Origin: Eutreptiella sp. 'Long Island Sound 2002'
Taxonomy: Eukaryota > Protista > Euglenida
Length of the DNA: 64,000 nucleotides
Direction: 5' to 3'
NCBI GenBank assembly: GCA_964036045.1
Contig: OZ038378.1
Location: 200,136,001-200,200,000, forward strand
Shown: piece by piece, positions 1-64,000 of the stretch
Numbering within the stretch: position 1 is the first letter of the stretch
Layout of the letters: each line of letters begins with the position of its first letter
Notes under the pieces: model-generated
Told to the model about the DNA's origin: nothing
The model's database searches: none
The model's input: the letters and a program-made list of their open reading frames with translations, nothing else
Program-made: the position numbers and the translations under genes

Positions 1-3000
1 CAGATCGCCCGCGAGCTAGGGACGACGGGGTGCTACGCCCCCTGGCGGCCATGTATCGGCAGCTGCGGCGGGCGTTCCGCCTGGCGGGGGCGCTAGGGGC
101 GTGGTGGCAGGCCACCAACGGCATCCTACAGGGGTGCCCCCTCAGGGTCATTTTGATCAATTTCCTCACCACAGTGTGGAAGATGGAGATTGACACCATG
201 AGGCGCCACGTCTTCGTGACGACCGCCGCGCTCCCGCCGCTGCTCGAACAGCCCTGGGCAGCACCAGGGCAGCCGCTGCCCTCGCCGCGCCTGCGGGCGT
301 AAGGCCCAGGGCGCGAGGACGTTTGCCCCCTGGGGTATGCGGACGACACCAGGCCATCACGCTCGAGCCCCGGCTCGGAGCGCAACGGATCCCCGACTCG
401 CAAGCAGTCGTGGACCGCACGGCCGTCTAGCTAGCGGACACCGGACATAACGCCAACGCCGGGAAGTCCAGCTCATGGCGGATGAGCGACCAACCAGGCG
501 CAGCCGGTCACCCTGCACGGAGTGCCAATCCCGTTGGCACTCAGCGTGGGGGTACGCCTCGACCCAGAAAGAGGCACCGGACCGGTGGTGCACGAGCGAT
601 TCGCGTGCGGGGCCGCCATCCTGCGGCGAGTGGGATGCTTGCCGCGAGTGGGATGCCTGCCGACCTTCCGCATGCCGGAGGTGGCCATTGGCACGCTAGC
701 CCTCGCCAAGGCGTCGTACGGAGTGGACCTCGCGGACGTCAGCTCCCAGGACGTGGCGCGGCTAGAGCTGGCGGCGGTCCGCGCCCTGTGGGGACCCACG
801 CGCACCTCACGGGCGAAGGAGGTGCTTTGGGCGGTCTTGGTGCCAGGGCACCGGGTCTCACCAGTATGGCGCCTCCAGTATTCGAGAGTACTGTGGCTGG
901 CCCGCCAGGCACGCACGCTAGGAGCCGGACCGTTGCTGGTCCAGGCAATACTGGAGGGAACCGACTACCCACCGGACACAGGACCAGTGGGCAGGGCCCT
1001 GCAGTCGGTCCGGCAGCTGCGCTGGGAGGCCGTGCACGGCTGGTGGGTGTGGCGCGAGCTGGGGCAGTGCGAACAGCTACATCTGGTCCTGGGGGACTGG
1101 GGCGAGGTATGCCACCGGGTGCGGGAGTCGCGGCGGTACACCGCCGTCGCGGCGGCACTGGAACGGCGCCGACCAGCCACCTTTGGGGGGCTAGGGGCGG
1201 AGGTTTGCAGGCTCGCCTGCACCCAGGGCATGACGGTGGCCAGCTCGGAGACGGAGCGCTCGCTGCTATGAGCACTACAAGCCGGGGCGACGTGGACCGG
1301 GGCACAGGTCCGGAAGCATCAAATTTTGGATTTAACAGCCTACCCCTACTGCGGGGGCCCCCCGGAGACGGAGGTCCATCTCCTATGGGACTGCCCGCTA
1401 TGTTTGCCCGCGGTGGCAAACACAGCGGGCCGCCTGGCTCCCGCTAGTGCGGGCCGAGGCAGCGCAGTTGCCGGCACTGGCCCTCCCGTTAGCGTGGCCG
1501 GTTTGCCTGCGCGCGACGGGCCTGTTGCCGGTAGCATTAGTCAAACCAGAGGAGGTGGATCAGGCGGGGCGGCTCATGCACCGCCTGTATGGCATATATC
1601 TGGCGGTGCTTTCGGCACGCATGGGAGCAGAAGTTGCGGCACGTCGAGACGCGGGCGCGGGCCCCTCGGTCTTTGCGATCGCACTCAGACGCCCTCCCGA
1701 TGCGCGCCGGGGCTACCCTTGGGGACAATTGGGTGCGGGCCCACATCCCCCTGCACCACCAACAACGCTGCTGGCTTTGCGCGCCGGCCCGCCGCCGGGA
1801 CGGCCATGGGAGGCGTTCTTCGCGATGGCGCTCCTGCAGTGGGCCCAGCGACTACCGGCTGCGGGGGGTCACGTTGCCGCTACGCACCAGGGGCCAAGTG
1901 CTGAAAATGGCCCTAGATGCGTTGCAGCTGCATTTGCAAGCAGGGGACCTTCTGCAGGGCAAGGAGGTGTGGATGGCCAAATCCCTCTTGCCGCTGGGGG
2001 CGTGGCCGCAGCCCGCGCAGCCGGCGGGGGCCGGCTCTGTGGCGGCGTCCTAGGCCGCGCGGGGCTCGCCAAGCGCGCGCAAACGCCCCCGCTCGCGAAC
2101 TCCCTCACCGGCGCACGTGACGCGACGAGCGCGCCTGGCAGAGCACAAGTGCGCGCGACGCCCAGAGGAGCCCTCAGCCCCCCCTCCCATGCGTCTCCAG
2201 GGGGGGGGCAGCATAGCCTAAGTGGCTCCGGTATGCCAAACGAGCGGGGAGGGCTGAGGCAGCCCTTCCCGCCCTCCCCGCTCCCCCCAGGGGGAACCGC
2301 CGGGCAAGGGGGAGCACACGGGGAACGGCTACAGGCGTCACGAGCGCTGGCAGGGCGCTCGGACGGACACACATGCGTGGGGGGCGTACAACCGCGTCCT
2401 CATCCCCCCCCTCCCTCCCGAGGGCTGGCGGATATTTTTGGGGACATCTCCCGCCGGCTGATGGCGGCGCGGGCGGGGTCATCAGCCACAGGAGAGGGCA
2501 TTGACCCCCCCCCCCCCCCCGAAAGGGGGGGGCGTCAGGAGCAGGGGACATCGGTCGATCCCCACCCCATCCCTCGGGGGGTGGCGCGCAGGGGGCGGAG
2601 GCGGCGACCTCTGTAGCACAGGTGGAGCTGGATCCACCCCCCCCCAAGGGGCCGTGCCGGGGCAACCAGGGCAGTTTCTCCCCCCCTCCCCCCCACAGCA
2701 AAGGGCACAGCGGGTGGGGGGGGAACGAATAGTGCAGCCACGGCGCCCTATGCAGACCCTGTGTGATGAGCACAGGGCCCTAGCATGCAAGTCATGCAAG
2801 GGGCACAAGGGGGTGCGGCACTGCTGTAGCCGCCATCACGAGGGGCATCCCAGGGTGCTGAGGGAGGGGGTCAACGGTGTCTGCCGGTTCAGGGGGGGGG
2901 GGGGGGGGGCTGCAGCAGCAACTGGGCACTATGCCCTTCGGAGGGCCGGTGCGAGCGCTGGCTCCCTTGTTTGGGGGAGGGGGCGGGGGTCTAGCAGGGC

Positions 3001-3203
3001 CGGGAGCAGCGGTGCTGCCACGCGGGGGCCTCGGAGGAGGGCACATAACCCGAGGCGGACGTCCTTCCGCCGCGCCGCGACACACTGGGGGCTAGGGGTG
3101 GGATAGGGCAGGCCACAGGCAGGCTCTAACCCGCTAACCCCTAACCCTCCTGTCGCAAGAGCGGCCAGGACATTAAAAGCCTTCAACCCTCGTTAATAGT
3201 ACA
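1..3203 (+). mobile_element. Non-LTR retrotransposon copy 1; degenerate, 5' part lies outside the window
   Basis: Colinear with 5671-9481 (RT GILQGCPL and YADD, CPYCGGPPETEVHLLWDCP knuckle, C-terminal Cys/His motif). Has in-frame stops, frameshifts and two internal deletions (near 1848 and near 1999). Ends in the shared terminus ...ccctcgttaatagtaca at 3203. Confidence 0.93.
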
Positions 3204-4530
3204 GGCGGCGCGAGCACTGCGGGCGTGGCTGCAGCCCGCGCGGCCGGCCGGGGCCGGCCCCGTGGCGGCGTCCCAGGCCGCACGGGGCTCGCCCAGCGCA
3301 CGCAAACGACCCCACCCGCAATCATCCTCGCCAGAGCGCGAGACGCGACGAGCACGCCCGGAGCACGAGCACGCGCGACGCCAGGAGGAGTTCCCGCCCC
3401 CCCCCCCAAGCGTCTCCAGGGGGGGGGCACACAGCTTAAGCGGCTCCGGTATGTTAAACCAGCAGGGAGAGCTCAGGAGGTCCTTCCAGCTCTCCCCGCC
3501 CCTCCCAGCGGGAGCCACCGGGCACGGGGGGGCACGCGGAGTCCAAGCGCCACGCGCGCCAGCCGGACGCCCGGGCGGACACGCACGAGTGGGGGGGGTT
3601 CAGCCGCGTCCCCACCCCCCCTCCCTCCCCTCCCGGGGGCTGGCGGACATTTTCGGGGACATCTCACGCCGGCTGACGGCGGCTCGGGCGGGGTCATCAG
3701 CCAAAGGGGAGGGCGCCGACCCCCCCCCGGGGGCCGCGAACCCCCCCCAAGGGGGGGGGCAGGACCAGGGGGCTTCGGTCGAACCCCACCCAAGTCTATC
3801 GGGGGGCGGCGCGCCGGGGGCGGAGGCGGCGGTGGGGGACCCCTCAGGGGGGGGACAGGAGATGTCGACAGACCCCCACCCCACAGGGGACGGCTCCAGG
3901 GGGGCCGTGGCGGCGACGTCCGCCGCGCGGGCGGGGCAAGACCCCTCTCCAGGGGCAGTCACAGGGCATCAGGGAGAGACCCTGCCCCCCTCCCCCCCAC
4001 AGAAGAGGGCGCAGCGGGCAGGGGGAAAAAGGGTGGGGCAGCCGCGGCGCCCCATGCAGACCCTGTGCGATGAGCACAGGGCCCCGGCATGCAAGTCATG
4101 CAAGGGGCACAGGGGGGTGCGGCATTGCTGCAGCCGCCATCACGAGGGGCATCCCAGGGTGTTGGGGGGAGGACAACGGTGCCTGCCGGTGCAGGGGGGG
4201 GGGCTACAGCAGCGAGCAGGCGTGTTGCCCTCAGGAGGGTCGGCGATTATGCCAGCCCCCGTGACCGGGGGGGAGGGGGGAGGCCCAGCAGGGCAGGGGA
4301 CGGCGGCGTCGCCCCGCGGCGGCACTCGGGGCCCAGATAAGGGCCACGGGAGGGCCTCCGAGGAGGGCACATAGCCTCAGGAGGGCGTCCTTCCGCCGCG
4401 CCGCGACATACCGGGGGGCCGGGGCTGGGATAGGGCAGGCTTCAGGCAGGCTCTAACCCGCTAACCCCTAACCCTCCCGTCGCAAGAGCGGCCAGGACAT
4501 TAAAAGCCATCAACCCTCGTTAATAGTACA
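3204..4530 (+). mobile_element. Non-LTR retrotransposon copy 2; 1.33-kb 3' portion only
   Basis: Starts at the position matching 8152 of copy 3 (ggcggcgcgagcactgcgg). The C-terminal frame is open (ORF 3262-4374, ending ...RASEEGT*). Same 3' terminus at 4530. Confidence 0.93.
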
Positions 4531-4532
4531 GG

Positions 4533-6053
4533 CGGGGCACGGCGGCCTTGATCCGCGAGGTGCGGCAATGCCCCAAGCAGATGCGGGCAGGCGGAGGGCC
4601 GAAGACGTCGGTACTGGCCCGCATACATGCCGCGCAGGGGGCGGCGCGCTCGTTGCGGCGGCAAGCGCACCCCCCACAACGGCCGGCCGACAGGGTGCGG
4701 GGGAGGGGGGAGAGCACGTCCCACTCCTGGTGCGCGCTGCGCCGGCGGGTGCAGCGGTTGCACGAGTTGCAGATGCCGGAACTGGCCCGATTTCCGCTGA
4801 CGCCGCAGGCGGTAGCCAACGCCGGGGCGCCCGTGCCGTCCGCGGCGGCACTGGACGAGTGCATAGAGCAGCTCAAGAGGCTGGCGGCCACGCAGGTGCA
4901 GCGGGAGGACCGGGAGCGAGTGCAGGCGTGGCGATCCTGGCTGCAGGCCGAGTGGGGAACCAAGCCAGGTGCAGTGTACCGATGGCTCAAGGAGGAGGGG
5001 TTCTCACCGCCGGTGGTGTTTATTGCGCGGCCGGATGGAACCCCCACGGCCAACGTCCAGGAGATGGACGAGCTAGTCCGCGCGGCGTGGGGGCCCATCA
5101 ACCGCAAGTACGCGGAAGGGCCGGAGCCCTGCCCAGATGCCTTCGTGGCGAAGTACGGGCACCTGCTGTATCGCGTACCCATGTTGGCCAAGCAGCTGAC
5201 AGGGCCGTACCTCAGGCGCCGCCTCATGGCCATGCGCCCATCGGCCATGGGCCTGGACGGGTGGAGCTTGCAGGACCTGCGGGCGCTCCCGGACAGGGTG
5301 CTGAATTGGCTGGCCCAGCTCCTCACGCTGATTGAGGAGGTGGGCCGGTGGCCCACCTTATTGGCCCAGGGATACACCTCCCTCATCCCCAAGCCAGGGG
5401 AGGAGGGGCCATTGGGCACGCGCCCGCTGACGGTCCTGTCCATGGTCTACAGACTGTGGGCGGGGACCCGTCTGTGGGAAGTAATGCGGTGGCAGGAGTC
5501 CTGGGTCCATCCGCGGGCCTTCGGGTTCCGCCTGGCGCGGGGGGCCGTAGATGCGGCCACGGTCACGCAGGCCCTCCTAGAGCTGGCCCGGCTCAAGGGA
5601 TGGCGGCTGGAGGGGCTGAGCCTAGATTATGTCAAGTGCTTTGACCTCATCCCGCAAGCGGTGGTGCTGCGGATCGCCCGCGAGTTGGGCATGGACGACG
5701 GGGTGCTGCGCGCCCTGGCGGCCATGTATCGGCAGCTACGGCGGGCGTTCCGCCTGGCAGGGGCGCTGGGGGCGTGGTGGCAAGCCACCAACGGCATCCT
5801 GCAGGGGTGCCCGCTCAGCGTCATTTTGATCAATATCCTCACCACGGTGTGGAAGATGGAAATTGACACAATGCGACGCCACGTCGTGGTGGCGACCGCC
5901 GCACTCCCGCCGCTGCTCGAACGGCCACGGGCAGCCCCGGGGCAGCCGCTGCCTTCACCGCGCCTGCGGACGCAGGGCCCGGGGCGCGCGGACTTATGCC
6001 CCCTGGGATATGCGGACGACACCCAGGCCATCACGCTCCAGCCCGGCCCGGCG
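4533..6053 (+). CDS. Non-LTR reverse transcriptase, N-terminal segment (open from the 5' truncation point)
   Basis: Non-LTR RT motifs in order: SAMGLDGW, LIPKPG, RPLTVLSMVYRLW, LDYVKCFD, NGILQGCPLS, and YADD at 6009-6020. The frame shifts at the C-run 6052-6054. Confidence 0.92.
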
Positions 6054-9000
6054 CGCCAGGGGTCCCCGACTCGCAGGCGGTCGTGGACCGCACGGCCGTT
6101 TGGCTGGCAGACACCGGGCAGAGCGCCAACGCCGCGAAGTCTAGCTCATGGCGGATGAGCGACCAGCAGGCGCAGCCGGTCACCCTGCACGGGGTGCCGG
6201 TCCCGCTGGCACGGGAGTTTAAGCAGCTCGGGATCGGAGTGCGCCTGGATCCAGAGAAGGGCACCGGACCGGTGCTCCAGGAGCGGTTTGCGCGCGGGAC
6301 CACCATTTTGCGGCGGGTGGGGTGCCTGCCTACGTTCCGCATGCGGGAAGTGGCCATTGGGACGCTGGCCCTCGCCAAGGCGATGTACGGGGTGGAGCTA
6401 GCAGATGTCGGCTCCCGGGACGTGGCGCGACTGGAGTTGGCCGCGGTCCGCGCACTGTGGGGACCCACACGCACCTCGCGGGCAAAGGAGGTGCTATGGG
6501 CGGTCTTGGTGCCGGGGCACCGGGTCTCCCCCATGTGGCGCCTCCAGTACTCGAGAGTACTGTGGCTGGCCCGCCAGGCACGCACGCCAGGGGCCGGGCA
6601 AGTGCTAGTCCAGGCAATATTGGAGGAAACGGACCGTCCGCCGGACACGGGACCAGTGGGCAGGGCCTTGCAGTCGGTCCGGCAGCTGCGCTGGGAGGCG
6701 GTGCACGGATGGTGGGTGTGGCGCGTGCCAGGGCAGCGCGAACAGCTACACTTGGTCCTGGGGGACTGGGGCGAAGTATGCCACCGGGTGCGGGAGTCGC
6801 AGCGATACACCGCGTTGGCGGCGCTGGAACGGCGCAGACCAGCCACCTTTGGGGGGCTGGGGGCGGAAGTATGCAGGCCCGCCTGCTCCCAGGGCATGAC
6901 GGTGGCCGGCTCGGAGACGGAGCGCTCACTGCTGCGAGCACTGCAAGCCGGGGCAACATGGACCGGGGCGCGGGTCCAGAAGCATCAAATTTCGGATTTA
7001 GCAGCCTGCCCCTATTGCGGGGGCCCACCGGAGACGGAGGTCCACCTCCTGTGGGACTGCCCGCAGTGGCAAGCGCAACGGGCCGCCTGGCTCCCGCTGG
7101 TGCAGGCCGAGGCAGCGCCGCTACCGGCACTGGCCCTCCCGCAGGCGTGGCCGGTGTGCCTGCGCGCGACGGGCCTGTTGCCGGCGGCATTGGTCCAGCC
7201 AGAGGGGGTGGAGCAGGCGGGGCGGCTCATGTACCGTCTCTATGGCATGTATCTGGCGGTGCTATCGGCGCGCATGGGAGCGGAAGTCGCGGCACGCCGA
7301 GACGCGGGCGCGGGCCCCTCGGTCTTTGCGATCGCGCGCAGACGCCCTCCCGATGCGCGCCGGGGCTACCCATGGGGGCAACTGGGCGCGGGCCCACATC
7401 GCCCGGCGCCACCAGCGGCGCCGCTGGCGTTGCGCGCCGGCCCGCCGCCGGGATGGCCATGGGAGGCATCCTTCGCGGTGGCGCTCCTGCAGTGGGCAGG
7501 CCAGCTGCGGTGGCTACCAGGGCAGGGCCATGTGACATACGTGGAGCTGGCCCTGGACTTCGAGGCACACGCGGAACGGGCCCTCCCGGCCCCCAGCGAC
7601 CACCGGCTGCGGGGGGTCACCCTGCCGCTACGCACCAGGGGCCAAGTGCTGAAGATGGCCCTGGATGCATTGCAGCCACATCTACAGGCAGGGGACCTCA
7701 TGCAGGGCAAGGAGGTATGGATGGCGAAGTCCCTGCTGCCGCTGGGGGGCTTCAGGTGTGTGGGGCGGTCGGCGCGCCCACTGTTCGCGCGCCCGGAAGC
7801 CATGCTGTTCCAGATGCGCCAGCTGGAGGCACACTGCCGAGCGCTGTGGGCGCGGCGCCTGGCGCGGCCGGGAGCGGGGCGGCAGGACGTGTTCCTCTTG
7901 GATTACCTCCCCCCGGCAGGACCAGGACAGCAGCCCCTGCGGCCCTTTCAACGCTTGCCGCGCCGGCGGGTGCAGCGCGACCGGCGCGGGGCCGGAGGCG
8001 GGGACGCGGACCGCGTAGCACCGCCGCCGCAGGTGGCCCTGTGTGCGCGACACCGGGCCCCGCCCTGTGCCGCCTGCGTGCAGCGGGGCGCCGAGCACTG
8101 CTGCCAGCGGGCGCACGAAGGGCACCGCATGGACGCGGCACAAGCACGCGTGGCGGCGCGAGCACTGCGGGCGTGGCTGCAGCCCGCGCGGCCGGCCGGG
8201 GCCGGCCCCGTGGCGGCGTCCCAGGCCGCACGGGGCTCGCCCAGCGCTCGCAAAAGACCCCGCCCGCAATCATCCTCGCCGGAGCGCGAGACGCGACGAG
8301 CACGCCCGGAGCACGAGCACGCGCGACGCCAGGAGTTCCCGCCCCCCCCCCCAAGCGTCTCCAGGGGGGGGGCACACAGCTTAAGCGGCTCCGGTATGTT
8401 AAACCAGCGGGGAGAGCTTAGGAGGCCCTTCCCGCTCTCATCGCCCCTCCCAGCGGGAGCCACCGGGCACGGGGGGGCACGCGGAGTCCAAGCGCCACGC
8501 GCGCCAGCCGGACGCCCGGGCGGACACGCACGAGTGGGGGGGGTACAGCCGCGTCCCCACCCCCCCTCCCTCCCCTCACGGGGGCTGGCGGACATTTTCG
8601 GGGACATCTCACGCCGGCTGACGGCGGCTCGGGCGGGGTCGTCAGCCAAAGGGGAGGGCGCCGACCCCCCCCCGGGGGCCGCGAACCCCCCCCAAGGGGG
8701 GGGGCAGGACCAGGGGGCTTCGGTCGAACCCCACCCTAGTCTTTCGGGGGGCGGCGCGCCGGGGGCGGAGGCGGCGGTGGGGGACCCCTCAGGGGGGGGA
8801 CAGGAGATGTCCATTGACTGCCATCCCCCAGGGGACGGCTCCGGGGGGGCGGCGGCGGCGACATCCGCTACACGGGCGGAGCAGGAACCCCCCCCGGGGG
8901 CAGTCACAGGACAGCAGGCAGAGTCCCTTCCCCCTTCCCCCCCACAGAAGAGGGCGCAGCGGGCGGGGGGCAAAAGGGTGGGGCAGCCGCGGCGCCCCAT

Positions 9001-9325
9001 GCAGACCTTGTGCGATGAGCACAGGGCCCCAGCGTGCAAGTCATGCAAAGGGCACAGGGGGGTGCGGCATTGCTGCAGCCGCCACCACGAAGGGCATCCC
9101 AGGGTGTTGGGGGGGGGACAACGGTGTCTGCCGGTCCAGAGGGGGGGGCTGCAGCTGCAGCAACAAGCGGGCGTCTTGCCCTCCGGAGGGTCGGCGGTCG
9201 AGCCAGCCCCCATGATCAAGGGGGAGGGGGGAGGCCCAGCAGGGCAGCGGACGGCGGCGTCGCCCCGGGGCGGCACACAGGGCCCAGGTCAGGGCCACGG
9301 GAGGGCCTCCGAGGAGGGCACATAG
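6054..9325 (+). CDS. Continuation of the retroelement polyprotein: RT end and thumb, CCHC knuckle, C-terminal region with two Cys/His repeats
   Basis: FKQLG (RT motif 7), CPYC-x8-H-x4-C at 7007-7060, Cys/His repeats at 8042-8125 and 9011-9097. Copy 1 has C4 (368-371) where this copy has C3; restoring one C fuses both segments into one ORF. Confidence 0.88.
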
Positions 9326-9369
9326 CCTCAGGACGGCGTCCTTCCGCCGCGCCGCGACACACCGGGGGG

Positions 9370-9481
9370 CCGGGGGTGGGATAGGGCAGGCTTCAGGCAA
9401 GCTCTAACCCGCTAACCCCTAACCCTCCCGTCGCAAGAGCGGCCAGGACATTAAAAGCCATCAACCCTCGTTAATAGTACA
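9370..9481 (+). other. Conserved structured 3' terminus of the retroelement (also near 3085-3203 and 4420-4530)
   Basis: G-rich tract, then ctctaacccgctaacccctaaccct, then hairpin ccg-tc-GCAA-ga-(g)-cgg, then an invariant end. Near-identical in all three otherwise diverged copies. Confidence 0.75.
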
Positions 9482-9517
9482 GCGCGCGCACACACACACA
9501 CACACACACATACGCAT
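9482..9517. repeat. (CG)n(CA)n microsatellite at the array's 3' junction
   Basis: gcgcgcgcacacacacacacacacacatacgcatac directly after the terminus. Confidence 0.9.
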
Positions 9518-10501
9518 ACAAGGAATCGGCCCCAAAAGTTGTGCCTGTACCTGCAACACTACATCTTTCTGCATTCTGTGCACAGCCCTACACCAATGCC
9601 TACTTTGCCTACTTGTCCATGCATGCCCTGCTTGTGCCACAGCCTCCTCCCCCCAAATTTCTGCTGAATTTAGAGACCTCTCAGCAGTGTTTTCTACCAT
9701 TAGTGCTTGCATTAGTGCCCGCTTGATCAAGAGTGTACGTACACCTGCACGTACACAACAACGCTCCCAAAGCCAAGAAAGCACTGATATGCTAACCCCT
9801 GCCAGATCTCCTCCTCTTCGGGCCAGAAGGGAAGAGGTACTGCATCAGATCAGTCCCCAGTTGAAACAGATGGCCCTGCCTCAGAGCGACCTCACAGAGC
9901 TGTTGCATGCACGCCTTTGTACCAAAGTGCCAAAGGGGCCTCTAAAGAAAAAGAAAAACGCAGAAAAGCTCACGAACGGACACCTTGCAAAACAAGCATG
10001 CTCATTACACCAGAGCTAACAGCTATCGTGTTTACAGAGCAGCACTGCGCGAGCCTCACCAGAGAAAGTCTCCCAAGGCCTTCTCTACTTGCCCTCCACA
10101 AGTTCACGATGATGTTTTTGATGTTCTCCAGACCGCTTGAACGACTCTTATTGCTGATTACTCCACTACACCTCTGAACTTCCTCTGTTTGTTTCTGCTT
10201 GACACATACATATGACACTAAATACCATTGTCTGACTGACAGCTTGACTGACTGTGATTGTCTCATTAACTGGTATCAGACACAGTGTGTGTCTTGAGGT
10301 TAACCAGGCTTGGCATAGAGAATAAGATGCATTTATGCCTCATTGTGGAGCATTGCCTCAAGTTTGCATTGTTGCAGCACTGTCTGTCTGTTTTTCAAAC
10401 ATTATAATCCAGTCTCCTAATTAGGCCCCCCCCGAAAAAATTCCCCCCCTGCTTTCTTCTTCCACATCCTTTCCCGTCTGGCTTCTTTGTTTGTTCCTCA
10501 G

Positions 10502-10557
10502 GTTTCAAGACAAGCCCAATGAGTGTGTAGTATTTGATGCGCATGGCAATCCGCAAG
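10502..10557 (+). CDS. Candidate exon, unknown gene A (FQDKPNECVVFDAHGNPQ)
   Basis: Long polypyrimidine tract and cag acceptor; aag|gtctgt donor; ends in phase 1, matching exon 13501. Confidence 0.5.
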
Positions 10558-12369
10558 GTCTGTTCGTGTTGGGACTTGCCTGCACCCCTGAGAGGATGTG
10601 CGTGTGTGGTGTGCAATTTGAAGGCTAATGCCTTCCAAGAAAATCAATTTTTGCACAACAAACTCCTGTTTTCCATACTCTTGATATGCCAGAAGTGTGG
10701 CTCCAAGCTGTGGGCTCAATGGAATGGCACTGCTTTCCCCAGAAGCCAATGTTGTGCTTTGAACGAGAGTTGAAGCCCTCTTGGCAGCCTACACAGCTGC
10801 CGCAAGAGGTTGAGAATTGTGGTGTGAAGGTGTGTAGCAAGGCACATACCTCAAACCCTGTGCGCAGCGTCACGTCGCTGGCCACATTGTTTTCCTGCAA
10901 TATTGCCCTTGTTGCAAAAAAGAAGCTGTCTGGTGTTGTACTCCAGTGCCGTCGTTGCAGTGCTTAAGGGCATGAACATTGTGCTATGCGCTTGGATGTT
11001 CCTTCAAGCTTCTTGTGTGTTCGTCATGGCTGTGAGGAGCCATATGCTGCAAGGGCCACATTTGCAGAGCAGTCACACACTAGATTGCATGTGGGGGTTG
11101 CAGTGCTAAGTGTGCAAACTTGCTACTAAGCCTCCCATGGTAGACGCAGACTTGGGATTTCCATTCCTTGTGGTGTATGGGTTGGTCTTCGCTGACGGAA
11201 GATTGTGCATCTATGTGGTGTGGAGGCTTGGTGCAGTCACCCCTGCCCCTAGGCACAACATCCATGGATTGAGGGAACCACCTCATTGCACATTCACAGG
11301 ATGAGAAGCATGGGCATTCAGCATCCACCAGGCATATGTGGACATTTTTAGTGCATGAAACATGGGCATGCAGGCAAAAACTGCGGAACACTACCTGTGT
11401 CGCTTTTTCACTATGCAGAGGACATGCATCAGTGTAAGCAACTTTCGTGTGGATGACGGAAAGTGACATGATTGCAGCACATTTTCCCCATGAACATCAT
11501 GCAACTCTCCATCACCATGAGCATATTTCCGACCTTACAAATGGCAAGGGAACACACCAAAATTTAGTGTGCCATTTTGTATGGGAACCACCTACCAACA
11601 CCCATGAGGCTGGCAATACCTTCCATCAAACATGCATTCATTGCAGTGTCCCAGAAAGTGGCACATCCCTTGCCAAACTAAGGACTAATTGACATCCTGC
11701 TGAATGAAGCAATATCATCAAGCAGCGTTGAAAAAAGCTAAGGCCTCTGACGTGGAGATGACCGAAAACTGAAACTCTTGCTCTAGGCTATCAAAAAATG
11801 CTACATATTCCATACTGCATCCTTCAAGTCAAGCAACTTACCAACCACACTGCTTCCAGTGGTCATTACCACTGCACTAATGTTGTTGATGCTGCATTGT
11901 GCACCATGATTGCACTGCCCATGCAATGTGTCTCCGCCCCTGGCATCTGCCATAGGCCTTTCCATTTGGGTGCATGAGGTAGCGGGCCATCCCAAATATC
12001 CTTCATAGCATCCCCAATATGAGGGTGCCCCATCTATGTGCTCATGTAGACATGGGTGCACTATATGGCATGGTTTGTGGGCATATTTCCACAAAAGATT
12101 GACAGAAATTCACAAGTATTTAATGTGTTTTCACCATCTAGATGTCAGGGTGGCGGCCAGGTGTAAACCCTGTTAATTTTCTATTTGTCTTTCTATCGTT
12201 TCTCTGCATCCTTCAGACCCAATTGGCACTTTTTTGTTGCCTGTTTGAGGCCCAGTAGCCAATAAGCAAACTGGCCTAGACGCCGCAGGCTAAGGCTAAG
12301 GGCGGATCCTTCCGTTGGCGACCCAACCCCGAGGCTGGTCTTGCAGTAGTCAACTCTACTGGGATTTTC

Positions 12370-12630
12370 AGAAGGTTCCAACATTGCACTTGCACTTTTG
12401 GCTTCGAGGAGGTTGCCTGATTGCACTGTTTATTTCCAGGAGGTTCCAGGATTACACTGTTCACATGCAGGAAATTCCTAGATTTTACTACTAATTTCCA
12501 AGAGGTTCCAGGATTGTGCTGCTAATTTCTATGAGGTTCCAGGATTGCTTGTTCACTTCCGAGAGGTTCCTGCATTGCACTCTTAATTTGCACTGTTCAC
12601 TTCAAGGAGCTTCCAGCCTTGCACTGTTTA
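12370..12630. repeat. Degenerate minisatellite of about 30 bp (gaggttccaggattgcactgttcacttcc)
   Basis: About 8 diverged tandem copies visible. Confidence 0.7.
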
Positions 12631-13500
12631 CTGCTAGGACTTTGCTGCATGGACAGGCACCGAGAGAGAGGGGGGTGGGGAGGACAAATCTACTTTTCTA
12701 ATGTTTCTGTCCTGAGATGCTTGGCGAAGGTGATTGCACAACAAACATCGTGGCGAACCTTCGACACGAGTTTATTTCACACAGAGCCTGGAAATTGAGC
12801 GGGAAATTTCGCATGCATTTGAAATGCCAAATTTCCCACAACGAATATTCCCATCGCGAAATCCTCCTCCCCGTGTATTTTCCGTCAGCCCCCTCCCTTT
12901 CCCAAGGGGGTGCCCTTAGCGCAGTTCAACTAGGGGTTATGCCGCCATATTGATTTCCCACCTCCAACCGTTTGAAAGCATGTGTTTGTATGGGGGTTTG
13001 GGACCTAGCCCTGCGTGCAAATGGTGACTGTTCCCCTCAAATGTTCAGGGGAATGTGTCTGTATGGGATCTGCATCAGCCCTAGGTAGGTATGCAAGCAC
13101 AAGTCGGCGTGAAAGTTTCCACATCGGAATGGTGAATTTCACGGTCCCTCTTGGCAAAATCCAAGATGACAGGAGACAAATATTCAATGTTGACTAAGAG
13201 CTGCTACCTTTTTGTTCATGTTCCAACACAGGCACAACATTGTCAAGGGACCAATTGGTAGTGAAACTGTCAATGTCCATGCTCAGGTTGGTGCATGAGG
13301 TAGGCATACCACAGCACATGATTCGGTCAGTGGAGTGGAGCTTCGCAGTGTGAGTCACAGGCTGAGGACTACCCTAGCTGCGTGTTTCAAAGAGCATTTT
13401 TGGTTATCCAATAGTTTCTTGCAGTGTGCTGCTGGGCAGATCGTGTGTGCTTCTATGTCTGAATGAACAGTGGGCATCTTCACACTACCAACATCCGCAG

Positions 13501-13607
13501 GGGTTGAACGGGTGTACAAACCACTGAATGATGCTTGTGCAAAAGCCGATGATCAAAATGGAGTGGTGACCATGCTTCAGTCGCACGTGGATCAGCTGAG
13601 GCAAGAG
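13501..13607 (+). CDS. Candidate exon, gene A (VERVYKPLNDACAKADDQNGVVTMLQSHVDQLRQE)
   Basis: cgcag| acceptor, gag|gtaacc donor, helical protein-like sequence, phase 1 to 0. Confidence 0.6.
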
Positions 13608-13753
13608 GTAACCTCTCCACCTGCCCAGACCCTGAATGTAGGAATTGCTGTGACACGGGAAGACCGTTTGTTATTGCGAACCATGCCCATTGGCTATTGG
13701 CTGGCTGCAATTTTTGCCTTCCTCCTGACCAGGGTCGTTCTGCTTTCCTTCAA

Positions 13754-13856
13754 CTGCCAAATGGGTCAGCCACAAGGCAATGACGTCCAGTGTGATGGAT
13801 CCCCCTGCCAAATGGGTCAGCCACAAGGCAATGACGTCCAGTGTGATGGATCCCCC
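13754..13856. repeat. 51-bp tandem duplication inside an intronic interspersed repeat
   Basis: ctgccaaatgggtcagcc...ggatccccc occurs twice. A similar motif lies in reverse at about 12275-12340. Confidence 0.85.
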
Positions 13857-13926
13857 CTGCAATTCGCAGCACCCCGTTGCTCTAGCCTGCGGTTATGGCC
13901 CCCCAACAATCTTTTTGACCAGTCAG

Positions 13927-13975
13927 GCTGAGGTTGCTGCACAGCAGCTGCGCAGTTCCACTCAGGAGATCGTGC
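13927..13975 (+). CDS. Candidate exon, gene A (AEVAAQQLRSSTQEIV)
   Basis: tcag| acceptor in phase 0 continues the coiled-coil-like QLRQE. The end is inferred from a non-conventional-type donor. Confidence 0.45.
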
Positions 13976-16194
13976 AAACAGCCGCAACCAAAATAACAAA
14001 AATACCGCACAACATAACACAGACAGCAGCACAACAAAAGAACGCGTCACAGGCTATCAGCAGGGCTACTGAAGCACACGACTATCAAAATTATCCTCAT
14101 GTGACAGCACAACTGGCCCCCTAGCTTCGATGGTCCAGGGCGGGGGGGGGGGGGGGGGCGAGGGGGCATATGGCAGAGGCCAGGCACTTTTGCTGGTCTG
14201 TAAGGCATTGCAAGACAGAAGCAGGCAAGAGGGCATCCACTGACGCCTTTTCATTTGTCGGCTGCTGCCACCGTGTGATGTGCGGACCCAACGATACGTT
14301 GCATATCTGTTGTGTGACTGCTCTAAATGGGAGTGTAGGGGAAGGGCGAGAGCTTTCTTGAATTGACTACCCGTTGCCTTGTTCTATCAATATCCACAGC
14401 TTGGTGTCCTAGCAACTCGGAAACACGAGTGACCCGGCCTGCATGTGCAGCTGCCGAGCCGTCCACAAGGGGCGGTCTGCAAACCAGACTGCTGTCCTAG
14501 TTTGACGGTGCAATGGGTGCTCTGTGTGCAGTGGCCAGATCCAGGGATCTGGCCTTCTGCCGGCCTTGTTGCCAGACCCCACATATGGCCTGTGATCCTG
14601 GAGGCCACTCGACCCCGCTGACCCATGCTGGTGTCCCTCCTTCATATGCCCCTCCCCCCCCCACACACCGTCTCCCGAGTCGGACAAGTCTTGTGAGGTC
14701 GGTGCAGACAACAAGCACCAAGCCTTAGGCCCCTTTCTGTCAGTGATCTTGATATGATGATATGGTGATACTGACAACTGCAGACCCTCCCCACGTGTCC
14801 ATCGCAAACTGCTCACTGGCGCTCTGAGGTGCTGTTGTTCTTCTCAGGTTGCATTTCTTCGAAAAGTTGTACTGCTGCTCTGTGGGAAGCTTCTCCCGGA
14901 AACCTCTGGAACGCAAGTATTGCTTCTTCTCGGGGCTGTGGTGTTGCAGTGATGGATATGGGGGGGGGGGGGGGTAATTTCGGGCAGGGGTAATTCCGTG
15001 GGGAAATTTCGTCTTTAAGGAAGGCGGCGAAATTTGCCCCTGGCGAAATCCGTGGATGGGCACATCCCTGTTGTGGTTGGCTCTTTCTGGTCTTTGGTGA
15101 GTCTACGTTGCAGTATCAATATGTGTTTCTTTGTCTGGGACCGTGATGGGACTGCATCTTGTCTTGTAGAGGGTGGGAGCCATGGGCTCTCACTTGCACA
15201 CAAAAAAAACAATGCAAACACAATCAGATTTCGAACTCTGACCAGAGCGGTAAGCACGCCGCCAAAGGTGGGCGCATCTGCGTGAAATGGGGTGGATTGC
15301 GATGTGTAGATTCTCTGTGACAATGGTGCCAGTGGTTTGTGACAACCTGCCATCGTTTATGCTTTAGGCGGATTTGGGGGCTCAATTTCGGCAGCTGCTG
15401 GGGCTGCTGCAGAGCCAGGCATTCCCAGAAGAAGTGCAGCGGCTGTTGGAAAAGCATAAGGAGGAAGAGATGATCCGGCAAGGTCTGTGCATGTGGATGT
15501 GTGGGGGTGTGCGGGTGGGTGAGTAGGTGGATGCCGGTTCCTACAGCCTCCCGCATGAGTTTCTGGTGCTGTCTGATTTTGGACGAATGCCACCCCCCAC
15601 CAACCAACGCAGTGAACTGATGTGGAGCACATGGTGGTCCTCCCTTCTTTTTATTCACCTACATCGCCTCCCTATCACTTCTCCTCTTGGGGCATGCTCT
15701 TTAGAGTTGACCTTCTGGTCGGCGCAAGCACGAAGGACAACGCTGAGAGGAAACAACCAACAGCGCTTTACTGTAGTAGAATGTAGACACATTGTGTCCA
15801 CGAAATAAGCCTGCGCAGAGAACATAATGCAACCCTAATACATGAAAGCCACAGCATGAACTGAGGTCAATTGCATATCAGGATTGGAGTCAGGATTATC
15901 ATTGGAATTGCTGGACATTGCTCATACCAGGACGTGCATTTGCGGAGCTCTTTCTGACCTGTGTACGGCCCCGCACCAACTGTTGGAAGCATGCCGCAGC
16001 AGGGCTCATGTTCCTGGGGACTGGATCAGCGCGACCGGATGCGACGCGACGCTGATGGTATTGAGGGATGCAGGTTGCGGTCTCCCCACCCCCCTTCCCC
16101 CACCTGCAATATTTCTTTGTCTTTGGTATGGGTATGTGCAGGTGTTTCATGTGTGCGTAGCTGCAGATGTGTTGCTTGACCCCGTGTTATGCAG

Positions 16195-16337
16195 GTGCTG
16201 CGTCCAACAAAGTGCAGTGCCTGGAATCAGAGAGTGAGACAGAGACCCGCAGGTGGCCCGAGCCCATTCCGCTGGTCGAGGACTATACCGAGTCGCTTCA
16301 GGCGATCCGGGAGGACCTTTTCCGGACTTTTACAGAG
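16195..16337 (+). CDS. Candidate exon, gene A (AASNKVQCLESESETETRRWPEPIPLVEDYTESLQAIREDLFRTFTE)
   Basis: tgcag| acceptor, gag|gtgcgt donor, protein-like frame. An overlapping alternative frame (16189-16632) is also open. Confidence 0.6.
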
Positions 16338-16494
16338 GTGCGTCCCAGATCGTGCACCCGCTTTACACGCGTCTCCGGCCCAAAGCCAGGGATTGGTGGC
16401 GATTGAAGAGGAACCAGCAGCGGCGCTCGGAGGGTGGTTCTCTCTGAAGATCTGCCCCCATGCCGCCGCAAAGCCGCGGTCCCTGGGCCTCCAG

Positions 16495-16632
16495 ATTTCG
16501 GACTGCTTGCTGGCACAGTTCTTCCCGGAGAATGCGCCCCACTCGGGCTTTGGAGGGTTTCCACAAGGCTCACTGGCTCCTTCGCCCCCGGATATGTCCA
16601 TATCCTCCATCCAGGGCGTCTTAATAGATTAG
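16495..16632 (+). CDS. Candidate terminal exon, gene A (ISDCLLAQFFPEN...IQGVLID*)
   Basis: ccag| acceptor in phase 0 after exon 16195-16337; stop followed by an AT-rich tract. Confidence 0.55.
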   Translation: MSDCLLAQFFPENAPHSGFGGFPQGSLAPSPPDMSISSIQGVLID

Positions 16633-18175
16633 ATTAGAATAATTAAAAACCAAGGTGCCCCCCCCCCCAGACCAAAGTGACCATCGTGGGAAAAAACGAA
16701 ATTTACAATCGGGAACATCTGGTCGGGCTATTTCCGGTACACAAACTTTTGGGTCCCTCCCCCCCCGCACCCCCCCCCCCCCCTCCCGCTCAAAAGACGC
16801 TCTGTCTCCATCCCTTCAGCAGTCGCCACCCCAGCTTGAGATATGCCTGCACCGCTCTGCCATCACCGAAAGTGCTTGGAAGCCATGGCAGTCTCGAAGG
16901 GCTCGACGCCTGATGGGCCCAGGCTGCTAAACGGGAGGCACTGGTGGATTGTGGTGGATTTTGCGGCAACACATTTTTGGGGCTGCCCCTCTCTCAGCCC
17001 TTTGAATGGTTCACAGGCAGATATGGACGTGGGCACTCTACGTTTTGAGAGGTGGCAATGTGTGCGGCCACCACTTTGCCAAGTGCCTGGCTGCAAGTCT
17101 CGGACTGGTGCAAAAGAGGGAGTGGTGTGGGGCAGCAGGAGGACGTGGAGGAGGAGCTCTGACTCTCCGTCACTCAGCCAGAGACCTGACCGCACACAGG
17201 AAGTACGGCAAAGCCTGCCACTTATGGTGCCCGAGGGCGTGTTGCGCAGTGCGAGCCCTCCCGGCATCATCGAGAGTACAGGGGGGAGGAAAGTTCCTCA
17301 GGGGGATTTTTCTGGGCGTGAAATTCCGTATTTCAAAGTGGAGCGGAATTTTCACCGCATTTTTTCAGTGTAGGTGCGAAACATTCCCCGGGTGGACAAA
17401 CAAACCTCCAGCAGCACCAAGCAAACACATATGGTGAAGTTCAATTCTACAACAATTCTGACGCTGAAGAATTGCTGGCTGCTTTGCTGTATTGTGTGTC
17501 TTTTGGGGATTACAATCCCATCCAATGCACTTGCCCACTGCGGGCCACTATTGTCCCCCTGCACTCCTTCCCGCTCCTGCACACCCCGGCCTCCTGTTCA
17601 CTGGTGCCGAGGTCTGCACAATGCATAGCTGGGGGGGTTTGATAGGCGTAAATTTTTCGGGGACCATTTCTCTGGTAAGAAAGGTGACGAAATTTTGCCT
17701 GGGGAAATTTTTGGGGTTGGGCCCTCTAGAGGTACCCGTGCAAACGGCTGTCACACGCTATTCCGGGTTCAGGTGGCGGCCTGGATGGGATTTTGGCTCC
17801 CGCGCGTTCGTCGGCATGCTTGGCTCCTCTTAGAAAGCACAATTCTGCGACCATGTTGTGGCAATGTGTTGTAATTTTGGAGTCTCTTTGTTGTGCGTGT
17901 CTTTTGTGTTTAATGGCAGTCATTAGGGGGTGCTTACCCTGCGACGCGCGGTTTGGGCAATTATCCTGGAATACAAGCAATATAGTGGTGCATACACACA
18001 TGCAATTTTTGTGTAACGTATACCCCTATGCACCCTTTTCCCCCTATTTTTGTTACTATTCTTACCTTTTTGGGCCTCTTCCCCCCACAAATGGTGCCTT
18101 TGTGGAGCGTCCCCAATATGGAATCGGCCATGTATGAGCTTTGAGGATGTCGATCCCTGCGCTTGACGTTGGTGA

Positions 18176-18431
18176 CCCCCGAGAATGCAGGGGTGACGTA
18201 GCATTTCCGCCCTCTTTTGGGCCCCCGAGAAGGTAGGGGTGAGGTAGCCACTTCTGATTTTGTTTTGCTCCCCTTTCTTGGGGATCCCCAAGAATGCAGG
18301 GGTGACGTAGCATTTCCGCCCTCTTTTGGGCCCCCGAGAAGGCAGGGGTGAGGCGGCCTTTCTACTTTTGTTCCCCTTTGTTGGGGATCCCCGAGAATGC
18401 AGGGGTGACGTAGCATTTCCGCCATCTTTTG
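18176..18431 (+). repeat. Tandem repeat A, about 105 bp, about 2.4 copies; inverted copy at about 18995-19136
   Basis: gagaatgcaggggtgacgtagcatttccgcc starts at 18181, 18290 and 18393. Confidence 0.85.
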
Positions 18432-18649
18432 GGCCCCTTGAGTTGGGGTTAGGGACTCGCAACCCACACTTTGTTGCGTGGCCCCTTGAGTTGGGGTTAC
18501 GGACTCACAATCCACGCTTTGTTGCGTGGCCCCTTGGAGTTGGGGTTAGGGACTCTCAATCCACGCTTTGTTGCGTGGCCCCTTGGAGTTGGGGTTAGGG
18601 ACTCGCAATCCACGCTTTGTTGCGTGGCCCCTTGAGTTGGGATTAGGGA
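18432..18649 (+). repeat. 48-bp satellite B containing TTGGGGTTAGGG, about 4.5 copies
   Basis: ggccccttgagttggggttagggactcgcaatccacgctttgttgcgt in tandem. Confidence 0.92.
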
Positions 18650-19136
18650 CTGGACGAGTCACTATCAACGGAACAAGGTGGACTAAAGGGAGACAACAAC
18701 GAAGAGGTATGTTTCCTTAGTAGTAGCTTGGCTACAGGGAGCAACGAATTAACCACCGCACTTCACATTCTGCGCTCCTTAATTGCGCTTGCCAACACAA
18801 TGCCTACTCCCGTCGCTCTGCGGCGAGTGCTATCTTGGGCGCCTACACCCATCACTCTACGGCGACTGCTTTTGATGTGGTTTAGGTTTGGGCGCACGCA
18901 AGTTTGGGTTTGGGCACTGTGTTGGCACTCATATGTTTTACAAAGCAGGGGAACCGCCCCTTGCACCAAGTAGCTAAGTAAAAAAAAAGGAAAACTGGCT
19001 ACATTCTCTGTGTCACCCTTGCATTCTGAGGAATCCCCAACAAAGGAGAAGAAAATCAGAAGTGACTAGCTCACCCCTGCCCTCTCCGGGGCGCAAAAGA
19101 GGGCGGAAATGCTGCGTCACCCTTGCATTCTCGGGG

Positions 19137-19258
19137 CTACGCAACAAAGCGTGCATTGCGAGTCCCTAACCCCAACTCAAGGGGCCACGCAACAAAGCAT
19201 GGATTGAGAGTCCCTAACCCCAACTCAAGGGGCCACGCAACAAAGCGTGGATTGTGAG
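19137..19258 (-). repeat. Satellite B, inverted, about 2.5 copies
   Basis: acgcaacaaagcgtg...gagtccctaaccccaactcaaggggcc, the reverse complement of B. Confidence 0.9.
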
Positions 19259-20208
19259 ACATCCGACTCCGATTCCGACTCCAACTCAGATTCTCACTCT
19301 AGCTCCAGCTCCAACTCTAACTCCAACACCGATTCCGACTCAGGGTCAAGCTTGACCTCATGCTCTCCAGACCCTTTGTCCTCCGAATAGGGGATGGGCT
19401 CCCTTTGCCCCACCTTCGAAACGCGAAACGACTCGAAACGCCTGCATCATGGGATTGGGCACCCTATGATGTAGGAGGTCACGCAACAAAGTGTGATGGT
19501 GGGCCCAATGTTGTGCTATGGTGGGAGGATTGGACGTACGTTGTGCGGCACATTGCACATCCCCGAGTGCACTCAATGCTTCTTTAGAAAAATTTTTGCG
19601 ATAAGGTATGTTGTGCTAGTTTGTGAACCTCTCAATAAATGACATTGTAAAAATAAGTAGTGTTCGTTGTTGATGTGCGCGCAAAACAACCACGTAATGC
19701 CGCGAGACACACCCATACACACTCACACACTTACACGCAATCATAGCACAGCGGAGGGCTCACGTACAATCATACCAGTTGCCTGATTCATGGGGTATGG
19801 GGAAAGGAGTAGCATTTGGGCTCTACTACTTCTGACTGAGGGGTTGACGTCCCTCTTCCTTAACCACAGTAGAAGGGTGGGATTCCCTACCATGCTTTGC
19901 ACGTTGAGCCGAGGCCGTAGGCTCTCACTTTGTAGAGAGCGATGGTGTCAACAGATCAATGTGCACAGACCCTTTTTGTTCTCGTGTACACTAAAGCTAA
20001 TTACCCTTACCCTGCGGCGCTTGCGGCGCGCAGTAAGCACTCCCTAGGCACCCGTATGGCATTTAGAGCTTTGGGGATTTCAAGGGTGGCGAAATTGTCC
20101 CCGGCAAACTTCTCCCCGGGCGAAATTTATCCCCTGCCCCGTATTTGTGCCATCCCACTTTTGCGAACCCCTGCCCACTGCCACCGACTCTTGGTTCTTG
20201 TTGTGCAG

Positions 20209-20391
20209 GCCGAGGCGGCCACTACAATCCGCGTTGATTCAAGACCCCCATCAGTCATGGCTCCACCATCGTTCCATTCGAGACCCCCTTCAGTGATGGC
20301 CCCGCCGTCCCTCCATTCGGTGTCCCCCTGGTTGGCTGATGACACCCGCGAGCCCTCCCTGATCGCTGTGTCCAATGGTTTGATATCTCCG
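20209..20391 (+). CDS. Candidate exon, unknown gene B, with an internal 13-aa repeat (SRPPSVMAPPSFH / SRPPSVMAPPSLH)
   Basis: tgcag| acceptor, ccg|gtacga donor, 183 nt, phase 0-0. The two repeat copies differ mostly at synonymous sites. Confidence 0.7.
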
Positions 20392-21987
20392 GTACGACTG
20401 CCCGCCAACCAAAGCGTGTTGGTTCGCTGCGACTGCTGCCAGTAGATGGGGACGATCAGGCTTTTGCTTAGTGGCTGGTTGATACTATAAGGCGGGGGGG
20501 GGGGGTCTGAGGGGGGATTTGCAGGTTTGTCTGGGTTTCTCCTGATTTTGGGGAAGCGAGCTGACCCCTCTGTCAGCTCTTTTGGGTGAGTGGGTGGGCG
20601 TCGTCCACGGGCTGAGGCACATTCTCACACATGGGGCTGCTGCCACGTTGTGCAGACCTCTTTTGCTTCACAATTTTGTCATGGCCACACACGAATCTCA
20701 ATGTGGGAGGATCAACAGGAACCATCCCAACGCTCATGTTGATCAACTTGGGATATAGGGGACAGCTGCTTGTCCCGAGTGGCATGGCGTCCCTAGAACA
20801 CCCACATTCTTTTGGTTGCACCCCCCAGGGGCGCTATGAAGGTGCAAAGTAGTGAACAGTAGCGGGCGAGGAGTCAACGTGTGACACCCTCACACGAATA
20901 CCATCAAGCTGCATAGAGGCCTCTGTACTACAGCACAAGAGCCTTCAGTCTTTATGTCTATGGGCAACGTTGGTGGTAGACCAAGCTCTGTGACCCCCCC
21001 CCCTGCCCTGGGTATGTGGGTGGGTGGTTGGGTGGTCAGCCAAATTCCCGGGGAGGCCCATTTGGCCTCCAGTATGACCTGGAGAGGATCATGCCTCTGT
21101 GGCTCTCCGGAGAATTTTGCTGGCTGCTTCGGCCTTCCTGAGCCTAGGATACGACCGCTGTGGGCATGCCGCTGATGTAGGAATTTGTTCTGGCATGGGG
21201 GGGGAAATGGCATTGGGGCCGTCCCAAGTGTGCGGAAAAGCATTCTGAGGGTAACCGCTGGTACATGGGATGGGAAAGGGGTGGAGATCCACAGCACAAA
21301 CGCAAGGCTGCAGCTGCCAAGACAACCTACTTGACGTGGGGCATCGAGGGAACATAACCACTGATGCATGTTTCGATTGCCAGAAACGATTCGTGCAAAA
21401 GTAAAAATGCGGGATTTTCCCTCTGAGGCCTACGCACCGTGCAGCCCCTCAGAGTCCTCATGACCGACTGACGGCCAGAAGTTGGCTGTGCTTGAGTATG
21501 CTTGAGTTTCTCTGATTGTGCAGGAATGTGTTCGAGCAAACCAATCGCATGCAAGTTGAATCAGTCACACTCTACCATTCAAAAACGCCGAGAGATCTTG
21601 AGTTCTTACGCTGAGAAAGTAGCGCACACTCAAAGACACTCAAGCACGCTCAGCACATGCATGCTTTGGGTTTCTCTCGTGCTTGGTTGTGCCTGAGTGC
21701 CTCGTGGAAGGGTGCCTCCTGTGTTGAGGACACTGCGTCGCGGTCCACCAGACAGCTCAGGTGATGAAGTCTTCTGCTGCAGGTTGGGAACGGGCAATCC
21801 CCCAGATTGAGTCGGGGGTTTTGTGATCAGGGGAGGTGTGATGAACAACCACAAAGGCTCGTTTGGGGTCCTGCCACCAACTGCTGTGGTAACGGCAACT
21901 GAAACCCCAATTTCGGCCCTGTTTGCCTTTAAGCAGCAGCAACTTACTTAACGGTGCTCAGAACACCCTCCGCCATCATTTCTGTAG

Positions 21988-22073
21988 GTTCCTGCAATCA
22001 TTCCTCTGGATCCCATGGACTGGCCTGAAGTACGTCGTAAAAAACGGTCGTCATCACTGCCAATGGCTGAAAG
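21988..22073 (+). CDS. Candidate exon, gene B (VPAIIPLDPMDWPEVRRKKRSSSLPMAE)
   Basis: tctgtag| acceptor, ag|gtgtgc donor, phase 0 to 2. Confidence 0.6.
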
Positions 22074-23576
22074 GTGTGCTATAACCCCATGCATGGGGCA
22101 GCATAGCATACCTTTCCAGCATTCCCAGACACATCCAGCCCGTCTGGCAGCACACAAAGGCCACACAGTTTGGCCAACTAGCATCAACAGCCATCACTGT
22201 CCCTCAGCACCACAGATTGTTTTGGTGACTTAAGGAGTCAAAGATAGACGTAGGCGGTTGGGGACGGAGGGCTTCCATGATTTTCTTTGTAGCCCCCGAG
22301 CTCAACTAACCAGTTGGTTACGCAGTGTAGGTGCAGGTAGCAGGCCTGCGCTTTACACCCACACAATCACACTTAGACAGCGTACACGCTGAGGTGGGTT
22401 CCCCCCCTGATTTGGCTGTTCCCAGATAGTGAAGCGTAACGAGTAGCCCAAGCAATACTCAGGGTGCACCCCCCCCCCCTCCCCACACACAACGCCTCCC
22501 TCAGGATTTGGTGCTCGGGGCGCCGAGAGCCATCGCCATTGCAATGAGCAAGTATCAACCGAGGAGCCTCCCCCTCCCCCCCCTGCAACAGTTTACATCG
22601 AAGGCAACCAACCCCTAGTGTAGGCAAACCCTGGGCCAAAAAACCATCCCAGTGATGCGCACTCCACGCAGCCCTCTTGATTGAACACACACTTGACAAC
22701 AAAGCAGGACAAAAGATGTCACAATAACAATGACAAGGAAGGCCCTACATGTGGGGAGGCAAAGGCTGGAGTATGAGTGTGGTTGCCTGTGCAGAGCGGA
22801 TTAGATGGGGATGGGTTCCCTTCTATGGCCTGGGCACAAGGGGAGTGGACAGGAGGCACTGGAAATGAGATTCCATTCAAAAGCAGGCATCCTATTGGTT
22901 CATGGGGTCCCCCTGCCCCCTTCACCCCCAACTGTTTCAATTGCATTACTAAGTCAAAACACTGATTCATTTGCGCCAGGATGTGCATACCAGATTGTTC
23001 CAATTCCTGATTGTGGTGGTGGGCTCCTACCCCCTCTGACCCACAGCTGCCACTTGCCAACCCCCTTACATGTAAACCGCGTGTCTGCTATTTGGTATTT
23101 CGGGTTGTCCCTGCATTTTGGTGTTGTTGGGTGTTCGTGTGGTGCTGGCCTGACGCGGCGCGGCGCGGAGATTTGGCCCGACCAAGCAACTGTGCTTACC
23201 ACCAAGGGCTTTTCTCTCCGTTGGGGCCGTTTTAGGAATGGGGAAAGCCCAGGCCATTCCCGGAAAACGCGCCGTAAAAGTAGCGCGCGGCGCGCGTGTG
23301 GCGCAGATACTTCCCCCTTTGTACGTTGTCAGTCTCTGAAGTCTGGTTGCGATCAGTTTCGCTTGTTTGCCCCCAATTGGACCCCCAGCTGCAGTTTGTT
23401 GGCAGTCTTATACCATCTGTTCTACAGACGAGGACGCACTGCACAGCGCGGGCGGCACATGTGGGAGGGCGAGCACATGGCTGATCATTGCCGCGCCACT
23501 TCTGCCTCCGCAAGACGAGTGTCCAAACAAAAGGGCAAGAACCCAGACAAGTCCCGGGGACACGGACGGTCCAAAG

Positions 23577-23646
23577 GTGGCGCTGGCGGATCCGGGCGGT
23601 TGCGGGGGTCACCAGATTCAGGCCGACGCAAGAGAAGCCGGAGAAG
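23577..23646 (+). CDS. Candidate exon, gene B (WRWRIRAVAGVTRFRPTQEKPEK)
   Basis: Phase 2 start joins the previous exon as ...PMAERWRWRIRAV...; aag|gtgtgt donor; the acceptor is weak. Confidence 0.5.
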
Positions 23647-25184
23647 GTGTGTTCCAGCTTTTCCCTCCTGAACGCACTCCGACCTGCTTCCGCTTTCATT
23701 GCAAACAGTGCTTCTGGCTTCCAGACACGCCATGGTCCCAGGCAGGGCTGTGGTTAATGTAACACCATCCCCAATACCACCGCTGTGGAGGGGGACCGCA
23801 GAGCCCCCGAGGCTGCTGGAAAGGCTTTCTGCGCTTGTCCTAACAACAGCTCCACAACAGCATGAGCGCCCACAATGCCTCGGCAAGCCCCACAGACTTG
23901 GGGCTCAAGGAAATCCGTCTTCTTAAGTCCAAACAAGGGGGTGCGTTGACCCCCGCCGCCAATGCCCCCATTCATTCCACTGTATCCAGGAAACTGGGCC
24001 TACTGGGCAGTTTGCAGCCCTAAAATTGGGAACCCCCTATTTTGGCGGTGCCAATCAAGAAAAACTCAGATCCCGCGTTCCCCAGCCACCCCCCAAACCC
24101 CACACCCCAACCAAAAAGCAATGGAGATGGGAGCCCGCTGCCATCGGGTGTAAAGCCTATGGCGAATGCCAACAATTTGTTGAGGTTGCAGCCCCCACTC
24201 TGTCAAGTTTGCAAAACTGGTCGCTCACAATCCATGGTGCCAGCCATGACCTTTGTAGAGCTGGTCTGTAGATTCGGTGAAGGGATTCGTTATTTTTTTT
24301 GGACAGACGTTATGAAACTGCTTTTTGTAGTCGGCTTCGCAGTGCGCCGGGCTCCCTTTGTGCAATGAACCAAAATTAATCCGAAAAACCAGTGAACTCG
24401 CTGAATTAGAACTCATGTGGGATTTCCGTCTGAAGCATACGCAGAAGGCAGTCATAGTGCAGACACCAAGCCAGAAAGGATGACCAGGGAGGAGTGGTGC
24501 TGCTGAATCTGAAATGAGACGGCAAAGCCACCACCCCTCGGCCAGCGATTTTGCCTTGCTGGCGAGTATGGTGCACCCCCCCCCCCCCCCCAATCTGTGC
24601 AGCACTGCAGCTCTATGTCTTGGTCCGCGGCGGTTGTCCTCATGTCCCACTGGTTCCAGTCCCACCCCGTATCCGAAACATTTTTTAAACACTAGTATAC
24701 CTAGTCACAAACCCCGCAACTCTAGCCTTTGTCCATAATACGGATGTACTGGTAACGGACAACGAATTTTGCCAAGCTTTGAAACTGCCGAAGCAGGGGA
24801 GCGGATGGGAGTGGGGAAGGAGGACTGGGAGGTTCGGCACAGCTGTGCCTGGGTGCCTGCAGAAATCCGCCGTACCAGCCGCAGCTGGTTGCCCTGCGAC
24901 TTCACGAGATACAAGTACATGGTCATTTGGTCGAAGGTTGCTTGCTCCTCCCACACTCAGATGCAGAGGGATGAGAGCAATGTGTCTGTCCACATGTCGG
25001 ACGCCACTGAATTCATATGCTCAGGTGCCAATTTCAGAGCAACGGCAAACAGGTTTTGTAGTTTCACATGACTGTTTCATCGTTTGAGGCCTCCTTGATT
25101 GCACCTGCACCCGACACCTGACTCAACCCCCAACCCCACCTCCAGCCCAAACCCAGGCACAAGCTTCGAACTTTGCCTCCCCAG

Positions 25185-25232
25185 GTTTGTGGACGTAATG
25201 AAGCTGGACACGACGCAATTTGAGTCCGAGTG
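25185..25232 (+). CDS. Candidate exon (FVDVMKLDTTQFESE)
   Basis: ctttgcctccccag| acceptor, tg|gtattg donor, 48 nt. Confidence 0.5.
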
Positions 25233-26413
25233 GTATTGATCGGGGCTCTGTATATACACACACGAGACCGCGCATGCACACAGTGTTCCCGTGTCCGCGC
25301 TTGCCTTTGTAAATATCTGTGCTGGGATTGCTTCGCCGGACATATACATGCAGTACATGCAGACGTGCAAATGTTTGTGTCTTTGGTTCAGGGTGTGTAG
25401 ACGTGTGTGTGGTGTCTGGGGTGTCTTTGTGTCAGCATTCCTGCCTTTCCGCACGTACGTGCATGTACATGTGCGTCTGTGTGTGTGTGTGTGTGTTTGA
25501 AATGTGCGGAGGTGCGCATTTGCAGGCATGTTGCTTGCATCTGCATATACATGTGCACGCAGTGATCGGACGCACATGCAGCAGTCTGCATATGCTGGCC
25601 AGGGTATACACATGCATCAGTTTCGTGCGCGTGTGTGCGCGCGCGCCCCAAGTGGCTGGCCACATACAGATGTCCGTTGACATCTCCACGTCCCGTACGC
25701 TACAGAAAGGCGTCTAGTGGCCTCCATGGTTCCATAATGTTCTGTTGAGTGGAAGTTTTGATTGCCGCCTGACGAGATTCTTCTTGCGACCAGTGCCCGC
25801 CCTTGCTTCTGTTTGTGACAGCGCCTGGTCGCTTTGCATCGTCCGCGTGTGTGTATGTATGTGTGTGTGCGCGCGCGTGCCTGCGTGCGCACGTGTTTGT
25901 GTTTTGTGTGTGTTACGTGTGTTGTGTGTGTCGTTTGAGGGTCCGGTGAACCTTGTAGCCGTGCTAGGGTCTTGGCAGGGGCTTGCAGGGAAGCAAGGAA
26001 GGTCCTTTTGGTGAATTCAGCCAATGGGCTGTGTAGTTTCATGATCTGATGCCATCATCTGTGGAGCTGACTGCACCTGAGAATGTGCTGGTATCGAGTT
26101 AGTGAGTCTGCCCTTACCCTCGACTCTTGGTCTCTGATTCATCATCTGAGTTTGATTTCTTGAGTGCGGAAGCTATGTCTGAGTCTCCGCATTTGTTGTT
26201 TCGTGCAGGCACACTGCCACAGTGCTTTGTGGTGACTCCCGGCCCAATTACAATATTCCCGGAGACCCAATTTGGCTCCTGGGCTGGCTTGCCGTGAGCC
26301 GTGCTGCGATGGGGGAGTGCACATGTCCCAATCATGTGTCCTCACTCCTTTTCTTGTCGTCCAGTCATGTAGGTAGCTGTAGTGCTGACCAACCAAGGCT
26401 CAGAGATGATCCA

Positions 26414-26477
26414 ACAGTCAGTGTCATCACGTGATGACAGTCAGTGTCATCACGTGATGACAGTCAGTGTCATCACG
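26414..26477. repeat. 23-bp tandem repeat (2.8 copies) containing an 18-bp perfect palindrome
   Basis: Unit acagtcagtgtcatcacgtgatg; palindrome tgtcatcacgtgatgaca at 26422-26439. Confidence 0.9.
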
Positions 26478-28072
26478 AGACCTCTCGAGACAATGCAGGG
26501 CTGTGCTGTCTGTTATTGTGCGGACCTCGGCGGTGAAGGGGCTGGAACAGGGCGTTGCAAACTGCACGCGGAGCGGCGGGCAGTGTGCACTTGAATGGCA
26601 CGCTTGGTCGGTGGCTGCCAGCGGGCGGCTGTGTGCCAGGGTATGCCCCTGGGATTGAAGGCTCGTGGCCTGCTCTGGATGGGTGTTCCTGAAGGGGGTT
26701 TGCAGGTGGCTCCCCTTATCCATACGTGTCCACACGTGTGCGTTGCGTATGCGTGCGTGCGCATGCATCTTGGCATGCAGGTGTGCATTCTGTTCATGCG
26801 AGCATGTGTGTGTGTGCGTGTGCGTTTGCTGATGGAGAGGGATGACTTAGGTGAACCTAAGTTGCATTTGGCCAAGAGCACCACTCGCTGGTGGTGTGCT
26901 GTATATTGTCGGTTTTCTAGCCGACAGCTGAGGGTATGTAAGTGTGTGAGTCAGGGCTGCGCTTCACCATGTTCTGTCTGGTACTAGCAGCTGCGAACTG
27001 CGTCTCCTGTACTTTCAAGCATCGATTGGACGTCTTTTGCACTTCCGTTTTTGGTCTAACGGATGTGTGTGTGTGTGTGTGTGTGTGTCTGTGGGTGTCT
27101 GTGTGTGCAGACGGATTTGTGCATCTCTGGGTGCTTTCGTGTGTGTATTCTACGGGTGTGCATATACCTGCTCGGATCACAGGCGGACTCCAGACTCTCG
27201 GTGCAGTACCACGTGTCAGCGCAGGCATCTGCTTTTTGAGGTCCTGGACGCAAGTGCGAAAGGGAGGACGTGTCAGCGCAGGGGTGCGTCAGGGTTGAGC
27301 GTATTTTTGTCTTGTCTCCTCTGTCTTATATTGCATATATTTGCTCCCGACTAACCTTCATGCAGCTCATCATCAAGAATTATAACAAGTTCTGCGGGAT
27401 GTAGGCCCAGCCTTTTGCCCATTTCCAGCATACTGGTGCAAGGATGTGTGGAGGAGGGGGAGATGGGGGGGGGGTGTTGCATTTGAGCAGTTCTGCCTGC
27501 TTCCTACCAGGCCAACCTGACCCTCATTTTTTTACGCATAGTCTGTCCTCCAGCAGCATCAATTCCCCACGTTTGGTTTTGACTCGATCAATGGCAATCC
27601 GTCATAATCATGACTGACATGAGCGAGAGGATAGTGTGCTGTCAGATTTATGCTTCACTGTTGGAGTCGTCGCAGCAAATGCCATGCGGGCAGTATGACA
27701 AACGGGCGAGAGGGTTGGTGCACAGGTCGTGGTTGATGTATCTTTGCAAGGGAAACGGCAATTGCATAGGGGATTCACAAATTCAGTTGTCTGTGTGGCA
27801 GAGTGCCCCAAGTTTCTAGCCAAGCTGTCAGCTATACAGCCCGAGCCCTACACCTGGCCCCGGATCTATTTGCACATGCTGAAAGCGACAAAAGGCTGAC
27901 TGGCCATCCAACAGGAAGTTGGCCGCTGTTTGAGGCTGGCGGTCAAAGGGAAGTTCCTACTATTTGTCTCTCTATCTTTGTTGTATTTCTCTTCATCGGC
28001 ACCTCTGACACGATGGGTAAAACTAGCAACACGAGTGAGAGTTGTCCTATGCCTTTTTGATCATTAACACAG

Positions 28073-28313
28073 GAGACCATTTACATGCATACCAGGGAAC
28101 CACGAATGGTTGCCTTTCTTCAAGCTCATATGGCCCTGTGAGCCGTTGTCAAAGGGAGTTGTATCAATTCGATGCACCAAATGTCATGGGACCCGATGTT
28201 TTGTTTCATTTGTTTTTAATTTGGAGGCTGCCCCAAGAAAAGGAAAGAGGATTCATTGGAACGACCCTTTTCAGCCATAGTCCTGCTCAATTTTTCGCCG
28301 AGGAGTTGTCACA
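28073..28313 (+). CDS. Two phase-compatible candidate exons, 28073-28137 and 28275-28313 (ETIYMHTREPRMVAFLQAHMAL + HSPAQFFAEELS)
   Basis: Canonical acceptors and donors (ct|gtgagc, tttcag|c, ca|gtaatg); phases fit. Confidence 0.5.
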
Positions 28314-30814
28314 GTAATGTTTTTTGGGGGGGGGGGGCGGCGCAGGATTGATTGGGAGGGTCAGTGAACCAGGAAATATGTCCACCGGTGTTCAAACTTC
28401 TGCCTGCTTCATCAGTTTCATAGACTTCTTTCATAGCTTTTCAGCCTCCTGGACCCCACACCTTGCTCCCTGCGTTCTCTGTCCCTTAGTTTTGTCGTAA
28501 AAAGCACGGTTGAATCTGTCGGGAATCCCAGCAGCATTTCTTTGCCGCAGCCTGCCAGTGCGCACCACCTTGGGGTTCAGCGACTTCTTTTTTGTTGAAT
28601 TCGTCCATCTTGTTGGGCGAGTGGTCACCACTGTCAGGGTCGTTGCTCGTCTCCAGGGTCCAATTTGATTTTTGTTTGATCTGGACAGCCTGACGGCGAG
28701 GGGAATCGACGGCAGTTGGTGTGTGACGTGACCAACGGCAGCTGGGGATCACCGATGGGTCAGCGACGGGTATTGGGGATGACTGGCGGCCGGAGGGGTC
28801 CCTGAGGCAGTTTGGGGTTGGTTGGTGGGTCCGCTGATGTCAGGACAGCCCTCGCCATAGCTTTTTGGTTGCGTCTGATCTGGTCTCACAAGCATTCTGT
28901 CACCACGTCACATGTGTTGGTAAGTGGGCCACCAGGACATTTGCACCGTCCACTGTGACAATATGACCCGGGCCCGATTACTTTTTGTATGGTTTGGGGG
29001 TGTAGCTCAGGCCATTGTCATGACCCATTGCCAGCAGGGCCCTTCACCGTGGCCTTTGTGCGGGGGACCACGGGTGCCACTTCACAAACCCATGTGAGGT
29101 TGAGCGTACAGGAAGTACATCTTTACAGAGAAGCGTACCTCTTGGGGACATTCAGTCCAGATCACGGTCGCTCCTTCAGTGCCTCTATTTCTTTTTCCGT
29201 CATTGCACTCCGCTCTCCTGACCTTTGGCCCCCCTTTGTCCTCTCTCCTTGCTTCTTCCCACCTCCGTCCCTCCTTCTCTGGTGTCCTTCCCCCCCCTTT
29301 TCCTGCTCGCTAGCAGTGTGGGAGTAAGACACCTGTGGAGGCACAACCAGTGCATCCAGGTGCGGGGATCTAGAGGGCCTCCGAGTCATGCCACCATGCC
29401 TTGGGATACACCCACCCTTAACGAGCCCAGTCGCCAACCAACCATCAACCGACCCAATCCGACGAGTAGGTTTGAGCTCTAACCTGTTGACAGTGCTCCC
29501 CAGCACTGTACATGGCACGCAGCCCGTAATCCATAGAAGCCGTTGGCAATCTACCTCAGGGACCACCTGGGGCCAGATGTTGACACCCTCCTGCTCCTCC
29601 AAGACCGTTGGGAACACCAATACCAGCCTGGCTGGCTGTTATGGTTTTTGTGAACATTGACCCCACAGGGCAATGGCTCCATTATATGCTACGTCAAGCC
29701 CTTCAAGGCAAGATTCAGTAATGCAATGAGGTCTATCTTCGGGGAGACAGCCACAGCCATATTCTACTTGAAGTGATTTGACACTGAACATGGCAGTGTT
29801 GATGTCTAGATTTCGCACTGAGGAAGGTTCCTTGTCAGATTAAGGGGGGAATTGATGCATGCAGGGGTAGAAGAAGGCAGGTTGCATGCAAATGGCATTG
29901 AAGTGTCAGTGCATAGGGGTATTTGTTCTTACGGAGTCCTCATGTGCAATCAACCCCATCTGATGTGTTGAGGGATGTCTGGGCAACAAGCAGGGTGCAG
30001 CAAGACTGGGCTTGATCTGCCTGGATGCTGGTGGTCAACTCTACAGGGGGAGAGGCTGCAAGCCAACCCCCAATTTCCTGCATCGGTCTTGACCGTTATG
30101 GTTGGGCCTCCTACCCACAAAAGGTTAGGTCCATGAGGCATCCTGATCTGCAGTGATTGGCCTGATCTGCAGTGATTGGGTGTTGGTTGAGACCCTTCCA
30201 GTGGCCGTTGCGTTGTAGCCACAAACAGGTTTGTGTAGGGAAAAGAGAAATAGCAGAGTCAGCCCACATTTTGGTTGGAGCTGGAGCAAGTGCCATGGCA
30301 CAGTCAGGGTGGACTGGGGTTCCGATTTCATTTCGATTATTTGATTGTTGTCCAGGCACATATTGCCTTATGTACCAAACCCTTGCTGTCTCCTGAGATA
30401 TGCAATCATAAGTGAGCACCTGCACTTATACATGCCAGTGTAAATATTCCATTTTGACCAGTGCATGCTGTTGGCTCTTGTTTGTTTACTGTTGCTTAGG
30501 GCCATGAGGTGATGAAGGACACACCCCCAACAGTATCCAAGTTGAAGTCCAAAGAGATCCAAGCCACGTTCGTTGTGCATGCCCCTACCTGTGCTCATGT
30601 CTCTGCCTGTCCTTGCGCCCTTGCCTGTGCACCACCACTTGTGTCATGTGTGCTTGTGCCAACAACCAACATCTGTGCCAAGCACCAGCTGTACCACCAG
30701 TGTTGCATCAGGATATCATGCGGGGACTGAGTTGTGCTGTGCACCATGCCTTTCCATTCTTTGTGCCCTCTTTTGACTGACTACACATGTCAAGCCCCAG
30801 CCCCCTCGAAAACG

Positions 30815-30883
30815 TCACTTTCGGTTTTGCAATTTTCAGCCCGGCCGTGGCCGGCCGGGGGACGAGAAATGACAATAACTCAG
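30815..30883. repeat. About 70-bp module repeated in direct orientation at 33075-33144, bracketing the transposase block
   Basis: tca(c/t)tttcggttt...ggccggccgggggacga.aaatg...actcag at both sites. Confidence 0.8.
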
Positions 30884-31173
30884 GGAATGCCGTGCACGCA
30901 TTCCGAAGTTTTGGATATCGGCAAATACTCGAACCCTAGTTTCGGCCCCTTTCACAAGTTGTTGGTTCCGTACCAGGGGTTTTTTGGCTTCCTAAGCATT
31001 TAGGATGTGGCATATTTGAATTGTCAACCATTTTTGCCCATTTTCAACCATTCCCCCTTATTTCCTCCCCCGCATGGGCGTTAGCGCACGGGGTGCGCGC
31101 CGGGCATCTTTGAGGGAGCGTTCTTTTGGGCCTTCAACCTTCCGGTGCTATTGAGGAAACCGGGCCAATTATC

Positions 31174-31504
31174 CAATCCACGCTTTGTTGCGTGGCCCCT
31201 TGAGTTGGGGTCAGGGACTCACAATCCACGCTACGGTGTGGCCCCTTGAGTTGGGGTTAGGGACTCTCAGTCCATGCTTTGTTGCGTGGCCCCTTGAGTT
31301 GGGGTTAGGGACTCACAATCCACGCTTCGGTGTGGCCCCTTGAGTTGGGGTTAGGGACTCTCAATCCACGCTTTGTTGCATGGCCCCTTGAGTTGGGGTT
31401 AGGGACTCACAATCCACGCTTCGGTGTGGCCCCTTGGAGTTGGGGTTAGGGACTCGCAATCCACGCTTTGTTGCGTGGCCCCTTGAGTTGGGGTTAGGGA
31501 CTCT
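31174..31504 (+). repeat. Satellite B, 7 units alternating 48 and 46 bp (94-bp higher-order repeat)
   Basis: Units start at 31174, 31222, 31268, 31316, 31362, 31410 and 31457; tttgttgcgt and ttcggtgt variants alternate. Confidence 0.93.
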
Positions 31505-31509
31505 ATCTA

Positions 31510-32600
31510 ATGCGTGTATACAATAATATGCCGCATCCACACCACCCCGACCCTAAAGATGTGAGGTGGTGGATCGGTAGGTGCTCCGCCAAGCGTTCTA
31601 ACGAGCCTCGCGAAACCTATACGCAACTGCGCAAACAAGTCCATCTCATTGGCGTTGACTGTGTTACAGCGGAGGAGTTCTATATGAAGTATGGCGCGGA
31701 AGGTTTGTTGTCCCGCGAAGATTTTGTTCTAATACTTGTATTTTCTCCGACAAAGCCCCAGTTGGGACAGCTGTGCTTATCAATCTCGTTCCGATTGTTC
31801 GGATGACGTGTATATGCGAAATATTTCTCCTGTCCGAACCCTGTTGAATTCTGTGGTGGATGAGATATGGTGGGAGGAGAGACTTTCACCGTACAACCAT
31901 AATCCCCACTTCCCCTACTTCGTGACATATTTTACAGACAGCATGCCCATATGCTCGCTGGGTGGAGATTTGTCGGATGTCCTTTTTAATCCCAAGTACG
32001 CAGGCCACGTTTATAAGGTAACCGTGGCCGTGGACAATCTCGGGAATATGGTATGGATATGTAACCTTATGCCCGGAACGTCCGCCGATGTTATGATTTG
32101 GGATCAACGTGGTCCTTCGCGAACGCATGGACAGTTTTTCGATTTTGAAATCGGTGCGCATGACGGCGCCTATAAGGGCCGCTTGCACCTTATATTGGTA
32201 GGAAAACTTTGAGTGACGAACAACAAGAGTATAAGATGTCCATGGCTTCTATCGTGCAAGGGTGGAGCACCTCTTTGCACGGTTGTGGCAATGGAGGGTT
32301 GTCCGCAATGTTTGGATGGGCTCTGCAATGGAGCTGCATGGCCACATGCGTATTTTGCTCCACCTTACTCAGTTTTGCATTTGCAGACAGACTAGGTATC
32401 AACCCTATGGACCTTGGCCTCATGTGCCACAGTCTGTATGGGCACAGGCGGAGGCAACCATTGTCGAGGAGGAAAATGATGACGGTGTTTGTTGCCAATT
32501 GTGTGGCCACCGTCCTGGTGATATATCCGAATGTGGCATTTGCCACTTGAACATGTGTGCATCTTGCATGCCCTTGCATAGTTGTACTTTACAAGGCTGA
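31510..32600 (+). pseudogene. PIF/Harbinger/ISL2EU-like DDE transposase (DDE_Tnp_4 type), frameshifted, with a C-terminal Cys-rich domain
   Basis: HTH-like LILVFLRQSP; FTDSMPI (D at 31937); NPKYAGHVYK; PGTSAD; HDGAYKG (D at 32162); LSDEQQEY..VHGFYRARVEHLF (E at 32265). Frameshifts near 31741, 32190 and 32233. Confidence 0.82.
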
Positions 32601-33519
32601 TTTGCTTATTCATAACGACAATTGATTACCAAGTTGAAGGCAGTTTCGTTGTTCTCATGTGGGCTTTGCTGCTTCGCCGTGCTACTAGACAGGTGAGAGG
32701 TATTCTTGGGTGAGTATCCCAGCCTCTGCGTGCGCAATATGCACGCAGTGCAAGAACTTCCCCTCAGTCCAGGTGCCTCGAAATTCGCCAAAACCCGGAC
32801 AATCGAGCCCGCGCTTTTGCACTCTTCGATTCTGTTCTTGGCCCAATTGCCAAAAATGCACGTAGCCGTGGGAATTTTTTTTTGCTGTTTTGGGCCGTTT
32901 TGGGCTTGAAAAAATTTCTAAGTCTTGAGGCTATACAGCCAGCCCAGCCGGCGTGGGGTCCAAAAATCGGTCGAAAAAGGCATAGCGCGATCGCGTCCAA
33001 GAAAAAGATTTTTTCCTTTATTTGTGTTCCAAATCATAAATTTTTTTGAATTTTTCGAATCCGAGCCGAAAAGATCATTTTCGGTTTGTGCTATTTTCGG
33101 CCCGGCTGTGGCCGGCCGGGGGACGAAAAATGGCCATGACTCAGTCCACTCCGACGCACTGGGATACACGTGCGGGTGCAGTAGGTTCCCAGTGATCTCA
33201 ATTCAGCGGACCCTGTCAGCGAATGGCACACACATGCCTAAGTGGCAGGGAGTCATAGTACATGCTGAGGCCCAGAGACGAGTGTGCGAGGCGGAGGCTG
33301 GCCACCGAGCGGTGTGGGGAACGGTGGTGGATAGGGACAAGTATGCAGGTGGGTAAAGGAGGCACTGCACGAATGCTCTTGCTCTCCTCCATAGCCCGCC
33401 CAGTTTTGACAGACCCATTTTTGAGCACTGTCCTGTTGCCTGTGGTGCCCTCGGAGTACGCAGGGTGTAGCATATATCTGCACGCTTCCAGCCAACGTAT
33501 TTGGCTTGTTAGAAATATT

Positions 33520-33790
33520 CCCAGTGTGGGCCGAAAATCAGATGTCCTGGGAATTGTGCTGCTGCAAGGGCAGGGCAGGGTGCGTGCCGCCTAGCAAAAC
33601 AGAAGTTGCTTGTTTGCAGCGGGGGGGGGTGCCATGCCCACCTCAAATCCTTTGTTTTGTACTCTAGTGATGCTTTATAGTATGACTAGCAGCCCACTAC
33701 TCTGCACTGAGTCATTGCATGTGGGCCCCAAATCAGATGTCCTTGGAATTGTGCTGCTGCAAGGGCAGGGCAGGGTGCCTGCAGCCTAAC
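33520..33790 (+). repeat. Local duplication of about 70 bp (about 33525-33592 and 33721-33787)
   Basis: gtgggc..aaatcagatgtcct.ggaattgtgctgctgcaagggcagggcagggtgc present twice. Confidence 0.8.
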
Positions 33791-34721
33791 AAACCACTAG
33801 CCAGCCATCATGTTGCCATGTGGTTGGACTCTTAGCGACTGTCCTTGCCTTCATGGGGAAGCGTACATTGTATAAAGGGTGGGGGGGACTCGTTGTCAAG
33901 ACTTGTACACGTGAGGGTTTATGAGCTCAAATTCTATGGGTCATCTATGAGTCATTGCACCAGCAGTGATGGGCAAACCGGGGGAGAAGCAGGGGGAAAG
34001 GGGGTGGTCACCAATAGCCACACCCCCACTACTTGCCACACATTTGCAGCCCCCAACAGCCCAACCAACAAGCGCCTATCCACAACATTATGAAAGTACA
34101 GCTCCATCAGGCACGAAAACAAAAGAAAACCCTAGGCTCAGTCTCAGTTTGTCTTGAGTGCTCCGTGTTGAACACTTCAAGTGACCCCCCCCCCCCCCCC
34201 ACACACCATAAATAAATAAAGATGCACTTATGCCTGACTGTGGAGTGCATTACCTCTGGTTTGCATTTGTCTGTTTCTTAATTAGGTCACACCCCCCCCA
34301 CACACCAAGGAAAAAGACCTTGTGTGGTGAACTCAAGGCAACATTTGGCACTGGTCTAGTTTGCGCTGTGGTGCAGCAAGGCAAAACAATGCACAGAGAG
34401 AATTGTGGCGATGACCATATTCCTGTAACACAGGGGTATATGTGAGCTGTATCCGTTGCTTCATGCCCCCCAAAGAAAAAAGAAAACAAAAAAATTCTCT
34501 TGTCTCACCACGAGGTTGCCTCACATGGTTCGCTCATCAGCCCTCTGTGGCCAGAGTCACAATGACTGTCTTAGACTTTGCGGGGAAGCATACATGGCAT
34601 GGGTGGTGGGGGGATAATGGTTGTCAAGGCTCACGCACGTTAGGGTCTGGGAGATGGAAATCCATGGATCTTCAATTGTACCAGCTGGCAAACCATACAT
34701 AGGCGCGCTCGGACATGATGA

Positions 34722-35175
34722 CAGGGCTATAAGCTCACCGACTTTGTGGGTGAGTTCGGTGAGTTCTCATTTTGCCCGTTTTTCAGTCGGTGAGTGGTGG
34801 TGACCTGGTTGTTAACAAGCCCATAGTGGGAAGAGTGTCCCCAAGGCTGGTGACGACCTGAGTGCAACTCCGGTTGATTTGTGACGTGTGCGGCCGTTTT
34901 TCATTTATGCACACCGCTTTTCCCCATTTTTTGGTGTGTTTGACTTGTGAAAACTATGTTTTGCAGGTTGTGGCAAGTTGGAGAGGAATGAGAATATTGT
35001 GAAACACCGGTTTTCCTCGTTTTTCACCGGTTTTCACCATTTTTCACCAATTTTCACCATTTTTCACCATTTTTCACCATTTTTCACCATTTTTCACCGT
35101 TTCCCCCGTTTTCCCCGTTTTTCACGGCCCCTGCGGTGAGTTGGTGAGTGCGGTTACGGTGAGCTTACAGGCCTG
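34722..35175. mobile_element. MITE, 454 bp, 19-bp TIRs, 6-bp TSD (hAT-like)
   Basis: TIRs cagggctataagctcaccg and cggtgagcttacaggcctg (2 mismatches). TSD tgatga at 34716-34721 and 35176-35181. Internal (ttttcaccat)n array. Confidence 0.85.
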
Positions 35176-37679
35176 TGATGAAATCCTGTTTACACACCAA
35201 TTTAGCAGTGGGATATAAACACAAGAGATGAACCCTCAAAGGCTGAGATCCAAGACCATATTCACAAGAAAAGAACAGCAGCAATGTATGGGGAAATCTC
35301 TCCCCTTTTTTCAGCCATTGCACGTCTCCCCGTTTTGGGAACCTGGATGTGGCATGTTTGGTGCCCCCTGTATGGCAGGATTTCTGTGAGCACATCCCCT
35401 CCCCACTTTAGGGACCTGGTTATGGCAGCCTTTATGTAGCCACTTGTCTTCTTGTGCTTCCGGGAATGCAACACGGCAGGGTTTATGCAATCACATCTTC
35501 TCGCCCCCCCCCCCCCCACCCACACTCTCCATATTTCTGGGTGCCTCTGTCATTCTTCAGGGATTCGGTTGTTGTTCTGATGAGGGGGAGAGGACTACAA
35601 CACTCTGCATCCTCATCTTCTCACCGTCACACACACACAGTCACTCTCGACTGAATTTCATGCTTTGTGCAACACGTTTGGCTTTCAAAAAATGGCACAT
35701 GATATCTCATGCCACGCTCCCATTGCATGCCTGGTTGTTCCATCACATCACATGTCCATATGTCCCTTCTGCAGATTGTTCGCTACTATGAATCATCAGC
35801 AAATTGCATGGCCAATTCGGAGGAATTCTGACTGCTCTATGCGCTCCCACCAATCGCAGCAATCACAAATGACGGAAGCCGCAGGTAGACGGGAGTATCA
35901 CCAGGCTTCTTGAGGAAAGGGTTTGGTGCAGCACGCGCAAACACAAACACATGCACGTGCACACACACGCAGTCACACACCCAGCTGCCCTCGTTGTTGG
36001 CCTCTGTACTGGTGGATGAGGAGGGAGAGGAAGCGATCTGCGGAGCCCCTTTTGCGATCAGCTACAGAAGAGCCTGAGTGGAGCACTGTATTAATTCCTT
36101 ACCTCCGTGTACCTGAGACAAGGGGGTGGGGGTAGTGTTTCTCCGTTGGTCCCTCTGTTGCGACGCGCCTCCTGGGCTAGCTGAGAGGGCTGGGTGGGGG
36201 TCAAACCTCTCATGAGCGCTGTAACTAATCCCCAGGCACAGTGTCCCGGACCCTAGGCCACTGGCCAGCCTCCAGAACACCACACCCCCACAGGTCAAGA
36301 ATGACCACAGAGCTTCCCATGGTGCTGATCAGGCTCCCCAAGGCCGCAGTTTGGGGGAGAGACCAGGGATGTGCTTAGTGTTCGGCCTACGGGACGGGGG
36401 GTGGGTGTTTTGGAAATTCTGGGTGGGTGGGTGTCCAAAAACCCCCTCCCCTCCGTTTTTTGGTGTATGGGTGCTGATGGGGTTGTGGCCTCTTAGTTCA
36501 TTGTGAAACAGGTGCTGTCTGATGTCTGGGTGCCTGGGCAGGCAGATTTCACTTCTGCCTACTGGGGGTGCACCGTGCGCTCTGTGCACGCTCTGTGCGA
36601 AAAGTTGGCTGTTTTCCACCACCGGTAGCCACGGGTCCCAGGGTGCTGAATTCTGCACCCTACAGCCCCTGCTGGTACACCAGGGATTTTTTTTTTTTGG
36701 TCTGATGCTTGCCACGGGTCCCAGGGTCCTGAATTCTGCACCCCATGCTGTTTTGAGTTGATCATGCATGCTTCAGTAGGTGAGTGGTTTTCAGGGGTGT
36801 TCCTGGGATAAGCAACGTAATAATTGGCGCTGTGCGTGCACTGTGCCTGTGCTCTGCGCACGCTGTGCGAAAACACTCCCATAAGGGGAGGAGGAGAGGA
36901 CGCCCAGGCACCCAAGGGGTCCAAGAGAGCAGGGTGGGATGTAAAAATAAAACCTGTGAATTCCTCTCTTGCCCTCTCCCTCGGGCATACCTTCCTGCTC
37001 GTGTACTGTGTGTTGCTTCAGTGGTTGGGTGGATGGGTGGGTGGCTGTCCAACACCCTCCTCCCCCTGGGGGTGGCACAATTTTGGGTTCCTGGGTTTTA
37101 GCAAAATCTGGGTGCGTACTTCTTGTGATCCCCCCCCCCCCCCGCCACAGGCTAACAGAGCCAACCACCAAGGCCTTGTGCCACCCCCCCCCCCCCCGCT
37201 AGATAAGCACATCCCTGGGAGAGACCCCATGGATCCTTCCTTGGATGCATAGAGGCCGATTACGCTCAAACATACACCCTGCAGTCATAGTCGAATGAAA
37301 TCCGGGTGTGGTTCTGGAAATGGCTGGTCATGGGGAAGTTAACGTAATAATGGGAGCTGTGCGAAAATGCCCCCTTATTATGTGCCCCCCTAAACAGCAT
37401 GAGGTTCTCATTGAATCCCATCCCAGGACTGTGGCCACATCAGTACACTTGAACTTTGAAAAGGGTGTCTCCTGTGGCAGGGATTCCGGAATGAAGCTGC
37501 ACTATTGTGTCGTCTGTGGGCTGCAGGAATGTGTGCAGAATGTGGCTGGTTCAGACAGCACGAGGGAGGGCTTCCTCAATGTTTTGTTCCTTGAACTCCA
37601 GCCCCGATGGCCTTGGAGGTTGTGGTTTGCTTCTGTGGTGTATTAAAGTCGTGCTCTAGCTTTTACATGTCCCTTGCAG

Positions 37680-37789
37680 GTGATTGTGGCACAATGCCTC
37701 TGGAGGGGTTTAACAAAGGCTACTCGTTGGCTCAACTGGCCACAGACACAGTCATGAAGCGCTACGTCCCCCCTCATTACCATGCATGG
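37680..37789 (+). CDS. Candidate exon, unknown gene C (DCGTMPLEGFNKGYSLAQLATDTVMKRYVPPHYHAW)
   Basis: cccttgcag| acceptor, tgg|gtgaaa donor, protein-like sequence. Confidence 0.55.
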
Positions 37790-38235
37790 GTGAAAGGCTT
37801 GGATCTGGAGATGACTTCCTGCTTGAACCCACCCCACAAGTCTGTCATCCAACCCTTCCTCAGACTCTGACCCCCAATATCCTTTCCTGCCGTGTAAACC
37901 TACTTTGCTCCACCCAACTTGAATGCCTTGGTCTAGGTTAACCGAGAGTGTCGTTAGCTCTGCCCTCCTTTGTTGCCCCACCTGTCCCCCATTGCTCGCA
38001 TGTTCCCCCATGTTCCCCCTCCTGCCGCCTCCTTCCTTCCCGCTCCCATACCCGTTCCCCCTTCAAAATCGACAGCTGCACATGCAGGTGTTGAATAATA
38101 TGCTTCATAATCTCTGCCCTTTGTGCATCGCCTTTGGTCAATGGTTCTCATCAGCTTGCTCTGTGGTGATAAGGGTGCCCAGTAGTTGTGCCCAGGCATA
38201 CCCGTTCGGCTTTCCTGAATAGCCTCTCTCCCCAG

Positions 38236-38289
38236 GATGTTGCATCAATGCATCAGGATGAAGCATTGTTCAGAGCTGCAAGCAGGATG
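38236..38289 (+). CDS. Candidate exon, gene C (DVASMHQDEALFRAASRM)
   Basis: ctctctccccag| acceptor, atg|gtaatc donor, phase 0-0. Confidence 0.55.
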
Positions 38290-38771
38290 GTAATCCCCCG
38301 CCGCCCGCCTTTGACCAAACGACCCCAACCTCCATGTCCAAACACCACTAGGCATCCTTTCCATAAATTTTTGCACTATGGATCTTGGCGGTATATGTTT
38401 TTCAGCAATTGGACATGTCGCTTTCTATGCTGTGTGGTGCCTTGCAATTGAGTTGAAGATGGCCAATCTTTGCATCAGGAAATTTGATCTGATGGGTTTC
38501 CACCTTTTTTCTGCAAGGCTTCCCTCAATACGTAGGATGAATGCATGTTTGGGAGCCCAAGGTGCGTGAAGTGTTGTTCAAGGTACAAAATTCTGGACAG
38601 TCGTATGGGGAAATGCGGAAATTGCGGAAATGTGCACGTTCTCCATGCTGTTTTCCAGAACGGGATGAGCGCATCAGCCCCCCCCCCCCCAAAGATTATG
38701 GATATGGGGCTTTCAGATTCGACACTGTCATGAGCAGTGCCTCATGCAATGTACCCTTGTGTGTCTCCCAG

Positions 38772-38880
38772 AGACATCACGGCCGAAGCAGCTGCAATTT
38801 TGCAGGAGATCTCCTTGTCTGGGGCCGAAGTGCTTCATGAATTGCCTCCTTCTGAGCCCAATGATCAACCCTGCCTTCAG
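38772..38880 (+). CDS. Candidate exon, gene C (DITAEAAAILQEISLSGAEVLHELPPSEPNDQPCLQ)
   Basis: tctcccag| acceptor, cag|gtatgc donor. Confidence 0.6.
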
Positions 38881-40951
38881 GTATGCCCGGACTGTCAGTC
38901 ACTCTTTGAATTTGAATTTGAAGGGTAGGTGTTGTTGTGATTGTGGTGTTGCATTGTCGTGCGTTGTTGTCTTGGTGGTGCTTTCTGTGGTTGGAGCTGT
39001 CCCATGTGCCCAAAATCAGTGTCACGATTCTCGTGGTGGTGGTGGTGTTGGTGGTGGCGCCGTTTCACTGGCAGCATTGCGTCTACTACATTTCAGATCC
39101 TGCGGGCACATTATGTGCAATGCATCCTCTGCCGTAATACAAAACCCAAAGGCCTCTTCCCTCCTGCATCATTCACATGCTTCGAATGCACCAGCACCAA
39201 CTTCACGGATGTAGCCTCATAAGAGGTGTGCTGTGATGCACATGCCCCTTGTGTTTCTGTCTTCTCCTTCCCTCAGTGCTTCGGGGTTTCGCAGATTGTG
39301 TTACGATTAGTGACAGGTCCATGGCAGTCTCCACGAATGTCCTTGTGTCAATGCAGAGCGAGCGCCCCCGGGTCCGTTGGCTGGGTTGCCAATGAAGGCT
39401 GCCAACAGAACCCTCTACACCTCTGCGGTCGCGCTTGTGATGGTACAGGGATAGGGTGCAGCACCGGCCCACTGTAGTAAGCAGCGGGGGGAAGGGGAGC
39501 ACTGGAAGCAGGCAGCGGTGATAGCGAAGGGAGCAGAACAAGCTTCGGTGAAAAAACAGCAGCGGGAACAAATCAGAGATCAGACCAACGATGATTCGGC
39601 ACAGCCTTTGCGGAAAGACAGATGTGCTTTTGGTCCAGAGATTTGGTCAGCATTGAGGGGGCGACATTGTCCAAATCCATAGATTTTGTCGCTTTTTGTC
39701 CTTTTTTTCGTGATTTTCCCCAGACACCCGTGTGTGTCTTATGTTGTGGCACAAGTTGCTGCGGCAAAAAATGGGGTTGTTCGTTTGCTGCACAGCTGCA
39801 TTATCCAGTTCATGGTGTCGTGCGCATAGCCTGTTTGATCTGGTTTCAGGTACCGCAAATAGAACATGCTTTGTCCAAACAGCACCAGTGTGTCCAACTG
39901 ATGTTATGCCTTTTCAGGTGTGCGCAATTACAACCAAAGGCCCTCTTTGGTGCTATCTGGGCCCTCATGGGATTGAAATCTGCTCGTGTTGATGGGCGGC
40001 GTGCCGGAGAATGTTTTCCGATGAGCTGATGTTCCATAACAAACATCTCATTGCGTTGTGCAGGCTGCACAGCCTTTTGGGAGCTGCACCTGTGCTGCCC
40101 ACGGCCTGCATCCGTATCCTGATGCCTGTTAACCACAGTACCGCTCCAGTCGACCTTCACGTAGCCCAGTCTGTTTTGCTGTTGTCGAAAGGAAATGATA
40201 GTCAGTCCTGCAAAAGGCTGACGCACTGCTCGACCCCTTCCTTAGCAAAGACTCCATCCAGACCGAGATCTGCCGGTTGAAGCCAAGTAATGGCCCTCCG
40301 GTGCAAAAATGCACCGCAGCAGGTGGGAAAGAGCGAGCAGGTGAGGCATGTATCACGTTTCTCGAGCACAAATGCCGGAACAACAGCATGGGTTGAGTTC
40401 AGATGGTCCTGATTCCAAAGCACATTGCCCTCTTGCGTCTTTCTCCATGCAACAGCCGTCAGTGTAATCCCACGTGACGGCCAAGGGTCACCTCTACACG
40501 TGCCCCCCCGTGCTGCCTGTGCGTTTCCCTGGCGAATGGCAACATGTACGCAGTTATTGCCGTTGTTGCGGGTGACGGTTTCACAGGCAGGGGAAGCGTG
40601 TGGTGCACTTGGATGCAACCGGCGTAGTGTGGCTGGGTCCCCGCGGCCTCATTCTGTGAAGTGGACAACACAGCTCCGCTGTGCTAGAGTGCCTCCCAAC
40701 TTACCCTGGCTTATCCCGTCCGAAGTGCACCGGGTGTTGGAGGCCTGATGGGCATCCACACCGACCCTGCAATTACACATGTCACAGTGCTCTAGCGACA
40801 GGCACAATGTCCTACGCAGTGGCCACAGGTCCACGGCATGGCACCTGGTGCGCATCTGACACGGGTGCGGAGATCCAGAGGCACTTTGGGTGGTTGAGCT
40901 TCGTATCCGATCCACCAAGGCCCGCACAGAGACAAACACACAGCCACCCAG

Positions 40952-41132
<181 letters not shown>

Positions 41133-43954
41133 CTGGCACTCCGTCAGGTTTTGTCGCTTTGTGGCAGCACCGGTGACACCATGGGCTAAGCTTTGAAAGT
41201 GCGGCCATTGTACATACCAGGGCTCCCAAAGAGACTTGCGGCATTCCTGATTGGTATAATTGGCATGTCTCATTCATACGCTGGTCTGCACACACACATC
41301 TGCTCGGAAGATGCCTTCGAGCTGGCCAAGCTGAACCAGCATAGAGTCACACCCAGGCCCAAGGGTCCAAGAAGTGTGTGCATGGGCCAATCCTACTGAA
41401 GACCAGCACCGAGTCGCAGGTCCCGTCAGCAGCCACCGCAGGGCTCTCACAGGGACAAATATGGACGTGGCGTTGTTGCCTGGACCTGCAGTGCCCGACT
41501 GGAGGACTGTGTGAAGGGCTCGGCGTAGGGGCGAAGGGGCAAGGCACCGGACAAACTATTTCGGCCACAAAGCCCCCTCCCGAGCTGCAGTCTGGCAGGG
41601 CCGTCTTATCGCTGCATCACGGCCCAGTGTCCTGCAGGAAGGGGGGCTGTGGGGCGGTGCCATGCTTGTCTGCGAGACAAAGGTTGTCGTGAGGGACTCA
41701 GATTCGTCTGTTCTGAGGACAGCCTTGAGGGCAGTCGCCCGGCAATGGCATGCCAACTGCAGGCGCATGCCGGCCAGCCCCGATCAAGGAACTGCCAACT
41801 GCTGGTGGTCACCGGCACATTTTGTGCCAACCGCCGTTGGTCAATCAGCAACCGCCGTCGGTTTGGCTCCAACCGCTGTCCACTGACCAGCTCGCCACCG
41901 TTGGTCAAATGCTGTCAGGTACTCCATGTCTCGTGAAGCCCAACAGGAGAGCCACGCCGGGAGAGCTTGTGGTCTTGATTGGTTGCGGGCTGTTGGAGTA
42001 ACCAGCTGTGTTTCGCACCATCGTGTGACTCTGAGTTCCGGCCATCAAGTCACATATCCTGCGTTGTCACTGGTGTAGTCTGTCGACCAGACGAGAAAAG
42101 CCTGTGCTGGAGAGAAATGTGCCATGGCTGTCCTTCCGCGCTGCAGAATAACGGGCAAGTCGAGTGCCATCAACCACCAACTGCAAGTTCCTGCCATTCA
42201 AAGAAAGTCATGCCTACCAGCCCAAAAATTTCCCCTACTATCCAACGCGGCCATGAATCCAGTGTTGAATGATGGGCGTTTCGGCCACCCTCTATTCAGA
42301 TACGAATCTACGGTGAAAATGCATCTGCCATGGGTGCAGGAATGTCCACTGAAAGTTACACTGCACCAGCGAACAGGTGAGCAGTGTCCACTGAAAGTTA
42401 GGCCGCGCCCATGAACCCTGAAAGTTCGGAAATGCCTGCGAATACTTGCACACGGATGCCCAACAATTCAGGTTGCCAAGTCGGTAAGCTCTGCGCGCAT
42501 CGCTTTGGTTCGCGCGTGGTCTGCGTCATGATGTGCCTGTTTCATTTCTTTATTGGACACAGTACTCTTTGGTTCATCCAGTTGTTCTGTCGTTCCGCCC
42601 TGTTGCAGTGCACCTGCCTACCTGCCAGTAATGGCTGCCATGACTGATTACCCTGTCGTCTGCATGGCACTGTGTTGGATCTGCAAGTAGGGTTACTAGA
42701 GCCAGTGCAGAAGGCTAGGGGGAGTGAGGGGTTGGTTTGTGCCTCGTTGAATGAGGCGTGCAGTTCTGGTAAACCACTGGAAGTTTCACTTGGATTCCCT
42801 TTCAATCCCACTTCCAATACAGCAAGGGTGTTTCCATGCAGCAACAGTCAGACGGCTGCATTTGGACACCAAGCATCAGCCGTAGTGCTGTTTGGCCTTG
42901 CTTGTTGAGGAAGGGGTGTCAATCGATTATCCTGATACATCTTCCTTCCAGCCACCCTGCGCATGCATGGAGCATGGTAGCGGTATTGGGGAAGGATTGG
43001 TTGCTCGGGGACAGCACAGTCCTATAGCGTACTAACCTCAGCTATGGATGCTGTAAATGCACCTTATAGCAGTGGCCAAATAATGAAACACTGCATGACT
43101 CTTGGCTTCGGCCTTGACCAGTTTTTGAGGGAGTGAGCAAATTTATTGAAATTGTTGTATCCCCATACTGTGTGCACATTGTGAAGGCAACTTCCCAAAG
43201 GGAAGCAAGGGCTCGGCATAAAGGTTACCCTGCTGCACTGCTCTCTTCGCTGTACACGAGAGTGTTGCCCATTTTGATGTCTTTTCATATCTGCACTATC
43301 AAGCAACAAAGAAACCCCTGGCACACACAGTCTCTATAGGGTCAACACCTGGTACTGAAATTGGTGGTACTGCCTGGTAAAATCTGATCGCAGACTACGA
43401 CCAACTTTGCCAGCAGCTGGAGGCGTCCCCTGTGCAATAACCTATACCCGGTGCCTTTGTAAGGTGGCACACAACAGTAAACGAGACTGTGAGTGTCTAG
43501 TACTCCAAGGGCATGGGAGGGTAATTGAGCCCACTTGCAGCGGCAGACATCAGTTGGTGTGTAATTGACGAAAGATGAGGGTAATGGACCAATTGTGTGT
43601 GGGAAAACAAGCAGCAGCCATCTGAGGGTAACAGGGGAGCAGGAGATGCCATCATGTGTGTTTGTCTGGGGAACGGACGGGGGTGCAAGAGATGCCATCA
43701 CATGTGTGTGTCCGGGGAAGGGACCACCATCCGCCTGCAGGGTACCAATGGGTGTAGCTCCCTATTTTTGCACTTGTGCAGGAGGGTCGTCGTTGGGCAG
43801 GGGAGGGGGGTGGAGTTATGGCCATAGTGGCACACCCGGTTGCTCTGTGGTGGTTCGTCAAAGGGATTGGGTGTCTCAGGCAGCGGGGCAGGGGACTGGG
43901 GTATGCAATATGGCTGAAAAGGCCCCAGCAATTTTGATCTCACAACCTCTGCAA

Positions 43955-44056
43955 GGTGATTTTAAGGTTTTAAAAATCCCTTGCTCCGTTGCTCCGGCCC
44001 TAGGTTTTAGGGTTAGGGTTAGGCCCTCGCCCGGCCCCCGCCCGGCCCTAGCCCAG
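43955..44056 (-). repeat. Interstitial (TTAGGG)~3 inside a segment resembling the retroelement 3' tail
   Basis: ttagggttagggttagg at 44007-44023. The minus strand aligns loosely with 3085-3190. Confidence 0.5.
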
Positions 44057-47000
44057 CAAACGGTTAAATTTGTGGGTTTAACCCTTTGGATCCTAAACTA
44101 GAATAGGGACAGCAGTGTTCTCTGCCACTATGCGAATAGCGACCAGCTGTGCCTGAACCCTCCCTGTCGCTGATAGTGTATGAAATGCAACCCGCTGATT
44201 TGTCTCACCCTTCAATCTTCACACCGCTGTCTTTTTCAGCCTACAGTCTTTGTGCCTCATGCACACTGGGAAGCCTACGGGCGTGGCAGCCTCCCACTGC
44301 ATTACCTGGTTTCAGACTCAGCTACTACGTGTCAGATCCGCTACCACAGCCAATGTGGGATCATCGTAGCACTGGACAGCTCTGAACCTTGATTCCAAGA
44401 GGTCATCTCGAGTATTGTGAAGTGAGCGGCCTGCGCCAGCTCATCTGGGTCAGCACCCAAAAAAATTTGTGGGTTTGACCCTTTGGATCCTTTTGTCCAA
44501 CAAAAGCATCCCTCATTGAGTTTTCTGAGCCACCCCCCCCCCCCCCCCCGAAACCCCGTTATTAGGTGGGAGGTGCAGGTGTTCTGACGAAACGGATTGA
44601 GGCTGGGGGGGGATTTGGTCGGATAATTGCTCTCTCTTCTGTATGGATTTGCTGTCCAATGGCCACGGTCCCTGTGTGTAGGTAGCTCCAATCATCCCCC
44701 CTTCGGGCCCCCATTGGCAATTGCTATCCATGTTTTTTTTCAACCATGCAAAGGTTTGTGTAGCAACACCAGCAAACCAAACCAGCTGCATTGAAGCGCA
44801 TGTATCCACAGATCCAGGGCGGAGTGAAACCAGGTTGACTGAAGAGGAAGCTGCAGAAGAACAGGCCATTGTTGAGCTGAATTGAACCAAAGAGATTTGC
44901 GGTCACCTCCAATTGGTGCCAAGGCCTATTTTCAAGGCATTTTTGGATTTTTGGAGGGCTAGAATAGGCCACCACACGATCAAAATGGGCTAAAACCACT
45001 TGTTTTGGCATCCCAAGTTGGCCAGGATCATTTTTGAAAAAAGTCTGCTTTTTGCCCCCGGTGGACCCCGTTGACCCATTTTGGCGCCCATTTGTTCGGG
45101 CTCGAGCTTGCGGCGTGCGGCAGCCTAGTGGGTGCTGTTACGGGGGTCTAGGTGTCCGTTTGGGCAACTCCAAGGGGTGGAAACGCCAAAAAGTGGGGGG
45201 TCGCGGGTGAGTGGCCCTCATTGCCTGGTAATGGTGGTAATGGGCAATCTGTATGAAAGACCAGGGTGGGGAGGAATAGCCATCTAACAAAGTTGAGTCA
45301 CCCTCCTTGCAAGTCCCTGGTCCGTTAGCACCCAAAGTGGTATGACATCCTGCTCATGTTCATCATCCAACCATGGTCACCTGCAGTGACAGCCAGTTAG
45401 CATTGCAAGGCCCCATTGGGCTCTGCAACTCAGAAAGCGATTGTGCGCACTGTGCTATGTGTCAGGGGCCAAACGCCGGTAAACCATCCCATAAAGGATC
45501 CTCCAGGTAGGCATTAGAGGAGAGGTGAGGATGCTTATTGGTTTCAGCTAAATGGTTGCTGTTACTTCCTGCATGCTTCCTTTCAATCTTTGTTGTTCAT
45601 TCCTAGATGCTTTCCAGCACGTACCGCGGAACAAAAAGCACAACACTGTTTCAAAGCTGTGTGACAACTGTATGCACACCACCATGTGTAAACAGAGTGT
45701 GCGCAGTGAAGGGGCAGGGCACACACCTGCTCAATGCCTCCTCGGTGGGTGCAACTGGACCTGTATGGTCCCTACATGTACCTGAAGTTTGCACCGAGCG
45801 TGCATTGTGCTAAGAGCGCTCCGGATCTCTGGTTTGCTAATATGCTATTAAATGTGATTTCCTCCCTCCTGGGCTGTGCATACCAAATTGTGTTGTGCCC
45901 ATGGTTCCAACCTGCCTGGGGGCATGTTTTGCACCAGTGCAGAATGAAGTTTCTGAATTGAATGGCCCGTTTCTGCGTTGCAAAAAAATCCAACCACGCT
46001 GTGGTTGAATGGCAAGCCATTGCTGGATGTTCTACGGCCTACAGTCTACAGTAGGGGGCAGCACCTGACGTGGTGCACAGCGGTGCGGCTGTTTGGCGAT
46101 GTCCACGGGAAAGGTGTTGTGTTGTCGTTTCGATTTGTTCTCTTGTGCGAGGCACCTCGATGGATGAAGTTGTTGAGACCGCGAACGGCCGCAATGGGGG
46201 CCAAGGGCCTTTTGAAAGATTTTGAAGTGGGTGCCGATTGTAGTGTGCTCTTGATTGTGCCATGTTTGTGGGACGGAGAGTGTTCATACCCCCCCCCCCC
46301 CTTGCGCAAGCACTGCCTTGTCTAAGCACATGAGCCCGTGTTACCGTCGTTTTGATGGAATTTTCTTACCACGGTTTTTATGGTCAGAAATGTAACATTC
46401 TGCGATTGTGCTTCGCTTGCAGAGGGAAAGGGGGGCTTGATCATGCTTCTGGTAGTTCCTCCTGCTCATACCAACATTCTGCTTGCAACTGCAACCCAAT
46501 GATGTCCCTGTTGATGTGATTTTCAGCCATGGCTCATGTTGCTACACCTGGCATGGCTGTTACCCAAAGGCTGCCCCAAAGGGCAAGCATGTGCAATTGT
46601 TCAAGATGAGGCGCAAGGTGGGAAAGGGCTTCTATTCCACAGCACCTGATGGCCCTGATGGGCAGTGAGGACCTCCAGAACTCGCTGAAATTTGCCTGCA
46701 CATTGTGTTGTAGTGCCCTGTTGCGACAATGGTGCTTAGGGTGAGGTATGGGCAGGTTTCCGGTGACATACGTTCTTTTGGTACCGCGCGTCGCGCGCAA
46801 GCACGGGCTTGTCTAAGCACAGGAGCCCGTGTTACCGTCGTTTTGATGACTTTCAGGGTGCTTGCGCAAGGGGGGGGCAGGGTACAATTTTTGTGGCCAA
46901 AAGGTTTGCTCTTCCAAAGGGGCCATTTCTGGTGTATTGGCTGCAAAAGTAGCGTGCTGGTCGTGTACGGCGCGCTCTGCGCAAGTACTCCCCCTAGATC

Positions 47001-47906
47001 CCTTTGTTGGTTCCATCCAACAATTCATTGCACAGGTACTGAGGTCCCGTTTGCACAATGGCCTGGTGCTAAACCTCTGTGCGCATAGGCTGGTGCTTGG
47101 CCTTCTGACTGGGAGGCACCTGGGGCTGTCACCATCAATGCACACACCATGCACAATTTTTTGAACATGGACAAACAGTGCACCACAATGCATGTGCCTA
47201 TGTGTCTATGTGCGACGACCTTTGGAAAGGAGGATAGCACCAAGGTTGTTGTGCACCATCACATGCCCCTTGGAACATTTCATCAATTGCAGTTGCCATC
47301 CTGTTGCATCTTGTGTCTTTGCTGGAATGGAACACTGCTAGATTGTACCAGTTTGTGTTTTGCAGTGCATGTCATTTTGCTACCATTGGGCATTTTCCCT
47401 GCAGTCGAAGTTGTGAACATTTTCGCCTAACACATCCCTGTGAACCATGGTACAGAGTACCAAACATGTTGGTATCTGCACTTAGGCGACTTTTCACCTA
47501 GAATAGAAAGTAGACAAATTTTTAGATTACTCTCCTCACTGGAAAGTTAATGCGCAGTAGATTGTGGGATACTACTGTCAGTCTTACACAGTTGCACAGA
47601 ATGCACCAACCTCTCACTGGGGGTATAGAAAACCCTTATTTCTCAACATACAGAGAGGTTGTCATTTTGGTGAAAGGTCATCGATTGCGAATGTAGTATG
47701 TGGCGAATCTGCATGTCTATGTACCCTGAAGGGGAGGGGGTGTCCGACCAATTGGGGCCCAGTCATGGGGCAACACAGCACCAGCTGAGTGATGCCCCGC
47801 TAGGCAGCATTACTTTGGAACAGCAGCTGGATCACCATGAGTCAAGAAGATGTGGTGTGAAGTGAGAGATGTGCTGTAGTATGCTTTTGGTGGGTCAAAT
47901 CTGGCG

Positions 47907-48096
47907 GTGAGGAACCCGTGGCCCTGTGATGCACTTCCGCCATCAATGGTGGCCAGCGCCCTCCAACCTTTGAGGTCATGGGAAATTGCATATGGCGTCC
48001 TCTGCCAGCAGCGGCATGGAGTGGATGCCATGAGGGCAGTATATTGCAACGGGGAGCAGCGGAACAGAAAGCATGGGACGCCAGCTGTGTTGCAGG
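47907..48096 (+). CDS. Candidate exon of unknown gene (...DALPPSMVASALQPLRSWEIAYGVLCQQRHGVDAMRAVYCNGEQRNRKHGTPAVLQ); start uncertain
   Basis: Protein-like open frame ending at g|gtaact (phase 1). Confidence 0.35.
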
Positions 48097-48197
48097 GTAA
48101 CTCATCAGCCATTGTCCCCTCACGCATCAGCTCCCTCCGTTCTTTGCCCCTGATACCTTCAGTAGAGCTGCTAACGTCGAAGATGAATGTGCGTAGG

Positions 48198-48243
48198 ATG
48201 ATGATGATGATGATGATGATGTGATGATGATGATGATGATGTG
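48198..48243. repeat. (GAT)n microsatellite
   Basis: gatgatgat... with two interruptions. Confidence 0.95.
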
Positions 48244-48354
48244 CAATGCAATGGGAGGAACACCAGCACGCACGCCCTGGGTGGTGATAGACAGAAAGGA
48301 TGTACACTTGCCCCAGACCTCTCATTGGTCTTTAACGGCCGCAGACACCTTTGC

Positions 48355-48399
48355 CATTCTTTCTCCCCATATTTCACGTTCACAGTGGTCTATTCGCAG
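48355..48399 (+). promoter_or_regulatory. Polypyrimidine tract and AG sites (48385, 48399): probable spliced-leader trans-splice acceptor for the Rieske gene
   Basis: ttctttctccccatatttcacgttcacag...cgcag, 12-26 nt before the ATG. SL trans-splicing is established in Euglenozoa. Confidence 0.55.
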
Positions 48400-48411
48400 G
48401 ACTTCAGCGGA

Positions 48412-49170
48412 ATGTTCGCTGCACGTCGTCTGTACTCCACTGCTCCAACCATCACCAACACGGTTGGTGGTTTGGCCACTGCACAGATCCGTGATCTGGT
48501 CGGGAGCCCTGCAGCGCCAGTTGCACCAGTAATGAAGATGCCGCAATACCTGAAGCCCAAGCAGTTCCGTCCTGAGCGGGGCTGCTTTGACGATGAATTT
48601 ATCCGCCAGAACTACATTAAGGCTGACGACCCGTCTGATCCATACAACTACAAGGGCAAGGCTTTCACTTACGCCGCCAAGCTCCCAATGTGGGCTGCCC
48701 TGGTTGCCAGTGCCCGCGTTATTGCCGTGTTTTTGCTGTCTCAGTTCGAGGCGAACAAAAGCGCGCTGGCCTTGGCAAACATTGAGGTTGAGGTCGGCGA
48801 CATCCCAGAGGGCAAGACCGTGACCATTATCTGGCGTGGCAAGCCCGTATTCCTGCGGCATCGTACCCCTGCAGAGATCGAGGAGATGAAGAACGTGCCT
48901 CTGTCGGAGCTGCGTGACCCACAGACTGACGAGGAACGCCTGAATGACCCGCGGTGGGCCGTGCTCATCGCGGTCTGCACGCACTTGGGGTGTGTGCCCG
49001 TCATCGACCAGGGCCAGTTTGGTGCCTACTTCTGCCCATGCCATGGGTCCCACTACGACCATTCCGGCCGCATCCGCAAGGGCCCTGCACCTTTGAATCT
49101 GGAGGTGGCCAGCTACAAATTGCTGGACGAGAACACCATGTTCCTGGGAGATCTGGCCGCAGCGGAGTAA
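48412..49170 (+). CDS. RISP: Cytochrome bc1 (complex III) Rieske iron-sulfur protein, 252 aa, intronless
   Basis: CTHLGCVP (48976) and YFCPCHGSHY (49033) 2Fe-2S boxes; GPAPLNL; WRGKPVFLRHRT; ALALANIEV hinge; TM segment; MFAARRLYST presequence-like start. Confidence 0.97.
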   Translation: MFAARRLYSTAPTITNTVGGLATAQIRDLVGSPAAPVAPVMKMPQYLKPKQFRPERGCFDDEFIRQNYIKADDPSDPYNYKGKAFTYAAKLPMWAALVASARVIAVFLLSQFEANKSALALANIEVEVGDIPEGKTVTIIWRGKPVFLRHRTPAEIEEMKNVPLSELRDPQTDEERLNDPRWAVLIAVCTHLGCVPVIDQGQFGAYFCPCHGSHYDHSGRIRKGPAPLNLEVASYKLLDENTMFLGDLAAAE

Positions 49171-49931
49171 ACGGATACGGCGGAGCTGTAGCACCTCGGG
49201 GCCTCAGGTTCAACGAAACGCCTTCTGCCAACGATCTCTGGAGGTCAGTTAAACGAGGCTGCGGTTGGGCGATTTCCGCCGCAGCCCACCATTTGAGTTG
49301 TTGTGCTGTGCAAACGGAGGGCATGTCGATGCTGTTGTTTGAGAATGGTACCTCCTGCGTGGTGCGCACGAGGCACACAAGAGCAGCCAGCAGGATTGCG
49401 CACGCAAGGCATGATGCTTTCAGGGTTTTTGGCTGTGTTGTACTGCAGGTTGCCCAAGGCGTTGTTTAGAGGACAGGAATGTTTGTCTTGATGCCCAAGG
49501 TCTGCAGTGAACCTCCAAAATCGTGCCTATAGCGAAGGGCGACAAACAGCAGCAGGTTGGATGCCACCAGCCCTGCTGCTGGGTAGCAGTGACTCGGTGC
49601 GACTGCATGCTCCAGTTGCCGGCTTGCAGTTGAACTGAAGGCCCATAAGAAAAGTTCTGAGAAAATGGCTGGTGGGCCAGGCAAACAGTTAGTTGGCCAG
49701 GCAAAATAGTTGTTGGGTATCTAACTCAAAAGACTGGGCTTAAAAGCAAGGCAACTTTTTTTACCGAATACCATGGAAGCAGAGAAATGAGGCCCGCTGT
49801 TACTGTAGGGGCTGTTGCTGGGTCAGCATGGAGGGGGAGGGCAATCTTTGGCTGAAACACACCCACTCACAAGCTTGGCCAAAAAACGTCTTACTACCGC
49901 CACAAAAGTCAAGTTACTGACGTCCATGCAG

Positions 49932-50063
49932 TGCAGCACTGCACACGGTGTGCCACATGGTGCGCGCGGTACAGTTATTATATTGGGGGACGAGGCGGAT
50001 TTTGCGTGCAGTGCAACGTCATATATGATGAGAAAGCGCGATGATACACTGCGTGCAGGCGGC
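49932..50063 (+). CDS. Candidate exon (CSTAHGVPHGARGTVIILGDEADFACSATSYMMRKRDDTLRAGG)
   Basis: catgcag| acceptor, protein-like sequence, followed by a hairpin-bounded candidate intron. Confidence 0.35.
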
Positions 50064-51633
50064 ATTCCAGACCCATACACTGAAGCGCTGGACAATCTGA
50101 GCGGTGTTTCTGCTGCTTAGGGCGGTATATGAATGGGTCTGGGATGCCAGTGCCTGTGGTGCAAATGTTGCTGCAGTGACAGCAGGACTATTGGCGCGAG
50201 TAAGAACAGCTTTTGTGGCCTCTGAGTGAAGTATCACACACGTCTTGTCAAAAGAGCAATGCCTTGCCAGTGTCTGTGGCTGTTGCAGATGGTGGATTCT
50301 TCCTTATGGATCAAAGACTGGATTGTAGGTAGGGTCATGTGAGCTCTCTGGTTTCAGCCCGCAACAACTTCATTCTGCAAGGTGAAAGCTACAGTGCTGA
50401 TGCTTCATCTGAGGGATTTGTGGAGCTTAACCTCAACATCAGGTGTGTCACTATGCGATAAAAAGCATACAGGCACACTTAGTACCTGCTGTTTTGCGAT
50501 GAGTGCCGGCCGGGAGCCTTGATGGTCAAATTTTCAGTGCTTTGTCTGTGTTGTCCTATGTGCATGAGGATGTTCAGTGGCGATTTGAATGGTTGTCCCC
50601 CCCCCCCCCCTGCCCGAACATAGCTTGTCCAAACATGGCGATCCTGTGTTTCTGCACTTTTTTTTGGGGGGGGGAGGGCTTTTTTGGAACCATCATTTCT
50701 GCGGTTTGAATCCAATAAAGAATGTGGTTTGTGGCTTTTGTGCAGGCTGCAGGAAGGGTCCATATGGGTGTCAAAGTGTTGGTGTAGCTGTAATTCCATG
50801 TGCTCTTGTGTTGTGGCGTGTATGCGGGCCTGTTGGACACCTTTTTGTAGCCATGAACAAGGGTAGGTCTATGTCTGCACGATGTGTTCTGCGGGACATG
50901 CCGTGCAGTAACACAGGCCTGTCCAATCATGGCAACCCGTGCTTCCGTATTTTTGCCTCATCAAGTAGAACATAGCCCGTATTAGGACGGAGGGTGGGGG
51001 AGATGCAAGAGAGAAGGTTTGGAGACAGCAAAAGCAGAGGAGAAGAGGCAGTGCAAGAGTACAGCGAGGTCTCAAATGAATGATGAACGGATCAAGACAC
51101 ACCCTCCATTGTTTTTTTCTGTATGTGTGCGTGTGTGTGATGTAAGTTGGGGCGGTCAAGACTCTGTTTTTGCCATAAAGACATAGTTTTTAGCAGATCC
51201 AGCAAAAACCAAGAACATGGGCTCTCAATCGCGCTTGAAAGTACGAATTGGTGCTAAAGATCAAACATTTCACCAGAGGAATTACAATTGCACAGGATTT
51301 TTTTTGGGCCCCAAAATGTTGGTTTGTGCTTTGCTATGTTTTGCATAAGCCATGTCTTTTCTCTTTGCTTTGCGAAGCTCAAGGTGAAGAATCTTCCCCT
51401 CCATGTCGGAGAAAAAAAACCTCCTACTCTGGCCTGGCGAAATTGCCCAATTGTTTGGGGCAGGCGCATGATATTTTCTGAATTCCAATCCACCTGTTTT
51501 CTCAATCCCCAAACACCGCTTCTTCAAATTAAAAGCCACATTTCCCGAATTTCATAAATTTTGCAATTTCAAGTGTATTTAAGTGGGCCAAATATGGGCA
51601 CAACCGTATGGGGGGGTAGGGGGTCTCCGCAGG

Positions 51634-51995
51634 GATTGGTATACAATTTGCTTATGCAGCTTTTCACCGTGGGCAGCTCAAAAATTGAATTTTCCCAAAC
51701 CTAATTTTTTTGATACCGTGATCACCTAAAATGACCATCCAACGTATGTAAAGCATGTTTTAGGCCGTATTCGTGTGTTTTTTCACCCTATTTGGGTGTT
51801 GGATGCAGGGGGGGGGTGAAACGAGATTGGTACACAACCTGCTTATGCAATTTTCCAACCTCTTAAAGAGTTAAGCTCAAAAATCGAAGTTTCCGAAACT
51901 TTTTTGTTTTGATATTGTGATCACTTAATATGACCATCCAACCTCTTTAAAGCATCTTTTGGCCCGTATTTATGTAGTTTTCACCCCATTTTTGG
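51634..51995. repeat. Diverged tandem duplication of about 190 bp in an AT-rich interspersed repeat
   Basis: gattggta.acaa...gcttatgca...agctcaaaaat.gaa...gtgatcac.taa.atgaccatccaac present twice. Confidence 0.75.
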
Positions 51996-51999
51996 GGTG

Positions 52000-54900
52000 T
52001 GTTACTTGGGGTAGATTCTCTGCCACGTAGACTTGCCGAAGGCAATAGAATTTGTGCAAATGCGACTTAATTTGAATAATTGGGAAACCGGCACCGGTTT
52101 TACCATTTAATCCGAAATACCGTTTATCAGCAATACGGTAAGGAAGCAAGTTGTTGTACCAGGATCTAGTTGTTGTACCACTACATGAAAGTGGGAAATA
52201 AGGTAGTTTTTCCTTTACAACGTAGGATACGTGTGTTCAATAGTTGACAATAGATTGTCTGAGGCTCCCTTCGTCTTGATATGTCATAGTTACCCATACT
52301 ACCCTTGGTAGGCCCCTGGTGGGAGTAAAAGTGGAGGAGACCAAGTTTGTTGTCCACTCCGAGGGGACAGATCGAGTGGCTTTGAGTACATATTAGCATT
52401 TAGACACTAAAAAAACATAAAATTAGGTATGCCAAATCAGTATTCTGTTGAAATTAAAATGTTCTGTGGTTAAAAATCAACGTGCGCTAGTTCTGGAGGG
52501 AGTCCGCACTTCCGTTAACTCCCTCCGGAACCTTTGCAAGGCCGATTTTAGCTGGACGGCTCGATGTTTTAAGGTTTTGACTGTTCAGACCTATCAAGAA
52601 CAATGTAGATCAACCCCCTAGCCATCCAAAATCCTTCCGTCGTCAAAGAAATTGTTCGATTTCTGGCGCGTAAAGGCGCCGCTCCCTCGCGCGCCAAAGA
52701 TTCAAGGTTTTCTCAGCCGGCGGAATGTATTTAGATCATTCAAGGGTCAATTTTGGTGTTAAATTATACCTTTCAAACTTTGAAATACTACTACGTTCAT
52801 CAATGCAACAAAACATTGATACACTAAGGTGGTACACAAAGTAGTCCACCCCCAAATACCAGCGCAGACAGGACATCCCTTATTTTGTAAATTTCTCGGC
52901 TCCAAGGAAATATTTTCCAATAAGTAAGATTTTATTTCAAACTTCAACTTCTGTACTTCCCATTGCAAACTTACTACCAAAAAACTCAAATGCTAGCTAA
53001 TTGTTTAAAAGCATGCAAAATGGTACACCTATTGGCTTCCTTACCTTAATCGGAGGTAATTTTCAAAAAAAATTGGTAAAAATGATTAAGCTAGTCTCAA
53101 CATCAACAAAAGGCTTTTAGGGGGGGCTTGGCCCGGATCAAGTCCTCCAAGAAAGACATGGCTGTGATTTTTTTTTACTCCCCCCTGGAGTACTAGTTGA
53201 TCAAGCTAGTAGGACCAAGGAAAAAGGCTCAAAATTTCCCCAAAATTACCTCAGAAAATGCATCAAACCAGCCAAAGACATTCCCATCACTTCCTAGAAG
53301 CCTATCACACCGTAGGTACCCTTGAAAAACAGTGTAATGTACCGTGAATGATGTCCCGTCGATGGGGCCTCTAACTTGTGTGGCATATTTTCTGAGGGAT
53401 GGCAAAGTTTTGGGTAGTGATGGCAATTAGTTGTAACAACCGGTTATTTTGAAAACCATGAATCGGCAATGCCGGTTTTTTGGTAAAAATAATCGTTAAA
53501 AACAGGGTTGTTTCGAAAGTACCAGGTTCCAAACCAAAGAAAAAACATATTCTTCTGTCCATGGCGAGTGAGAACCAAGTGGAAAGTAGCAACTATGTAG
53601 CAATACATTCACAATACGGGGTTTTTTTGGAAGCTGTTAGCTATTTTCCCCACCAAAGCAAAAAATGGCACAGGAAGTAGAAAATAGCATTGAGGTGTGG
53701 TCAAAAAGTCTACTAGGAAATGAGGGCCCCATTGAAGGAAGAAAGCGGAATAGTGCCCATCCTACAAGCATTTATGTCTTCTGTACGAATCATCCTTGCC
53801 CTTGAACACCCGGCACGCACACATGCGGGAGTGAAATCACGAAGAAAAACACTTATTAGCCATTTTGAGCAAACAACTAAAAATGGTTCAAAAAGTGGTT
53901 GTTTGAAATGTAATAGCTTTCGATCATAAATGAGTTGGAATCTTGGTGCATGCATGAAGGATGCTTATATGCCGTAGTGCAAATGTGACTGCTAAGTTCG
54001 ATCACATTAAAAATGGAACAAATTTTAGCACTTCAACCCTTCAACCATATTAAAGCATATGAAAAGTGAAAATCAATGCGAAAATTTAAATATCCGGAGT
54101 TATACAAGAATCATATCTTTCATACTGTACAAAGAGCTACTAAAAAGGACTCTGCCACATCATGTGTGTTTCTTGTGAGTTCACTGAGAGGAGGTTCGGT
54201 CAACCGATATTTATAATCCCAAATCAAGCTTTCGATGTGTGTATGACAAAATGAAAATGTTGGCTTACGTGGTCACATGCGACCACGATACCAAACAGAA
54301 TAAGTGATCCCAAAACTCTACCAAGTCTGCCATGTTGTGCTTGAAGGTTTCTACTTTTGAAGCAATTTGTCTCTTGCTTGTACTTGATATTGGCTTGAAA
54401 ACAAATATCGCAATAAGGCCGTGGCAAGTTGGTGCAAAAATGATGGAAAGATCTCTAAAAATAGCCCATTTTCTTTATATTGACATTTTGCACAATGGAT
54501 ACAATGTTGTGTTAGCATATAAATCAGAAACAATCGCGAACCTTTGCTCTTGTAAGCTTAAAAACGCTTTCCGAGTGTTCATGCTCACAAGGACAACAAG
54601 TTAGTATATTTCGATGACAGAAAGTTGAGAAAAAGAGCCTATATTGTTGGATAGAAGTGCACATATGGCCCAAGCTGGACATGCCCAAGAAGCAGAAGCA
54701 ATGACTATGGGCATGGTATTTGCACGAATTAATACGGTTGCAAACATGCATTTATTTTTATTTGGCAATGTCCGTTGTTGGCGTTGATTCCGTTTTAGTA
54801 GTTCCTTTACAATGTTTGATGCCACTTACCTTTACTAGGATTCAATCGTATACTAGTAGTATCACGTAGCTGCTCACACATAGAGGGTACTTGAGTAGCC

Positions 54901-55800
54901 TGGCGGTGATAGCCGTAATAGCTCGCAATAATTTGTACATCAGCTGCAGCACTGTTTGCCGACACTCGGTGCCTTCACCGACTATTCCGGATATCAAAAC
55001 TGGTGACCTGTAATCTTTCATCATCATTGAGTTGTAAAGCTTACCTATGTGTTTTGCCGAGCCTCCTCAATGGTAGGATGTACGTCGCGATACGTCTAGC
55101 GGAACATTACACTGTTACATCTGGTCCGGTTATAATATTCCGCTAGACGTAACACTTATTCCGCTAGACGTAAGTAGAATTTTGTACATCTACCGGAACA
55201 TTATAGGGGCCATTAGGCGTAAGTAACAGAGCTGGATGTTCCATTAGACGTAAGTATCCACACCATCCTATTTGTTGCATAAAAACTCCAACATCAAATG
55301 TTTCTTCATGTCGTTGGGCCAAATGATAGCACTTTGGCTTCATTGTGATACATAGTAGGTATTGGTAGCATTGGTCCCATTGCAATAATGTTGCACTATT
55401 CAGAAAATAGGCAGTAGCATTTGTTTCTCCTTCGTATTTGTCCCATCCGGTCACTAACCGCTGAAACAATGACAAACAATGCTTTGGCCCAGCACAAGCA
55501 GTGCACAAGAACTGCAAAAAAAAATGTTATGGGGTTTGAACTCACATTTGTTTCTAAAAGCTGAAGTTGAGAGCAATGGGGAACACACTACCACACAATG
55601 AGATCAACGCAAAAACAAAAATCAAAACACATCGATCAGTGGTGCACATATGAGCACAAAAAAACTCAGCTACCTGGGCAAAATCTTTATACAACCTTAT
55701 ATAATTCATTTGTTCATAAAATATTTCTATGTATCAACAAAACGCAATATATTGATTTAAAAGCCACACAAAGTTACAAAACACCTCGAAGCGGTAGTAG
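52000..55800 (-). other. AT-rich island with fragmented minus-strand coding remnants and very short GT-AG introns (decayed element or foreign gene)
   Basis: Visibly lower GC than the flanks; broken protein-like frames; strong gtaagt/gtaagc/gtgagt donors. No family motif confidently recognised. Confidence 0.4.
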
Positions 55801-56599
55801 CTACAACACAATGCACCAATTTGGACTGCTTTGGGCTAAAATGGCTCGCAAATCTACGATGTAATGTGTGACTAGCGTAGCAGCCAAGGTCCTCAATGCG
55901 AACCGTGGGCGTGGTGCAGCTGAAAAACGCGTAGGAAAATGGTGGTGAGCGAGCATACCGAACCGTTCTCTATTGAGCCAAAGATCCAAGCTATTTCTGC
56001 CGCACAGTCCGCTAGGGTCCCTCCTTTGTGAATGTGGTGGTGCAAACTGGTGTTGGTCGTCTGTTTGGATGTGACCCGGTACGCTATAGTGGCTGAATAT
56101 CGCGAGCCTGGTGTTGTTTAGAGCGCAACCGTCGTTGCTACGGCTGCGCCGCCTGCAGTGCAAATGGAGCTTCATAACCATAAAGAGTGCTCCATTTTGG
56201 TTCATGCCCGACATCCGTTGGCGTGGCTTTTTTTTGGTTGGCAACACAAACCTGGGCCACAGTACAGTTATCCTAACTTGGGCAGCTTTTCTCATTCGCC
56301 AACATCTGCTGCAAACAGTGCACCATTGTCAATGAAAGCGCTGCATGCTGACCCCATGAATAATCCTTCTTTGCCTTGTTCTGTTGCTGCTGCTGGCGAG
56401 TCTGGTGCTGGTGATTGTGCACCTGGAGTGGAGTAACCATGGCGTGTTCTGCCCTCGTGCAAAGCGCCCCAAAGTGTCACTGCGTGCTAAAGCGGCTGTT
56501 GCTGTGGTTGTTTAAAAAATCGTCCTTTGTTGGGCCTTTGATTTATCAAGAGCGCGCATGTGTGCAGAAAAATGCTGCATCCAAACCCTCTATGGTCCC

Positions 56600-57431
56600 G
56601 GGCATAAAACCACCCCCAAATGGGGATAAAACCGCCCCGGGTGGTTTTATGCCCACTTTTTAGGGGGATAAAACCACCCCTTTGGGGGGGATAAAACCAC
56701 CCCTTTGGGGGGATACAACCACCCTTTTTGGGGAATAAAACCACCCCCCGTGTTAAAACCATCCCCTTCACGATGATAAAACCACCCCGGGGTGGTTTTA
56801 TGCCACCAAAGCAACAAATGACACAACACAGCAAACAAAAGCAGTCTGAGCAATGCTGCCACAAAAGCAATGCATGTTGAACTGGATGAATAGCAAACCC
56901 AAACCATGTCTGAAATCCGATCTCAGACCCCATTTGTAAAATTGTAGGTCAGAAATCCTATAACACATACACAAAGAGCAATTTGAAAAAAAAGCACTGA
57001 GTGTAAAACCATATGTCGTGCCCTGACCCTACATCACCTCTCCTACTTCCATACCCGAACTTGTACTCCGGTACTATGGTTGTAGGTTGACATAGAGATG
57101 GGCCATACCCCTCCACCCCTAAACAGGTGACCCCCCCCCCCCAACCAATGGGGGGATAAAGCCACTGAAAAGGGGGGACAAAACCACCCCACAGGGGCAA
57201 TATCCCTCCCCCCCCCCCAAATGACCCATTGGGGGATGAAACCACCCCCTTGGGGGGATAAAACCACACCTTTGCGGGGATAAAACCACCCCTATGAGGG
57301 GATAAACCCACACCCCCAAAAGGGGGGATAAAACCACCCCCAAGTGGCATAAAACCACCCCAGGGGTCAAAAAAAGCCAAAACGGAGGTTGGGGGTGGTT
57401 TTATCCCCCATTTGGGGGTGGTTTCATACCC
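56600..57431. mobile_element. Foldback/MITE-like element with about 40-bp TIRs and arrays of ggggataaaaccacccc
   Basis: Left gggcataaaaccacccccaaatggggataaaaccgccc matches the reverse complement of the right end. More than 15 motif copies in two clusters. No clear TSD. Confidence 0.75.
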
Positions 57432-58586
57432 ACTACCAAAACCCTCTGGCACATGTACACCATTTCGATGCAGTCCAAAGACGCCTCTCTACCTCAAAAC
57501 CGAGTAAGAAAGCGTCTGCACAAAATACAGCCTCTGCATTTCCGTGGCCAAGAAGCATGCGCAAACAACGCCATTGTTATGCACGAATTTGGAGAAAATG
57601 GCTTCTGAAACGACAACACAAATGACAGCCTGCAATTAAATTATGCCATGCCATGCCAACCATGCCTTCCCCTGGCTTGGAGAGATAAGGACCCTGAGGT
57701 GTGTGTGTGGAAATAAATGAATCCAACTCTTATCGCTTACTGACCCCCAACACCATCCCAACACGCCTCCCCGAAAACGGCTGTTCGAAATGCCCCACTT
57801 TTTTGTACCCGCAAACTCAGCCCCTGTCTAGGGATTCCCGAGGGCTCCTCCTGGTACTCGTACATGGACTCTCCTTGGCTGGGGTGGCTCCAATCCAGTA
57901 GTGCTGGTGAGGACACACACGGAGACCGTCCTGTCTCTTCCTTTTGGAAGCCGTTTCCTTCAAAGTGGTGGGCCGGGACGTCTGCGCGCGTGTAGAAAGG
58001 AGTGACCTCCCAGGACTCCCCCCTAGTCCGGCCAAGGGGATTTGCGCAAGCGCATCAAATCAGGACGTCTTGGGATTCATGCAACCAAGGCAGTCTGCAA
58101 GCACGTACCATGTTGGGACCTCCTGGGCCCCCCCGTCCCACCAAAGGCAGTCCATGCGAACACACAAAGTCAGGACCTCCTGGGAAGCACCGGCCAGGAG
58201 GGACCGCACACGCAAACATAATCAAGTCCCGTGACCCCCGCAGCCAGTGCCAGTCCGCACACATACAGAGCTGGGCTCAAGGACACCCAATGAGAGATTC
58301 TACACGCCTGTACCAAGTGGGGACCTAAAACTGGGTTCCTTGACACGTCCAACCTGAAAGTTTGCACGGCTACCTCTTTGGGTGAGCCCCCTCCCCCCGA
58401 CGGACGACATGGTGGAGGGAGGGGGTGACATAGGTTTCTGAAGTCACACAAGTCACACAAGTCACACACTTAACAATGGTCGTAGGTGAATCAGAGCCAA
58501 ATCAGAGCTGACACCCTCCCAAGAACGGGGTCTTGCTCGCGTGGTGGCTTCTGTCAACTTCTTAGGTGGCACCCCCAGCACCTTAC

Positions 58587-58641
58587 AATGCCCGGAACCT
58601 CAAGACGCGTGCAGGCAGCATGCACAGTAGGACAGATGGGA
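58587..58641 (-). CDS. Candidate exon, minus-strand gene D (PICPTVHAACTRLEVPGI)
   Basis: ttcatcttttag| acceptor, att|gtaagg donor. Confidence 0.45.
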
Positions 58642-59684
58642 CTAAAAGATGAAATAAGAAAGATGGGACATGTCGGGTAAACCGTAATTCTGAGTCAGGT
58701 GAAGGCTAATGCGACTGAAGAGGTTGTCAAAGGTCAGTAATGGGAAAGGGGGCTTGCAAGGTAAGGGACTGGGCCGATCAACATCCCTCGACTTGGCTTG
58801 CCATGACTGCCGGTGGGCAGAGGTGAGGTCACGGTGCCTGGATGCTCTCCTGAGTGGCTGAACCCACTGTGCCCCAAAGACACTGTACTGCAGACTGAGC
58901 ACTGTTTGCAACAGGAACAGGGAATGCTTCACAGAACGTTCTGTGCACCGGACAAGAGGCCAAGCTGGTCTCCAACATAGGCGGGCTGCACATTCGTTGA
59001 AAGGCAAACAGAAATTTGCAGCAGTCTTCCGGATAAGATGCGTCCAAAAAGGATTGGGATACAATGTTTCTGGGGGGGGGGGTACATTGTAGATACATTG
59101 TAGATGCATTCGGGAGACATTGTGTTACATGTGGCGCAGCGTGGTGACTTGACATCCAGAAACGAAGATTCATATCATCATGAACAAAGATGACAAAAAT
59201 GGTTGCAGTCAGGAACAACCGTCTTCGCAAATGGTCGGCCCGATGGCAAGAGACCTTTGTTTCATGCTTTGACACAAAAAAAATGTGAAGCATTGTAAAT
59301 TGAAACGTTCTCAACCAGTAAGCACGGTAATCTCAATGCACAGCATAGTAATCTCAATGCACAGCATACATTGTGGATACATTATACATGTTTTGAGGAT
59401 CCACTGGTGAGACACTGAAAAAAAAGTTGGGAGACAGTGAATACAGCCAAGAAAAATGTTGGGATACATCTTGTCCAGAACACTGCCTTGCAATCTCCCA
59501 GAAGAAAAAACATACTTCAACAGAGGCTGTGAAGAAGAAAATCATCGCGAGTAAAACAGTTTAGGTTGCCTGATGCGGTCGGAACACACTCACCCTGTGA
59601 GACCCTACCATTGACAGCTCACTCGGATACAGACCACAAGCAGCAGCGGTGAGCTGAACGCAAAATACTCAGATCTCGCATCAC

Positions 59685-59814
59685 CTGCTGTTTTCGGAAC
59701 TCAATGGTGCATTGGGAGCCGTAGGGGACGGGACAGTGTTTGGCGGTTTAAAAACATTGCCGAAGCCTTCGACTTCTATTGGGACAATCCGAGTTCCACA
59801 GGGCTTTGCGGTGG
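59685..59814 (-). CDS. Candidate exon, minus-strand gene D (TAKPCGTRIVPIEVEGFGNVFKPPNTVPSPTAPNAPLSSENS)
   Basis: tatgcag| acceptor, ag|gtgatg donor, protein-like sequence. Confidence 0.45.
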
Positions 59815-61099
59815 CTGCATAGATCGATGATGTGTATGGTCATGATCAAAGAGGAAAAAGATTTGGTCATTTGGTCACAGGCAAACGAACACCTGCAATG
59901 GTTGTGGGGGGATGGGTAGCCATGCCCCCCCCCCCCCCACCCTCGAAGGAATGCTGAGCTATTGCACGTGCGCACAAGAGGCAGCCAGCACAAAAGCGCA
60001 GCAAGACATTTGGCTCGTCAGTGGCATAAAAGACCAGAGGTACCTTTCGCTGACAAGAGTGAGACATGGAGGTGCCAGTGGACAGACCATAAACACGCAG
60101 ATGAACGATGGTTCGCAGCGGTACGTTCTGGACCACCGCCAAGCAGTGACCACTGGATCTGGCTGCCAACTACGGACTGAGTTCTCGCACAATACGAAAC
60201 AATGATACCCCCCCCCCCCAGACACCCAGCGCAGGTCCATGCCCTGTCCAAACAAGACGAGACGTTGCTGTGTTTCATTGGAATCAGGGCACTTGGTGGT
60301 TTCATTTCTTGGTTGCAGCCGTTGCCCCCCCCCCCCCCCGAGAAATACCCGGCTGCGTGGGGCATAAGGGACATGTGCCATGAAGCAAGACATACAGATA
60401 TCAGGGCGCATGTCGCAAGAAAAAGGAGCACGAAATTGTTCGTTGGGATGTGTGTTGAGGTCCACTGAGAGACAGGCACTCTGGCGTGTGTACTCAGCTT
60501 TGAAGAGCTGCACATGCTCAACAGGGGCCACTGGAATGGGCTCTCCAGCCGCAGGCTTGGCCTCAGGTTTGGCGGGGGGCTCCAGACCGGCAGGTAAGCA
60601 GTTTGTTCGGTGTGGCTTGGGGTGAATTGCTGGCAGGGGATGCTGGTTGTTGTTGCTGTGCATACCCCACCGACCCCAACCGCATGGGGGTTAACATAGT
60701 GTTCACTCATGGAGGGAGGAGGTCCACACCGTGCAAGTCATCCAGTTGCCTATCTATCCCCATAGCGGTGGCAGCATGGGCCTGAAAAGCGCGTTGTGGC
60801 CACACCAATTGACCAGAAACTGTTCAAACGTGCCAGCGGAGCGTGGACGCGGTCGACGAGTCTTCGCTGCTGCTGCTGTTGTTATTGATGTGATTGTGAT
60901 TGTCAGTGTTGCTGGTTATGATTGCCGCTGCTGCTGTTATTGTCGTCCCGCTGTTGTTAGTCGCTGGCGCGGCTGCTGCCCAGATGGACTGCCCTCCTTT
61001 GCAACCGAAGACACATACAGAGCGAGGGCGGAATTACTGCTGATGCCTCATTTGCCATGTTTGGCGAAACTTGTGTTCTTTTATCCTCCGAATGCCATC

Positions 61100-63700
61100 T
61101 CATCCTGCTGTCAGGATGATGCGCCGCCGCGATAGGACAGCGGCTTTGGTGCCGTCACATGCAGCCGGGTCCCGTCCATAGCCTTCTCCCGGGAAAAGGA
61201 ATAGTCGCGGAAACAGCGCTCCGTGCCCCGTCTGCCATCCGCTGTCCGACCCCCAACGGACACCGGCATACCTGCAGCCCCAGCGGTGCCTGTGCGCTGG
61301 ACCCCCCCTTTTCACAGCTCCGCTCCACCGGCACGCGGAAGCGGCAGGTGGGGCACGCCGGACACGCGCGTCGGGTGTGGGATGGGGGTGTGGGGGGTGT
61401 GCCCCTGAAAGGCAACACATCGGCCTCAACAGAGGAGTTCCATGGCCTCGTTTCCAGAAATGACGGCACCAAACACGTCCTCCGTCGTGTTTTGGACAGG
61501 GCACTGTTCCCGCGGGGGGGGGGGGGGGCGGGGGGCTGGGGGCAGCTGGAGCACGGCATCCTCTCCCTCTCGTCTTCCCCTATGGCCCCAGGGCTCCTTT
61601 TAAAAGGGGGTGGGGGGGTGGGTCTGGGGGGGTTTTGGCATGACGCCAAGGTGTGATGATCTCGCCTGCAGCTGGCGGCGCCTACTGGCCGATCGCCGTT
61701 CGCTGCCCTTCCCTTGGACCCTTTCCCTCCATCGGCGGTGGTGCCCATCGGCTTCTCACCACCTTTTGACCGTCCTCTTCCTCCGTGCCCTAACCTTCCC
61801 TCTCCCCTTCCCTCTCCCTTCCCTTTCCCTTCCCTTGGCCTTTCCCTCCGTAGGCCGCAGTGCCCATCGGCCTCACCACACTCCTTCCCTTCCCATTCCC
61901 TTGGTCGGTTGTGTGTGGGTCTGGGGGGGGGGGGGGGGGCCTTCCCAAGCGGTACTGAGGCGTGAAAGGCGCCGAAGAAAATTTTTGATTGGCGGAAGGC
62001 TCGGACACTTTGGCCCAATCTTTTAAGGGGCGGGCGGGGGGTGTCCCCCCACCCCCCCCCCCTTACCCATGTAGCACCAACCACGTCCTCTGAGCGGGGC
62101 TGATTGGCCCTCAAAAGCGCCATTTTGGGCTTGTTTGCCTTTTTAGTGTGCACAAGTTGGTCGGCCTGTAGCCGCCACTTGTTGTGTTGGTTCAGACGGT
62201 GGTCCCATTCCACATTTTCCTTCCACACGGCCCCTCTGACCAATGACGGGGGGTCCCGGGTGCCGAGTTGTTACAAGGAGCCCTGCACGGCCCTCACAAA
62301 AGTGAAACCCCCCCGTCCTTGACCCCCGGTCCACTCCGTCGTCATGGGGCAGGCCCTCGCCGGCTGCCAGGCGACGGCCGCCGCATGCGCTGCGGCCCGC
62401 GGGGGATATCAGGCACGCGGGTCCCGCTCGCCCCCTCAAAGAGGGGGTTGTCGGGCGAGGCCACAGGGGGGGGCACAGCCGCGCGCGGTGGCCGATCTGT
62501 GACGTGCTGTGGGGGCACTGCACAACGGGGCCTTCGAGCGGCCTTTTCCGACGCCGTGCCTTTGGAACGACCGCTGGTGCCCCAGCGCAGCCGTGCGTTG
62601 GGCTGCGTGGCCACAGCCGATCCCCGGGCCCGAGGCGGGGCTTTGGGGCCACACCAATCGAGACCGGAAACGGTTCAGACGTGTCAGCGGATCGACGACT
62701 CGGGGGGGGGGGGGGGGCTGACTGCAGCCCCGACGGACTGTACTCCTCTGCAACGCCGAAGGCGGTGGCGGGGGACCCGATCACACGCGGTCCGCTCTGT
62801 GCAGACGCGCGGTGCTGGGGTGTGCAGCGGAATGGGGCTGCTCCATGCGGCCGGGGCTCGGCGGGGGCGTGCCAGGGCACGGCACATGGACAAGGGAGTC
62901 CATTGGATGAGGAGCGGCGCCTCTTGGGACGGGGCACAAGGGGGGGCTGCAGCCCTGCCAGCGACCCGAGTGCCCGTGCCCCTGCGGGACCGAGCGTCTT
63001 CAAATGGTCAGGCCGGATCGACGTGTGCAGAGCTGTGCAGGGGTAGTCGCGCCCTGGGGCACGGGGAAATGGCGTCTCCACATCAAATCTTCCCGATTGA
63101 AGTGGGACGCAGGATTGCGTGTTGATCCGAGAATGCCCTCAGCACCCCCTTTGGGCCTCGGACGGGGAATTCAAGGGACGATCCGCGGGGACTTTCAGAG
63201 GTCATTTCACGGTTTGGTCACCGCCACGTCTGCTGCCATGGCCGAGGCACTGGTGGGGCTTTGGAGGAGGAGGTAAAGGGGGATGAACATGCGGAGTGAT
63301 GGGGGGTGGGGGCCAACGATTAGAAAGTGCAGTAAATCGGACCGCAAACGGATACCAATGGCAGGAAAATTGGGCAAAATGGAAGGAATAGGGCGGACGC
63401 AGGGGAATCGGGGACATGGGGCAGAACGGGTCCCGAGGGGCCTGGGCTGGGAGAGTCTGAGGATGCTTCAAGAAGTACAGGAAAGTACTGACTGCCGTCC
63501 CGAAGCGTCGCAGAAGCAACACACAACATGTGTGCGGCCCAGAAAGGGTCATGGCGTACACACTGAGCGGAACGGAGGACAAATGTGACGGGCCCGAACA
63601 GTGGGGGGTCACACAGGCAAGAACAAGGCCACCGTATGTCCCCCCGCCGCACGCAAACTGTGCAACTGGGACACCACACCCTCGTGTCTTGCTTCACTTA
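61100..63700. repeat. Cluster of GC-rich, poly(G/C)-containing interspersed repeats
   Basis: Low-complexity ORFs in all frames, poly-G/C runs, no coherent protein. Family assignment is from recollection only. Confidence 0.45.
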
Positions 63701-64000
63701 TCTCACCAAACCCCGCAGATCTTAGGGCTATTTCTGCGGGCGCACACAGACACGCAGAACCGCGTGGGGGGCACGGCAGAATTGACAGGGAACCCCCGTA
63801 CCCAACTCTGACCCCTTGCGAACACAGACGGCCCCCTTTGCCATCAGAAATCACTGTGGGCCTGGTAACAAACCAATCAAATGCACAGATGGCCAGACCG
63901 CTGTGACACTCAAGTCTCGCGGCCGTCACCCAAGGAAGGCCCACAGGATGAGGTGTGCCCACAAAGCACTTCCCGCCAACACCAGCTGCACCACAAATGC

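Follow-up and report, generated by a model that had tools for sequence, protein, structure and literature searches.

How do several retrotransposon copies come to lie head-to-tail in one orientation, each seeming to end at the same base? This question is raised by the beginning of the Eutreptiella DNA stretch analysed here (64,000 nucleotides, hereafter the window). Within the window the sequence TTAATAGTACA has exactly three matches; they end at positions 3203, 4530 and 9481 of the + strand (chance expectation 0.24; none of 100 shuffles reached three). The initial annotation took these positions as the ends of three same-strand copies. The three copies and their positions are confirmed, but the last 17 bases of each appear to belong to the target site and not to the element (Table 1). 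Each copy end is joined directly, with zero filler, to a different 5'-truncation point of the following copy, as the annotation had described. It had also rightly judged that copies so diverged are not the product of tandem duplication: in BLAST, copies 1 and 3 share 77-86% identity, and copy 2 belongs to another subfamily (99.0% identity to copies in loci L016 and L023, 93.5% to copy 3). Copy 1 starts 364 bases left of the window (L032:9637). The order at the locus is truncated S (a short element discussed below), copy 1, copy 2, copy 3 and (GC)4(AC)n. Among contigs from other sequencing runs, which are short, none spans the two window-specific junctions; junctions of the same kinds are present in contigs of independent runs.

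Table 1 Features of the retrotransposon stack in the window
Feature	Position	Strand	Remarks
LINE copy 1, body	1..3186	+	Old, 5'-truncated, several broken frames (BLAST, ORF list)
Putative target-site copy CCCTCGTTAATAGTACA, 17 bp	3187..3203	+	Separates copies 1 and 2
LINE copy 2, body	3204..4513	+	Young, subfamily B; 1.3 kb from the 3' end
Putative target-site copy, 17 bp	4514..4530	+	Separates copies 2 and 3
LINE copy 3, body	4531..9464	+	Young subfamily A, end ...GCCATCAA
Reverse transcriptase domain of copy 3	5385..5870	+	Part matched by Pfam RVT_1
CCHC zinc-knuckle motif, 3' of the reverse transcriptase	7007..7069	+	From the translation; weak zf-RVT match there in L041
Putative terminal target-site copy, 17 bp	9465..9481	+	The one retaining the microsatellite context
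(GC)4(AC)n tail of the putative original target element S	9482..9519	+	Same RN-GC-(AC)n elsewhere

The stacked element is an APE-type non-LTR retrotransposon (LINE) without poly(A), in agreement with the initial annotation. Copy 3 carries a reverse transcriptase domain, and an open copy at locus L041, in which that domain is complete, matches in Pfam an APE endonuclease N-terminal to it (Exo_endo_phos, aa 167-376 of the translation; 33.5 bits, with the cut-off at 24.5), RVT_1 (E = 3e-09) and, weakly, zf-RVT. The APE domain is missing from all three window copies because of their 5' truncation; copy 3 begins at about position 5173 of the full-length element, whose spacing is 10,123 bp (~10.1 kb), and carries a single-base frameshift near 6041 relative to the L041 copy. 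The full-length element has a single ORF of up to 3311 codons. When L1 and R2 structures were compared, the solved structure nearest to the L041 reverse transcriptase was human L1 ORF2p. The LINE terminus, ...GCCATCAA, has no poly(A) or simple-repeat tail of its own. Since tail-less LINEs are known, this end does not exclude membership in the group, and the usual hallmarks are present: varied 5' truncation, a constant 3' end and flanking target-site duplications. The many open 3311-codon frames and the mutual identity of 97-99% indicate that the LINE has been active recently. A literature search returned nothing on this LINE family in Euglena.

The common end, CCCTCGTTAATAGTACA, was examined next. 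LINE bodies in tandem are separated by exactly 17 bp, and canonical copies have the site on both sides. The 18-mer ending ...GCCATCAA has 296 copies genome-wide and, among the first 100 listed, about 95 continue into the 17-mer or a close variant of it. Some loci have rare variants of the site. A variant ending ...TAGCACA is found at 195 sites genome-wide, and of the first 100 in the list about 70 belong to same-strand clusters of only that variant, such as the six sites in C4:151376901-151393293; the LINE bodies that bear it are not one another's nearest relatives. At L018 this variant is common to the short element S and the right end of the LINE, and at L020 to two neighbours, one old and one young. 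Six further arrays have private rare variants common to neighbouring sites. This local sharing of rare variants by unrelated bodies suggests that the 17-mer was duplicated locally and not imported with the RNA. The common "3' end" thus appears to be a 17-bp target-site duplication (TSD) and not the LINE terminus, and the initial statement that the copies abut with "no spacer or TSD" has to be withdrawn, as the final 17 bases of each supposed copy would be precisely such a spacer.

Some observations are less easily accommodated. The site is lacking before two of the 11 readable full-length 5' ends, which counts against its reading as a target site. A pattern count found an exact 17-mer before 13 of about 57 full-length 5' ends, an undercount because of the site variants. 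At L004, L006, L012 and L022 the left-hand 17-mers are unlike their right neighbours, which we read as later mutations in site copies that are out of use. A different explanation could be considered, in which the LINE itself ends with the 17-mer, a recognition tail that it has in common with S, and the element homes precisely to the junction of 17-mer and tail without any TSD, for instance by annealing of a read-through RNA. SINE/LINE pairs often have 3' ends in common, and the perfect conservation of the 17-mer even across LINE subfamilies whose 3' UTRs have diverged would suit such a terminus. Some LINE-internal variants show a weak association with the dinucleotide that follows the 17-mer (aaTagcc goes with GT in 3/3), which would fit an RNA reading through the site; this dinucleotide is mixed inside one tight LINE subfamily. 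In related LINE families, too, the ends are constant and start with CCCTC, which could mean that the first few bases are element-derived. Nevertheless, an off-target copy at L065 (G000 C2:62988335) ends in ...ATCAA (...GCCATCAA) without the 17-mer and has a 16-bp TSD of its own (direct repeats at 9597-9612 and 16897-16912, the right one adjoining (AC)n), and the rare site variants are private to arrays whose neighbouring LINE bodies are unrelated. The only sequence common to LINE and S is the 17-mer, which behaves as a TSD. We regard a LINE-encoded 17-mer as unlikely; a hybrid may apply, in which the RNA carries the site just for annealing while the target supplies the right-hand copy. A 17-mer scan of metagenome contigs gave 12 matches, L071 among them, which look like chance.

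If the 17-mer is a target site, where did the first LINE find it? Left of copy 1 lies a fourth 17-mer, part of a 5'-truncated, short non-autonomous retroposon, S (L032:~9525-9636), itself preceded by a (CA)n tract. The possibility that this 17-nt piece is an extremely truncated LINE was discarded, as it runs upstream into the conserved element S. The initial annotation had recommended inspecting the DNA left of position 1 for a continuation of the array or for the missing 5' halves of the copies; beyond S there is (CA)n outward, the array does not continue and no nested 5' halves are found. S stands at the left edge of the array in the window and at L004, L006, L015, L018 and L038, that is, at every edge that could be read, and an exact S lies upstream of at least 18 of 51 clusters by coordinates. 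S ends number 466 genome-wide; most S sites and array edges were judged by coordinates and pattern counts. Five exact S sites are unoccupied, with just one 17-mer that leads into GA/GT-GC(AC)n, and L007 has a solitary diverged S. On the other side of the arrays, 24-25 of the 30 terminal copies sampled run into the RN-GC-(AC)n tail. Together, these comparisons point to the 3' terminus of S, directly 5' of its RN-GC-(AC)n tail, as the original LINE site. The (AC)n tract is target DNA. It is not the LINE's own tail, as internal junctions have no (AC)n, nor the direct insertion target, as the off-target insertion point at L065 lies 16 bp upstream of the tract. S was also considered as a known RNA gene, an idea dropped after Rfam gave no match above chance and ARAGORN no match; its 25-mer had no matches in metagenome contigs.

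The members of an array are of unequal age. Ages were judged by identity to sampled copies, with 40 of 761 candidates scored. In the window, the relatives of copies 2 and 3 reach 98-99% (97.7-98.6% for copy 3 against other genomic copies), and copy 1 has no non-self match above 87-89%. The same polarity is observed elsewhere: in seven arrays the members with less than 92% identity are to the left of those with at least 97%, and no array shows the reverse; in 5/5 arrays the 3' UTR variant on the left is the older "T" and the one on the right the young "A". As old copies are on the left and young ones beside the microsatellite, the arrays would have grown at their 3' side by repeated hits on the downstream site copy. 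Of the initial proposals, nested insertion was the nearest to this conclusion, except that it placed the insertions in GC-rich sites inside older copies, where we find what seems to be one regenerated 17-bp TSD.

The age order also bears on two explanations that require no repeated insertion. In the first, each stack is a single integration event, the reverse transcriptase, on reaching the 5' end of an RNA, jumping to the 3' end of a second one. Such template jumping has been shown for R2; the junctions are exact, stacks often contain very short 3' fragments (31-100 nt), and copies 2 and 3 of the window, both young, could have come together. Yet a single event leaves the unequal ages within stacks and the consistent position of old members at the left without explanation, as well as the presence of S as a constant last template, and it would bring in donor 17-mers, whereas the site variants are uniform and locus-private inside arrays. 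Template jumping, one of the causes initially proposed, is thus very unlikely to be the main one. In the second, unequal crossing-over or tandem duplication would have multiplied a single insertion. The uniform orientation and the repeated boundary sequence are what this process would produce, but the members differ in truncation point, subfamily and age, which leaves it next to no credibility.

The genomic distribution of the arrays addresses the remaining proposal, serial addition to a chromosome end or break in the manner of HeT-A/TART, with the array becoming internal later. There are 691 LINE-type ends genome-wide (a control pattern gave 0), and 47 of 49 adjacent pairs are on the same strand. 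The arrays are dispersed on both strands in the distal thirds of chromosome arms, not at the ends, and they are internal, with (CA)n bounding both sides. The genome-wide survey of 3' termini suggested by the initial annotation gave no telomeric association, and most of the sampled terminal copies lead into the RN-GC-(AC)n tail described above. Head-to-tail order, precise 3' ends without poly(A), three CTAACCC-like units in the 3' UTR and the location of the window, 0.77-0.83 Mb inside the right end of its 201-Mb contig, could all be expected from terminal addition. Nevertheless, other DNA flanks the array on both sides, its orientation is wrong for the nearby right end, and its youngest member is 3', where terminal addition would put the youngest 5'. 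Moreover, the LINE has its own endonuclease and generates TSDs, and the last 10 kb at both contig ends contain neither LINE nor telomere arrays. The telomeric interpretation, initially listed first, has accordingly been abandoned as extremely improbable.

The stacks were probably built by a sequence-specific APE LINE that repeatedly inserts at the 17-bp site of S, regenerating the site each time and piling up toward (AC)n. Target-primed reverse transcription would take place at the 17-bp site, and staggered nicks about 17 bp apart would duplicate it, so that each insertion would be bracketed by two site copies. Of these, the downstream copy alone would still adjoin the microsatellite tail and be hit again; we infer that the (AC)n context restricts targeting to it. 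Every new copy, independently 5'-truncated, would be placed between the previous copy and (AC)n, with the expected outcome S-[site]-old-[site]-younger-[site]-youngest-[site]-(AC)n. A more ambitious proposal, which we find rather unlikely although conceivable, is that the LINE and S form a dedicated "safe-harbour" system with more than 90% of S sites filled. Homing would depend on the 17-mer and the microsatellite, possibly with read-through 3' RNA pairing with the nicked target (RNA-assisted homing), and related euglenid LINE families would each have their own landing sequence. If this were true, the choice of target would be set by a short, exchangeable sequence and not by the protein alone.

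Several known systems resemble these arrays. The R1 elements of arthropod rDNA are also APE-type, sequence-specific LINEs with a TSD of fixed length, and they form head-to-tail tandem copies with the TSD alone between them; these arrays, in which copies are separated by a 14-bp TSD, arise by re-insertion into the TSD (PMC2718515) and are the closest precedent. Unlike R1, which targets the 28S gene, the Eutreptiella LINE targets the 3' end of the dispersed S beside (AC)n, its TSD is 17 bp instead of 14, and the re-used site is downstream instead of upstream. It also has a single giant ORF, and the likeness to R1 is one of insertion behaviour. Other LINEs target microsatellites or repeats, such as Waldo and Mino in the R1 clade and Kibi, Koshi and Tx1L in the Tx1 group. 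They share with the present element an APE endonuclease that prefers simple repeats, another mobile element or the adjacent DNA, sites that are harmless to the host, but here the target is a unique 17-bp site of another retroposon, just upstream of the microsatellite and not within it. HeT-A/TART of Drosophila and GilM/GilT of Giardia similarly form head-to-tail arrays of variably 5'-truncated non-LTR copies, which differ from those described here in that the latter are internal, in both orientations and flanked by ordinary DNA, with TSDs and the opposite age polarity. In a protein search, the closest outside relative was P0012 of Diplonema papillatum (2383 aa; 31% identical across 65% of the APE-RT region), a large APE+RT protein that its source calls R2-like, yet with an APE domain present. 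This similarity suggests that very long LINE proteins form a lineage in Euglenozoa.

The reading of the 17-mer as a TSD has consequences for annotation, where it should be masked as such and not as element sequence, and the stacked 30-100-nt "fragments" would then represent serial abortive insertions and not assembly errors. More generally, a retrotransposon-telomere interpretation in a euglenid is replaced by a testable one, that of a site-specific LINE whose target would be regenerated with each insertion. APE-type site-specific LINEs have hardly been described in Euglenozoa, and the polarity with which this one seems to re-use its site is opposite to that of R1. Such LINEs are natural examples of safe-harbour integration, and the target in this case would be a short one.

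The first 9.5 kb of the window, where G+C reaches 68-73% against about 50% beyond, contain three same-strand copies of one element, as seen both by direct reading and by self-comparison. Searching the 64 kb for the 11-mer TTAATAGTACA gives three matches, always on the + strand and ending at 3203, 4530 and 9481, when 0.24 would be expected by chance and 0 of 100 shuffles get to three. The next copy starts directly behind ...TACA, at a differing internal position each time, and all three copies are 5'-truncated. The stack is therefore real and has the shared ends and differing truncation points reported in the initial annotation. Since the truncation points differ between copies, the initial annotation was also right to set aside the tandem duplication of one insertion, which we regard as highly improbable. 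Pfam identifies an RVT_1 domain in copy 3, and (GC)4(AC)n comes directly after this copy. In the DNA just left of the window (L032), a fourth ...CCCTCGTTAATAGTACA ends 365 bases before the window and is preceded by non-LINE sequence: instead of an array running on, a different short element, hereafter S, is found with a (CA)n tract before it. The array is thus bounded on both sides. Contigs from independent runs have the same junction types as the assembly (TACA then short 3' fragments, TACA then a full-length 5' end, or S before TACA), and none of them bridges the two window-specific junctions.

Positions in the window of the LINE copies and of motifs of the element
Feature	Position	Strand
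LINE copy 1	364 bases before window to 3203	+
LINE copy 2	3204-4530	+
LINE copy 3	4531-9481	+
Cys/His-rich motif C..H....C..C...HCC..H..GH, first	8039-8125	
Cys/His-rich motif, second	9008-9097	
CTAACCC units, copy 1	3125-3150	
CTAACCC units, copy 2	4452-4477	
CTAACCC units, copy 3	9403-9428	

The element is an APE-type LINE. A protein search gave more than 10,000 first-look candidates as its relatives, and its full length is defined by a 10,123-bp spacing of 3' ends and a recurrent 5' start (CCTGCTTTGTTTGG...). A single open frame of 3311 codons, the most that this giant frame reaches, is common to many copies; in one open copy (L041) it includes an APE-type endonuclease, a reverse transcriptase (RT) and a weak zf-RVT/CCHC match. 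The closest solved structure is human L1 ORF2p, and the closest relative outside the genome is an APE+RT protein of 2383 aa from Diplonema papillatum (31% identity). The frame also has a coiled-coil-like stretch near the N-terminus and two copies of a Cys/His-rich motif far 3' of the RT, and Pfam gives no match in its last ~1100 residues (window; L041; L014, oriented 1683-3182). Three imperfect CTAACCC units, which resemble the C-strand of the TTAGGG telomere repeat, are kept in the 3' UTR of all three window copies, about 55 nt from the element end. The 13-mer CTGCTTTGTTTGG, with which the full-length LINE starts, is also found behind constant sequences in a number of other repeat families. 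It has 289 matches genome-wide vs 16 for a control, many of them paired about 10.5 kb apart behind ATCCTGTCCTTGCTCTACTTG; an initiator or promoter-like motif common to these families is one possible reading.

Most genome-wide statements on the LINE and S are based on pattern counts and coordinates. A 21-mer ending ...TACA is present at 691 places (338 + and 353 -; control pattern 0), the first 100 of which group into 51 clusters; 23 clusters comprise several ends. Neighbouring ends are often just 31-700 nt apart, and 47 of the 49 neighbouring pairs among these 100 places are on the same strand. The window itself occupies 200136001-200200000 of contig C1 (200,966,160 bases). Clusters on C1 fall at 5-36 Mb and at 143-201 Mb, in both orientations, and the terminal 10 kb hold neither LINE nor telomere arrays. 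Head-to-tail stacking is a habit of the family and is not telomeric. Both S and the LINE family are found mainly in the distal thirds of the large contigs; none of 15 LINE clusters falls at 36-143 Mb of the 201-Mb C1.

Contrary to the initial annotation, which saw no target-site duplication (TSD), the 17-mer behind each LINE copy is one. An off-target copy from another assembly (L065, corresponding to C2:62988335 in the source assembly) ends ...GCCATCAA and is flanked by the 16-bp direct repeat CCTACCCAGAATGAAC, the right repeat adjoining (AC)n. The LINE proper thus stops at ...ATCAA and its duplications measure 16-17 bp. In an unbiased sample ...GCCATCAA was found at 296 places; at about 95 of the first 100 of these, the 17-mer or a close variant comes next, so the LINE is site-specific. 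The site variant ...TAGCACA occurs at 195 places, mostly in same-strand clusters holding that variant alone (six such sites in a single array, at C4:151.377-151.393 Mb), and the LINE bodies bearing it fall in different subgroups. Rarer variants, one a double substitution, are common to neighbours in six other arrays, and at locus L018 S and the right end of the LINE have the ...TAGCACA variant in common. Such array-private variants would fit a locally duplicated target and not a 3' end carried by the RNA.

S forms the left edge of the array wherever that edge is readable (the window, L004, L006, L015, L018 and L038). Its 5' part is conserved and includes the box AGAGGTTCTGACT, the middle varies, and the 3' end is again conserved, reading ...CATGGGTCT and then the 17-mer that flanks the LINE; neither Rfam nor ARAGORN recognised S. 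The genome has 466 S ends, and coordinates place an exact S shortly before at least 18 of the 51 LINE clusters. (CA)n tracts stand on both sides of S in L006, L015, L007 and the window. At the right edge, two variable bases, then GC and (AC)n, come after the last LINE copy in 24-25 of 30 sampled loci, and (AC)n is never found at the internal junctions of sampled arrays. Five exact unoccupied S sites have a single 17-mer and then GA/GT-GC(AC)n; they compare with more than 100 exact S ends, and hardly any S landing site seems to be vacant. Relatives of S that share the AGAGGTTCTGA box and have other 3' ends (...AAAGTACAGAT and ...TTAATATTGTTCTACC), each followed by (AC)n, occur in L008 (oriented, ~1970-2330), L022 (~2580-2950) and L006 (~2230-2640); in L006 the (AC)n tract of the S relative runs directly into a related LINE fragment that is truncated at its 5' end. 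In L019 (oriented, 1683-1700) the bases behind one 17-mer are CG CTCTTTTTTCG GCGCC...; they resemble the 3' part of a euglenid spliced leader and may stem from a trans-spliced RNA that was retro-copied at the target of the LINE.

The members of an array differ in age. The best non-self genome match of copy 1 is 87-89% identical (40 of 761 candidates scored), while copy 2 is 99.0% identical to two other copies (L016/L023) and copy 3 97.7-98.6% identical to many. An older 3'-UTR variant lies left of a young one in 5 of 5 sampled arrays, and in seven sampled arrays members of <92% identity lie left of those of >=97%, with no reversed case. This order implies that new copies enter the site copy still adjoining the microsatellite. 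Since the off-target copy L065 likewise lies directly before (AC)n, the tract is suggested to be part of what the LINE recognises. Terminal addition to a chromosome end, the telomeric reading of the initial annotation, is contradicted by the location of the arrays, their orientation, their bounds on both sides, their age polarity and their TSDs, and has hardly any likelihood left. Template jumping, also considered there, would build each stack in one event; certain young neighbours, copies 2 and 3 for example, could yet be explained in this way, but the age differences and the array-private site variants make it unlikely as the general cause. In a possible hybrid mechanism, the RNA would read on across the site and anneal to the target. 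The stacks are most probably the product of a site-specific LINE that piles up by re-insertion into its own TSD. Two putative nicks about 17 bp apart, one on each side of the site, would leave a nicked strand to prime reverse transcription; each new copy would be variably truncated at its 5' end, and the site would be duplicated at insertion and its downstream copy used again. Tandem arrays of R1, which have a 14-bp TSD between members, likewise arose by re-insertion into the TSD (PMC2718515). The logic is the same, but R1 differs from the euglenid LINE in its target, in the length of the duplication and in the opposite choice of the re-used site copy.

Between 33 and 55% of sampled words of the window stretch are present in several estuary metagenome runs (among X5, X7, X8 and X11) and in a second labelled organism (B), so the LINE family or its host occurs in environmental samples. 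LINE families 52-61% identical in protein also have head-to-tail stacks or constant ends beginning CCCTC/CCTCC (...CCCTCTTTGTGTGTTTTTTA and ...CCTCCTCTCTTCTAATACA; L067, 6040-6065 and 15218-15243; L066, ~15060-15100). Site-specific stacking may be a property of the whole LINE clade.
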